DNA of 59,581 nucleotides, filler included, from Sphacelaria rigidula (Eukaryota), in NCBI GenBank assembly GCA_964200075.2. It is 6 parts of 6 records of this genome, joined end to end, with 100 filler letters (N's around TTAATTAATTAA, not from the genome) between each part and the next. Parts side by side here need not be neighbours in the genome. Positions count along the whole stretch, not along the records: positions 9,950 to 19,797 come from CAXNAA020007638.1; 5 more parts are not named here. One strand, 5' to 3'. How positions within the stretch are numbered: position 1 is the first letter of the stretch; every line of letters starts with the position of its first letter. Shown here one piece after another: positions 1 through 59,581 of the stretch. The notes under the pieces were generated by a model. The model saw only the letters and a program-made list of their open reading frames with translations, had not been told where the DNA came from and ran no database searches. The translations under genes were made by a program, and so were the position numbers.

Positions 1-66
1 AGATTTGAACCCACGACCCAACCGTCAGAAGGTTTAGAGGTCACCAACTGAGCCACCTGGGCGACC
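1..66 (-). mobile_element. tRNA-derived SINE head or tRNA pseudogene, cut by the window edge
   Basis: The reverse complement reads GGTCGCCCAGGTGGCTCAGTTGGTGACC...GGGTCGTGGGTTCAAATCT. It has a Pol III A-box (TGGCTCAGTTGG) and B-box (GGTTCAAATC) at tRNA-like spacing, but no clean cloverleaf or 3' acceptor strand is visible. Confidence 0.6.
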
Positions 67-310
67 AGGTACGAGACTTGAAAATACCCGAGCGGGCGGG
101 TACGGTAGGTACAGTAATGAAATCTCGAAACACCGTGGTATCGTAGGTATGAGTTTTGGAAATACCTGATTAAGCGGGTACGGTAGGTACCGGTGTCTCG
201 GAATACCGCGGTATCGTAGGTATCGTAGGTATGACATTTGAAAATACCCGATTGGACCGGTATCGGTAGGGTATGAGATGTTCCAAATACCGGTACCGAG
301 TACCTACTTT
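67..310. repeat. Degenerate tandem repeat built from GGTA(C/T)(C/G)GTAGGTA and GAAATACC motifs
   Basis: Recurring ggtacggtaggtac, ggtatcgtaggtat and gaaaatacc words at roughly 55-60 nt spacing. Confidence 0.55.
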
Positions 311-401
311 ACCTACGGCCCCAATATTCCAAGTACTGTACTGTACAGTATTATATACAACATTATATATGCTGGATTGTTGCAGTCAGCTAATGTGAGA
401 T

Positions 402-440
<39 letters not shown>
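402..440. repeat. (AATC)n microsatellite
   Basis: About 10 perfect AATC units. Confidence 0.95.
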
Positions 441-441
<1 letters not shown>

Positions 442-2347
442 CTGACTGTACCAGTGTTGTGCTGTCCAAAGCTGTAATGGCAGTGTTACTTTAGCTCAAT
501 GCGGAACACACAGCAAGTTAGATGAGGTGAGTGTTCTCCACAACAAAGATATGGCTATAGATCATGGCTTACCTTGAGGCGGAGAGGCACGCATCGCCGA
601 CCTGAGGCGTCCTCCTTGCCCGACGTAAACCATGGCTTCTCGCGGTTTGCCCCTCAACCACTTTCATGAGCGCGACATGTGCAGGATAAGGAATGCGAAA
701 CGGTTCTGGAATTTTCGGGCTGTTCACGACTCCGGCTCAAGTAGTGCATCCGTGTCCGCAAGCCTTCTCCCCCATGCTGTGTCATCATAATCCTGCCTCT
801 CGTACACGGGCCGGCGTGCTGGCGCTTCCGGGCCGTCATCGTTGTCGTCCGTATCACCACCTGGCGGGTGCCCGGTGCCCTGTGTCTTCAGACTGCATCT
901 CGTCGACCAGTTTCCTTGCCGGCCGCCAACACCACTGTGTTCACGTTGGTCACCGCTGCCACGCAGCTATGCGTATGTCATCGGAAGAGTCAGAGTCTTT
1001 GACTTCCATGTCTCTCTAGCGCTGACGACTGGAGTCTGTGCGAGGTGCGGGCTGCACAGAAGGGATAGTACTGGTGGTGTCCGCAGGAGGCGTTTTCTGT
1101 TATGAAGATTTTAATCTGAGATTTTTTCTCAGACAAAAATGTGTACATTTCTGTTTGGGATCGGCCGAGTTTTCGGCTCGGACAATAATCTGAGATTTTT
1201 ATCGGGCGATTTTCCTCCTTCAGGAAGTGGCCAGACAAAAATTCCGGACCAAAAGTGGGAAAAAATATTTATTTTGGTGATTTTTGTTTATTATAGGAAG
1301 CGGCCTAATGCGTTCCCCGATTTTTTCCACCCCCGATTATGAAAAAATTGAGATTCATGCTTGGAAATCTTCTAAAACATACGATGTACTTGTATCATGT
1401 TCATGTTAAAAAAAAAACGCATAAGGTAATGCGCAAAACCCTGTTTGATGCGAAATTATATGCGCGCATAAAAGTTGAAGCCTACAAGTAGACATAATCT
1501 TCCTATACTAAAATCAGGTATAAAAAGCTAATATTCAAATGGAAAGCTAATATGCAGAATTTGCGCGAAAAGTTGGCCGCGACTGATGACCTCACGGAAG
1601 GACAACATCTGTCCGCTATCCGCTCATGACTCCTCTGTCTCCACTATACTGTTGTATAAGGTTTTACACTTTGAGAAGATTCTGCTGCAGCAGTATGTCG
1701 GCAGCTACGATCAAAATAATAACTTCACTCCATGCTTACACCACGCTTGCACCAGAGACTCACCATGGCAAGCCTTCGAAACCACCGCCGGTTGCGAGCT
1801 ACGAAGCATGCTGTAGAGCGCATTGCGACCCTCCGCGACAGCTGCTTCATCCACCCCTCGCGTAGATGTTCCGTTACTCCTGCTTTTTTCGAGCAGAAAT
1901 TGCACTAAACGGCCAACAGCATCATGCTGTATCTCTATTTCATCAACGGCCGCGCGAGCCAGCAACGGGGCCAACGCCTTACTCATGAGAGCAAACTGCA
2001 GCCAACATAGTACGGTTCAAACAATCCCCTGATTACCAGTTACAGGAACATCTTCTCTCAAGCCCAAGTCGCATCACCTATTGTCATTTTCAATTTTTCA
2101 AACTATCAGACCCGCAGACGGGTGTAAATTTGTCCACCGAAGTGCATAACAAGGGTTCAAGGGTCAACCACAAACCAGCTTCGCCAGGATCAGCAAGTTC
2201 TCCAGTGAAGACCATCGGACCACGGTACGCTGTGCTGCTGTTGTTGGCGAAATACTCGGACGTGACCCGAAAGGAGCCGCGTTTTGAGGGTGTGTATTCT
2301 GGGCTGCTTGTTTTTTTCCCGCCCATTGTATAGACAGCAAGCAAACA

Positions 2348-5300
2348 ATGGAGGAGGGTGTGAAGGTTTGGGCCGCAGGTGGACCGCGTCTCTGGCGCAA
2401 GGGTATCGTCAGCAAGCGCGTGCCGGAAGACAAATCCCACGTGCGCATCACGGTTGTGTTGGAAGAGGGCGGCACTGCCGACTTCGTGGTGTCTGTCGAG
2501 CAGGACGAGTTTGTGGATCTCAAACTCAGGAACGTCTCAGGCCAGGCTTCGACCCTTGAAGGCGTGGGGGTCGAAGATCTCACATCCCTGACCCACCTGC
2601 ACGAGCCCACTATCCTGTACTCCCTGAACCAGAGATACCAGGCGGACGTGATTTACACGGGGGTTGGGCCTATTCTGCTCGCCGTTAATCCATTCAAGAG
2701 AGTGAAGCTTTACACCAATGAGATTCTGGCGGCTTACAGGCAGGATGGAGAGAGACGTCATTACGATCCCGAGTATGACGGGAATTTGGCACCCCATGTG
2801 TACGCCATCGCTGACAAGGCGTACAGGAATATGACCGCGCCATCTAACGAATATGAGCACCGTTCACAGGTGCGTATGTCGTGAATTTGTTGTGTTGTTG
2901 TCATTGCTGCTGCTGCTGCTGCTGCCGCTGCTGCTGCTGCTGTTCGGGGTAATCGTTGTATGCCCCTTTCCCCCTGTTTCAATCAATTGAGAATGGTGCA
3001 TCTTAGCTATTTACTGTCTGTGTGATGTACACAGCAACTACAGGCAGAGAGACAGAGTCGTTTAGACGACAGTCACACTGGCCGCTTCCTGTGTACGTGC
3101 TGAGAAAAACATCCCGTATTTTGTAACGGCGAGAAATGTTCGAAAGTGGCGGTTGTGGGTTGCACGCGTTACGGTACGCAGCCTAGCCAACTCAAGTTCT
3201 TTCTAGTACGCTTGGAGTACAGCTCGAGCTTGGATATGAGGAAAGGGTACCCTCCGTATTCGTTTTGATGCGTGGGTTCCTCTTGCTCTTGTCTCCCTCG
3301 TTTTGCGTTCGAAGGAAAAAACAGGTCTGGGGAACTCTAAAAATACGGTTAGCTTTTTATTTCATCCGTATTGTATTGCCCCTTCCCCGACGTGATATAT
3401 ATGATAACGACGGCGGCTGGCAGTTTTTGTGAACGGTCGTTTCATCTCCTTTTGTTCTGTGTTCACGCTTTCGTGTAGTGAAACATAACGACATATACTC
3501 GTATCATCGACGGAATCAGCACACTGTACTGCACTACTGTTTCGGCGGAGGGCAGACTCCACTGCTCTTCGGTAGTGCTTGCTACATAAGCAGTTCTGCA
3601 GCTCACCGACTGAACTGCTGCATAGAAGGGTCGTCAAGTGTTCTCCGTGATTTAGTCGTACCGTGATGTCCGTTCTGTCAGTTGTTCCGTTCCGTGTTCA
3701 CGGTCAGACATCTGTTGTTCCTGTGCCCAGGAACACCCAAAGTCCACTATCAATAAAATTAAAGAGCCTTCTATGAATATCGAGGCGGAGGTTGGAAGAT
3801 ACCCTTGAGATGGGAAGCCTTCCTCCTCTGGTTGTGTGACGGATGCATAGAATAGTAAACGGCACAGACTGTATCAGTCCACAAACTGCTGAACAGTGTT
3901 TGTACAGTACAGTGTGTTGATCTAATCATAGGTGGCCCCTCTGCCTGCAGGTGCGAGTGAGTACCCACCATAACCTAAATGAGTTTTTGTACGATTAATA
4001 CAGTAGTCCATACGCCCAGGCTGTGATGGATACTAGCCGAGTGTACTATGAACTGTGCGCGAATACCCACCACAACCTAGATGAGTCTCTGTACTAAAGA
4101 CAGTAGTCCATACGCTCTCCAGGCTGTGATAGATACTGGCTGAGTGTACTTTGTACTGTGCGACACGGCACTGTGGAGTGTACCGTACTCGACCATCTGT
4201 GCAAAAGAGTCTAGAATAGGACTATCCGGTAAACGACTTGGCTTCGTCGCACCATAGGTCTCCACATATACATGTTTGTTCGAACTGCTTTCGGTATCTC
4301 GTCATCCGTCGACCCCATCCTCTGCGAGACCCTCGTATGATCAAGTGGACTTGACAATCAATGGCCCCCATACTGTACTGTCTTTATTGCTGTGCTTGTG
4401 TTTGGGATTCAGAATTATTGTCCTGCGATGTGCCTGTGCCCCTACTAAACGCCTCTATGAAGACCTATTGGGGAAAGCGGATAGATTATGCTCAATCGAA
4501 ACTAGGATTGCTGCGCCGGAAAGGTGTCGACTCCCGCCGACTCGTGCGAAACATAAAGGTACTGTAGGAGTATTCAAGGGAAATTTGGAGTTGGACGAGG
4601 AGGCCTAGAAAAATGCACGTTCTCGATCATTCCGAGGGAGGAGTAAAGCTCCAAACTTCCCGCACGTGTTGTCTTTTTATCCTTTTCGTCCACCAATTCT
4701 TGGTCAACGACGCTCCGGGCTCCACTACTCGGAGCTTACGCTGCAGTAGGCGGTCGCAACCTGTCGCGGTTGAACAAATCCTTGACTTCAGTGCAAACTA
4801 CAGTTAGGTGTCACCTTTAGATGTGCCTCGAAATTCAGAGTCCCGTCACACCACATACACATACCGCTCACCCACTGGTTGTGGGTCCCGTCTGCACGAG
4901 TATCAAGAAGTATTTATATTATAAGAACCATTTATTTGTCTGTTCTGTGCCGACTTTTGTTCCAAGAGAGGGCTAGGTGGAACGTGCCGGCTCGAGAGGA
5001 CTTGCTTGCTCTCCCTGAGATGACTCCAGCGTGCCCCTCCAATTTGTTGTACGCCCAGTTTGGCTATAGGCTGCTCTACTGATCAATAATTCGATCTAAC
5101 AGTCGACGAGGGGAAGGGAGTGCTGAACCCCTCTCGGATTCAAAAATAACGGCAAGCACCGCACAAGGAAGGTGGAGAATCAAAAACGTATGAAGGAAAA
5201 AACTCCTGTGTTGACCTTCCCTCTGTGTGACCCCCGCTCATGCGCCCACATATACCGAAAGGTGAAGACTGGCGTCCAGAGTAGATGGGATGACAACACA

Positions 5301-8300
5301 CAAACACACTGATTCAACATGAGAAAGGCAAAATCCATTGAGTTCATTCCACAAAAATAACAAAATGGTGAACGGAATCCGGTTCCAAGTCAAGGTTGGC
5401 GAACCAAAAATTAGGAGAGTGCGCTCAGATCCTTTCCAAGGTGAAGGTGGTATTTCCGAGATGATCCAAAAACACTTTTGTCTTTACAGTGCGGTTTTGG
5501 CCGTCTTCCTCAGCTCGCGTCGCTGCCTCTCGGTCCCGTAAATATCACACCTCGTCTTCTTCCTGCTATCCCTGTATTTACCGGACATGAATCAAATCGA
5601 CACTGCAAACCTTCCCGTGTGTCACCCGCATCGTCTTTTTACTGATGCCATTTTTATCTCCTCTTTTTTTCTTTTTCAGCTTGCCCTAATTCGGGGCTTT
5701 TCTTCCACATTTTTTTTCGAGAGAAAAAAAGCGGCGGAAGAGAAGATTTTCAACCTGATAGGTCCACCGTGTGTCTGTTCCTAGCTGGCTTCAACTATTT
5801 GGTATAATTAATAGCGCGCGGAATTCGGAGGGAAAAAAACAAGCTACGGTAAGCTTTTTCTGCACACCTCCCACAGATGGGGGAAACTCGAGCGTGATCA
5901 TGGCCGAGCGTTCAAAAATCGGCACTGCGTAACAATTCAGAACCCATCTGAAATCAGGGGGAGAGCGACCACATCTGGGACATATCCTGTTCCACTGTGC
6001 TGCAGCTCTAACACACTCACGCTCTCCCTCATGTGCTGTAGCTGTCACTGCGCTGTAGTGCGTTCACATCTTTGAGAAGACGGTTTGGTCTCAGCTGAAC
6101 AGGACTGCTTTGAGTTGCCTTTCTGTCACTGCGTTCGTCTTCACAGAAAATGAGGAAAATAGTGTCGGTCGGCACGCAGTGCTGTCTACGCTCTGTTGAA
6201 ACCTTCACGGTGTGTTGGCTGTTTCGTCCTGCGTCAAATGACCAAGACGCTTCCCATGCATATAATTTTATGCTGAAGCTGTCGCTGTGCTGTTGTACTT
6301 TTCATCACTCTACGACGAACATGGTGTGATGTGCCCTGGAGAATGCCTGAACAGTTGTACTGCTGCATGCCGTGTTTCGGTCTGCACAAAATTGGATGGG
6401 ATCAAAGTGCTGTCTACAAAAAGTAAAACGTGACGGCTGTGCAGCTGTCTGTTGCGTCTTCCCTGGTACACAGTTGTTGTCGGGTGCTGTGATCGGAGAA
6501 GACACGCAAGGCGGGTGCGTGCAGGTTGAGGCAAACAAACTGAGCAAGCACGAGGCTGCTGTATCTGCAGTGATTGATGGAAGCAGCTATCTGACTCGCA
6601 ACCGCGCAATGTGTGGACCCATCACAGCTATTTTTCCACCCAAAAATCACTTGCTTCTCTCATCTGATTGGTCAAAGGTGAAGGGCCGCCGCATTTTCGT
6701 ATATTGAGAGGCTTTGATGAGTCGGAAAACCTTCACAGTTATCATTCTTGCCTCTATCTGTGGGCTCATCTCAGTGCCGCTTTTTCGATCGAAAACATGC
6801 GGAGAAAAGGCACGAAGGGGAACTTGACTCCTATCTTGCATACTACTACGCCACATAACACCCGCTCACAGAACCGTGCAAACCCGACATTGTCCATAGC
6901 CACCACCGCAACCCTGCAGCATAGAGCACGTTCGCTGCCCGCTTCTCTTTCGCATCCTTGTGTACGAAACACGCACACGCACACTCAGTCACACTGTGTG
7001 CAAACAGTGCAGACAGTATAGTACTGTCTGCGCTTTGGACGAGCGCACTCGTACCGTTTCACGAATTTCACTGTCTTTTCTCAATTGACAGATAACAAAT
7101 TTGCGTGGACTAAACTCGCGAAAAATGAACAAATTTGCTCAAATCGTCTCCACCGCTCATTTTCTTCGTGAAGAAAGAAATGTGCCAGGACACGCCCTTA
7201 GCCATCTATTTATTTAAGTTACTCATTAATTCATCCATTCATCCGTCCATGTTGTTTTTATGCTGTCACTTTCAATTTTGCCCCATTCCGGAAAAAAGTC
7301 TATCCTGGTGAGTGGCGAGTCCGGCGCGGGTAAGACCGAAACATGCAAAATCATCATGAAGTACTTGGCCATCCTCGGCAGCAAGACCGGCTCGACGGAG
7401 CTGGGAACGATCGAGCAGCAGGTCTTGGAGTCCAACCCCATCCTCGAGGCTTTTGGTAACGCAAGGACCGTCCGCAACGACAACTCGAGCCGCTTCGGGA
7501 AGTACATTCAGGTGAGGCCTAGATGCGGGACCCTCAAAGTACAACACACAACAAACAGTACAGACAGAGGGGTAAAAACTTGACGTGATGGATGTCCGAG
7601 CAGAGTTTTTTTTTTCTTGTTGGGGGATGAACAATTTCGCTGTATGCTGTACATTCCATGCAAGTGTGTATGTCGTGAGTTCCCGTCGGTCATGTCCGAA
7701 ATATCCGCTGTTTTTGACCTGTTCAGCCTAGAGATCTGTTCTGCTCTGGTCTTGTGCTTCGTAGGATACATGACTAATGGGACTCTGTGTGTGTTGTGAT
7801 TCCCGCCTCTCGTCCCACCACTCGTTGCGGACCCAATCCATCGACCTCGTGGTTCCGACTTGCCATGCTGGATGCCCGCAGCGTAGACCATGTTACATGT
7901 ATATATATATATTATAAATATATATATCTGTATGTGTGGTCCCTTGAAGGGATACTTGTACAACTCACCTGGTTGACTTCTGCTGCTTTTCCGAAACGTG
8001 GGACTTCGACTGCATATCCTATTTTATCCGTGGTTTGAGCTTTTTTTGGTCGTCAAGTGCTCCATGTTCAATTCAAGTACGTAGCCGTGCTGACGGTAAG
8101 AAAATGCATCATTACGTTGTATCCTGTACGCTTGACGTGTACACTCTGGGGCGAGATCTATTTGCTTATTTTCCCCCCCAGAGCAGTGAAAGTGGTTAAC
8201 GATCGGCCACACAGCACAAGTAGGCTCTCCCATGGGTTGCTCGATCGCCCAGCAGATTTCACGTTTCGTTTCTATTCACCGTCGAATTAGCGTGGTGAGC

Positions 8301-9500
8301 ATGAAGTAAAGTGCTTTGTTCCGACTCTTCCCTCGCGCTTTCACTTGCATACTTCAAAACCAAGCACATTCTTCATTCAGTATGTATATTATACGGCGAA
8401 CTACTACGATTGAACCGTCTTAGTTCAAGGTGCCCACAGGTGGACGGCTACGTGATTCCAAAGATCGTTTTTTTTTGTATACGTGACTCTAGATAACGCC
8501 GAGTCACCAGAGGGGGAGTGCACGTCTTGATAGGTCAAGAGTTTTTGTGATCCCTTTTGAAGGAAAAATCAAACGAAGTCGTGAACGTCCGCATTCGGCA
8601 TACGTGGGCTCACCTCACTACATGACTACGCACACGCTTCCCAATCAAGCAGGTTCAAGGTGTGTTGTCGTGACTACACATTCGTAGGTGCTTCCTTTTG
8701 CACGTTCACCGTGTCTTTTCGTTTTGAATATATGAAGACTAGTAAGGTCCATCATCATCTACACTGCTTTTTCTAGAGACGTCAGAAATTTTCATAGTTT
8801 TCGGACTCACCGTTCAGACTTCTCCGAGAGTGAAGTGACTTGACTTTTTTTCCGAAGCTTCGATTTTGGAGAAGGTCGACAAATCTGGACCGCAACGCTG
8901 CACGTACGCCGTGGCGCTCCGAAGCATTCGACAATCATCAGATACCTTGCCAGGGCGACACTCTCGGAGATTTCCGAAAAAACAGTGTCGATCATAATGG
9001 GCCTAAATACACACATGACACGAATCCTCCTTTCCCCTCCCCCACCCCCCCACCCCAACAAACACATACTCCCACCCAACCACCAACCNNNNNNNNNNGG
9101 GCGACCCCCTCGGAGATCTCCGAAAAAACAGTGTCGATCATAATGGGCCTAAATACACACATGACACGAATCCCCTCCCCCCCCCCCTCCCCCCATCCCT
9201 ATGCAGATCATCTTCGATACGTACGGAAAGCTGACCGGGGCACAGATAAAGACTTTCCTCCTGGAGAAGGTGCGAGTGGTGAAGCACTCCGCCATGGAGC
9301 GCAACTACCATATTTTCTACATGCTCGCGGCAGGGGCCTCCGCCGAGGAGAAGGCATTGTGGTCTCTCGGCGACCTGAGGAGCCACCAGTTCACCTCTCA
9401 GTCCGGTTGTTACGACCGTCGGGATGGGGTCCTGGATTCCGACCTGTACCAGGAGCTGATCGGAGCGTTCACCGTCATGGGCTTCGAGGAAGACGAAAAG
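2348..9500 (+). CDS. Myosin heavy chain, N-terminal part of the motor domain (3' partial; exons 2348-2869, 7299-7511, 9207-9500)
   Basis: Exon 1 encodes [27 protein letters not shown] and [11 protein letters not shown]. Exon 2 encodes the P-loop [18 protein letters not shown] and switch [10 protein letters not shown]. Exon 3 encodes LLEKVRVV and [12 protein letters not shown] boundaries give in-frame exons of 522, 213 and 294 nt. The gene runs off the contig, so the myosin class cannot be assigned. Confidence 0.96.
2905..2942. repeat. (GCT)n microsatellite in myosin intron 1
   Basis: About 12 GCT units with one GCC interruption. Confidence 0.9.
3960..4165. repeat. Two-copy ~100-bp tandem repeat in myosin intron 1
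   Basis: cagtagtccatacgc...caggctgtgat.gatact.gc.gagtgtact.tg.actgtgcg starts at both 4001 and 4101. Confidence 0.8.
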
Positions 9501-9849
9501 GTATACTACACTGTATGGTGGCCGATTACCGGCGGTTTCAATGCTGTTGCTGTCTGTACCTTGCACTTGTAACGTGAACAAACTCATTTTCTTCAGTCAT
9601 GGAAAAAGGTCCTACTCAGGGGTATCGAGGGCCTCAGTGGCAAGCTACTCCATAAAGAATATTGGGCCTGGTGGAGGTGCATTTTGGAACTGAAACAGCT
9701 TCTTCTCTCATTGACCGCTTTTTACTCTCAATCGTACCTTCAACTCTCAATTTCACGAAAAAGTTGTTGTGTGTGTGAGCAATGCTACGGTAGGGGTGCA
9801 CTTTTTTCGCGAAATTTTGTCTGGTTCAGGAGCTCCTAATGGTTCCAGA

Positions 9850-9949
9850 NNNNNNNNNNNNNNNNNNNNNNNNNNNNNNNNNNNNNNNNNNNNTTAATTA
9901 ATTAANNNNNNNNNNNNNNNNNNNNNNNNNNNNNNNNNNNNNNNNNNNN
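9850..9949. other. Artificial contig linker (N44-TTAATTAATTAA-N44)
   Basis: 100-nt N block with a six-frame stop linker; same form at all five sites. Confidence 0.98.
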
Positions 9950-10230
9950 CGTGAACAAAGGTGGCATTAAATCATTTGATGCATCAGACAGTAGGGAGAA
10001 AACGATGGCTATACTAGGAGATGGATGGTGGTCACAGACGGCGAAACAGGACGGAGATGAGATATGTAAAGGGCTGTGTAATGAATGGAAGAAACGTAAT
10101 GAGCTGCGGAAAAAACGTAATGAGCGCCAGAATGTTGAAGGTGTCTCTATTAGGAGTAGGAACGGTGCTCCGTCTCGAACGGGATGCGTGGTCAATGGTC
10201 ACACGACTAAGGCAAGCAACAAAGAGTACG
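9950..10230 (+). mobile_element. 3' end of a LINE copy (same family as 10376-12695)
   Basis: Aligns with 12430-12695 (MNKGGIKSFDA..REKTMAILGD) and ends in gtcaatggtcacacgactaaggcaagcaacaaagagta. Confidence 0.88.
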
Positions 10231-10375
10231 CCTCTCCCCCGCGTTCCCCATCCACCCCATCCACCCCACCCCCGCATCCCTACTTCCAAAACTCCCACAT
10301 TCCACATGACGGCGAAAGCGAACATTCCGCATAATTTTTATCAAGTAGTTCAACTGAACTTGGAGATCACGCCAT

Positions 10376-12695
10376 GGGACACGAAGCAGAAAATATGGAC
10401 AAGGGGATAGCGACATTACGGGCAAAGAACGGTAAAATTGTCAGTACTTCGAAGGGGACGAGAGATGTGCTAGTAGAGCACTACCGTAAACTAGGGACAC
10501 CAAAAACTAACGCAAAGCTCGACACAGAATTCGAAAAAGAAATCAATGTTTGGGCAGAGGCCAATATAGAGACGTCAAAACGGGAGGATAGTGGATCCAA
10601 AGGATTGCAGAGAGAGTTTACCAGAGATGAAGTAAAGGAGCGTGTAGCTCAACCTAAAAGCAAAGAGGCAGCAGGGGCAGGCGGAACAGTGAACGAACTT
10701 CCAAAGCATGGGGTGGAAGGAATGATCACCATGATGGTTATGATGTATAACTGGGTATGGTAAAACGAGTACACGCCCAAGAGGTGGAGAGAAGCAGTAG
10801 TAGTCAATCTTTTCAAAAAGGGAGACAAGGATGACCCAGGAAACTATAGAGGGATAACGCTACCGAGCACGGTAGGGAAAGCATTCTGAAAGATTCTGAA
10901 CGATAGAGTAGGAACGATACTGGAAAAGGAAGAGGAGATCAGCGAGAGACAAGTACGTTTCGGACCAAACTGAAGTTGCTTAGACCACGTGTTGACACCA
11001 GGGAAAATTATTCCAGGTAGGAGAGACGCCGGGCTGACGACGTACTGTTTCTTTCTGAATGTATAAAAGGCTTATGACGCAGTATGAAAAAATGGACTGT
11101 GGTAAAAGTTGTGGGGAACTGGGATTAGAGGAAAGATGTGGAGAATGGTGAAGAAAATGACAGAATGTGCCAAAAGTGCTATGATGCTAGACGGGTAAAT
11201 ATCAAAATGTTTTGATGTTTTGCGAGGAGTCGCACAAGGATATACGTTCTCACTCACTCACTGTATTCAAGTTATTTATTCATGCCCTGATAGTAGCGAT
11301 AGAAGCAGCAAAGCAAGGAGGCAAGGTGGGTGGAGATATGGTATCAGGATTGATGTTCGCGGATGATTTTGTGGGGGTATCAAGAACACCAGAAGGATTG
11401 CAGAAACAAATTGAGAAGACGCTAGAATACATTGGAAATGGAGAGTGACAGCGAACGTCAACAAATGCGCGGTACTCGTCTGTAACGAAGGTAAAAAGAA
11501 TCCGGCAGAGTTCAATTGGAAGTGGGGAGAAGAGGAACTGCCGATCGTAGACCAGTACGCATACCTTGGCGTAGAGATTTAAAAAAACTGCTCTTGGGAT
11601 GCACACATAAATAAAGTAACAGAAAAGGGTAAGGCACAAAGAGGCGGGATGGACGTGATCCTCACAGATTCGCACCCAGACACCAGGATTGAGATATGTA
11701 TCCTGATGACCGTGATCGTACCAAAGCTAGAATATGCAGGAGAAGTACAGGAGGGGAACGTGAAGTTGTTGAAGAAGTTGGAAACAGTACAGATGGCAAC
11801 AGCTACGAAAATACGGGGGTGCTCGAAAACGATGAGTAATATAGCATTGAGAGCATAGTTGGGAATGTACTCACTTCAAACAGAGACATGAGGGAATTGC
11901 GATGGCAATATAGCGTAAAGAACACGCAGAGAAAGAGATTGCCAGCCATAGTTGATAGGGTTGTATGGAAGAAAAGTACGAAAGGGCAGGCTGGAGTAAG
12001 GTGGGATGAAGAAGTCGAAAGAGTATGGAAGGAGATAGGAGGAGACCAAAACGAAATACTGTTTATAGGTGAAGGCGCGGGGTACAAGGCTAAAGTAAGA
12101 GACATGATAGAAATAAGGGGGAAAGAAGCGCTCAGCTGCAAAATAGACGACGAAGAATACCTGAAGATATACGGGGGATGAGAGAGGGGATAGGGATAGA
12201 AGCATATTTGCATGACCCAATGGACGCGGCGAAAAAATTGAAACTGCGATTTCGGGTGGGGGACCTGGACCTGCCAGAAAGAATAAAGAGATATACCAGT
12301 AGTGTAGAGGAGGAAGTAAATGCACAGAACTACCCTGTGGCAAAGCGATAGAGAGCAGAACTCACATAATGTCAGAATGTGAACTATACAAGGAGAATCG
12401 GGACGTGCTAGAGGGGGCAGTGCGAGACATGAACGAAGGTGGCATCAAATCGCTTGACGCATTAGACAGCAGCGAAAAAACGATGGCTATACTAGGAGAT
12501 AGGTGAGTGGCCACAGACGGCGAAACAGGACGGGGATAAGATATGTAAAAGGTTTTGTGTAGTGAATGGAATAAACGTAATAAGCACATAAAATTTTGGA
12601 GGTGTCTCTATCAAGGGTAGGAACGGTGCTCCGTCTCGAAAGGGATGCGTGGTCAGTAGTCAAACGACTAAGGCAAGCAACGAATGCATTCACCC
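10376..12695 (+). mobile_element. 5'-truncated, pseudogenised non-LTR retrotransposon (LINE): reverse transcriptase plus C-terminal CCHC-like knuckle
   Basis: RT motifs YRGITL, KAYDAV, GVAQG, LMFADD and YAYLGV, then KLRFRVGDLDL and PCG..ESRTHIMSECELY. Many in-frame stops and frameshifts. No endonuclease domain is retained. Clade not determined (RTEX/L2-like is a guess). Confidence 0.93.
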
Positions 12696-12816
12696 CCCCC
12701 CCTCCCCCCCCCACCCTATCCACCTCACCCTTGCATCCCTCCGTTCAAAACTCCCACATCTCGCATGACTGCGCAAACCAACATGTCGCATTATTCTACC
12801 AAGCAATCGAACTAAC

Positions 12817-15800
12817 CTTGGAGATCACGCCATCAGGGATGAGTGATTTCCTCCTCCGCTTAGATCCAACCCGCCGTGGTTTATTGCTTGCACCTGTGGC
12901 AACCACCGTCTCGTTCTCCCGCACCTCCCGTCGTGATTGTTCCTCAGTCGCCTCCCCCCGCCCCTTCTCCTCGCTGCAGTCGACTTCCTTCCTGCTCCCA
13001 CCCGCCACTGCAGCCATCGCAACCGCCGACGCCGATGGTGCTCTCGCCGTCCCGGCTGGTGACTCCGCCACAACCTCCGTCGCTCCCCTTTCAGTCCGCT
13101 CTCCAGCCCACCGGTAGTTAGGCGCTCGACTGGCTGCTGGAGTGCGGCCCGGAGGCCGCCCGGCTCTCTTCCTCTTGCCCCCTGCAAGAGCGTCGGCGAC
13201 ATCAGCTGGCGCCGGCGCCGAATTTGTCGGGGTCAACGAGGGCTGCTGAGCTGATACAGCTGAAGACGAAGCATGGTCAACGCCGGGTGTAGCGTGATTC
13301 ATTCCCGCCGCCGTCGATGTTGCCGGTGCTTCCGTTGATGCTGTTGTTGCGCAAGACGGCATGTTGACGCTAGCCTCTACGCTTACATCTGCAGCAGGCT
13401 CGCCGCCGGCCAGGTGGGAGCTTGCGGAATTACTGCCAGCGACAGCGGGACCAGGAGAGGCCTCATCGTTCCCGGCTGCATAATCGCCGCTCTCGTGGCT
13501 TATCGTTCCTGCTCTCGACCTATGCAACCGGTCAACAGTTTCTAGCGGACTACACGCACGGAGCGTCTTTTCCGCCGTCCCTGTCGCAGCGGCCAGCGGT
13601 GACACTGAGCTTCGGCGCCGACGACTCCTACTGCTATCGGGTGGATTGCCGGAACGAAGGATACGCGGCGACGACACGGGTGAGCGTTTACAGCGCTTCT
13701 TCTTTCTTGACCCGGGCGGCGAACTCGAGTGCTCCCCTAATTGTTTCTGGGTAGCATATAACAGTCGCGCGATCGGGAAATGGGGGGCAGTAGCGGCGGG
13801 GGCGGCGCGACGCGGGGAGGGGGGCGTACTCATTTGTTGCTTGCCTTAGTCGTGTGACCATTGACGCGGGGAGGGGGGGCGAATTGGGGGACAGTTGTTT
13901 TCGGGAGCAAGAGAAGGGGTGGCGACATCAAGTCGTGCTTACGGTGTAATCAACGAAAAACAACCGCACTTGTCCATAGCCACCGCTGAATACACTTGCC
14001 TACAGCGGGGCATTGTTGTTGTGATAGCCCTATGGTTGGGGGAGAACAGCCTTACGAGTGGGGAATGTGATGGACACATTAAAAACGAAGGGTCTGATCG
14101 CTTGTTGAGCGACATAAAATGCCGTGCTTCTTACGCTCCACTGCTGCATACAACGACACCACGGCGTGTTGTTCGTCTCCCACCGGGTTGCTATCGGTAC
14201 GGTACAACCCTCACCAGACAAAACTCCAGGAGTTCCTTTCTGCTGCAGTCTTCCCCCGATCCCTCTAGCAATCGGGCGCACTCTTTCACCTCGTCTACAC
14301 TCACGTACCGCCCTGCAGAATACATGGTGCGGCGAACGAAAGCAACGAACCGCGCGTAGCGAATAAGACAGAAGAATACGCAGCAGCAACAACCAGCAAT
14401 CGCGTCATGACTGCAAAAACAAAACTCGACGCGCTACAGTAATCAGCCGCATGAGCAAAAGTCCTTTTAACACCCGGACACAATTAAATATGGCGCCCGA
14501 AACGCCCAAAGAGATTGTCGACTTACCCAGGGCAGCGCATAGATCAGCCGCCAGGCATGGCACCTGAAAATATTGACCGAGACCGCACATGCACCACGCA
14601 TGTATGAAGGAATGTCGGACCATTCGTCGATTCGTAGGCAACAAGATCGGCGTTGCCCGCAACATCCGCGTCAAAGAGTGCACACACCAGAGGATCAAGT
14701 TGATAAGGACAGCAACAAACACAAACAAGGCATACACACGAATGGAAGACGGGGGGGGGAAACGAGGGGAAAGGGGATCATTTAGAAATAATAAGGGTTA
14801 TAGCTAGGTGGTGAGGCAGCGCGGGTTACGACTGTGGAGGGTACGAGGAGGGCGGGCGAGAGCAGTCATGCAACCAGGTGTGGTTGGTGCATTAGTCATC
14901 ACCATTTGTGCCCCCCCCCCCCTCCAAATGGGCGGGGCAACAGCCGACGAATATTCACGTACTTGCTTGATCGAATTTCGCACTGCCATTTCGTACTGCC
15001 AGAATAACGAACCTCCCTGACAGTGTCGACACTTGTCGACCCTTTTCGACTCTCCGTCTTCAATGTATCAAACCATATGGTGCACATTTCTACCTTCGCG
15101 ATGACGTCATGCGGTATCTTGGACGCATTCCTTCGCCGACGCCTTGGTGTCTCCTCGGCACCCCTCACTCCCTCCGCCGCCGGCCCGCTACCCCACGCCG
15201 GAGAGGCCAAATTCGCGCCCTCGGTCGCGCCCGTCATCCTCCTTTTAGCCTTCAACTTCACCGTCCTTGCCGCCGCCGCCGGCGATGAACGGCAGTCGTC
15301 GTTTCTGTTTCCGCCGCCGCCGTCCACCCCACAAGTAGCGGTCGTCGACAGTGGGCCCATGTCGCTTGTCGGCACTGCGGCCGCCGTCGCTGCAGCCGAT
15401 GGTTTGGAGGAAGAGAGGATCCCACTCTCGGTCGTCACACCAATGAAATCACTATAGATCTCCCCCGTCACTTCGTTGGTATTGTTATGTACATGGTTGT
15501 TGTCGTCGTCGTTGTCGTCCGTAGTGGTGGTGGCCGTGACGGCGGTGACGTTGCCGTCGTTGTGGTTTTTGGTGGTGGTGGTGCTCCTGCTGCTGCTGTT
15601 CTCAGGTGCACGCCGTGCTTCGCTGCGGATGGCGTCGGCTTCTGATTGACATGCTGTTGACACCGCCGCTGCCGCGCCCGCGGATCCATTCAAATTGAGC
15701 ATACTGCTCTTACTGCTGCTGCTGCTGCTGCTGCCGGCAACTGAAGGGCGAAGGATACTACCCGTCGCCGTCGCTGCCACAGCCGCTGCTGAAGAGCAAT

Positions 15801-18800
15801 GGGCTGCACCACCACTCGTGCTAGAGTCGAGAGCAGCACCGCTCCCAACGGCAACAGCAAGACCACAAGAACCAGCAGGAGTGGCAGCAGTACCGGCTGT
15901 GCCGACATCGGGAGCAGAGCGCACTTCTACGTTACCGCCGCATGCACCGCTGCCGCTGCCGCTGTCACAACTGGCACGCTGTTCAACAACGTGATTGCCG
16001 CTGAGAGGCCTATTCCCTCGAGTTATAGTTTCGATACCATCAGCAGCACCGCCGCAAGCCGATCGCCGTCTCCTGTGACATTGGTCTCTCTCATTGTTTT
16101 TCTTTTTTCCGACGGCAGAAACATCAATGCTTCCCAGAGCGCTATCCCGGCAAGCAGTATCACCAGCATCAGCAGCGGCATGAATACCAACGAGTCGGAC
16201 GGGTGGCTCGGCGCTTACGCCGGACATTAAATCGGTATCTATCGCGGGGGCGGGTGACTGTTGCTTTTTTCGCCGCACGTCCTAAACATTGAAGACATGG
16301 TGAGGAAAGAACGGCGATGGTGTGGGGATATGAGTACAGCAGAGTGACGAGGCAGGGTGGGCGGGGGATGGGGGAAGACGCGGGCGAGACGCGGGCGGGA
16401 AGGGCTAACGATAGGAATACGGGTGAAGACGGCCCTCAGCGCCTACATCACATGTGTTGATATTACAATCTCATCGACATCATCAAAATATTGTAGCGGA
16501 GCATGAGCACCACGAGGCTGTTTGTGAATCGCAGAGAGCAAATGACAGACACGGGGTGGACAGCCGAGTAAGGAACAAGCCAAGGTGTCACGAATAGTAA
16601 GCACAGGATCACGGCCACTCCATGTCTATTTCGCTCACGAACAATCCACCACAAAATGACGCCGCCCGCCGCTGTTTAAAAGTACTCTAGGCTTGCGTGA
16701 GTCCACATCGCGCGCCCGCCAAAAGGGGGCAACGTGACCGAACAGATAGCGTCAGTAACGTCGCGTGCAGTATCACACGAGGCTTCACGAACGGAAAATA
16801 TTCATACGCGGCACCAAATGCGTGTTCGATGTGTGTGGCACAAGATGGCGCACCCAGAAAGCGAAACAGCAGGATCTTGGCACGTGGCAAAAAAGAGTGC
16901 ATGAAAGAAAATGGAAGGGTCGCCTGTGGGACATATGGGTCATATGGGGAATAAATCAGCACCCAGAGAGACAAAAAGAGCGCGACTTACCAGACACGCT
17001 GTCAAAAGTCTCCTGCTGTCCAAACCCTCGCCCAGACGGTCCAGCTCGCGTAGCCAAGCCTTTGCCTCAGCCGTAGACACCCCTCGCCCTGTTTTTTTGG
17101 TATAAAGAAGTTCAAACATGAATAAAAGATTCGTCGAGGAAATTTTCCGAGCACGGTCAAGGAAGGCGTCGCGTACAAGTCCCATATGCTAACAAACCCC
17201 CCATGGAGAAGCGCCCAAACGCGCAGCGCGATACAGTACATTGAGCTGTAGTCCCACACCGCATGCTAGGGTGCACACAAGCGGGGCAGGTCATCGAGTG
17301 CCGTGGCACAGTCCTTCTGTATGTCAAACTGCATGTTATGTGCAGTAGATGCACGCAAGGCTCCATGGCCCGGATCGCCACGCGTACAAACAAGCTGAAA
17401 TCAGGATGCATCTGACTCACCCAGCGCCGAGTGCAGATCAGCAACAAGCCGAGGGACCTGCCACAAAACGAAGAGCGTATCGATCGATATTGCACGACGG
17501 CCAAAGCCGCACAAAATGGGTAGGGCAAGGGGACAAGCATTATTTTAGCTAAACAAAGCAGGGCGGGATTACCATGAGCCATCTTGCCAGATGAGGAGCG
17601 GGAGTGTAGCCCGCGCGAAGCGGAAGAGAAGCATAGAGAGACAACTGTTGTGAAACACAATGGCCAAGTTGCTGCACGCGTGACGTGCGGATCTATCGTA
17701 GAATACGGTGTATGCGACCCGCACGTAGTGTTCGGCACCCCCGCCCTGAATAACACCGCTGGGTGACGAAATTTCTTCTCTTTCAACAAGATGTCGGTAT
17801 CTATCTACAGTACTGTACTAGGGTACGTAGTATACCACACCCTGAAGGTCACTACAGGGTTATGGTTTCAGGTCCCAACATTTTATCATCCGGGGGTCGT
17901 TAACATCGTATTCTACGCTGAACGCCTGGAAGTATCCATCACATCTTCATCTTCAGCTCTCGCAGCGTCGGAGGTATGACCGAGTACGTTGAAAAACAAC
18001 GCGCGGCACTACACGCGCTCGGAAAAGCCACGAAACAACACCCGAGGGACAATGCATGCTTCGATAAATTAGAGCCTACGACGGCTACCGCAATACCCCA
18101 AAGAACGCTCGGATGCGGTAAATACTATTAGAATAACGACCAGCGATCGTCTGCCACCCCCCTCGGTCTGTATCATGTATTTACTTCATATTGGACCGCT
18201 TCTTATACTCTGAAATTGGACTCTCTGAGAACTGCCCTTCCTGAGCCTTTCATCGCGAATTTTGGCCAAGGTCCGTATTCCGCCAAAACTCTGTGATGAG
18301 AGGCTCAAAAAGGGCAGCTCTCAGAGAGTTCGTTTTCAGACTCTAAGAAGCAGTCTTAGCGTGGCGTCGCCCACGAACGGTAGGTTTCCATGTCCCTGCT
18401 GCATTTTCGGCGTCTCCGCTAGGAGAAAAAAAGAGGCACACATATCCATTACCTTCGCCATAACCTCAGGTGGAAACGTCGCCGCGTTCCGTCGCCGAAT
18501 CCTCCTCCCACCGCTCGATAATGCCTCATTGCCCTCAACCACCCTCGCACCACTGCTCGCGCCTGTACCCTCGTCTCCAGCCCGATCGCCGCCGAAGCCC
18601 ACTCCTTCATCCTCTCTGCTACTAGAGCCACGCTCATGAGAACGAGTCGAAGGGAACGAAGTGGGGGAAGATAATGAACTGATGCTTGCACCCCGCACTG
18701 CTTCCTCTATCGCCGCTTGCACCGACAGTGCTTCCTGGACCAACCACGGCGCACTAGGCGTTGGGGAGTCATTGGACGGGGTGGCAGCAGCACCTCCTCC

Positions 18801-19718
18801 GCTGCCATTGCCGACGCTGGACACGGACGTCCTCGGTACCGGTGAGGAGATCGAACACTCTTCAATTAGGCTGGCAGCCGCCGACTCCGTTAGTTCGGGT
18901 GGTGTTGGTACCGGGCTTGCAGCAAAGTAGTCCTGGTCTCCTGCAGCTGGGGAGATGGGACAACTGTCAGCTACTCCTTCAGCTGCTAAAGCAGACATGG
19001 TACGCTTGCTGGTTGGTGACTTCACGCTCGGGCTCGTCGTTGTTGCACCAAAGCTGTACTGCCCTTCTGCTTGGAATGACGGTAATATGTTCGCTGACGT
19101 TGACGGTAGCGACGGTAACAACCAAATCGGAGCTTGTTGTATTTTCTCAGCTGGCTCGGGCGACGGTGGCGTATTTTGCGTCGAGGCCGTCGACAGAGGT
19201 GTTGGAGCGGTGGTTGTGTCCGTGAAGGGGGCGGGACGAGGAACACGGTTACTGCTACTGCTGCGATTGCTGCTCGATACCGTTGAAGTGGTGATGGATG
19301 CGAACAACACCGGGGCACCGCTGTTCGTTGGGGACGGTGGTGGCTGCGGCTGTGGCGTTGCAAACCGTTCTGTCGGAGGCTTTAGCCTTTTAGATGGCGA
19401 TGGTGAAGAAGGACTTCGCGCCACGGCCGCTTCCACCAGCATCACCAGAGGGCTTGCACATGTGGAAATGGTGGTGGCTCGCAAGGGAGACCCAGCTACC
19501 GCCGCTTTCGCCCTCACCATAGCTGCCTGGGCCACACGGGTTTGTTTATCTGCTTCGTCGATTGTGGTGGTCCAGTTCGCGCTCGGTGCGTTTAGTAGTG
19601 GCCACAGAGCTGTGGGCTGGGGTGGCTCTGCTGGCAATTGAGGCCGGTGTTGTTTATCTTCGTTGCTGGTGTCACCGGGGGAGGAGATGACGCTGTTGCT
19701 GGATCCTGCTGTAGGCAT
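12817..19718 (-). CDS. Uncharacterised multi-exon gene with a repeated ~65-aa helical domain separated by S/A/T/P-rich linkers (partial; exons 19718?-18453, 17457-17421, 17088-16991, 16281-15094, 14563-14527, 14312-14215, 13746-12817)
   Basis: All internal boundaries are GT-AG and keep one open frame (37+98, 1188, 37+98, 930 nt). The three large exons end in RRR..(I/F)P..V(I/M)(A/S)K at phase-0 donors. The two 37-nt exons encode VPRLVADLHSALG and VPCLAADLCAALG. The two 98-nt exons encode RGVSTAEAKAWLRELDRLGEGLDSRRLLTACL and RYVSVDEVKECARLLEGSGEDCSRKELLEFCL. The 5' boundary is uncertain. Confidence 0.82.
13827..13862 (-). mobile_element. 36-nt LINE 3'-terminal insertion with ~18-bp target-site duplication
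   Basis: Reverse complement of the LINE terminus (atggtcacacgactaaggcaagcaacaaatgagta), flanked by direct repeats gacgcggggaggggggcg (13809-13826) and gacgcggggagggggggcg (13863-13881). Confidence 0.8.
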
Positions 19719-19797
19719 TATGAAGGAAGTCAACGGGGGGGGGGGCAGGACGCAGTTGGTCCTTGCCCTAGTCATGAGCATAGTGCGCGCCCACACC

Positions 19798-19897
19798 NNN
19801 NNNNNNNNNNNNNNNNNNNNNNNNNNNNNNNNNNNNNNNNNTTAATTAATTAANNNNNNNNNNNNNNNNNNNNNNNNNNNNNNNNNNNNNNNNNNNN
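19798..19897. other. Artificial contig linker
   Basis: N44-TTAATTAATTAA-N44. Confidence 0.98.
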
Positions 19898-19924
19898 AGG
19901 AGGGTCCGTTTCATCACGGTGGCC

Positions 19925-20320
19925 TCAATGCACTCGCAGCTAGTTCGTGCGAGGAGATGGCGTGAGGTAAATACCTGCACTGCTGTACCGACTAACAACC
20001 GTCGGATCGCGCCCTTGTATCAACGGGACGTGCCTCGGATAGTGCACAGCGTTCGGAGTGGTGTTTGGTTGCGTGAGTCAATGTGGCTTGCTGTAGGCGC
20101 TAGTTTTCTTAATTGGTATGTAGTAAGCCCTACCAAAAGTGGCATCTTGGCTCATGCACTCAACCGAGCTCGCGGTTGTCGATGTTGGCAGCGTGAGGTA
20201 AATGCCTGTACCGCTGAACCGACTGACAACCGTCGGACGCGCCTTTGCATCAACGGGACTTGTCTCGGATAGTGCACAGCGTCCGGAGTGGTGCTTGGTT
20301 GCATGAGTCAGTGTGGCAAA
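19925..20320. repeat. Two-copy ~230-bp tandem repeat
   Basis: gcgtgaggtaaat.cctg.ac.gctg.accgact.acaaccgtcgga...ggatagtgcacagcgt.cggagtggtg.ttggttgc.tgagtca.tgtggc occurs at ~19960 and ~20190. Confidence 0.85.
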
Positions 20321-20707
20321 GTTCGCGTGCAAAGCCATTGGCTTTAAAGCTTATTTTGCTATTTGGGTAGTAAAGCACGTGGTATTCTGAGCATTGTCAC
20401 GCTCCCTTTTTTTGCGGTGTGGAGAGGCCCACTCGCGGGTTGGCAAAGAAGACGGACTTGCTCGCTGTAACATCTTCCTGGTGGCGGTGTCGCGACGTTC
20501 AGCACGGTGGCCTGTTCACGCTCTTCTTGGTGATGATGGTAGACACACTTGAGTTTCCAAGATACTCAAGTTTACGACAGGGCGTCAGAGGGAGATATGT
20601 CACCACAAAGATGGGTTCTAGAGAGTGTTGATGTGTACCGATGACCTGGGTTGGAAAAGGAGCACCCGGGGTCCTTCGTAACAATCTCGAGCATTTTTGT
20701 GGGGTCT

Positions 20708-21962
20708 CACGAGCGGGTGGCCACCGGGTAGGCGCTCTGGGACATTGGGGATCTTCTATTAGCGCTGGGTCGGCCAGTGTATTGACTCGATGACGAGTAA
20801 CAGCGCGCAGTCGTTTCCTCCGGTCGAAGTGTGACGGGCGCGTGCAAGCACAAACGCGCACTTTCGAGTAGATGGAATATTCTGCAGTACCGTGGTGGTA
20901 GAGTACGAAGTTGGTCGTAGACGTATGCGCATGTAACCTTGTGTGTTGCATCTGCCCGACACGCCAAGACTTGATCCTACCAGCAGCTAGCCACCACGTC
21001 GGCGCTCTGGGACATTGGGGAATCTTCTGTTAGCGCTGGGTCGGTCCATTGACTCGGTGACGAGCAACAGCGCGCAGTCGTTTCCTCCGGTCGAAGCGTC
21101 AAGAGCGCGTGCAGACACAAACACGCAATTTCGAGTAGATGAAGGTTCTGTCATATCATAAATGGTAAAGTTCAAAGTTGGTCACCGAAGCATGCGTGTA
21201 CGAAAACTGTGTGTTGCGTCTGCCCGACACGCCAAGACTTGATCGCACGAGCAGCTGGCCACCGCGTCGGCGCTCTGGGACATTGGGGACCTTCTGTTAG
21301 CGCTGGGTCGGCCAGTCCATTGACTCAGTGACGAGGACCAGCGCGTAGTCGTTTCCTCCGGTCGAAGCGTGTAGGGCGCGTGCAAACACAAACGCTCACT
21401 TTCGAGTAGATAGATAAAGATTCTGCAGTACCGGAGTGGTAGAGTATGAAGTTGGTCATGGAGGTATGCGCTTGTAAAAGCTGTGTGTTGCACTCGCCTG
21501 ACACGCCAAGACTTGATTGCACGAGCAGCTGGCCACCGCGTCGGCGCTCTGGGACATTGGGGACCTTCTTTTAGCTATGGGTCGGCCAGTCCATTGACTC
21601 GGTGACGAGGACCAGCGCGTAGTCGTTTCCTCCGGTCGAAGCGTGTAGGGCGCGTGCAAAGACAAACGCGCACTTTCGAGTAGATAGATGAAGATTCTGC
21701 AGTACCGGAGTGGTAGAGTACGAAGTTCGTCACCGAAGTATGCGCGCTTGCTTGTGAAATTGTGTGCTGCACTCGCCTGACTTGCCAAGACTTGATTGCA
21801 CGAGCAGCTGGCCACCGCGTCGGCGCTTCGGGAAATTGGGGATCTTCTGTTAGCGCTGGGTCGGCCAGTCCATTGACTCGGTGACGAGGAGCAGTGCGCA
21901 GTCGTTTCCTTCGGTCGAAGCGTGAAGGGCGCGTGCAAAGACAAACGCGCACTTTCGAGTAG
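20708..21962. repeat. ~270-bp satellite, about 4.6 copies
   Basis: The unit gagcagctggccaccgcgtcggcgctctgggacattgggg...ctttcgagtaga starts at ~20710, 20982, 21249, 21523 and 21802. Confidence 0.93.
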
Positions 21963-22046
21963 AAAATCGTATTTTACACAATGGACAACGTGGAAGAAGT
22001 GGAGTCGTCAAATCCATCCTCAATTGCGTCAAGACCAATTCGTAAG

Positions 22047-22200
22047 CTTGTCACGGCCGGTTCTCCGTCAACAGAGCATGTGCTCTGTGGGGAAAAGTCA
22101 TGTTCATTAGATTATAACATAACAAAATTGATCGTGGCTTGATCAATAGTGTCACGGCCGGTGCTCCGTCAACAGAGCATGTACTCCATGGGGAAAAATC
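22047..22200 (-). repeat. Diverged, inverted copies (~1.5) of the 100-bp palindrome-bearing repeat at 28745-29575
   Basis: tgtcac..ccggttctccgt...taacaaaattgatc.gtggctt.gatcaatagtgtca matches the reverse complement of the 100-bp unit; period 100 nt. Confidence 0.7.
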
Positions 22201-22326
22201 ATCTTATATTGCGAACCAGTCTCCTGGTTTCTGGGAAACATCAGATGGTTCAAAGGCTGAACCATTATCAACACATAACTTTTGCTTAGAGAGAGCCACA
22301 CCTCGATCCATTATCCACAATTATAC

Positions 22327-22810
22327 ATGTCCACACCGGCGGTAGAATCCATTTACGACGCCATCCTGAAGAACAAGTTCGATATGTACAAGACATCCCT
22401 GGCCAGGTTGAGCATCGATCGCGAACAACAATCTCTCGTGGATATGAAGAGATCGGTTTTTATTTACGACACCAGGCAGGATGTGGCACATATATGTCAA
22501 TTTGAAGTAGAGCGATACGAGACAACCACGGGACGATCGCATTACATTAATACAAACGACATAAGTGCTATCTTCAGATGGAAAAATATAATCGGATACG
22601 CAAAAAAAGTACCACGCTCGCAAGTAGCTTGGCAACGATACTTCCGGGCGGATCCAAATGCCTCGTGTCATACTTGTATGGATTAAAGGTCACGAGATTT
22701 ATGTGTGAAAATTGTACGCCTATCGTGTGCTGCGGTTGTAAAAAGAAGACGGGTGCGGACAGGTGTCCAGCATGTAGAGTTGAAGTACAAAGAGTAATAA
22801 ATGAATCAAG
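22327..22810 (+). pseudogene. Intronless virus-like gene with C-terminal RING-type Cys cluster, frameshifted
   Basis: ATG at 22327 opens MSTPAVESIYDAILKNK...SCHTCMD. A frameshift near 22683 continues as RFMCENC..VCCGC..RCPACR, together giving four CxxC pairs in RING-like spacing. Confidence 0.65.
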
Positions 22811-22814
22811 ATCG

Positions 22815-23565
22815 TCACTTGAAAAACATGGAAGCCCAGGCGGAAGCCGTTCACTCACCCCGCGGCACTCTGGCTATTGCATCCCTTACAGATTTCCCTT
22901 GGTCCATGTGAGACAAAACGCCTTCCACGCGCTCATCCGTTGGCATGATACTAGCACGAATGAGTCGCTCTTGAACCAATGTCTCTCGAGCGGCGCGCGT
23001 CCCCTCGTAATCTAGCGCACGCTTGGCCTGGCGACTGTCCACACACGCGAAATCGTAAAAGCATTTTCAACGCGATAGAAAAACTTCCTCCTTAAGCCTT
23101 TCTTTCTCCACACTGCAACTAACCGGGGATGCACGAATTGCAAACGCCATATCCTCCTCGGGATCTAGGTTCTTTGTAATCCTCATGTGCTTCGTGGAAG
23201 ATCCGTCTGAAATCATGGCTACGTCGATCCACTCCTGCCTACGCCCCACATAGATCGTCCGTCCTGTCACCCATTTGCTTCCTCTCAGCATTCCAGATCC
23301 TTTTAAAAAGGATATTACGATTCTCCTCCAGTATATTAGGATCCTCCCCGGATACCTTACATTTTTCCCCGAATACGAAAGGTTTTACATCTACATCTAA
23401 ATCTTCCTCGTGACAGAGGATCTTCCGTGCCATGTCCAAATAGGTGCCCTTGACGTTCTTATCGAACACGATTCTCCCCCTGTAGTCATCACAGAACTTG
23501 TACAGCTTTTCCATGATTTCTCCAATGGGTATGGGGCTGTGGGTGGACTTTATCTTGATGGCCAT
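22815..23565 (-). pseudogene. Intronless hypothetical (virus-like) gene, disrupted
   Basis: ORF pieces 23565-23239, 23291-23067 and 23042-22851 read as one charged, protein-like sequence broken by one frameshift and stops. It abuts the RING gene tail to tail. Confidence 0.55.
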
Positions 23566-24000
23566 TTGGATACTATATGACGGGATGTATACCCCACCGT
23601 GATGAACTCGGGGCTCGTCGCCTCATCCTTCGTCAGGGCAGCCACCATTTCCGTGATGGTTTTCTCGTCTTCGACCTTCCCCATGTATTCTGCGTCCTGA
23701 AACTCCAGAAAGATGGCACGCTGGCGTTGATTGTTCCATTTCTTGTACAGTTTTTTATTTCATCCTCTTCTAGCACGTTGGAACCGTGTCCCGATGGAGA
23801 CTCGACCCCGGATCCTGACGCTGGGGGAGTGTCACCAAATCATCTCCCAGGGGATGTTCGTTCACACAACCCACCCACGCTTGGCCATTTCCTTCGTTCT
23901 CACTCGACATGAAGGAAGAACTATGGGGGCTCCTCAATGATCGAGAACCAGGTAGGGATTGTGGCAACAACACTCCTTTCGGCTTGGCAATGTTTGCCAT
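23550..24000 (-). pseudogene. Third intronless hypothetical gene remnant
   Basis: ATG at 24000 (MANIAKPKG) and a downstream protein-like frame KKLYKKWNNQRQRAIFLEFQDAEYMGKVEDEKTITEMVAAL that runs directly into the next gene. Confidence 0.4.
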
Positions 24001-24059
24001 TAACTTTGGGTGAGGGCACCAGACACAATTTGATTAGATCACGAGAGACGAGTGGCCAA

Positions 24060-24176
24060 TCGATTGTCAGATGATGTGTTCACAAAGTATGAATACTCCA
24101 TCCACGGAGAACCAGACATGACAAAATTGATCCTCGTTCGATTAATTTCATCATTATTTCGTTTGCCCTCCGACGA
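24060..24176 (+). repeat. Single terminal copy of the 100-bp palindrome-bearing repeat
   Basis: tactccatccacggagaaccagacatgacaaaattgatcctcgttcgattaatt, followed by atttcgtttgccctccgac, which also closes the 28745-29575 array. Confidence 0.85.
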
Positions 24177-24179
24177 TAG

Positions 24180-27100
24180 CAGATAGATACAATCAAATTC
24201 AACTCAATGTTCTCTACTTCTCACACTAGACTAGATGTTTACCATATTTTACCTATGCACTTCTAATAACTTGAATACAAAACTGTGCGACAACACACGA
24301 ATACACGTGGTCGTAAGTAAACACGTTATTATGCTACTTGACCTCCGTAGTTAGCTAAGAATCTTGCTTATCCTAAGATAACGACAACTCTCTTTACTCA
24401 AATCGAAACTACGGAACCTTAAAGCTTACGAATGTTTGGGCCCGATGCCCTACTGTGCATCTACACTCCAGCCCCAAGTCATTGGCGTCGATTCATTCGA
24501 TAACCATGTCGTTCTCTGTCCTTCAGCTTCTTGGCGCCCCCTTAGTGAGAGCTTTGACCAGTGTAATCGTCTGGATACGGCTACCTGGGTAGCCACTGAT
24601 AAGACCTGAAGAAGTCGCTGTTTGAAAACCGCTTTTGGGACTATGGATCCTCCATTCTTCCCCCCTGCAGCGTGTGTCGCTAGCTCGTTGATGAACTCGT
24701 ATCCCTCCTCTCCGAGACGGCCAAAGCTTTCCACTGCTAAGGTGGTACGTATAAAGCTGCGCTCGTCGAAGGACACGCGTCCAGGAAGAGCGCAGTGCTG
24801 GCGCTTTACCGCCTCGGAAGCTTGGGCAGCGGTTTCATCGCTCGTTGCGCTACCATTCCACAAGTGTACCTGTGCTTGCGGATCTGCGGGGGTCACGTCG
24901 AGGAGTATACCTTTGTTGCGGTACTCCGAGGACGACGCGTTGAAGAGTGCACCTCGCCTGATCACGATGTCCATACTCAGATTCCTTTCCCCCGTGAAAG
25001 GTGCTCCACTCTCCAGGTCGTGTCTGACCCCCATACCGCTGTGTTCTTTCGATAAAGCGAACTTCAACGGCTCGTGCATGTTAACCTGGGCTCCATCCCG
25101 GTGCCAGGTCCTTGCATGCAATGTGGTGATGCCCTCCTGTTTCCTGCCTCTATGGCATCTGGGACATCCTGACGCGAAGAACTGCTCGATTCCCAGTGCG
25201 CGTCGCAAGGCGCTGGTGAATTCGTTGGGCTCTGCCTCTCGTGCTCTGTCTGTGGGACCAGCCCTCAAGAACGCATGACCTCCTTTGCCCTGGTTGCTCC
25301 TCATCCTTTTACGAGCTATTCCTTTGAGACTCTGTCCCTCCAAAAGGGTCTCTCTGAGTTGGTGTTACCGCCTCCTGAGGTAGTTGCCCCAGGGATTCCA
25401 TGAACCAGTCCAGTTGAACCTTGTTGATGGCTTTGCCCAGTTTGTGTTGGGCTTTCCTCGGCGTAGTTGATTCTCCATCGTGCGCTGCTAGTTCCGCCAT
25501 AGTGGGTTGACGTCTCTTTGTATCTTCCGGATTGCTCCAAGGCCCACGCCACCCAAGAAGGGGTTATCAGTCCTTTTAAAACCTCTTCCGATAATCCATG
25601 CTCTTGCTTAAGTTCCTCAATCGCATCTCCCGCCCTTGCGACCAAGGTACATTCCGGCATCTTCTATTTCACTGCTTCTCTGAGAGGACCGCTCAACCGA
25701 GCGATAACCGCCGGTAGAGTGCTTACGAGGTTGCCTAGAGAAGCTGAAATCGTTGCATGACCTCCGGTGGTAGTCCCAGCCCCCCCGCTTCCGTGGACAG
25801 ACGCGCCTACGCTTGCTGATAGGATCTAAGCTTGAACTTGGTAGGTTGATAACCCTCTCGAAATAACTCTTCCTCGTCTTCTGTGTCGTCTGTAAGCCCC
25901 ATCTCTGCCTCCAAGATCCACACTACCATATTATCCAGCCTTTGGCATGCGTATTTTGTGAGTTCGCTGTCGATTCCTCTCTCGATGTATACAGACTACT
26001 TGGTTAGTGACAAACAGGTTATCAGAAACGCCACTTGTCTGTCCGACATGCGAGGTAGCATGTGAGCGAGCTTTTCCGCCCCCCGGTCTCTCATGACCTT
26101 CATGGCACATTCCTTCACGTGGACATCTGATCCAATCGGGACTCCGACCACCGTGATGTCCTCTTCCGCAATCGTGATACCGGCTCCATCCAGAGGCTTC
26201 TTTTATTCGTTTATTCGTCTGTTATCTGGTGCCCCTATGGAGGGAGAGCCGAGCTTTTCCTTCTGCTGACGATTATACCCACTTTTGTGACCTCGTCTTT
26301 TAGGTCGGATAAAGCCTTGAGCGATCCTTCGGTGAGTCCTTGGAGGTGTAGGTTGATGTCGTCCGTATATTCTTCAATGCTCACCCCTAGCGGTTCGTAT
26401 TTCTTCTGGAGCTTGATGATGATCGGGACGAGGATGAGGCAGAACAGTGGCGGTCCCATCCCATCCCCTTGCTGCACCCTGATCCTGCACTCGAGCGTCC
26501 GACGTTCCTCGGAATCCATCTCGTATACCGCTTTGGTCGAAATTTCGTCGTAGCACCTTGCTATGTATGCGACGAGATGAGGGATGCTCTTGGCAGCTTG
26601 GGCCACAATGGCCGTGCGCTTGCCTGTATCGAAAGTATTTGATCAATCCGTCTAGATCACAATTCCCTGTCTGGTCACGAGTTGTGCCCCCATTGCAACT
26701 CGCTCGACTTCTCCGGCCCCCGCTACTCCGAATTGGTTGGCTTGACGAAACACCTCTGCTAGCTTCGGTTGCCACTCCCTTACCGTGCCCGCTGCGATCA
26801 ACCTTCTCCAAGTCATTCCAATGCACACCGGGCGGCATCTTTCGCCGAGGGCTATGAGACAGGATTGTTTTCGGAGGGCCCAAAACTCCGGCGGGAAGGT
26901 ATTGGGATCGTTAATGAGTCTCCTCCCCAGGGAGGCATTGCATCACAAAAGTCTTCTCGTCCTATTCGTGTGTTGATGATGGACTTGAGGTGGAAAAAAC
27001 GTAACCCGTCGTTTCCCGCTCCAGAATTGGAGCTCCTGTTGTTTATGACTGCGATGAGTGTTTGTGGATCGAACTCGTGGTCGGATCTCCATCTCGTAGC

Positions 27101-28742
27101 GGTACTCTCCTCCTCTTCCATACGACTCTCAGCAATGGCTTCTGCGATATGCTGTTCCACTGCTGCGGGTTCCTCGTGAGGAAACTTGGCCTCGAGACGT
27201 TCCCATGTCTCGTCATTCCAAGGAGGACGTGGCTCCGCTAGAAGGGCTCTGGCTGCGTCCTTTGCCCCTCCCGAATGACGGCAAGCTTGTTCGCCTCGTT
27301 TGAACTGGTCTTCCTGCGTTTCTTCCGGCATCTCACCCCTGCTCCGGGCGCTTGCTGCTTTGGTATAGTCTATCAGACAAGGTAGAAGGGAAGATATGTC
27401 CCCTCGCTTTCATGCCCTGTTGCGCTCTTTGCGGGAAACTCGACTGTCGAAGGAATGCAAAAGACCCAGTAGAAGGTACCAGATCTTGATGCCTCTGAGA
27501 GTGGAACGCGGAGTCTGTGACTGCGAGGACGAGCCGCTGCTCTCTGTCAACTGCCTGTTGACCAGCTGGAGCACCTGGGTTTTGAGTCGGGCATGTTCGG
27601 CTGCTTGTCAAGGGCGAGCTTTCTTCGTCGTTTGGAACCTCAGTTCGAGATCCTCCATGCTGACGTCATCCAACGCAGTCCCAACCCCTGGGCTATCCTG
27701 GTTCCAGTCGAGCAAAGTTCTGACTTCGCTCGGTGCATCGCTCAATCCCCCTATCATTCGGTCGACTCTGTGCTGCAACCCCCGGTCAGCCTGAACCGCA
27801 GCTGTCAAGGTTTCCCTCCGATGGTGTCTCGCTCCACACCCGTTGTTCACTCTACACCCAAGAAGCGCGCGTTCTCCTCCGCTCTCTGGGTTGGAGAGCA
27901 CGCACCTGGCATGGATCATGTGACCACAAGGAAGACTGACGACACGGTGTCCCTCGATCACCAGGTGGGATTCGAGCGAGGAGCTCCCCCCCTTCTCTCG
28001 ACTACGCTCGGCCCGATCCCGCCGGAGTCTCCGAGCTCGTTTGTGTGTCCGCCTACCCCCAAACTGGCCGTGCTTCTCGGCTCTGCTATCCTGGTTCCTC
28101 CCCGAGATGGTAGCCCTGAAGGTCGCTCCCGTCCCCGAGGCCGCTTTGGTTGCTCCTGTTCCGACACGCGCTCCGATCTACGTCCAGTTTCCCCTTGGCG
28201 TCCTCGGGGTGGCGCCGAGGAGTTTCTTCCGCCACTCCAAGCTTGGGTAGTCTCCTCCTGCCCGCTCGGAGCGACATCTGCCTCCGCCCCTCCTGCGTCG
28301 CTACGGGCAGACGCCTGGCTTTCTCTGTTTTCAGGAGCATAGTCGGAGTTCCTCCGGCTGGTGGTTTGTGCTGTTCGTCGGCCATGGGAAGATATCGACT
28401 TGTTCTCCCGACACGGCTCTTCGCCTTCCCCCGCGGGTCACCTCTAAAAGTCGTACCCAGGGTTTACGCCTACCCCCGGCACCCGTTGGTGGGTTTGTCT
28501 GGCAAAGTCTACATGATGCTTATTCCAACCTTCGTGGCGTTGAGCAACCCGACCCACTATCGGGAACGGTGGCAGAAGCGTTCCCCTTTGGCCGAGAGCA
28601 CGCTGTACGGCTGAGGTGTAGAGTATGAGGTGGGCTTTACACTCCGCGTCTAGATGTTCTAGGTACTCCTGGACATGGTGCGCAATGTATATCCTGCCTC
28701 GGAGGGGCTGCAGGAGCACCTGATACGGGCGTATTCCATCGG
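24180..28742 (-). mobile_element. CRE-like non-LTR retrotransposon (RT plus C-terminal restriction-like endonuclease), near full length, pseudogenised
   Basis: Decayed single ORF from ~28739 to 24450. RT motifs: RPVCIGMTWRRLIA, NQFGV, VQQGDGMGPPLFCL, YTDD, VVGVPIG, GGLGL. C-terminus: CPRC..H..H, MDIVI..LLDVT..K..VESFGRLG, the usual RLE layout. Multiple frameshifts and stops. Confidence 0.88.
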
Positions 28743-28744
28743 CG

Positions 28745-29575
28745 TAGGGTTTATCTTGTCATGCCATACTCTCGCGGACACTGGTTTCTTCTCAGAGTGG
28801 TTCTACTCCATCGACGGAGAACTAGACATGACAAAACTGATCCTTGTTCGATCAATTTTGTCACGCCATAATCTTATGGACACGTGTTTTTTCTGAGAGT
28901 GTTTCTACTTCATCCACGGAGAGCCAGATACTACAAAATTGATCCTAGGAATTTCGTCAGGCCATAATCTCACGAACACGTGTTTCTTCTCACAGTGTTC
29001 TAATCCATCCACCACGAACCAGACATGACAAAATTGATCGAACTAAATCAGTTTTGTCATACCATAATCTCACGGACACGGGTTTCTTCTAACAGTGTCC
29101 TACTCCATCCACCGCGAACCAGATATGACAAAATTGATCGAACTAAATCAATTTTGTCACGCCATAATTTCACGGACATGGATTTCTTCTGACCGTGTCC
29201 CACTCCATCCACGGAGAACCAGACATGACAAAATTGATCGAAATAGATCAATTGTGTCACGTCATAGCCTCACGGACACGGGTTTCTTCTGAGCGTGCTT
29301 CTATTCCATCCACGGAGAACCAGACATAACAAAATTGATCCTACACTTCGATCAATTTTGTTACGCCAGAGCCTCACGGACACGGGTTTCCTCTGAGAGT
29401 GTTTCTACTCCATCCACGGAGAACCAGACATGACAAAATTGATCTAGTTCGATCAGTTTTGTCACGTCATAGCCTCACGGACACATGTTTCTTTTGAGAG
29501 TATTTCTACTCCATCCACGGAGAAGCAGACATGACAAAATTGATTATCATTGTAATTTCGTTTGCCATCCGACAA
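28745..29575 (+). repeat. ~100-bp tandem array (8 units), each with a 14-bp inverted-arm palindrome
   Basis: ctactccatccacggagaaccagacatgacaaaattgatc recurs at ~28803, 28905, 29000, 29100, 29200, 29301, 29405 and 29506. The arms are TGACAAAATTGATC and GATCAATTTTGTCA. Confidence 0.95.
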
Positions 29576-29744
29576 GTGAAGATTCTGTCAAAACAACACA
29601 ACAACCATGCCTGCTTCGATACCTCCGTACTTTTACCGACCTTCCGACACTTTCTACGATAGCCCCTCCCAAAAGTGCATGGTTCTGGGAGGCAAAATCT
29701 TCAAGTAAATCGAAATGGGAAAAGCCGAGCACAACGAGAAGCTG

Positions 29745-29844
29745 NNNNNNNNNNNNNNNNNNNNNNNNNNNNNNNNNNNNNNNNNNNNTTAATTAATTAA
29801 NNNNNNNNNNNNNNNNNNNNNNNNNNNNNNNNNNNNNNNNNNNN
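29745..29844. other. Artificial contig linker
   Basis: N44-TTAATTAATTAA-N44. Confidence 0.98.
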
Positions 29845-29968
29845 CCGCCGCCCCCGGGTGAAAATGGTCGTTGGCCAATCAGCTGCTCTCATTTCACCTC
29901 CAAACAAAGAGGGTACCCAGGTTTGTAGCTAATGCACCATGGTATACCCTACTGTGACGTTTGCCCTT
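29845..29968 (-). mobile_element. Terminus of an interspersed repeat / DNA transposon (same sequence as 39401-39524, inverted)
   Basis: About 120 nt that is a near-identical reverse complement of 39401-39524. Similarity stops at ...GTGACGTTTGCCCT and runs out to the contig edge. Confidence 0.7.
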
Positions 29969-32900
29969 TTTTATGGGGGGGGGGGTATCGCAGCGACTAG
30001 TCACTAGTCGTTTCTGAAAAAAGGGATGATCCCCTTCGTTTAGAAGGGCCCTTAGCGACGCGTCTCCTCCCGTCCAACATAGTCTCATCCCTCAACTACT
30101 GTAATTTCGCCCTCCAGTGTACGGTCAGATATACGTACTACTGTAGAGTTCACAGACAGCTCCCCGGACTGTTAGCGATGAGACCGATTCCCGATATTCT
30201 ACTGTAGAATTTTCCCCGGCGCATCATGCGCCCAATGTTACTGTAGAGTGTTACGGTGAGCCCCCGTGGAAGGAGAGAGATATTCTTCATTCTCCCCCCA
30301 GTAGTGGCTCACGCCATTATTCCGCCGAAGGCCTTCTGTTCCCCTCCCCTCGGTTTTTTTGTCCAGTCCGCTTCCGCTACAAGCGTTATGTCTGACGCCT
30401 CAGGTGTTAGTATCCAGCCTGTTTCCCCAGCAAGTGGTGTATCTTGCGTGCGATCTGCTCGGCGTATATACGGGCTGGTTCACCGAAAAAAAAACAAATT
30501 CTCATCAGCAAATGCCTTCTGCAATACGCACCCGAAAGTCGCATACATGGTATCATACTGACCGCAATGAACAGACGAAAAGGGTGACAGCCGGATATTT
30601 TTCAAGGTTATAGCGGTGGCGCTATGGACAAAAATGTGTCTCGACCAGTCAGCGCCTTCCAAACTGTTCCGAAATTGACAATACGAATTCCAAGTCCAAT
30701 TTCCACCGAATCCCCAAATGCTTCAAATCGTAGTGACCGTCATCACCTCAGGAATCTTACGGGAGGAACGGATTCGAAAACGATTCCAACGGGGTCGGAT
30801 TGTCCCCGAAACCGTCATGTTTCGGTGATGGGGAGTTTGGCGTCGTCTAGTTTCCACTAATGATACGCAGGAAAGCTCAGATCATCCTCAAACTTCGCAG
30901 TTCCGTAGGTATCGATGCTCCAAATGGAAAAATTGTTTTCTTGGCGAGGGTTCAAAGTTTCTCCGTTCTTCAACGGCTTCCGGTGGTCCCAGTACAAAGA
31001 CCCCCGGAAGGCGGTACAGAATTACTCAAAAAAATAATAATAATAATAACATGATGCGTCCCTGGATGGTCCAAGGAACACATGTACAATTTTTGGTGGA
31101 GAAACTCGAAAATCTCTTACAATCTCTCCTTCCTTGACTTAAAATTCACCCTAAAAGATGTTTCCATACTCGAACCGAGCAGTCAGAAATTTGCACGTTT
31201 TGAACGCACATCCTCGCACATACGCGCAATCTTCACGCATTTATTAGGAGTTAAACCCTGAACCTTCTCGCAAATGTGCTATAAATCATCACGCAAGCTT
31301 CGATCAACGAGGTTCCTCTATTCCTTGAAGAGTTTACCGTTTTTCGGGGGTCCGACAGGATCCAACTCATTTTTTCGAGGCGATTTATTCTGGGACCCCG
31401 GAAAACCGGCACGAAAGTTTTTTCTTCGTGTTGTCCGCGAATGCTCGCCACCGCACACCCAAGGAAGAACCCCACAGAGTTTCGTGGCCAAACTCGATTA
31501 ACTGGTGCTTGACTTTTCATGTTCACGTCGAGAAAGGCCCTAAAACGCTATTTTCATACCAAAATCCAGTAGTTTGCCGTTTCACCGTGGCACGGCAAGG
31601 TTCATCGCGCAAACCCGAAAAACTTCACGCCGTTCTGAGGAGTTAGACCCTGAAATTTTGCACAGGTGTTCTATGGGTCATTACACAACTTTGTGAGGAC
31701 GAGGTAACTCCTTAAAACGGCGTGAAGGTTTGCCGATGAAAATGTTTTTTCGTTTTTTTTCCGTGAACCAGCCTGTACAGCTTCTGCAACCACCGCCGAT
31801 TCCGCTCAACGGCAGAGGGGGTTATCGAGCGAGTACCGTCGCCGACCCACCGGCATCCCCGCAGCCGCTGATAAACGCGGTAAAACCCGAGCCGACGCCG
31901 CTAATATCAGTTTCACGTCATATTGTCTCGCCGCCGCCACAACGCATCGTCGCGCCAACATCATACCATACTGCCCCATCGCCGAACCAACACCAACACA
32001 TTTCCACTCACCACAGACCGTAATACATAAATTTCCTCATTACCGCTGTGCCGCCGACACGACAAATGCAACACCAATACCACCACCACCGACACAACCG
32101 GCAACAGATTGAAATACGTGGCGTCGTCGGTGCCTGTGGAACGGAGCGGGGGGGCGGGGTCGATGGATTGGAGCAGGGAATTGATGTCATGGAGTGAGGG
32201 TTTGTCTGATTTCATGGGATGGAACCAAGATGTTTCTGTGTGAAATGACAAGGTTTAAGCCTCGACAAGGAGGGCTAATTGAATATTACTGATCTAAACA
32301 CTAGTGCATATGTACGTGGACTGATTCGGGGACATGCGGGGCAGATTGATGGTCCATCATGGGTACCGGATATCGTGTGCGGTATCGGATTATCGGCATG
32401 TCGCTTCGTGTTATGACTGCGTTTACACATACGAGGGAACCCAGCGTGCGGTTATACCCTTCCGTTTCATCAATGTTCAGTGCGTGTTTTCGTATTGCAT
32501 TTCGGGATGTTTGGTGAGTGGAGGGTGTTATACACATTCCCCTGTCTAGAGCACGCCCTCGAAGAGGCGCTCCCTCGATCAACCAGTGTGATGAGCCTTT
32601 GCATGTGCCCCCTGTCAACCCGACATATATGTTCCCCTTCGAGGGGCCGGAAAGACTCTTTTGGAAAGAGAAGTTCAGGAAGTATCGAGTGTGAGCTTCC
32701 TGAAATCCCCTCGGGAAAGGGGATTGTAGTGCACGTTTAGGTTGTTTTTCTTCGGGGGGAGGGGAGGGAGAGGGGGGTATCGCAGCGACCAATCAGCGGT
32801 GGTTCTTCAAAGCGAGGATTCCGAAAAAAAGCAAACCCCCCCTCTCAACGAGGGCCCCAAGTACGCGGTCTCCTCACGTATTACATGAATTCCATACAAA

Positions 32901-33659
32901 TTATTCTCTATCACCACAACCCTGCAGCATCGAGCACGGGTGAGCATAGGGACAGGCAGTACAAAGCTGCACGTTGTCGAAGTCCTGCTCACGCCGCATT
33001 CCAAGCAGAGAGAACAGATAGTCCTGTTATGTCTGTACTGCACGTCTTCCGCTTTTCTTCACATCCTTATGTACAAAGTACGCACACACACCTAAAAAAA
33101 GTGTATGCAAACAGGTCAAACCCGTCATGTACTGTACTGTACTATACACGAGCAAACGAGTACCGCTCAACTCTTCGGCTCGCTTACAGCTCGTATAAAC
33201 GGCAGTCACCACCTGTACGGGTGCAGATCAGATCACGCCAAGCGAGCATACCAACCTGGACGCGGTGGAATTCCCAGACCAAACTCTCTCGGGCAGGTGT
33301 CACAGTAGACGACCTGCGAGACGAATTTTCGCACGATGCTTAAATTCGTCCAAGGCGCGGCCACATCGCATTCACAACCCCACCAGATGCTGTCACGAGT
33401 CCAATACCCGCTGGAGCTACAACGGAGCCAACGGTGCCAACGAGATGAGCCCTAGCTGTCGCAACATGATGCCGTTGGGATGCCCTAACGGCGCGGAAAT
33501 ACCATGTAACCCCCACAAAACATGTCATGCGGACGTCTACACTGATATACCATGTATTTTGAAGGAATCAGTCAGGTAGACGCACCCTACACCAACGAAC
33601 CATGTAATGTGTCAAAGGACCGCGTGCTTGGGAGACTACATCGTAGTTCAAAGGGTCTT

Positions 33660-35462
33660 GCTATGTCCAAGTCACGATTTGGACATAGCTCACGTCCAAC
33701 TTCAGCTAGCGGAATACCTGTCCGTCCCTGTCTCGTGTGCCTTTCATCGACACCACAGCAGGTGCAATACACTCACACAGTCCGTACCCATTGTATAAAG
33801 CCATCGCACGATGCAAACAGCCTCGTAACTGAAGAGAAACGCGCCTGCTTTACACAGTGCCAAAACATACCGACACGCGACTGGAGTTGGACACAACCCA
33901 TGTCCACGTTCAACGAGCGGAATACCTGTCCGCGCTCGTCGCATGTACCTTGTATCGACACTACAGCAGCTGCAACACACTCACACAGTCCGCAGCCACC
34001 GTTCAAGTCATCGTGGGCCTTTAGATATACGTCGTACAACATTGGCCTTCTCCCCCGCAGCTGCAGCACAGCCATGGAAATTTGTGTGGCTCGTGGCTTG
34101 TTGGTACTGTTCTAGAAACAGATCGACCATTGTCCTCAAGACACGACTACCGTCACAGTAGTATGGCAGAGAGTGCATGGTGGTTATCAGACCACTTGCT
34201 TCTGCAGCAGAATAAAATCAGAGAGTCAAAACGATTGATGGGCTCTTCATGTGACCCAAGAAAAACAGAACGCACAGCCTCTTCTTGAAACAGTGAGCTG
34301 GAAGTAGTGAGGGAGAGTGATTGCAAGGGCGATGATAATCACCAATTGCAAGCGCACTCAATCCTGGAAGGATAATCGAGGCACTTTACACGTAGGTAGA
34401 TTCCAACCGTATAATTCAATTCAACCTCTCTATTATTGACGCGGTAGCCTCGTCAGCTTAGATCAAATGCAACATCCAACCAAGATGTGCTACAACTTAC
34501 GTGGTCTAGATACTCGCCAAAGTATCGACAAATCATGGCAATACGCCTACTCTTAGAAGTATCTTACTCGAGGTCCCATCCACACAAAAGAGGTACTTCT
34601 TATTATAAAGATACAATGTAACTGTACTGTACTGTTCGAAGTTCGAAGTTTAATCGAACCGCAACAGGTTGCGCCGCTATTTTCTGTGTAGTTGCAACGA
34701 CTCGATTCAAACACAATGCATGTAGACTGTACCGTCTGGATTATTTGCAACATATTCCACTCACTGCACTTTGACATGGGTTATGTCCAACTCCAGTCGG
34801 GGACCGGCCGCGTGTACGTAGCAGGCGCGTTTTTCGTCCGCTACGACGCCGTTTGCACCCCACAATAGCTTGGACATGGCTGCGGACTGTGTAAATGTGT
34901 TGCAGCTGCTGTGGTGTCCAATAATGGTACATGAACCGAGCGCGGACAGGTATTCCACTCGCTGGAGTGGGGCATAAGATATGTCCGAGTCGCCAAGTCG
35001 CGACTTGGACATGGATCATGTCAAACTCCAGTCGGACGGTGGTATATTTTGGTACCGTGTGTAGCAGGCGCGTTTCTCGTCCGGTACGAGGCCGTTTGCA
35101 CCGCGCGATTGCTTGAACGATGGCTACGGACTGTGTGAGTGTATTGCAGCCGCGGTGGTATGGGTGCAAGGCACATAGGACAAGCACGGACAGGTATTCC
35201 ACCCGCTGGAGTTGGACATGAGATATGTCCAAGTCGCGACTTGGACATGTCGGGCGGCGGTGTTTTTTGTTCTGTGCAGCACGCACGTTCCTCGTCTGCT
35301 ACGAGGCCGTTTGCACCGCGTGATGGCTTGAACGATGGCTATGGGCTGTGTAAGGGTATTGTGGTGTCGATGCGAGGCACATGGGACGGACGCGGGCAGG
35401 CAGTCGGATAGCAGCTGGACTTGGAATGACTCGGACACATGCCATGTCCAAGTCGCGACTAC
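33660..35462. repeat. Foldback-like structure: ~210-240-bp units, 2 copies on + (33660-34030) and ~3 copies on - (34770-35462)
   Basis: The units share gcggaatacctgtccg and caatacactcacacagtccg, plus the palindrome atgtccaagtcgcgacttggacat (perfect at 35225-35248, imperfect at 33663-33686). Confidence 0.8.
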
Positions 35463-35464
35463 CC

Positions 35465-35640
35465 TAGTTCAAAACGCCTCAGGATCCACGTTTTGTAGAA
35501 CAACTGGGCCACTCCCTGCAGGGACCCTGGGACCCTGCAGGGACCGCGCGTCTGGCCCTATCCCGAGCACCAACCTCGACCATGACAATGTTTGAATTCC
35601 GATGCCATCCCTTACGCACGCAGCTCTCTCACGCATCAAA
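35465..35640 (-). mobile_element. Old, one-ended copy of the TGT...ACA telomere-repeat MITE
   Basis: tagttcaaaacgcctcaggatc...ccctgcagg...aattccgatgc...gcacgc..ctctctcacgcat aligns with 44741-44950. Confidence 0.65.
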
Positions 35641-35894
35641 GTGGTCGTCTGTGCGAAAGGGGCTCAAAGCTAGTTCGTCAATCAACAAGATCGCGCAACA
35701 GCCTCTACAAAATATATAGGCATGACTTACATCAATGCCTATGGGACACGAGGTTATTTTTCCAGAGATCAAGTTCGGTCGATCAAACTACGCGGTAGAA
35801 AGGTATGTGGTCTACAGGTGAGGGGGGGGCGAAGGCAGATTCTTCGATTCCAAAGAGCAATGCCAGTGCGTTATCTCGCATGTTGGCAGCAACA

Positions 35895-35947
35895 AGGAAA
35901 CCTGGACGCTCTGGAGCACCTCGATCTCGACATCAACGATTTGGACG
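35895..35947 (+). pseudogene. 5'-truncated LRR exon
   Basis: Encodes GNLDALEHLDLDINDLD(G), followed by a phase-1 GTGAGT donor at 35948. There is no AG where a 72-nt exon would need one. Confidence 0.6.
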
Positions 35948-36286
35948 GTGAGTCCATATGGTCCAAAGGCAAATTGTTTTCTTCAGACTTCCGGGAAAAA
36001 AACGAGCCTGTCCCATCTCTGTCGTAGGTGAGTAGGCCGTCACACCCCATCAGGGTGGGTAGGACACATCTCGTAAAAGTGATGCTAGACTAGTGATTAC
36101 CAATCATCTCACCTATGAGTTCGTCGCAGCGCACGATAAAACGAGGGACGAGCTCGGCAAAGGCTCCAAGCTTTGTCAGGAAGGTCGTGTTGATCATATA
36201 TCTGTATCCATGATTCCGACGAAGTACCACGCATGGGTGGGATACACTTTTTCCAAAAAATAGATGCCGTATCAATGCTATCTCAC

Positions 36287-36358
36287 CGTCAAGCTTGTTG
36301 TAATTCAGGTTCAGCAGTTCCAGCTCGGTGAGCGCTCCCACCTCCTCAGGGATGGTTC
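36287..36358 (-). CDS. Single 72-nt leucine-rich-repeat exon (24-aa plant-type LRR; ROCO/LRR-GTPase-like module)
   Basis: CAG|GA ACC ATC CCT...CTT GAC G|GTGAG, encoding (G)TIPEEVGALTELELLNLNYNKLD(G). Exactly 72 nt, phase 1-1. Confidence 0.85.
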
Positions 36359-37816
36359 CTGCAGGGCCCGAGTATGAAGTAAGTGGCTTTAGAGTGGTTC
36401 TTGCATAGCAAAAAGAAAGACGAAACTTGTCAAGACTGCACGACACATGACGCAAGCATGAAGCTTCCGTAAAATGAAATTGGCTAAGTCGACAAGCAGT
36501 AATGTCATGTTCCAGACGCGTAGGCGAGACACACCTGACATATACCGATCGATACCAAGGACGTTCCGTTTTCAATCTAGGGTTTGGAGGACTCACGAAG
36601 CAAGTCGGGGGGAACGTATTTGCCGCAAGAGAAGTACAACACAGATTAGACCTTCGTAAAAGCGAACGTCACACCGAATTCCACCCACACGTAGGTGAGT
36701 AGGCCATATATGTTGGAAAAAAAAAAAGCGTCCTAACGGGATTACAGGTGTAGGGGGTGAGTGACAAATTTTCAGCAGCTCCGTGTATCTGCCAGAACTG
36801 GGAAACTGCCGAGATCTTTAGGGTACGAATATGTTCGTGGGGAATGAAGATGCTCAGAGAGGTTTCAAAACTGTCGAGTACCGGTATGAAAGCCTGACAA
36901 GATACAGAGCCTGCCGGGTGGGATATGGGAGGTCAACACAACTTATGGACCGTGTGTAGTGTATGAAGGTTGTACCAAAACGGCAGCCGTGTAATATTAC
37001 AACCGAGCCCAAGGTAAGAATAGTGGTTGTGTAGACGACATGGACACCTGTGGGGTACCGGTTTGAAAGACGAACAGAAATCATAGAACTATGGCTTTGA
37101 AAGCTTTACGCGAGCTACAGAACTGAGCAAGCAGTAGGGGTCTCGCGAAAGTCACAAAACCGTCCGGTACGGGTAGTGCTCTAGGTTTTCACACAACAAA
37201 AGGAGGATACCTGTGGCACCATCAACATCGATGACTTGCACCTTGCTACTTCATCTCCCCGATGGCGCGGATAAACCACCCCCACTCGAGCGTCTGGGTG
37301 TGATCCATCCTGACGGTCAGCTTTACTGCTCATGTCTCGCGTTGCCACACGACGATACCTTGTAAACCGTCGGTGTACAGAGTTTACAAGTTCGTCCTTG
37401 TGCGTGTGTGGTGATAGGTGAACGAGGGGGGTGGATAGGTGGGTGTTCGGTGGAGAGGTTTAGGCGGTCAGATTGTGTCGGGATTGAATTGAACAACTCC
37501 ATGCCTCTTCAAGAAGATATTAACCTCGTCTCAGATCTGCATCGAGTTCATTAGCGGCGGTATACCCCAACCCTTGATCAGAGGTAGAGCATGCGTACAG
37601 AACTTGCAACTGTCGGGTAGGGGTATGAAATGATTCACGGAGGTCGCAAAATTTGCCGGTTACCGGTACAAAAGTGTTGTGAGAAATGACGGACTTTGTC
37701 GAGTCGGGAATGAAGGCTGGGCACAAAAACAAACGCACATGCGGGTATTTTACGGAAGTGTACCAGTGAACTTCAGAAGCCAGAGGATAATACACGGAAC
37801 AATACACTAGGTGCAC

Positions 37817-38009
37817 TGTGATGCGTGAGAGCACCGCGTGCTTGAGGGACCGCATCGGAATTTGAACATCACTAGGGTTGGGGTTAGGGTTAGAGTCAGG
37901 GGCGTGGTCACGGCAGGGACTGGCCGGATTGGTTTGAGAAAAGCTCGATCCTGAGGTGTTCCTATCTACGATGCGGTCCCCCAAGCACGCGATCCTCTCA
38001 CGCATGACA
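37817..38009 (+). mobile_element. TGT...ACA MITE with internal TTAGGG repeats (diverged copy)
   Basis: ~38-bp imperfect TIRs tgtgatgcgtgagagcaccgcgtgc / gcacgcgatcctctcacgcatgaca; internal ctagggttggggttagggttagag. Confidence 0.85.
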
Positions 38010-38342
38010 GTACCAAAATTCGTATACTACAGACAGAATGGCTTCAATTCGGTCTCGCAAGACAGAGGACGGCTGAATGCACACAGCGTTCGAGACATTT
38101 TCCCTGGTGGGGCCTCCAAATCGACATCGCACGTGTCAGCGATGAAACCGTCCACCAATCCTACCGGGCCTGTACAGGACGAGTAGTCAAGAAATCGTTC
38201 CTCGATACGTGATCCGTACACAGGTTTAGTTAGACACGACTGGTGAAGTCGATCATAGGACACGGCCGAGCCGGTCATGTTCTTATAGAAGAGGCAGTTT
38301 TGTCCATCTACTCCCTCCTCCACACAACGACTGGTAATCTTC

Positions 38343-38655
38343 TTTCTGGCAGGTCAAGGTCCCCCACCCGGAATCGCAGTTTCATTTTTTCCGCCGCGTC
38401 CATGGGGCCATGCAAATATGTTTTCCATTCTATCCCCTCTCTTGAATCCCCCGTATATCCTCAGGTGTTTGTCCTCGTCAACTTCGCGTCTGAGCGTTCC
38501 TTCCCCCCTTATTTCGATCATGTTCATTACTCTTGTCTCGTACCCCGCGCCTTCACCCATGGACGGTATTTCATCTTGGTTCCCTCCTATCCCCTTCCAG
38601 ACTTTCTCGACTTCTCTATCCCACCCTTCAGCATGCCCTCTCTTGCTTTTCTGGC
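38343..38655 (-). mobile_element. Internal fragment of the contig-2 LINE family
   Basis: MGEGAGYETRVMNMIEIRGEGTLRREVDEDKHLRIYGG aligns with IGEGAGYKAKVRDMIEIRGKEALSCKIDDEEYLKIYGG at ~12065-12180. Confidence 0.88.
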
Positions 38656-39400
38656 CGTCATTTGTTCGAGTTTTCCTCGAGTATTATTCTTAATAAATAC
38701 TTGAAAATGCTAGCGCCGGTAAATTGACGGAAAAGCGTAGGCCGCGCTCGAAGTGCAGTGCCCAAGTCGGTGTTTTTGGGGCGATACGGACTAGATACCC
38801 CTGTTTATCAGGAGGGTGTTATTGAACGTTGTTGGTTCAATAAAAACACTTTTGGGCTCTTCCGCAACGAAACGGTGAATATTCAGATAAATGAACACGC
38901 ATACAATTCTTCACGATAACGATCGAGATTGTGTTCCCTTCCTATACTGCACAGACCTCAGCGAAGCATTTTCCACATATGGCCTTTCTTCGTTTTTTCC
39001 CGCATAGCATTTTCCGCAAATGGCCTCTCTTCGTTTTTTCTCGCATAACATTTTCCATGAGCACTCGAAGTGCTAGCGTCGATCGCCTCAACAAAGTAAG
39101 CAGACCGTGCTCAGATCAAAATGATTAGATTGTTGTTGTGGGGACGATACGGAGTGAAGACCCCGTTTATCAGGAGGGTCTTATTGACCGTGAATGGTCT
39201 AAGAACAGGTGAAATGAAATAAAATAATCATTTTTTCGTCTTCATTTATATAATCGGGATGGAGTCGGTCCACCGAAAATATCGAATAGCTAGCACATGG
39301 GGTTGCACGTTCGCAGGACCCCCGAAGATCGGTCAAGCCCGCACGTCACCCCATATATCGCTTATTCTTTTTCCTCCAATAGTTGTCATGAGGATAAAAA

Positions 39401-39691
39401 TAGGGCAAACGTCACAGTAGGGTATGCCATGGTGCATTAGCTACAAACCTGGGTACCCTCTTTGTTTGGAGGAGAAATAAGAGCAGCTGATTGGCCAACG
39501 ACCATTTTCACCCGGCGGCAGCGGTAAACGACCACGGTATACTCTGCTGTGACTACTTTTCTCCCAATTCTACCCTTGTTTCTGGAAATTGTACCCACAT
39601 GTGACGGGGAATCAGTCTCTTCCATCGGCCATCTTCGACGCAACGATCGCTTCCCGCCCCCAGCAAAGGGCCCCGACATACAGATCTCACC
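39401..39691 (+). mobile_element. Terminus of an interspersed repeat / DNA transposon extending off the contig
   Basis: Starts tAGGGCAAACGTCACAGTAGGGT; the first ~120 nt mirror 29845-29968. Confidence 0.65.
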
Positions 39692-39791
39692 NNNNNNNNN
39701 NNNNNNNNNNNNNNNNNNNNNNNNNNNNNNNNNNNTTAATTAATTAANNNNNNNNNNNNNNNNNNNNNNNNNNNNNNNNNNNNNNNNNNNN
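39692..39791. other. Artificial contig linker
   Basis: N44-TTAATTAATTAA-N44. Confidence 0.98.
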
Positions 39792-42061
39792 CCCCCCCTA
39801 CAAAATAAGTAGAAATGGCGGTTTCGGACAGCGCTGTAAGCTCACAGAGTCGGTAAAATGCGCTAAAGAAGTATCCACGCGATCGAGGGGCATTAGACCG
39901 ACGATAAAGTCATCGGGCACCATCGCTGAAAGTGGGGAGAAAGTACTGTTTTGGGCTCGAACCTCATGTAATTGATGAACCTCATTTCATAGAACTGCCT
40001 GTTAACGGCAGTGGTGGCAAGAGGGGCAAGCGATGTGTACATGGCTATTGTGGATGCAACGGTGCGTGCGGACCTCCCGATATGGGCCCGGATGACACAG
40101 CGGCCGCAGCGATCTCAACGGGACATGCACTGGGTGCTACTTCGGGGGTTGCGGGGCCCACAGACGGTGAGTGAAGCACCGCCCTTGCGCGCAAATTGTC
40201 ACACTTGAAGTAAGCCCCCAGCGAGTCGGCGGTGGTGACATGATAGACGTACCCAAGACATGACAAAACTCAAAACCGACCCTGACAGTCCTTTGAAGCA
40301 GAATAGAAGGATGACATAAGTATAAACAGACGGAATAATAAAATGTCGTGAATACCTGCGAGAGTGCCTTTGGTATACAGACCGTACAGAACACAACATT
40401 GGAAAACCGCACGGCAACAACAGGAGTCGCGCGCGCAAGTCATGCAAAGTCGCCGCAGATGAGAATGTTTACAAAATTCCCCGAAGTAGTGAATATTGCG
40501 TCTGAAATAAATCATATCGGGTGTTGACTATGTTGTTCGATGACCGAACCGTGCCCATTGGTGTGTATCTGTACCTGCTCTGCTGCCCTCAATCCCAGAG
40601 GCGTTTGCTTTTTTTTCATATTGTTTTAATTGTATCGCCCCTGCTCTTTACTTTCCTCTTCTCTTCCTTTTTTTCTGGTTTTAGGTCGGCCATTAACTTC
40701 TGTGCTTTGCTTTTCTTGACTTTGTTTTTATCGTCGATGCTTGATTGATTGATTGGTTGACTGATTCTCGCACTTGAATATTATTATTTTCTCACCAATC
40801 ACTCTAACATGTCGTTCTGGTCGACTTTTTATTTTATCTGTTCCTTCTTTTCTTCAGCGAGTGTTTCAGTCTTTTTTTCATTGGGTACGTCTATCATGAG
40901 ACCACGGCTGGATCCCTGGGGGGGCAGTCAAAGTGCGATAATCAATCAATGGTTCAAATAGAGCAACTTCATGCTGGAATATCACCGGAATTAAACACGC
41001 CACACCACCGTCGTGCGCGCTTGTTACAGGGAGTGGCGCAGGTATTCACGTCGGACAGGTCTAGAGATTTACCCGATGGCCATGGGACGAAGGGCGCCGC
41101 AGGATGGCAAGGCATGGCATTTAACGGGAGGGAGTGCGGCCGCAGGGACGGGGCAGATGAACTTATGCTGTAGTAACGCCGGTCACCCCGTGATTCTGCC
41201 GCGCAAATCCCAACGTCCGGACCCGGCGGCGAGTGTACTTGGCGGCCGTGGTGGATGTGCCATGGCCCGCCCGTCATGTGTGCTCCCAAGCTAATTGTTG
41301 GGTGATGAGGTGGTGGCAATTGCGACGACAACGACAATTTGTGTGGAAGTGTGGAAGCGCCCAAAGTTGCGGGCTGTGCGGTGCGACGGCATATATGCGG
41401 GGGCCGGGACGGGTAGAGGCGAGGGTTTTCATGTGGCGCGGTGCCGTGCAGGGGCGTCATTTGATTGTTCTGGCGGTGCTGCACGGCAACACTCATTTCA
41501 GGTTGTATTAGTCACCTAGCGGTGCGAAGCGTGAAATTACTTTGATGCGTCTTCACGTTACACGGCGGCTGGGATATCATCGCGAGGGACGGGGAGGCAC
41601 GCAAAACCTGTCGAGATTTGCGATATGTATGCTCGTGCGGTGTGCACGACTTGCTACGGCGAAGCGATCGCGCGCACCGACCACCCCCTATTTTTGTCTC
41701 CTTTGCGTTTTAGTTGTTTGGATACCACTTTCATTCGTTTTTTTCTGTTTTTGTATCGCGTCTGTGTGTTTTGTTTGTACCACGATTGGTTTTTTTAATC
41801 TCTCAAGCCCTATGTTTGGAATATTTGCCTAATATTACCACGGGAAGCGTCCGCGTAATATGCCAGGTACAAAGCGATGCGGTGATGTCGAACGGTTTAA
41901 ACTCTGTAGACAACAACTACAACGACTACGACGACAAGTTGGGCGCACGGATCGTGCTTTACAGACAATCCACATCCCAATGAGTGCACAAACACCCATC
42001 GAGATGCTGATCGCCACAAATATTGGGGTCATGATAACGTGAGAGGGCAAGGTTCCCCCCG

Positions 42062-42125
42062 GGAGCAATGCTACGGCAGGAGTGCACTTTTGACGCAAAA
42101 TCTTGTCTGGTTCAGGGGCCCCGAA
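42062..42125 (+). repeat. Short interspersed repeat shared with 9777-9845
   Basis: gagcaatgctacgg.agg.gtgcactttt..cgc.aaat.ttgtctggttcagg.gc.cc occurs in both contigs. Confidence 0.75.
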
Positions 42126-43145
42126 CGACTTTAGATGCACAATAGTGTGTGGATGAGGGCATCCTCGTTTGCAAGGTTATTCGGGATATTCTTCGTACTT
42201 TGAAATTACAAACCTGGCGCACTCTCACAAATTTCATTGGTCGTGTTTCGGATAAGATGAATGCAAAAAAACAAATTTTGACCCAGACAAAGAAAGTACG
42301 CCCCTACTGTAGTATCTCCCCAGGCCTTCGCAGCTGGTGCCTCGCGTACGTGCACTTGAGCTGTGATGAGGAGCGATCCCGAAATGGCCACGAAAATCCC
42401 GCGCGTACCTGGGCTGTAACTTATTCTATCACATGACGCCAAGGATATTAGAGGTCCCTTTATCTCAGCACCGCCGGAATGTGCGGTGAAAAGACTCGAG
42501 CGCCGTGTTTGCTTCAAATTACCTGTGACAGTCGATCGCGCTGCACGGTGTTGTCACCGTTCATCATCTCACGCGATAGGCTTCAATGTCTTACCCAAAC
42601 TCGAAGCGATACATGTCCGTCACAAATACTGTCATCGCGGAAGACCCACTCCACGGTGTGTTGCAGGGATGCACGAGGAGTACCGACAGACATTACTGCT
42701 GTCAGATATGTTTCTCTGTCCACGCTTCCTGTTTATACCCGCGGTATTCCGCGCTGCACCTCTGGCATTTGCTGTCGACAACTGTACTGCGTACAGTACG
42801 AAAAATGCGATCGCGATACAAACAACGTACCATACTGTATGCAGTACACCTGTTGCGACAGATGGCTACTGGGGTGGAGGAAATTGTATACTAGGATCAA
42901 ATGAAAATGACGTCAAGCCCGCGAAACGCCGACGGCGTGCCTGTCAGGGAAATGTCAATATCTTCACGTGGAATCAGCAAGACGCAGAATATCCGGTTGA
43001 TTGCGATATAAGAAAACTACAAGAACCCCCCCTGTCATTTTCAGGCCGCCGTGATGAGGTGAACGGTAAGTCTGGCACTGAAGGATGAGAGACGTTGCCT
43101 GCTGCCGGACGGAGCAGGTTTGCAGTGCTCCTCGGCTGAACATAC

Positions 43146-43356
43146 TGTAATCCGTGAGAGGACCGCTTGCTTAGAGGACCGCATCGGAATTTGAACATCC
43201 CTATGGTAAGGGTTAGGGTTAGGGTTAGTGTCAGGGTTATGGTCAGGGGTGTGGTACCTGCAGGGACTGGCCCGATTGGTTTTGAAAAACATCGATCCTG
43301 CGGTGTTTTGAACTACTGCGCGGTCCTCTACGCACGCGGTCCTCTCACGCATTACA
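43146..43356 (+). mobile_element. TGT...ACA MITE with internal TTAGGG repeats, 5-bp TSD CATAC
   Basis: TIRs tgtaatccgtgagaggaccgc / gcggtcctctcacgcattaca. CATAC at 43141-43145 and 43357-43361. Internal gtaagggttagggttagggttagtgtcagggtta. Confidence 0.93.
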
Positions 43357-43794
43357 CATACTCTCCTCTTTGGCCACTCTGCGCGGCCCCGCTTTGCTCG
43401 ACACGGCGCCTAAACCCCGACGGCATCTACCTCCAACATGTAGAGAACCTTCACTGTCGAGCAATTCTCGTCTTGGTGCCAGCCTCGACCGACAGGGGGC
43501 CGATGTAGACAACAAGGCTGGCAGGATATGCTCCTGGCTCCGTACGGATTTGATACCATTACCCTCTAGAACTGTCATTGGAGAGTGTTCTACTTTTCGG
43601 AACAGGTTCAGCATCGTCCAAAATCTTCGTTTCAGGTCACGCCGCGCTTAAAACGCATGGGATCGCCGCAACTGCCGCGTCGACACATAGCTTCGGCTTC
43701 AATCCACACACACATCAACTTTCAGCTCCGTCAGACGCCAGGTGTGCGGTGTTGGGGCGCCTATTTTCCAAAAATACCGCCTCCACATTATTGA

Positions 43795-45958
43795 AAAGGA
43801 GTAACACTGGTTACTGATTAAAGCACAGCCGAGGTTTTTGTCAGTTCTTTTTTACAATGATCTCTCTCGCGGCCCTGGTTTTTTGTTTNNNNNNNNNNCG
43901 GTGATGTGAAGGGCTGAGAGTTTTTGGCGTTTTGAAAAATGTGGTGTAACGTGTTACCCAGAGATTTTTCTTTATGGGCAAGTTTCTCATCTAGGTGCCT
44001 GTTTCCAGTATGAACGGTCCTACCTGATTTGATATAGAACTTGCGAGGGGTAATAAGAGGTGTGTCAGTAGTTATACCGTATTTGTATTTCACTTTCATT
44101 CTGTGAAAGAATTGCTGTACTGCAGTGTCCAAACATTGGGACGGACGGGTCGATGGTATAGCGCATGCTAAACCCTTGCTGAGAAGCGAAACCACTGCAG
44201 GCGGCAATGTCGGTACGTCTTCAATCACATGGGTGTTGGTGACCTTGACGTTCTCTTTCAAGAGTACAGGGAGGAGGGAACGAATCTGACGAATGATAAC
44301 ATGTGTCAGTGGCAGGTTGTTAATTTCCGTGTTCAGTTCACGGAATATTTTGTTCCTAAGCCTTCGGCGTCGAGCCTTACGTATCACAGTCAATCTCGTG
44401 CTTCTATCCTGCTTCCACTTCTTCACCTTAAGTATATGCTTGTACCCTGTGTTCCTATCTCTCAATCCTACAACGAGAATGGAAGAGAGCCCACGCCGAT
44501 AGATCCTCGTTACCTCTACCGGGGATTTTCAAAACCCTTACGGACTTTCTTCCGAGGGGCTGCGCTACCTGAGTCGGTAGTACGCTTGGAAACGTTGGCC
44601 TGTTTCTCCTGTGTGACGGAATTGGTACGTCCAGCAGTACTCCTACCCTGCGGGGGGGATCCTTAATCTGCTGTCTGTTTGGGCTTCGGTTTTACCTTTG
44701 CCTTTACTCAGCTGCTTACTGTTACTGGAACTGGATGTGCTGTAATGCGTGAGAGGGCCGCGTGCTTAGAGGACCGCGCCGTGGTTCAAAACACCTCAGG
44801 ATCGACGCTTTTCAAAACCAATCGGGCCAGTCCCTGCAGGTACCACGTCCCTGACCAAAACCCTAACACTAACCCTGACCCTAACCCTAACCAAAGGGGG
44901 GTTCAAATTCCGATGCGGTCCTCTAAGCACGCGGCCCTCCACGCATTAGAGTGCGACCGTTGTGTCCCTTTTGGGAAGGCGTCTTTGCCCTTGGGAGGTT
45001 TACCAGGGCGTGTTTTATGTTGTGCAACGTTCTGTGAGTTGTTTCCCGGGGCAGTTTTGGTCATACCTCTCTTCAGGTGGCCTACGCTCTCTGATAAGGT
45101 TACTAGGGAGGCATGCAGAGACTCCAGGGACAACTCGCTATCCGTAGCAGCTAAGGCCGCTTTGGCTCGTTTGTCAGCCTTTGCGGCTGCAGTTTTCTCC
45201 GTTCGGATGTGAAGATCGTCCTCTTTCAAGAGTTTCACATCTTTCAACGTGTTTTGGATTTCCGATACTTTCGGAGAAACTGCTGAGGGTGCCTCGACCG
45301 CCGAAGCGGCGGGTTGTGCAAGGGGTATGCTGTCTGAGACGGTCGTGTGTGGGAGGTTCAGACTACTAAGTAAACTTACACTTGAGCCTGAGTCTAAACT
45401 CGCATTTGCATCCTCGTCTACGTTCATTGCAGCTCCTCCACCTCCATTAGATTGCGGTGAATCTGTTGGGGGTTCGGAGGTAGATGCAATCGAACCGTCT
45501 ATTCCCAAGTACTGTTGTCGCCACTGCTCATAAACACTAGGGCATTTCGAGTCGAATACGCCAACAGCTGCATCTATACGACGTTGTATCTCTTGGGCTG
45601 GCAGCAACTTGCAAATCTCCTTTCTCACTAATGCGGCTTCTCTACCTAGGTCACCAATTGAGGTTTCCCTGAATTTCTTATTAGCTGCATCTACATCTGC
45701 AAGCATTTGTTCATAAGCTCTACCTCCATCAATATATGGTAACTCTGCTCTAACTCTACTTGCTGCGGGCTGAATCGTGAGACGTTTGGGGAAAGTCCCC
45801 GCCTGGTGAAAAGCCTGGAGGGATTTTTTCTGCTCCTCCAGCAAATGGTTGAGCAGCAGTAGGCCTTCGAACTACTTGCGGATGCTTTTTTTCTCGGCGA
45901 CGAAAAGGCTTGTGAGCCTGTTGTAAGCGAGACCCGGTTTTCGGTGAGTGGTATCCAT
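43795..45958 (-). mobile_element. Penelope-like element remnant: upstream ORF (~45958-44516, MITE-interrupted) plus N-terminus of the RT ORF (~44465-43795)
   Basis: ORF2 has LPPAVVSLLSKGL..IP, FFHRMKVKYKY, KFYIKS and, after a frameshift, EIIVK(R)TDKNLGCALI, matching the PLE N-terminal KGL and DK(G/N) motifs. The RT core is missing. ORF1 is helical and charged, then S/A/P-rich and basic. Confidence 0.68.
44741..44950 (-). mobile_element. TGT...ACA MITE with internal CCCTAA repeats, inserted in PLE ORF1
   Basis: TIRs tgtaatgcgtgagagggccgcgtgcttagaggaccgc / gcggtcctctaagcacgcggccctccacgcattaga. Flanked by GTGC on both sides. Internal accctaacactaaccctgaccctaaccctaacc. Confidence 0.92.
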
Positions 45959-46031
45959 CTTCTGCAGTCTGTAAAGCGTGCGGAAATTTGGTACGAAATG
46001 GTTCCGGGTTGATAACTATGAGAAAGGTGTA

Positions 46032-46121
46032 AAGGTGTGTGACCAGTGAAGGTTCCCTTTTTTCTGTACAGGATCGAAGGTGTGTGACCAGTGAAGGTTG
46101 ACTTTTTTCTGTACAGGATCG
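46032..46121. repeat. Two-copy ~45-bp tandem repeat
   Basis: aaggtgtgtgaccagtgaaggtt..cttttttctgtacaggatcg, twice. Confidence 0.9.
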
Positions 46122-48064
46122 AGTTTGACATGCAATGAAGCGCAAACTCTACCATTAAACACGTTTTGGCGAGTAATGGTCTACCGAACACTTGTGGTTT
46201 CCGGGCAGTGTACGTACGTGGGAGGCGCAAATACTTTTGTGGAGAGTGCTGGAACGAATATTTCGCAACCCCTCGGCCAGGCAGGATCCGTGTCTGGTGC
46301 ATGCCCTACTGCTGTGATGGCTGTAACAGCGCCGTCTGCATATTCGGCGGCGTGGTTTGAGTGGACCGCCGATTCTCAGCTGTCGATGGCAAGTACTGGA
46401 ACGCAGCCCTGGCGTCAGGTGACTCTTGATACCGACCAGAAATCTTCGACAGGTGTGGTGCCCGTCGATAGCAACGCAGAGTGTTCACGCGCAGATCATT
46501 CCTTGCCTGGTTCCGTAGCTTCGTTCGTGGCCCACGTTATTCTGGGCTCTGGGTCCGCGCTCACGTCGATTGGTGTGGGGTTGCTGGAACAAATGTCTTC
46601 GCAGTTCGACGGCGCTCAGCTGTAGCTTCCGTGCGAAAATGAACTGCAAACGGCGCAGACCGCCACGGGTACTCCCGTTACGATTACTCATATAACGGTG
46701 CCGATTGCTGTCAGCGTGCGTACGCTGTGGGGGGCTGTGAAGTTGCAGCCCATCATTTTCACCGTCATGCTCGGCAGGGATAACGTTGTTCAGTCTGGGA
46801 TGGCGACGATGAAAGAGCTCGGTATCGATTTGTATCCGCTGGCGTTGGATAAGTTACGCCCGCGTGCTGTGCCGGTGCAAACCGACGTGGGAAACCCAAG
46901 CTGTCTTGCTGCGAGGCGTGTAACCGTATCCATCCGGTCGTTCCAGAGAGCCAGTGAGGAAGAGGCTCCTGCGGATGCAGCGGTGGAGCGCTTGGTCGAT
47001 CAGGGGCCCGAAATGCTTGTGGATCCTGCGGAGAAGAGAGGTGCCAGAGAACGTGCGCTAGAGGGTAGAATGCAGCAGGCCGAACGGAAGGACCTGAGCG
47101 GCGATGGCGCATATCGTCCGTGATATATTCGCTTGTTCCGTGGATACCTGTCGTCGTGCGCTGCGTGGTGACCCGCCAGCGCCCGTGGAGCCAACGAGGG
47201 TGCAGCTAAAGCCACAGGTGAAAGCTGTGCTTGCCAAGCCTCGCTATCACGTGAAGACCGGGTGGCTTGCTTCATGCATTGCAGCTTTGATGGCGTTTGG
47301 TTCGTTGGTTAGGAACATCGAGGCTATGCTGACGAGTTCGGTGGTTCAGGTGCCGAAGCGGGACACATTCCGTTTGGTCAGCGACTACCAGGCGGTGAAC
47401 GCGCAAATGGAACAGTCTCCAGGGGTGATGCCGAGCCAAGAAGACATGCGGGAGTTGCTGGGAGCACGATGCTTCGGCGAGTTGTACCTGCTCCAGGGGT
47501 ATTGGCAGATATCCTCTGGTGCCGGAGGCTCAAGAGATCTACACGATCGTCACGCCTGACGGTTTGTTTACGCCTACTCGTGTCCCGCAGGGCGTGTTGA
47601 ACGCCACGGCGTATTTTCAAGGTGTACTGACTGACATTTTGCAAGGTCTAAACTGTAAAGTGTGGGTGGATGACGAATTCTATTTTGCTGAAACCGAAGA
47701 AGCATTACTAGCTTTGCTTGACGAAATTCTTCGCCGCTTGGAGAGTGTGGGTCTATTCGCCGCTGCGCATTAGTGCAACGTTTTTGCCCGCGAAGGGGTT
47801 TGGTGTGGGAAGGTGTACTCCAAGGTTGCTGTTTCGCATGGTCCCGTCCGCATCCAATGTTTGAGCAATATGCGGCGTCCTCACACCGCTAGTGAGCTGA
47901 TGCAGGTTCTGTAGGCGGTGAATTGGTTGAGGACTTCCCTCCCTCGCCTTGTGGAAGTAGTGGCGCCGCTTCGTGTGTTTTTGGAACAACGTATGGTAGG
48001 TGCTTCGCGTCGGACCAAGGGGGTGGCGCGTGATTGTATCATCCCGGAGGACGCTTGGATGGAG

Positions 48065-48275
48065 TGTAATGCGTGAGAGGACCGCGTGCTTAGAGGACCG
48101 CATCGGAGTTTAAACATCCCTATGATCAGGGTTAGGGTTAGGGTTGGAGTTGGGGTTAGGGTCAGGTGCGTGGTACCTGCAGGGACTGGCCCGATTGGTT
48201 TCGAAAAACGTCGATCCTGGGGTGTTTCGGACTACGGTGCGGTCCTCCAAGCACGCGGTCCTCTCACGCATTACA
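48065..48275 (+). mobile_element. TGT...ACA MITE with internal TTAGGG repeats, 5-bp TSD TGGAG
   Basis: Near-perfect ~38-bp TIRs. TGGAG at 48060-48064 and 48276-48280. Removing it restores the Gypsy frame (DAWME-DRVRAW). Confidence 0.95.
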
Positions 48276-48467
48276 TGGAGGATCGTGTGCGGGCATGGCG
48301 TGCTGCGCAAGATTTGGTGGCGCAACCGCTGCCGCTTTATCATCCTCGTCCAGGGTGCGTTGTTCTGATGTTTCCAGATGCTTCGGATTCCCGCTGGGGT
48401 AGTGTTTTAACGCAAGTGCCTGTCGCCGAGTTTGGTAGTGACATTGCGCTCGAAAACATGTCACACC

Positions 48468-48678
48468 TGTAATGCGTGAGAGGACCGGGTGCATAGAGAA
48501 CCGCGCAATAGTTCAAAACACCTCAGGATCGACGTTTTTCAAAACGAATTGGGTCAGTCCCTGGAGGTACCACGCCCCTGACCATAACCCCAACACCAAC
48601 CCTAACCCCAACCACAACCACAGCGATATTCAAATTCCGATGCGGTCTTCTGAGCACGCGGTCCTCTCACGCATTACA
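48468..48678 (-). mobile_element. TGT...ACA MITE with degenerate CCCTAA repeats, TSD ACACC/ACACT
   Basis: TIRs tgtaatgcgtgagaggaccg / cggtcctctcacgcattaca; inserted in the Gypsy RNase H. Confidence 0.92.
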
Positions 48679-48743
48679 ACACTGACCGTTGGCTTTTCTG
48701 AGTAGTAGCTTCAAGGGTCCACAGTAAGTGTTGGGGGTTGATT

Positions 48744-48824
48744 GAAATGTACCTGCTGGAAGTTAATCGAAATGGACCTGCTGGAAGTTAATCGAAAGGA
48801 ACCTGCTAGAAGTTAATTCAAATG
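48744..48824. repeat. 25-bp minisatellite, 3 copies
   Basis: gaaatg.acctgct.gaagttaatc, three times. Confidence 0.9.
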
Positions 48825-49636
48825 CATGAATCACTCTTTGAGAAACCGTGCATTGATACCTGCTTCGGCGGGAGGGCCGCAAGGAAAAACAGAAAATCGC
48901 AGGAGAGGCAAATGCCAACAGGTTCGTCGGCGCCGAGGCCAGATGGGTCCGGAAACACCTTTCGAAATGACGCGTTGGGCTCGATTGTTGTGATTTGTGG
49001 ATGACGAAAATGCTGAATAACTTGATACTACAAGTGACGTGCTTGCTGTAGCAGGGGAGTGGGTAGCACTCTCGCCAAAGACGTGGTAGAGTCAGGCACA
49101 GCCGCCTAGAAATTTTTACGAAGGCATCAGACAAGAGGGATTGAGGGAATGGAATTGCTGGATTGTGCTCACCTGTGAAAATTTAGCCACAAATGGGTAC
49201 CGTGGGTTCTAGTGCACGACCGCTCTTCTTACCCATGACACGTGCTTTTTCTGGCTTTTTTAAGAGAGAGGAATGGGGCATTTGTATGATACTGATATAT
49301 ATGTCTGAAAAACTACGATGGGAATAGCGTTTTGCGGTCCTTCAAGCACGCGGTCCTTTCACGCGGTATAGAGAGCTTGTACGGACCGTTGGGTAAACGA
49401 TATAAATATGAGGTGTGTTGAGTCTATCTTACACGGAAGAAAAACACAAGAATGAATAAACTATCCCCTCTGTGGGATGTCGTTTCATGAGACCTTAATG
49501 GTGCTCGGAGCGGGCTATTCAAATCCCACGCTTGGGATCGGTTTCGTCAATTAACAACAAATAACAGCCGATTTTAAAATTTGGGGTTCAACACTAAAAT
49601 GGGGCTGAAGTCGCATTTCTCTATTGCAGGGAAGAT

Positions 49637-49736
49637 NNNNNNNNNNNNNNNNNNNNNNNNNNNNNNNNNNNNNNNNNNNNTTAATTAATTAANNNNNNNN
49701 NNNNNNNNNNNNNNNNNNNNNNNNNNNNNNNNNNNN
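49637..49736. other. Artificial contig linker
   Basis: N44-TTAATTAATTAA-N44. Confidence 0.98.
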
Positions 49737-50669
49737 TGAACCCGAACATCAGGCGCTGTATGGTCACTTTTTTCGTGACACTTTTAGCTGTTTTTTTTGG
49801 GGGGGGTATCGTAGAAAGTGTCCGCCCCGCCGCGGTATTCTAAATTAAAACGGTACAATTAGGGCGCGACAAGCGCGGGTTCGATTCCCACTAGACGCGT
49901 CTAGTTTGCCCTTTTTTTTCTTCACAAGTATCTCGTTCCGTCGTTGAAAGCCGGAGGACAGGAGTAGCAAGGAGAAGTCTGCTGAGCGAGTTCATTTGAC
50001 GCGGTGCGGAGGATGCTGATCGAATTCGCGACGCCAAGATGTGAAGCGTTACCGGGGGAGAGGTAGATTGATCCCTTGGGACCACAGACTTGTCCCGAGG
50101 AAGGGAAGGGCTTAGGCATGGGGGGGGGGAAAGAGAGCGTAAGTGTTTTTCGTCTTTGTTTGTGGAAAGATAAGCTCCGATGACACCGCATGCTGCAACA
50201 GCGCGGTGAGGTCGATATGAACAGCATTGATTATGTTCAACTTCATCCCATTGTCAGACCTTCGAAACATTCGCTGAAAATTATTCCAATTGGGAAGCAC
50301 CTCGCTGCAGTACGAGTACGATGAAAAAAACAAGAGTCCGTACCGGCTATGCACCCACTTCACTAAACTACTTTTGTGAAACCACCTGTTTCTCCGACGC
50401 TACCGCTATATTTCCTGACGACAGTCGAGATACCCCGACTAAATTGGTCGGGTATCCCCGCGCTGCACATGACAAGGATCACTCTGATCTACCTACACCG
50501 CGAACAAAACCCCATGCACTCCGATGGCAGTCAAGTTCGCGACTCCGCTGAGACTCTGACACGGTCATAATCTAAAGCCCTGAAGCATTTTTCGGTGACC
50601 AAATACAAGGATTTACCTCGTGTTCGAGGTAAACACACATGCCCACAATGTAGTGCTATCTTGGAGGCC

Positions 50670-53600
50670 TCAGTACTTGAGGCTACAGAAAGCTGCGACG
50701 CCAGCCTTCACCCACGTCTCCTGATCAGAGCTTCCAGCATTATTGATAAAATCTGCACGGTTCGAGGGTATGTCTATCCACATCACGAAATTCGTAGAGT
50801 GGCCCGTAGTAGACAGAGTTCCCCGTCGCGACAGAACCTAGTGAGAGGAGAGGAGCACCAGGCAGGAAAGTCGGTGTTTTCGACGGGTACTGCTAATGTT
50901 GCCGGAAGAGTGTTCGGGTACGCCTAGGCTGGGTACCGTGTATGACGATAAAGGACTGCATAGAAAAAATCCACCGCCACATTTTGAACAATTATGCTAT
51001 TACAGAGAGGCACATTCTAAAGCGTATATGCGACTCTTGTCAAGCGTTCGGGATGCGTCGGCCACCGCAACTACTGCTACTACGCGTACAATACAGTACA
51101 CCAATTTACTTTTGTCATTACTGAGAGTGATTTTGCAAGGCTCTTTCGTTTACTATATCGCTCTCCGCGCGCGTCGCATACGAGGCAAAAGGTACTGCTT
51201 TGACATATCGTGTGGCGTGCGATGATCGACCAATGTGAACGTCGAACACATTTTCACGCGTCTTTGCGCGACATCACTTCGAGGGGATGCAACATGCCCC
51301 TTGTCGTTACCCAATTTGTACGACGGTGTTGGGTAGGAAATTGAGTTTACGTCGAGAATGCCCCAGTGGGGTAGGTTTGGCAAATATCGATAATATCAAT
51401 TGATCTTGACTCATCATGGCGATATCATGTTTTATCCAAGTAACGAAGGCCGTCGCTTTGGTGCACCCACCTTGTATACGGGGCATCGGTACACTCCGTG
51501 TTCTGGATTTTTGCGGTGTTGCTCGGGGTCGAGGTGAAGGACGGGGAGAGACGTGTACAGCTGCTTTGGTCGCGAGTCGTTGAGCGACTGTTGTTCTGGA
51601 TCCCATCGAGCCCCTTCGAGATACATACCTCGCACGTATGCACCGTCCTGCAGATCGATACCGACAGCACATGTACAAGTTGAGTACTTATGCGACAACG
51701 AGGGTATCTGGGTATGCCCGTATATGCATGTGTGCATGAGCGTGCGAAATATCCAGTCATGACGGTCTGTCACCCTGTTCGATGGACCTCGCCGTAGCTT
51801 CGTTTAGTTTTGATTGCTGTTACTTCTGACGCTGGCAGGGTTCTTGCACCATTTCCACCACGATGTTTCGATCTTGATCATATGATCAAGAGAACAAACT
51901 TAAAGCACGCAGCACGGTACCGCACTCGGAGGATTGCGTCCTAGCCCAATCAGGGGTAATCGTACCCTAATACGCTAAAAAAATAATACTTCAGTAGATC
52001 TCAGCAATCAAGAACACATGAGTCCCCTTGAGGGAAGACATTCGACCACAGTACTTCAACAACTCGCCTACGCTCACGAGGTCTAAAGCCCTTTTTCCAA
52101 CACTGTATCTCTATTTTACGGATTTCATGCCGTATTCTTGTATCACCTGTGGCCTGCTTGTCAGCTCCTCCCACGCTTTGTCTACGACGACAAAGTTAAA
52201 CTGCACGGTGTCGATGGCGAATTTCATTCGTCGCGCATAATTTTGCAAAGTGCCCGTTAAGAAAGCCTGTAACAATGAGGAGATAGATGCACGGGTCACG
52301 CGTCAAGGTTGCTGGGAAGTCACCTCGAAAACCTACAAGTTCTTCCTGTACTGCGCTCTCTGTTCCGTTGTCAATGCTGCAGAACACGATGCAAAGAGAG
52401 CACCTAGGGTAGCAGCATGTTACAGTAGTAATTGCTGCAGTAAGCGCGCCAGATCTTGAAGGGAGCTTGAAGGGAGGCACCGAGGTGCCGATCCATTTGA
52501 GGTTTGATTGACACGACAACGACGGTGCCCCTCCCCTGGGTGCCGTACGAAGGCTGTGTCTATTGAGAGTGACTGTTGAAATCAGGCGGTTGATAAACCT
52601 TTCATAGGTATTAGCATCAAATTGTCCAGCTCATCGCGTCTAAAAACCATCAGTTCATGGTTCCGACTTGTTTATCACAGAAGTCCCGGACTACCAGTAC
52701 GGTTCGAGTGGAGCAATCCATCCGCTGCAGCACAGTACAGTACACGGATTACCTGCGGGAAGTAGAACCCAGATATCCAGAACACAGCCGGTATGCCGTG
52801 GTCGATCCAATTCCTAACAAAGTCTATTCGGTACATCACATCCGTCACCCAGGCAGTCAAAGGCTTCATCGACGGGAATGCCTGCATAATTGGCGGGGTT
52901 GTGGGAGAAACGGCCAGAGTACGTGGCGATAAAACGCACGGGCTCAGGAGTGGCAGCAAAGGTGTGCCCGTAGGGATTGTGTTTCCATGCTTATGTCGTG
53001 TCGAGGAAACGGACTCTGCGGGCAAAGTTCAACCAGTATAATCGCGCTGATATTGAGCTAAATTGAATAATCGGTACTTGGGGGCGGTCTAGCCCGACGA
53101 TGTTGGTCGCTTCATACAGTACTACCTAAGTAAGATCTCGGCAAGGACACGCGAATTGAAGCGGGCTGGACTGACGGCCGCACGACGGGATCAGGAAAAA
53201 AACAAGGGCACCGGACGATCATATTCAAGATTTCATCGCGTCGAAGGCCACATGGTTTGGGTCACTCCTCTGGCGTCGAGATGTCAAAATGTTCTCCACC
53301 TGTGAGATAGTTGGCGCAGACACCTACCTTGGCCTCCCACTCTTCTGGAACGGCGTTAAGGGCGATCGCTTTCCCCACTGCTTCAAGCTCCCCCGACATA
53401 ACCACCAGGCCCTTCAAAGCCTTCTGGAGCTCCGGCAACGAGCGCTCCATGACTGCGATTAGCTTGTTATATCGTATGCACTCTTGGACAAGAACCTACA
53501 GAGCATAGAAGTTCTGGGTCTGAGAGCTGAACCGCCGCATCTTTCTTGCCTCCGAAGGATGTGATACTTTTTCACATGTGTTGTTGCTTTAAATTTCATA

Positions 53601-56600
53601 GCGAGCGAGTCGCTCCATTTTACTGATTTGTTTGGACGAATGTTGGGCCACCTTTTGTACAAAACGCAAAGCAATTTATGATTGAAATGACCAATTGTTG
53701 CAGTTTTGAACCCGAGAGCCTCTCACTGGGGCGCCCCTCTGAAACTTTGAAACAGACATGTGTACCCTGTGGTCATAAGCCACTTCATTCGCGGCGGGCA
53801 AAATAAGTGTACGTGTATATTTACGTGAGCATAGGTTTATCAAAAGTCTCAACGTCGAAGATGATTCAGCCGTGACACTCGATTTGTTCAGAAATCCTGC
53901 ACAGACTGCAACGCCTGACGAGGTCGACGACAGGCGATGTTAACCCTGTTCCATTTTACAATGACTGCTGAGAACGTACCATGCGCGAAATTCCAACCAC
54001 GCTTTCCTATTCGTTGTAAGAACGAGCCGCACGCCACACGGCGGCCCCGTTTTCACCACGTTTCAGCACCAAGGCTACCCTACTGTGGAACGCACCGTGT
54101 TCATACTCTCTTCGTAGACAACCGGGTACTGCATTGTAATGGCTTGGATGTCGAATTGGCCCCCCTTCTCCTTCAGTTGATCTTCGATGGATTTAGCCTC
54201 CAGTATCAAGGCTGCATCACCACCGGCCCCTCCGCCCCCACCGCCTCCCGCCTGTCCGAAAACGACACCAGAAATGACTGTGGTCATGGCGTTACACGTC
54301 ATGTTTATGTAGATTGCATATTCAGGACTACAAGATCACACGCTCCGGTACCGGGTATGAACGATCGAATCGATGCTCGCCGTGTTGCTTCAGCTCGTCT
54401 CTCCGCTCCTCCACGACTCGATTTATCTCTCCACTTTCTCTGCATCGTAGCTTTACACGGATTCTTCTCGGCATAGCTGAACGCTGAACGCTGAACGCCT
54501 AAAAAAACCCGTACGGGAATACAGCGTCATCAGAAAAATGTTTTGCACAAAACAATTACGCAGAAGCCAACATGCGCGCAGCGCAGTTTATACCCCACTT
54601 TTGACACATTGTGTAAACTACCATGAGATGAGTCTTGGCATGATCGCTTCCACCCGCCCGCCCCCGCCAGTCACCGACGACAGAGTTCATGTGTGCCAAC
54701 CTCCATAAGAAGAATAGTGTCGAATATCACGAACGTTTCCGCCAGGGCACAGGCAATGTTAGCGTTCTCGTGAAGGCCAAACACGCCGGGTCCAGCAGTC
54801 ATGGGCATAGACTCTATGCACTCCATGTAGCTGCGGTGAGGGTCGTCGGGATCATAGAGTACGGACGGGTAAACGCCGTCCTCGTCGAAAGAGTAGTCTG
54901 AATCTAGCACCTGAAGGAACACGCGACAGTAAAAATTTGGGTCTTGGAGAAAAAACACAGATACTGAAGTACGACTAAGCTCAACGTCAGGTGAAACCGA
55001 CATTATTTCGTAAGATATTTCCGAAGTTGAGGGTAATACAACCACATTTGTTGGAATAAATCAAGGTAATCACAATCAAACATGTTGATAGGCAAGATCT
55101 TTACAAGCGACTGGTTGCGAGTAAATTGCTCGAATCAGTATTCTGCTAGTCAATAGCGTTATGATAAGTATTGAAGACCAAACTATAATTGCTTCGATTA
55201 TCACATGACTCTTGAGTTCCATTGGTAATGTCTAACTCGCTTTCCTCTCCATCACGTTGTCGACTTTCGTTTTCGCTGTGTTCTGTGTTAACTCTTGCAT
55301 AGCTTTTATCTGTATTCCTCACGGTGAACGGCAGTTTCGAGTTCCCGTAGAGAATAACACCACGTTGGAACAACGCGCTTGAGAAAGACTGGTGTAACAC
55401 GCTTGTTTGCTTCTAGAACGATTCCTGAGGCGAATCACACGTTGCAATACCATTCGGCCAGCAAAGATGAAGCCCTCGGGTGTCCTCGTGATCGTGGGTG
55501 CGGCTTACCCTGGGTGTGTAGAAGGTGCGCATGATAACGTCGATCGTGCGCAGGTCGATATAGTCCGTAACTCGCCCGCCATAGTTGATGTACGATGTCA
55601 AGAAGTTCAGCACTCGGTACGGCACCTGAAAAATTCGAAGACGCGGATGACTTAAGTGTCCGATTTTCGTACGTTGTAGAGGCTCTAGGACTGGGCCACT
55701 ACCGCATCGTGGGACGCACCGACCTGCTCATCGGAAGCGTTTCAGGCAGTGCCGGCAACACACTCGTAACACGCTGCTTAGCAGGTAGTCAACCACGGTC
55801 TCCCAGGAACTCAAACTGAACGGCCAGAGATGGCACGCCCACAAGTTACACAAAATCAAAACCGTTTTCCGCCTCCCAGGAACTCAAACTGAACGGCCAG
55901 AGATGGCACGCCCACAAGTTACACAAAACCAAAACCGTTTTCCGCCAGTGTGCTGGTGATAGACGAGGTTTCGACTCGGGATATTCGTGAACATCTTCTT
56001 GAGTTTAAAAAGCCCACCTGCTGTTTTTAATGGGCAGCCCGCGCGGATATCGACAACAGATAACAAGCTGGGAGAATGCTGGTCTCTCTATTGTATGATT
56101 TTTCATTCGTCCCTCTTGTGTACGACATTGACTCTTCACCCTTAACTTCTGCGGTACAGCTACACCGACCGCACTCGTCGACATGTAAAGGGCAGAACTG
56201 GCTTGGAAATTCTAGAGTAAAAAATACACGTGAGTGGGATAGAGCCATGATTATGGCTGGGCCTCACTCAAGCATGCACTGCCAGGCCGCCTGTGGTTTC
56301 ACCACCCGACAATTCGCAGTACTGTCGAATCCCAATGTATCTCCAATTCATCACGACATCCTGGAACATGCTGCATCTTAGAATTAATGATCGTACCTCC
56401 TCATAGCTGTCGAGGAAGATTTCCAGCTGGCCTTTGCTGATGTCGAGATCCGTGTCGTTGAATTCGTAGGGTACATTCCACCCCAACGGACCGAACTTTC
56501 TCCTTTCCTGGTACAGATGCATGCGATACGGCAAACTCATCATCACGGATGGATCTGTGTCAGAATGCCGTGGCGCTGTGTGGTTAAGGGTACCAAGTTA

Positions 56601-58349
56601 GCTATCCATATATCTACAGACTCCGGTATTGACTGCATCGGGCATATTTTCGTAATACTTACGGCTTAACGGATATGATTTGCAACTTGTCCGTCTGCCC
56701 CCTGAAACGAGACTGGTACGGAACAGCGCCACCCTGTCATTGGCAGCAGTGTATCGAATGACCACAGGCGGTAACACGATAATCGCTTGATCCATGTTCG
56801 ACTAACATTATCCTTTAGCCCAAGTGCATTTAAACAATTGCGCCAATCAATCAGTACGATGGCGTGAAAGGAACGTAAATACAGATGTTTATCGACATGT
56901 ACCTGTACGCTTGCGTGGAAGAAACAGAGCGCAAACAACAGCTTTTTGTACACGGCAGGATTGGACGTAGCGTTGAGTTTGTCGTTGTCCAGCTTGTAGT
57001 AGGCGCTCTTCAAATTGGCCTGCTTATGCGATTCGGCGAGACAACAGCAGCATGAACAGAAGGCAAGATAGCGTAGCGCGGTGACGACGTGGGGTCAAAA
57101 CCGCCATCATATTTAGGTCCGTGTAGCAGACAACTAAAAAAACCCAGCTTCCGCTGTGTCAGAAGTAGTCATTGAATTTGTCGCAAATATAGATGACCAC
57201 GGGTTCGCGAGATCGGACTAATGTGCGGAAATAATAATTCTGATAATAATAAATAGTTGGTGCAGTCTACATGTAATGTTTGGTGTCCGTGTGCATCCAA
57301 AATGTGGTGCAGTGTATTACGGCCCGACTACGTACAACCGGTGATAGTTTCGGGAGATGTTTTGAGCCGTGTCGTACAGTACAGTAATGCACCACTCCAG
57401 ACACAGTGAAGCAGCACTGCAATCGTGTCCCGTAGCGAGGTGTGGAATGGCCAGTAACCTTGCACGTCGGAGTGGGTCGCCTCAGTGCGGGCTTGAGACG
57501 GTTTTGTATGATCAAGAAATGCTACCAGCCCTTCTGTTTTCACCTTTCCAGCCTCCCCCCGGTGTTCCCAGTAGTACACTCTATTTTCCTGCAGATGCTG
57601 GCCACCCACTATGCTGTTACAGTTCTCCGTGCTGTTGGGAAGAGAATGCGTGTGTCTATAAAATATTGGTCAAGTGAGCGCCTGTGAAAACCGTTCCGCC
57701 CTTTATCTTCCCTCATTCCTGCACGACGCAAGTAGGTCTGATAGCCGCTGTGCATTCTCTGTTAGTCGGTCTCGCGAGACAGCACCACGCCATATTGCCA
57801 TTATTTCCAACAAGATTACCTCTCCTTGCAGGTCACCAGTTATAAGACACCCATTGGACTGTAACTTCATGTAGCAACTCACTCGTCAAGAACAACCTTG
57901 GGATTGTCGTTTTATTAGTACGTCACTGGTCAAATAGTTGTCGGTTGACTGTCACACCACGTCTGCATAGGCAGCCCTATCCATCTAATTTTGCCCACAT
58001 TCCATCATATCGCAAGGAGGATTTAACACGATAGCAGTGACGGTTCTTGGCGGGGACGGGGTTTGTGAGTTCCGGGTTGTGTGTTTGGGCTCTCCTACAT
58101 CGTTCGTGCAGGTATGATGCGATAAAGGTTTCCGTGAGGGCTAGTTTCGTTCATCACCTTCAGTCCCTTCGGCGGCTCGTTCGTCATTTTCACTCCGTTC
58201 TGTAAGATCGATACCGGAAACTCCTTGCACGGCATGGACGTCAGCCATAGGCGGAAGTCCTTGTGTGCTGATTCCGGGCTCAGCTCCTCACACATACGTT
58301 CCAGCTCCGCCAGCCACGATATGTACAAGTGACAGTTCTGGAGATACAC
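50670..58349 (-). CDS. Axonemal dynein heavy chain, inner-arm (single-headed) type, AAA6 to C-terminus (5' partial; 11 exons: 58349-58158, 57019-56903, 56507-56397, 55625-55509, 54910-54701, 54251-54096, 53495-53328, 52881-52753, 52266-52147, 51647-51471, 50837-50670)
   Basis: Motifs [117 protein letters not shown] and [14 protein letters not shown], ending W.KAGVA.FC then TGA. All introns GT-AG and in frame. [14 protein letters not shown] is typical of the DNAH1/3/6/7/12 group; the exact orthologue is not assigned. Confidence 0.97.
55800..55946. repeat. Near-perfect 73-bp tandem duplication in a dynein intron
   Basis: ctcccaggaactcaaactgaacggccagagatggcacgcccacaagttacacaaaa.caaaaccgttttccgcc, twice. 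Confidence 0.93.
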
Positions 58350-59451
58350 CTGAGATATCACAAAAACCCAAATTGAACATTTTCAGCTCGGAGCGCTGTA
58401 CATGAATATCGCACTTTCATGATTTTCTGTTGGTGCGAGTGGTCCGGGTCTATCGTCTAGAGCGCCCCGTGAAACGCTCGCTCCCAACACCTCGCAACGG
58501 GCTTTGTTTGTTCATCGCGCCGATCAGGGCGAACCAACATTGATCTGCGGTGGCAAATGAACAAGGTGCCGGCGAGGCAATAAAGGTGACGGAGGAACTC
58601 ACCGGACCGAAGGATGCGTGCTACTGTCAGCCCGTCTTCACCGCATCTTGTAGGGGTCGTCAATAACGGGACTTATGCTGCAGGCTTGTTCCACTTTTTA
58701 AAAACATTTTCCGGCTTAAAAACAAAAAATCTGGAGAATGAATCCAAGGGGTAGGCTGGAAAATAAATTCAGCGGTCGGAAAATAAATTCAGCGGTAGAT
58801 TTTCCGAGGAATACGTAGTCAGCCTTGAACTGCAGGTTTTATTTCTTGACCTGGTTGAGAAACCTGGAGTCACACTTTTTTCTTTTTTTCCCGAGAAAAT
58901 CGGAAAAATCTGCAGAAAAATAGCTTCGTTTATAACGACCCTAAGATGTACAAACTTCTGGAAGAAAAAATCTATGATCATTCCAAATAGGGTAGGGCCG
59001 GCGACCCAGGCAGGTCAGCGTCATTGTCATGAAGAGTTACATAAGGTGGGTCATGAAGTCTGTGCACTCTGATATATGATGCGGGTTGGTATTAGCCGTC
59101 GACCCTTTGACCACCCAGATCCCTAGTCGGACGCTGAACAGATCGGCTTCTTGTAGGGGGTTTGGATCGTTTGCTTCTGGTGGAGAGACAACGCATAGCG
59201 AGAAAAGGCTATTCGCGCACGAGCGGCGACCACCTGCAGATCTTATTTTCGTCACACTTCAGGACATCAGCATGGCGGTGATCATGCCAAGATACATACA
59301 ATATACATATGGCCGTACGTGTCAGAGGAAGTCAGGACGCATCACAAAGTGATGAGTGATCGAGAAAAATGTGCAGCCTTTGATCTCAACAACGGAAAAA
59401 TGCCACCGCACGCCTAATTCCATTGCCCCACTCCTGCTCTCCCCCCCCCTT

Positions 59452-59510
59452 CGTCTCGAAACGGATGCGTGGTCAATGGTCAAACGACTAAGGCAAGCAG
59501 CAAATGAGTA
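59452..59510 (+). mobile_element. ~60-nt LINE 3'-terminal insertion within a C tract
   Basis: cgtctcgaaacggatgcgtggtcaatggtcaaacgactaaggcaagcagcaaatgagta matches the LINE ends at 10171-10229 and 12632-12690; C runs on both sides. Confidence 0.85.
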
Positions 59511-59581
59511 CGCCCCCCCCCCCCTCCCCCCCTTCCCCCACGACGCCCGCGCGTGCAAAACCATCACATGAACAACTCACG

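Follow-up and report, generated by a model that had tools for sequence, protein, structure and literature searches.

A spliced gene of repeated exon modules in Sphacelaria rigidula probably encodes a chromatin-associated protein with an unrecognised repeat domain

Introduction

Do three long, low-complexity open reading frames on the minus strand of a Sphacelaria rigidula contig belong to one working gene and, if they do, what might its product be? They lie within a stretch of 59,581 nucleotides, here called the window, and had been read in an earlier note as parts of a hidden multi-exon gene. The question carries some interest beyond this one alga, brown algae being a group in which complex multicellularity evolved independently and whose lineage-specific genes mostly lack recognisable domains. 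Our main reading, to which we attach a probability of about 0.7, is that the locus holds the middle of a spliced gene of repeated modules, encoding a nuclear, chromatin-associated scaffold, the scaffold role being the part that we infer.

Exon structure of the gene

Sequence reading shows that the three large exons, designated L1, L2 and L3, share a common ending on the minus strand, at 18453, 15094 and 12817 respectively. In each, a basic cluster is followed by [FI]P-x2-V-x-[AS]-K and then by GT, the exon termini being RRIRRRNAATFPPEVMAK in L1, RRRRRNASKIPHDVIAK in L2 and KRRRKSLIPDGVISK in L3, each directly before its GT. After each of the first two come a 37-nt exon and a 98-nt exon, every one of which is bordered by AG and GT; the exons and their roles are as follows.

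18453..19706, minus strand: large exon L1, internal and S/A/T/P-rich, with an open frame; contigs colinear over 18451-19706 in 3/3 RNA-like runs; its last 18 codons specify the basic arm of repeat 1 and the N-terminal half of its helix 1
17421..17457, minus strand: 37-nt microexon m1 (VPRLVADLHSALG-), with AG/GT borders and also found in public model P0001; supplies the latter half of helix 1 in repeat 1, starting in phase 0 and ending in phase 1
16991..17088, minus strand: 98-nt exon n1, helices 2 and 3 of repeat 1; contig pieces 16990-17087
15094..16281, minus strand: large exon L2, a low-complexity linker that runs into repeat 2 with its basic arm and half-helix; open frame
14527..14563, minus strand: 37-nt microexon m2 (VPCLAADLCAALG-), with joints that each have a 36-letter side; in public model P0019
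14215..14312, minus strand: 98-nt exon n2, helices 2 and 3 of repeat 2; joints 14311 to 14526 and 13746 to 14215
12817..13746, minus strand: large exon L3, which closes with the basic arm of repeat 3 and its half-helix; contig pieces 12814-13746 in 3/3 RNA-like runs

All six introns run from GT to AG, and joining the exons with phases 0, 1 and 0 yields 1214 codons in one frame, uninterrupted by a stop. The common exon ending, the sizes and phases of the short exons and their in-frame splicing, all proposed in the earlier note, were thus confirmed. Its third large exon, by contrast, had been taken to run from the ORF start at 13845, which is not an exon start: L3 begins at 13746, at the acceptor cccag/AAACAA. 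The rest of the repeat 3 module falls outside the window, and neither a third 37-nt exon nor a third 98-nt exon is present anywhere across it, the search including a family HMM run on the six-frame translation, in which n1 and n2 scored E 2e-17 and 5e-11.

The two complete modules were compared with one another. Their paired introns gave no blastn match below E 0.2. Identities between m1 and m2 at codon positions 1, 2 and 3 were 10/13, 10/12 and 4/12, and those between n1 and n2 were 20/32, 16/32 and 11/32; conservation lowest at third positions is a pattern that fits coding selection.

Evidence for splicing and expression

Transcript evidence came from runs X1, X2 and X4, all of one study, and X5 served as a DNA-like run; the first three are termed RNA-like since their type is guessed, as it is for four small runs in all, none being recorded as RNA. 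The joins n1-L2 (16280 to 16990), L2-m2 (14561 to 15092), m2-n2 (14311 to 14526) and n2-L3 (13746 to 14215) are each carried by one spliced contig in X1, in X2 and in X4 and by none in X5, where a 5925-nt contig is instead colinear with window positions 13837-19745. The L1-m1 and m1-n1 joins are missing from the listed joints, and we infer them from the 36 unplaced contig letters that lie, in all three RNA-like runs, between pieces 18451-19706 and 16990-17087, and from public model P0001. In all three runs each spliced contig extends over more than 2 kb with 0 other letters. With these contigs the junctions predicted by the earlier note, and with them its multi-exon gene of repeated large, 37-nt and 98-nt exons, were borne out.

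The match between contigs and genome stops at 19706. Since the contigs leave the genome here, with an acceptor at about 19706, the ATG at 19718, which had been proposed as the start codon, is intronic and outside the transcript. Two RNA-like contigs continue on the 5' side for 470 and 503 nt past 19706, and on the 3' side RNA-like contigs continue for 351 nt past 12814, in each case with sequence that is off this contig. Window positions 12817-19706 belong to an expressed nuclear gene of S. rigidula that is spliced from repeated modules, and they cover its middle part.

It might be argued that there is no working gene behind the module: composition alone could account for the long ORFs, or they could belong to a pseudogene or a transposon. 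The exons are of low complexity (A 15%, S 14%), high-copy repeat fragments lie on either side of L3 (12652-12702 and 13815-13865), and a retroelement-like repeat adjoins the L3 donor:

10376..12816, plus strand: high-copy retroelement-like repeat, intronic, directly after the L3 donor
12817..12833, no strand given: last 17 nt of L3, with an exact copy at 10359-10375 across the repeat element

The 3' part of this element recurs at 9952-10358 with 78-89% identity, and an ORF at 11191-11448 contains an FADD motif; its five ORF fragments, searched for a reverse-transcriptase domain such as a non-LTR retrotransposon would carry, had no Pfam match at E up to 0.1. The 17-nt copy matches at 17/17 positions and the adjoining 23 nt at only 15/23, and the duplication reads as a target-site duplication. 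Word depth in X5, however, is 10^3-10^5 for the element and about 25 for the gene, which is accordingly single-copy, unlike the repeats. Against noise or a pseudogene stand also the exact spliced contigs of three runs, with joins absent from X5, the 1214 open codons, the third-position divergence and the positional orthologues that both repeats have in another brown-algal order. We regard this explanation as close to refuted.

Public models and relatives

The gene had been described as hidden, a description that does not hold. Two partial models without a name, P0001 and P0019, lie on the same 9848-nt S. rigidula contig and contain repeats 1 and 2, and the public protein set already includes orthologues from four further brown algae, which are equally nameless. 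P0019 is present letter for letter within the spliced 1214-codon model and crosses the n2-L3 joint as ...EFCL/KQLGEH. P0001 and P0019 are one gene, continuing on other contigs. The public models are corrected here in a further point, three predicted introns within L1 being backed by no RNA contig.

Repeat 1, searched by phmmer among 1.84 billion representatives, had 27 matches at E<=1e-3, of which P0023 and P0027 look spurious. Ten of the 27 were looked up, and those with a name were from Pylaiella, Scytosiphon, Ectocarpus, Laminaria and Sphacelaria, all brown algae, the rest of the ten being without a name. A word-based search with alignment A1 returned two Ectocarpus proteins and missed the known member P0003, and is not informative on spread. 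The accessible parts of the literature on brown-algal BAH domains, brown-algal microexons and four family accessions hold no description of the family.

The Pylaiella littoralis orthologue, P0002, is full-length. At 2297 aa it puts in perspective the size of more than 1200 aa suggested earlier, which corresponds to the gene middle alone, and its five repeats (376-441, 1028-1093, 1315-1381, 1636-1700 and 1743-1801), which precede a C-terminal beta-barrel, agree with the earlier count of at least three copies. Window repeat 1 pairs best with Pylaiella repeat 1 (41/53) and window repeat 2 with Pylaiella repeat 2 (31/53), compared with 26/53 for repeats 1 and 2 inside the window. Between window and Pylaiella the linker agrees at 125/383 positions; shuffled linkers agreed at 102-119 of about 380. 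The sequence comparison thus shows a predicted three-helix unit conserved position by position with P. littoralis and linkers that are not conserved, as the earlier note had supposed of domain and linkers; it follows that the repeats predate the split of the Sphacelaria and Pylaiella lineages.

The exon organisation is another matter. At least nine contigs from elsewhere read straight through the 37-nt and 98-nt parts of repeat 1 in a single uninterrupted ORF. The three-exon module therefore stands for Sphacelaria and falls as a general rule: it is not fixed among the relatives. The 37-nt microexon would then mark an intron that is present in both of these old Sphacelaria repeats and absent from repeat 1 elsewhere in brown algae and, if so, a datable intron loss or gain.

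Fold of the repeat

The repeat models as a three-helix bundle of about 55-65 aa, in line with the helical domain of about 65 aa that had been anticipated. In the model of P0004 the helices span residues 16-33, 39-52 and 58-72, with pLDDT 74-90 over residues 11-70 and a whole-model pTM of 0.36. Behind this model stands an alignment of 20 sequences, most of which are repeat-1-type fragments that lack the first half-helix. Since A1 is made of whole proteins, not excised repeat copies, both its profile and the model alignment are dominated by such fragments. Mapped on the predicted fold, the phase-0 intron splits helix 1 and the phase-1 intron falls in the loop after LG, ahead of helices 2 and 3. 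The conserved face of the repeat reads S-x2-E-A-K-A ... L-D-R-x-G-E.

The domain is unrecognised by Pfam, PDB sequences and fold libraries, as the earlier note had expected. No Pfam family matched the 65-aa repeat, and none recurred among 20 members, at E up to 10; single exons, five orthologues and all members of A1 and A2 likewise gave no usable Pfam match. Among PDB sequences nothing was found below E 0.4 with the repeat, alone or with a profile, and nothing below E 0.03 when the repeat, the A1 and A2 profiles and P0002 were all considered. Foldseek with the repeat model gave a best E of 1.4, its fold matches being at noise level, and ESM Atlas offered no usable match by features, with structure rows (Rex N-terminal, NDK and others) all below threshold.

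These searches bear on whether the repeat is a very diverged version of a known small helical domain, its gene then being nothing more unusual than known parts arranged in a lineage-specific way. Candidates include an EF-hand pair remnant, MLLE, the RMI1 N-terminal three-helix bundle and a SAP- or DEK-C-like domain. The EF-hand had been raised as a lead in the earlier note, which must now be dropped. We searched two window and ten orthologue cores with the pattern D-x-[DNS]-x-[DNSG]-x5-[ED], a 12-residue loop after the PROSITE-type consensus, and the canonical calcium loop was missing from all 12. Neither the 65-aa repeat nor any of 20 family members matched a Pfam EF-hand model at E up to 10; Foldseek rows for EF-hand chains had non-significant E of 1.6-4.9, those for troponin C, calmodulin, MTIP and calcyphosine having E 1.6-4.6 and probability <=0.15, and none of these four stood in the VIA top 50. 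With Pfam, PDB profile and Foldseek searches all against it, descent from a known domain seems to us unlikely.

Less likely still is that the module is a DNA binder of homeodomain or HTH type, with its arm in the groove and its three helices on DNA, which would make the protein a multi-site binder or transcription factor. The cores are acidic to neutral, with pI <=5.2 in seven of the 12 and above 8.9 in none, and helix 3 has no conserved basic residues in A1. Homeodomain, Myb and HTH matches were absent from Pfam at E up to 10, and homeodomain-like or HTH membership was rejected; no fold match rises above noise.

A possible role at chromatin

Returning to the reading of the product as a nuclear chromatin-associated protein, one element is found in the window itself:

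13144..13176, minus strand: AT-hook-like KRKRAGRPPGR in L3, from sequence reading; it has a G-R-P core, not R-G-R-P

In Pylaiella, the linker between repeats 2 and 3 of the orthologue contains KRKRGRPKK. The other element is the C-terminal domain which, like the remainder of repeat 3 and repeats 4 and 5, is seen in orthologues only, the HMM on six frames finding neither in the window. For this barrel the best structural matches, with moderate scores in two independent searches, are BAH domains; the model was that of P0034, a distant relative (E 3e-3) with six sequences in its alignment. Pfam BAH (PF01426) matched none of six members at E up to 10, and for P0002 and P0003 a Pfam search up to E 1 yielded one chance row and nothing else. 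In alignment A2 a W/Y is conserved within the V-H-W-Y-T-P and G-G-W-S-G motifs of the orthologue C-terminus, residues relevant to a possible aromatic cage for methyl-lysine.

A barrel of BAH type together with AT-hook-like and basic motifs is a typical combination of chromatin proteins. The basic clusters, the AT-hook-like motif and the BAH-like end of the orthologues make a nuclear role plausible, in keeping with the nuclear location earlier thought probable. In the mechanism that we propose, the basic arms and the AT-hook-like motif would touch DNA, the C-terminal barrel, known from orthologues only, might dock on nucleosomes, and the mostly acidic three-helix modules on their flexible linkers could act as multivalent protein-binding sites.

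More tentatively, and with rather less than even confidence, we suggest that the repeat forms a separate domain family restricted to brown algae and serves as the multivalent binding module of a lineage-specific chromatin scaffold, in which five such modules are joined to a BAH-like reader and AT-hook contacts. If true, a piece of chromatin machinery would have been invented within an independently multicellular group. A disordered, probably nuclear protein that carries an orphan domain is a modest biological surprise. What has been gained is a defined family anatomy, in which a conserved three-helix module, present in five copies in the full-length orthologue and mostly preceded by a basic arm, is combined with an AT-hook-like motif and a probable BAH-type C-terminal reader; this turns an 'unnamed protein product' into a chromatin-protein hypothesis testable in Ectocarpus, for which genetic tools exist.

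Comparison with known systems

The EF-hand pair of calmodulin and centrin may resemble the repeat in its short helix-loop-helix build and G-E-G/D loop, and EF-hand chains occur among the Foldseek rows, but the repeat lacks the 12-residue calcium loop and a Pfam EF-hand match. MLLE/PABC and the RMI1 N-terminal bundle appear as fold rows tied with dozens of unrelated ones, at identities of 8-15% and with no sequence-profile support. The closest comparison is with the brown-algal orthologues, P0002 from Pylaiella, P0003 from Scytosiphon promiscuus, P0005 and P0029 from Ectocarpus sp., and P0004 and P0031 from Laminaria digitata, none of which has a name, a Pfam domain or a described function. They share with the window gene the repeat motif, the basic arm, the low-complexity linkers and a helix motif, APWLV..A.S.KAAIEEAV, ahead of repeat 1; P0002 has its five repeats and C-terminal barrel where the window has two and a half repeats. 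Beyond brown algae, the best structural matches of the orthologue barrel are the BAH readers of plant EBS/SHL/AIPP3, DNMT1 BAH1, BAHCC1 and ORC1.

Exon structure and splicing

On the minus strand between 12817 and 19718 lie three long open frames rich in Ala, Ser, Gly, Pro and Thr, each of which ends in an arginine cluster followed by [FI]P-x2-V-x-[AS]-K and then GT. The first two of these large exons (L1 to L3) are each followed by a pair of small exons.

17457-17421 and 14563-14527, minus strand: 37-nt exons (m1, m2), after the first two large exons, AG/GT flanks
17088-16991 and 14312-14215, minus strand: 98-nt exons (n1, n2), next after the 37-nt exons, AG/GT flanks

In these endings and in the exact positions of the small exons the sequence agrees with the earlier note. 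All six introns are GT..AG. The third large exon, L3, starts at 13746 (acceptor cccag/AAACAA); a start at the beginning of its ORF was rejected, the contigs described below placing the border at 13746. With corrected borders the exons join into an uninterrupted reading frame of 1214 codons, and the window contains no third 37-nt or 98-nt exon, nor any further domain of the family. The intron after L1 holds, at 18200-18440, an imperfect inverted repeat (ctgcttcttagagtctgaaaacgaactctctgagagctgccc ... gggcagttctcagagagtccaatttcagagtataagaagcgg) that looks like a small foldback element.

The gene is expressed and spliced. Eight sequencing runs contain the stretch, including four small runs from one study in which 0.45-0.48 of the sampled words were present, near the stretch's exonic share. 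Contigs from three of these (X1, X2 and X4, presumably RNA) and from one run that contains the stretch in full (X5, DNA-like) were compared with 10400-19797. The joins 16280 to 16990, 14561 to 15092, 14311 to 14526 and 13746 to 14215 occur together on one contig in each of X1, X2 and X4, with no other letters; read along the plus strand each is CT..AC, hence GT..AG on the minus. None occurs in the X5 contigs, one of which (5925 nt) is colinear over 13837-19745. RNA would be expected to yield just such contigs, free of introns and missing from the DNA-like run. The L1-m1 and m1-n1 joins lie outside those listed and were read from the 36 contig letters separating the pieces 18451-19706 and 16990-17087 in all three RNA-like runs, which indicate a 37-nt exon once ambiguous border letters are counted. 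Of the six introns proposed earlier, four are spanned by listed joins and two follow from this gap.

The proposed gene start at 19718 has to be abandoned: the contigs part from the genomic sequence at 19706 (ctacagcag/G), so that the ATG is intronic and more 5' exons exist. Two contigs run on for 470 and 503 letters past this point without a match to 19707-19797. On the 3' side all three extend 351 letters past 12814, so the donor at 12817 is in use, and the exon that follows begins with GTT, as expected of a Val-Pro microexon.

Public gene models

Although described earlier as hidden, the gene is already annotated, as two unnamed fragments. A protein search with L1 returned P0001 ('unnamed protein product, partial', Sphacelaria rigidula), and a second partial model, P0019, lies on the same 9848-nt contig, which equals the second stretch of the window. 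The latter is letter-for-letter part of our spliced model, whereas P0001 shares with it only a 108-residue block because it treats three short stretches within L1 (18453-19706) as introns; it also passes through the n1 donor without splicing (...TACLVSR). The RNA-like contigs, by contrast, keep L1 colinear throughout in all three runs and splice at 16991. The family is thus present in public protein sets, yet unnamed and undescribed: literature searches (brown algae with BAH domain or microexon; protein accessions) found no description of it.

Relatives and conservation

When repeat 1 (65 residues) was compared by phmmer with 1.84 billion representatives, 27 proteins reached E<=1e-3; inspection suggests that two of these are spurious, P0023 being a coiled coil and P0027 carrying another repeat. 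Five of the ten matches looked up are named (Pylaiella littoralis, Scytosiphon promiscuus, Ectocarpus sp., Laminaria digitata and Sphacelaria rigidula), every one an 'unnamed protein product'; the domain is so far seen in brown algae only.

The Pylaiella relative, of 2297 residues, has five repeats. Repeat 1 of the window is closest to its repeat 1 (41/53) and repeat 2 to its repeat 2 (31/53), while the two window repeats match each other at 26/53. The inter-repeat linker, at 125/383 against 102-119 of about 380 for shuffled sequence, aligns no better than chance. When the window's two modules are compared, codons differ most at their third positions, and the introns in corresponding places show no relationship. 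Together these observations argue that the repeats are old and under purifying selection, with the linkers free, as had been proposed. Noise, a pseudogene or a transposon in place of a working gene is highly improbable beside the selected repeats and the spliced contigs.

At least nine short matches (P0006-P0011, P0014, P0016 and P0017), from genomic-looking contigs mostly without an organism name, read uninterrupted through the 37-nt and 98-nt parts of repeat 1 as Q/VPRL...LG-R-G-VST...LLEACL/V, bounded by Q/ and /V. P0021 is continuous from VPRL through the entire next linker to ...IPESVIAK, and so is fused with the following large exon. These relatives indicate that the intron after ...AK is general and that the microexon-making one is not; the latter is therefore not common to all brown algae. 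In Sphacelaria both old repeats carry it, at an identical phase-1 position.

The three-helix domain

The repeat is modelled as three helices. AlphaFold2 was given the Laminaria fragment P0004 and 20 sequences of the family, an alignment consisting mostly of repeat-1-type fragments since whole proteins were aligned, and placed helices at 16-33, 39-52 and 58-72 (block pLDDT 74-90 across residues 11-70). Helix 1 is coded on both sides of the ...AK/VP... intron, the loop that follows LG is interrupted by the phase-1 intron, and helices 2 and 3 both lie within the 98-nt exon.

The domain is unrecognised, as claimed: Pfam searches with the repeat and family members gave chance rows only, PDB sequences (profile search included) nothing below E 0.4 for the repeat, and Foldseek with the repeat model a best E of 1.4. 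Set beside these searches, a very diverged known helical domain seems unlikely. With a cleaner alignment such searches might extend further. The suggested resemblance to EF-hands fails at the defining loop, which occurs in none of 12 repeat cores, and in Pfam, which lends no support.

Arms, AT-hook-like motifs and the C-terminal barrel

A basic arm (at least 4 Lys/Arg in the 15 residues upstream) precedes 9 of 12 repeat copies; the cores are mostly acidic (pI <=5.2 in 7/12). A homeodomain-like DNA binder, to which three helices behind a basic arm might point, is with such cores more doubtful still than a diverged known domain. Seven of the 12 arms contain an R-x-x-S-type site, a lead only, read from the arm listing. 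The Pylaiella linker carries an AT-hook-like KRKRGRPKK, and the window a comparable motif.

13176-13144, minus strand: KRKRAGRPPGR, AT-hook-like, in exon L3

The orthologues share a conserved C-terminal region (V-G-E-F-V-V-F-P ... P-F-L-L-G-K-V ... V-H-W-Y-T-P ... G-G-W-S-G), whose relatives are only brown-algal or without a name. P0034, the most compact of them, is modelled as a beta barrel plus helix (core pLDDT 87-90). Since no family member matches the Pfam BAH model or a PDB sequence, and Z in the structural comparison is below the bar of 8, the predicted barrel is termed BAH-like rather than BAH. By analogy with these orthologues, Sphacelaria would possess the same C-terminal part.

Repeat elements and neighbouring stretches

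10376-12816, plus strand: high-copy retroelement-like repeat, 2.4 kb, abutting the L3 donor
9952-10358, plus strand: 3' end of the same element in a second copy, 78-89% identity
9850-9949, 19798-19897, 29745-29844, 39692-39791 and 49637-49736: linkers N44-TTAATTAATTAA-N44, joining six stretches of 9845-9849 nt

The 3'-terminal 17 nt of L3 (12817-12833) recur exactly at 10359-10375, on the far side of the 2.4-kb repeat, a pattern that looks like a target-site duplication. The donor used by the mRNA (AAG/GTTAGT) would in that case take its GT from the final two bases of the inserted element, the older copy's end giving AAG/TTCAGT instead; if true, a transposon supplied the donor site where the exon originally ended. 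Inverted fragments of the same high-copy repeat flank L3 (12652-12702 and 13815-13865, 51 nt, 82% complementary), and 10191-10223 is 100% complementary to 13833-13865 over 33 nt. Word depth at the flanking fragments exceeds 30,000 in the RNA-like runs.

Stretches that adjoin here may lie apart in the genome, which means that a gene cut at a border cannot be traced beyond it. In the stretch after that of the gene, at about 20500-22010 on the minus strand, several overlapping ORFs contain the peptide-like units RLCLHAPYTLRPEETT and SQWTGRPSANRRSPMSQSADAVASCSC at least three times, pointing to a tandem repeat some hundreds of bases long.

Proposed role

The most likely role for the protein is that of a chromatin scaffold in the nucleus. 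The basic arms and AT-hook-like motif would contact DNA and the C-terminal barrel, which in Sphacelaria is presumed from orthologues only, could dock on nucleosomes, while the five three-helix modules, acidic and joined by flexible linkers, may offer multivalent protein-binding sites. The overall kind is familiar: a lineage-specific repeat within a disordered nuclear protein.
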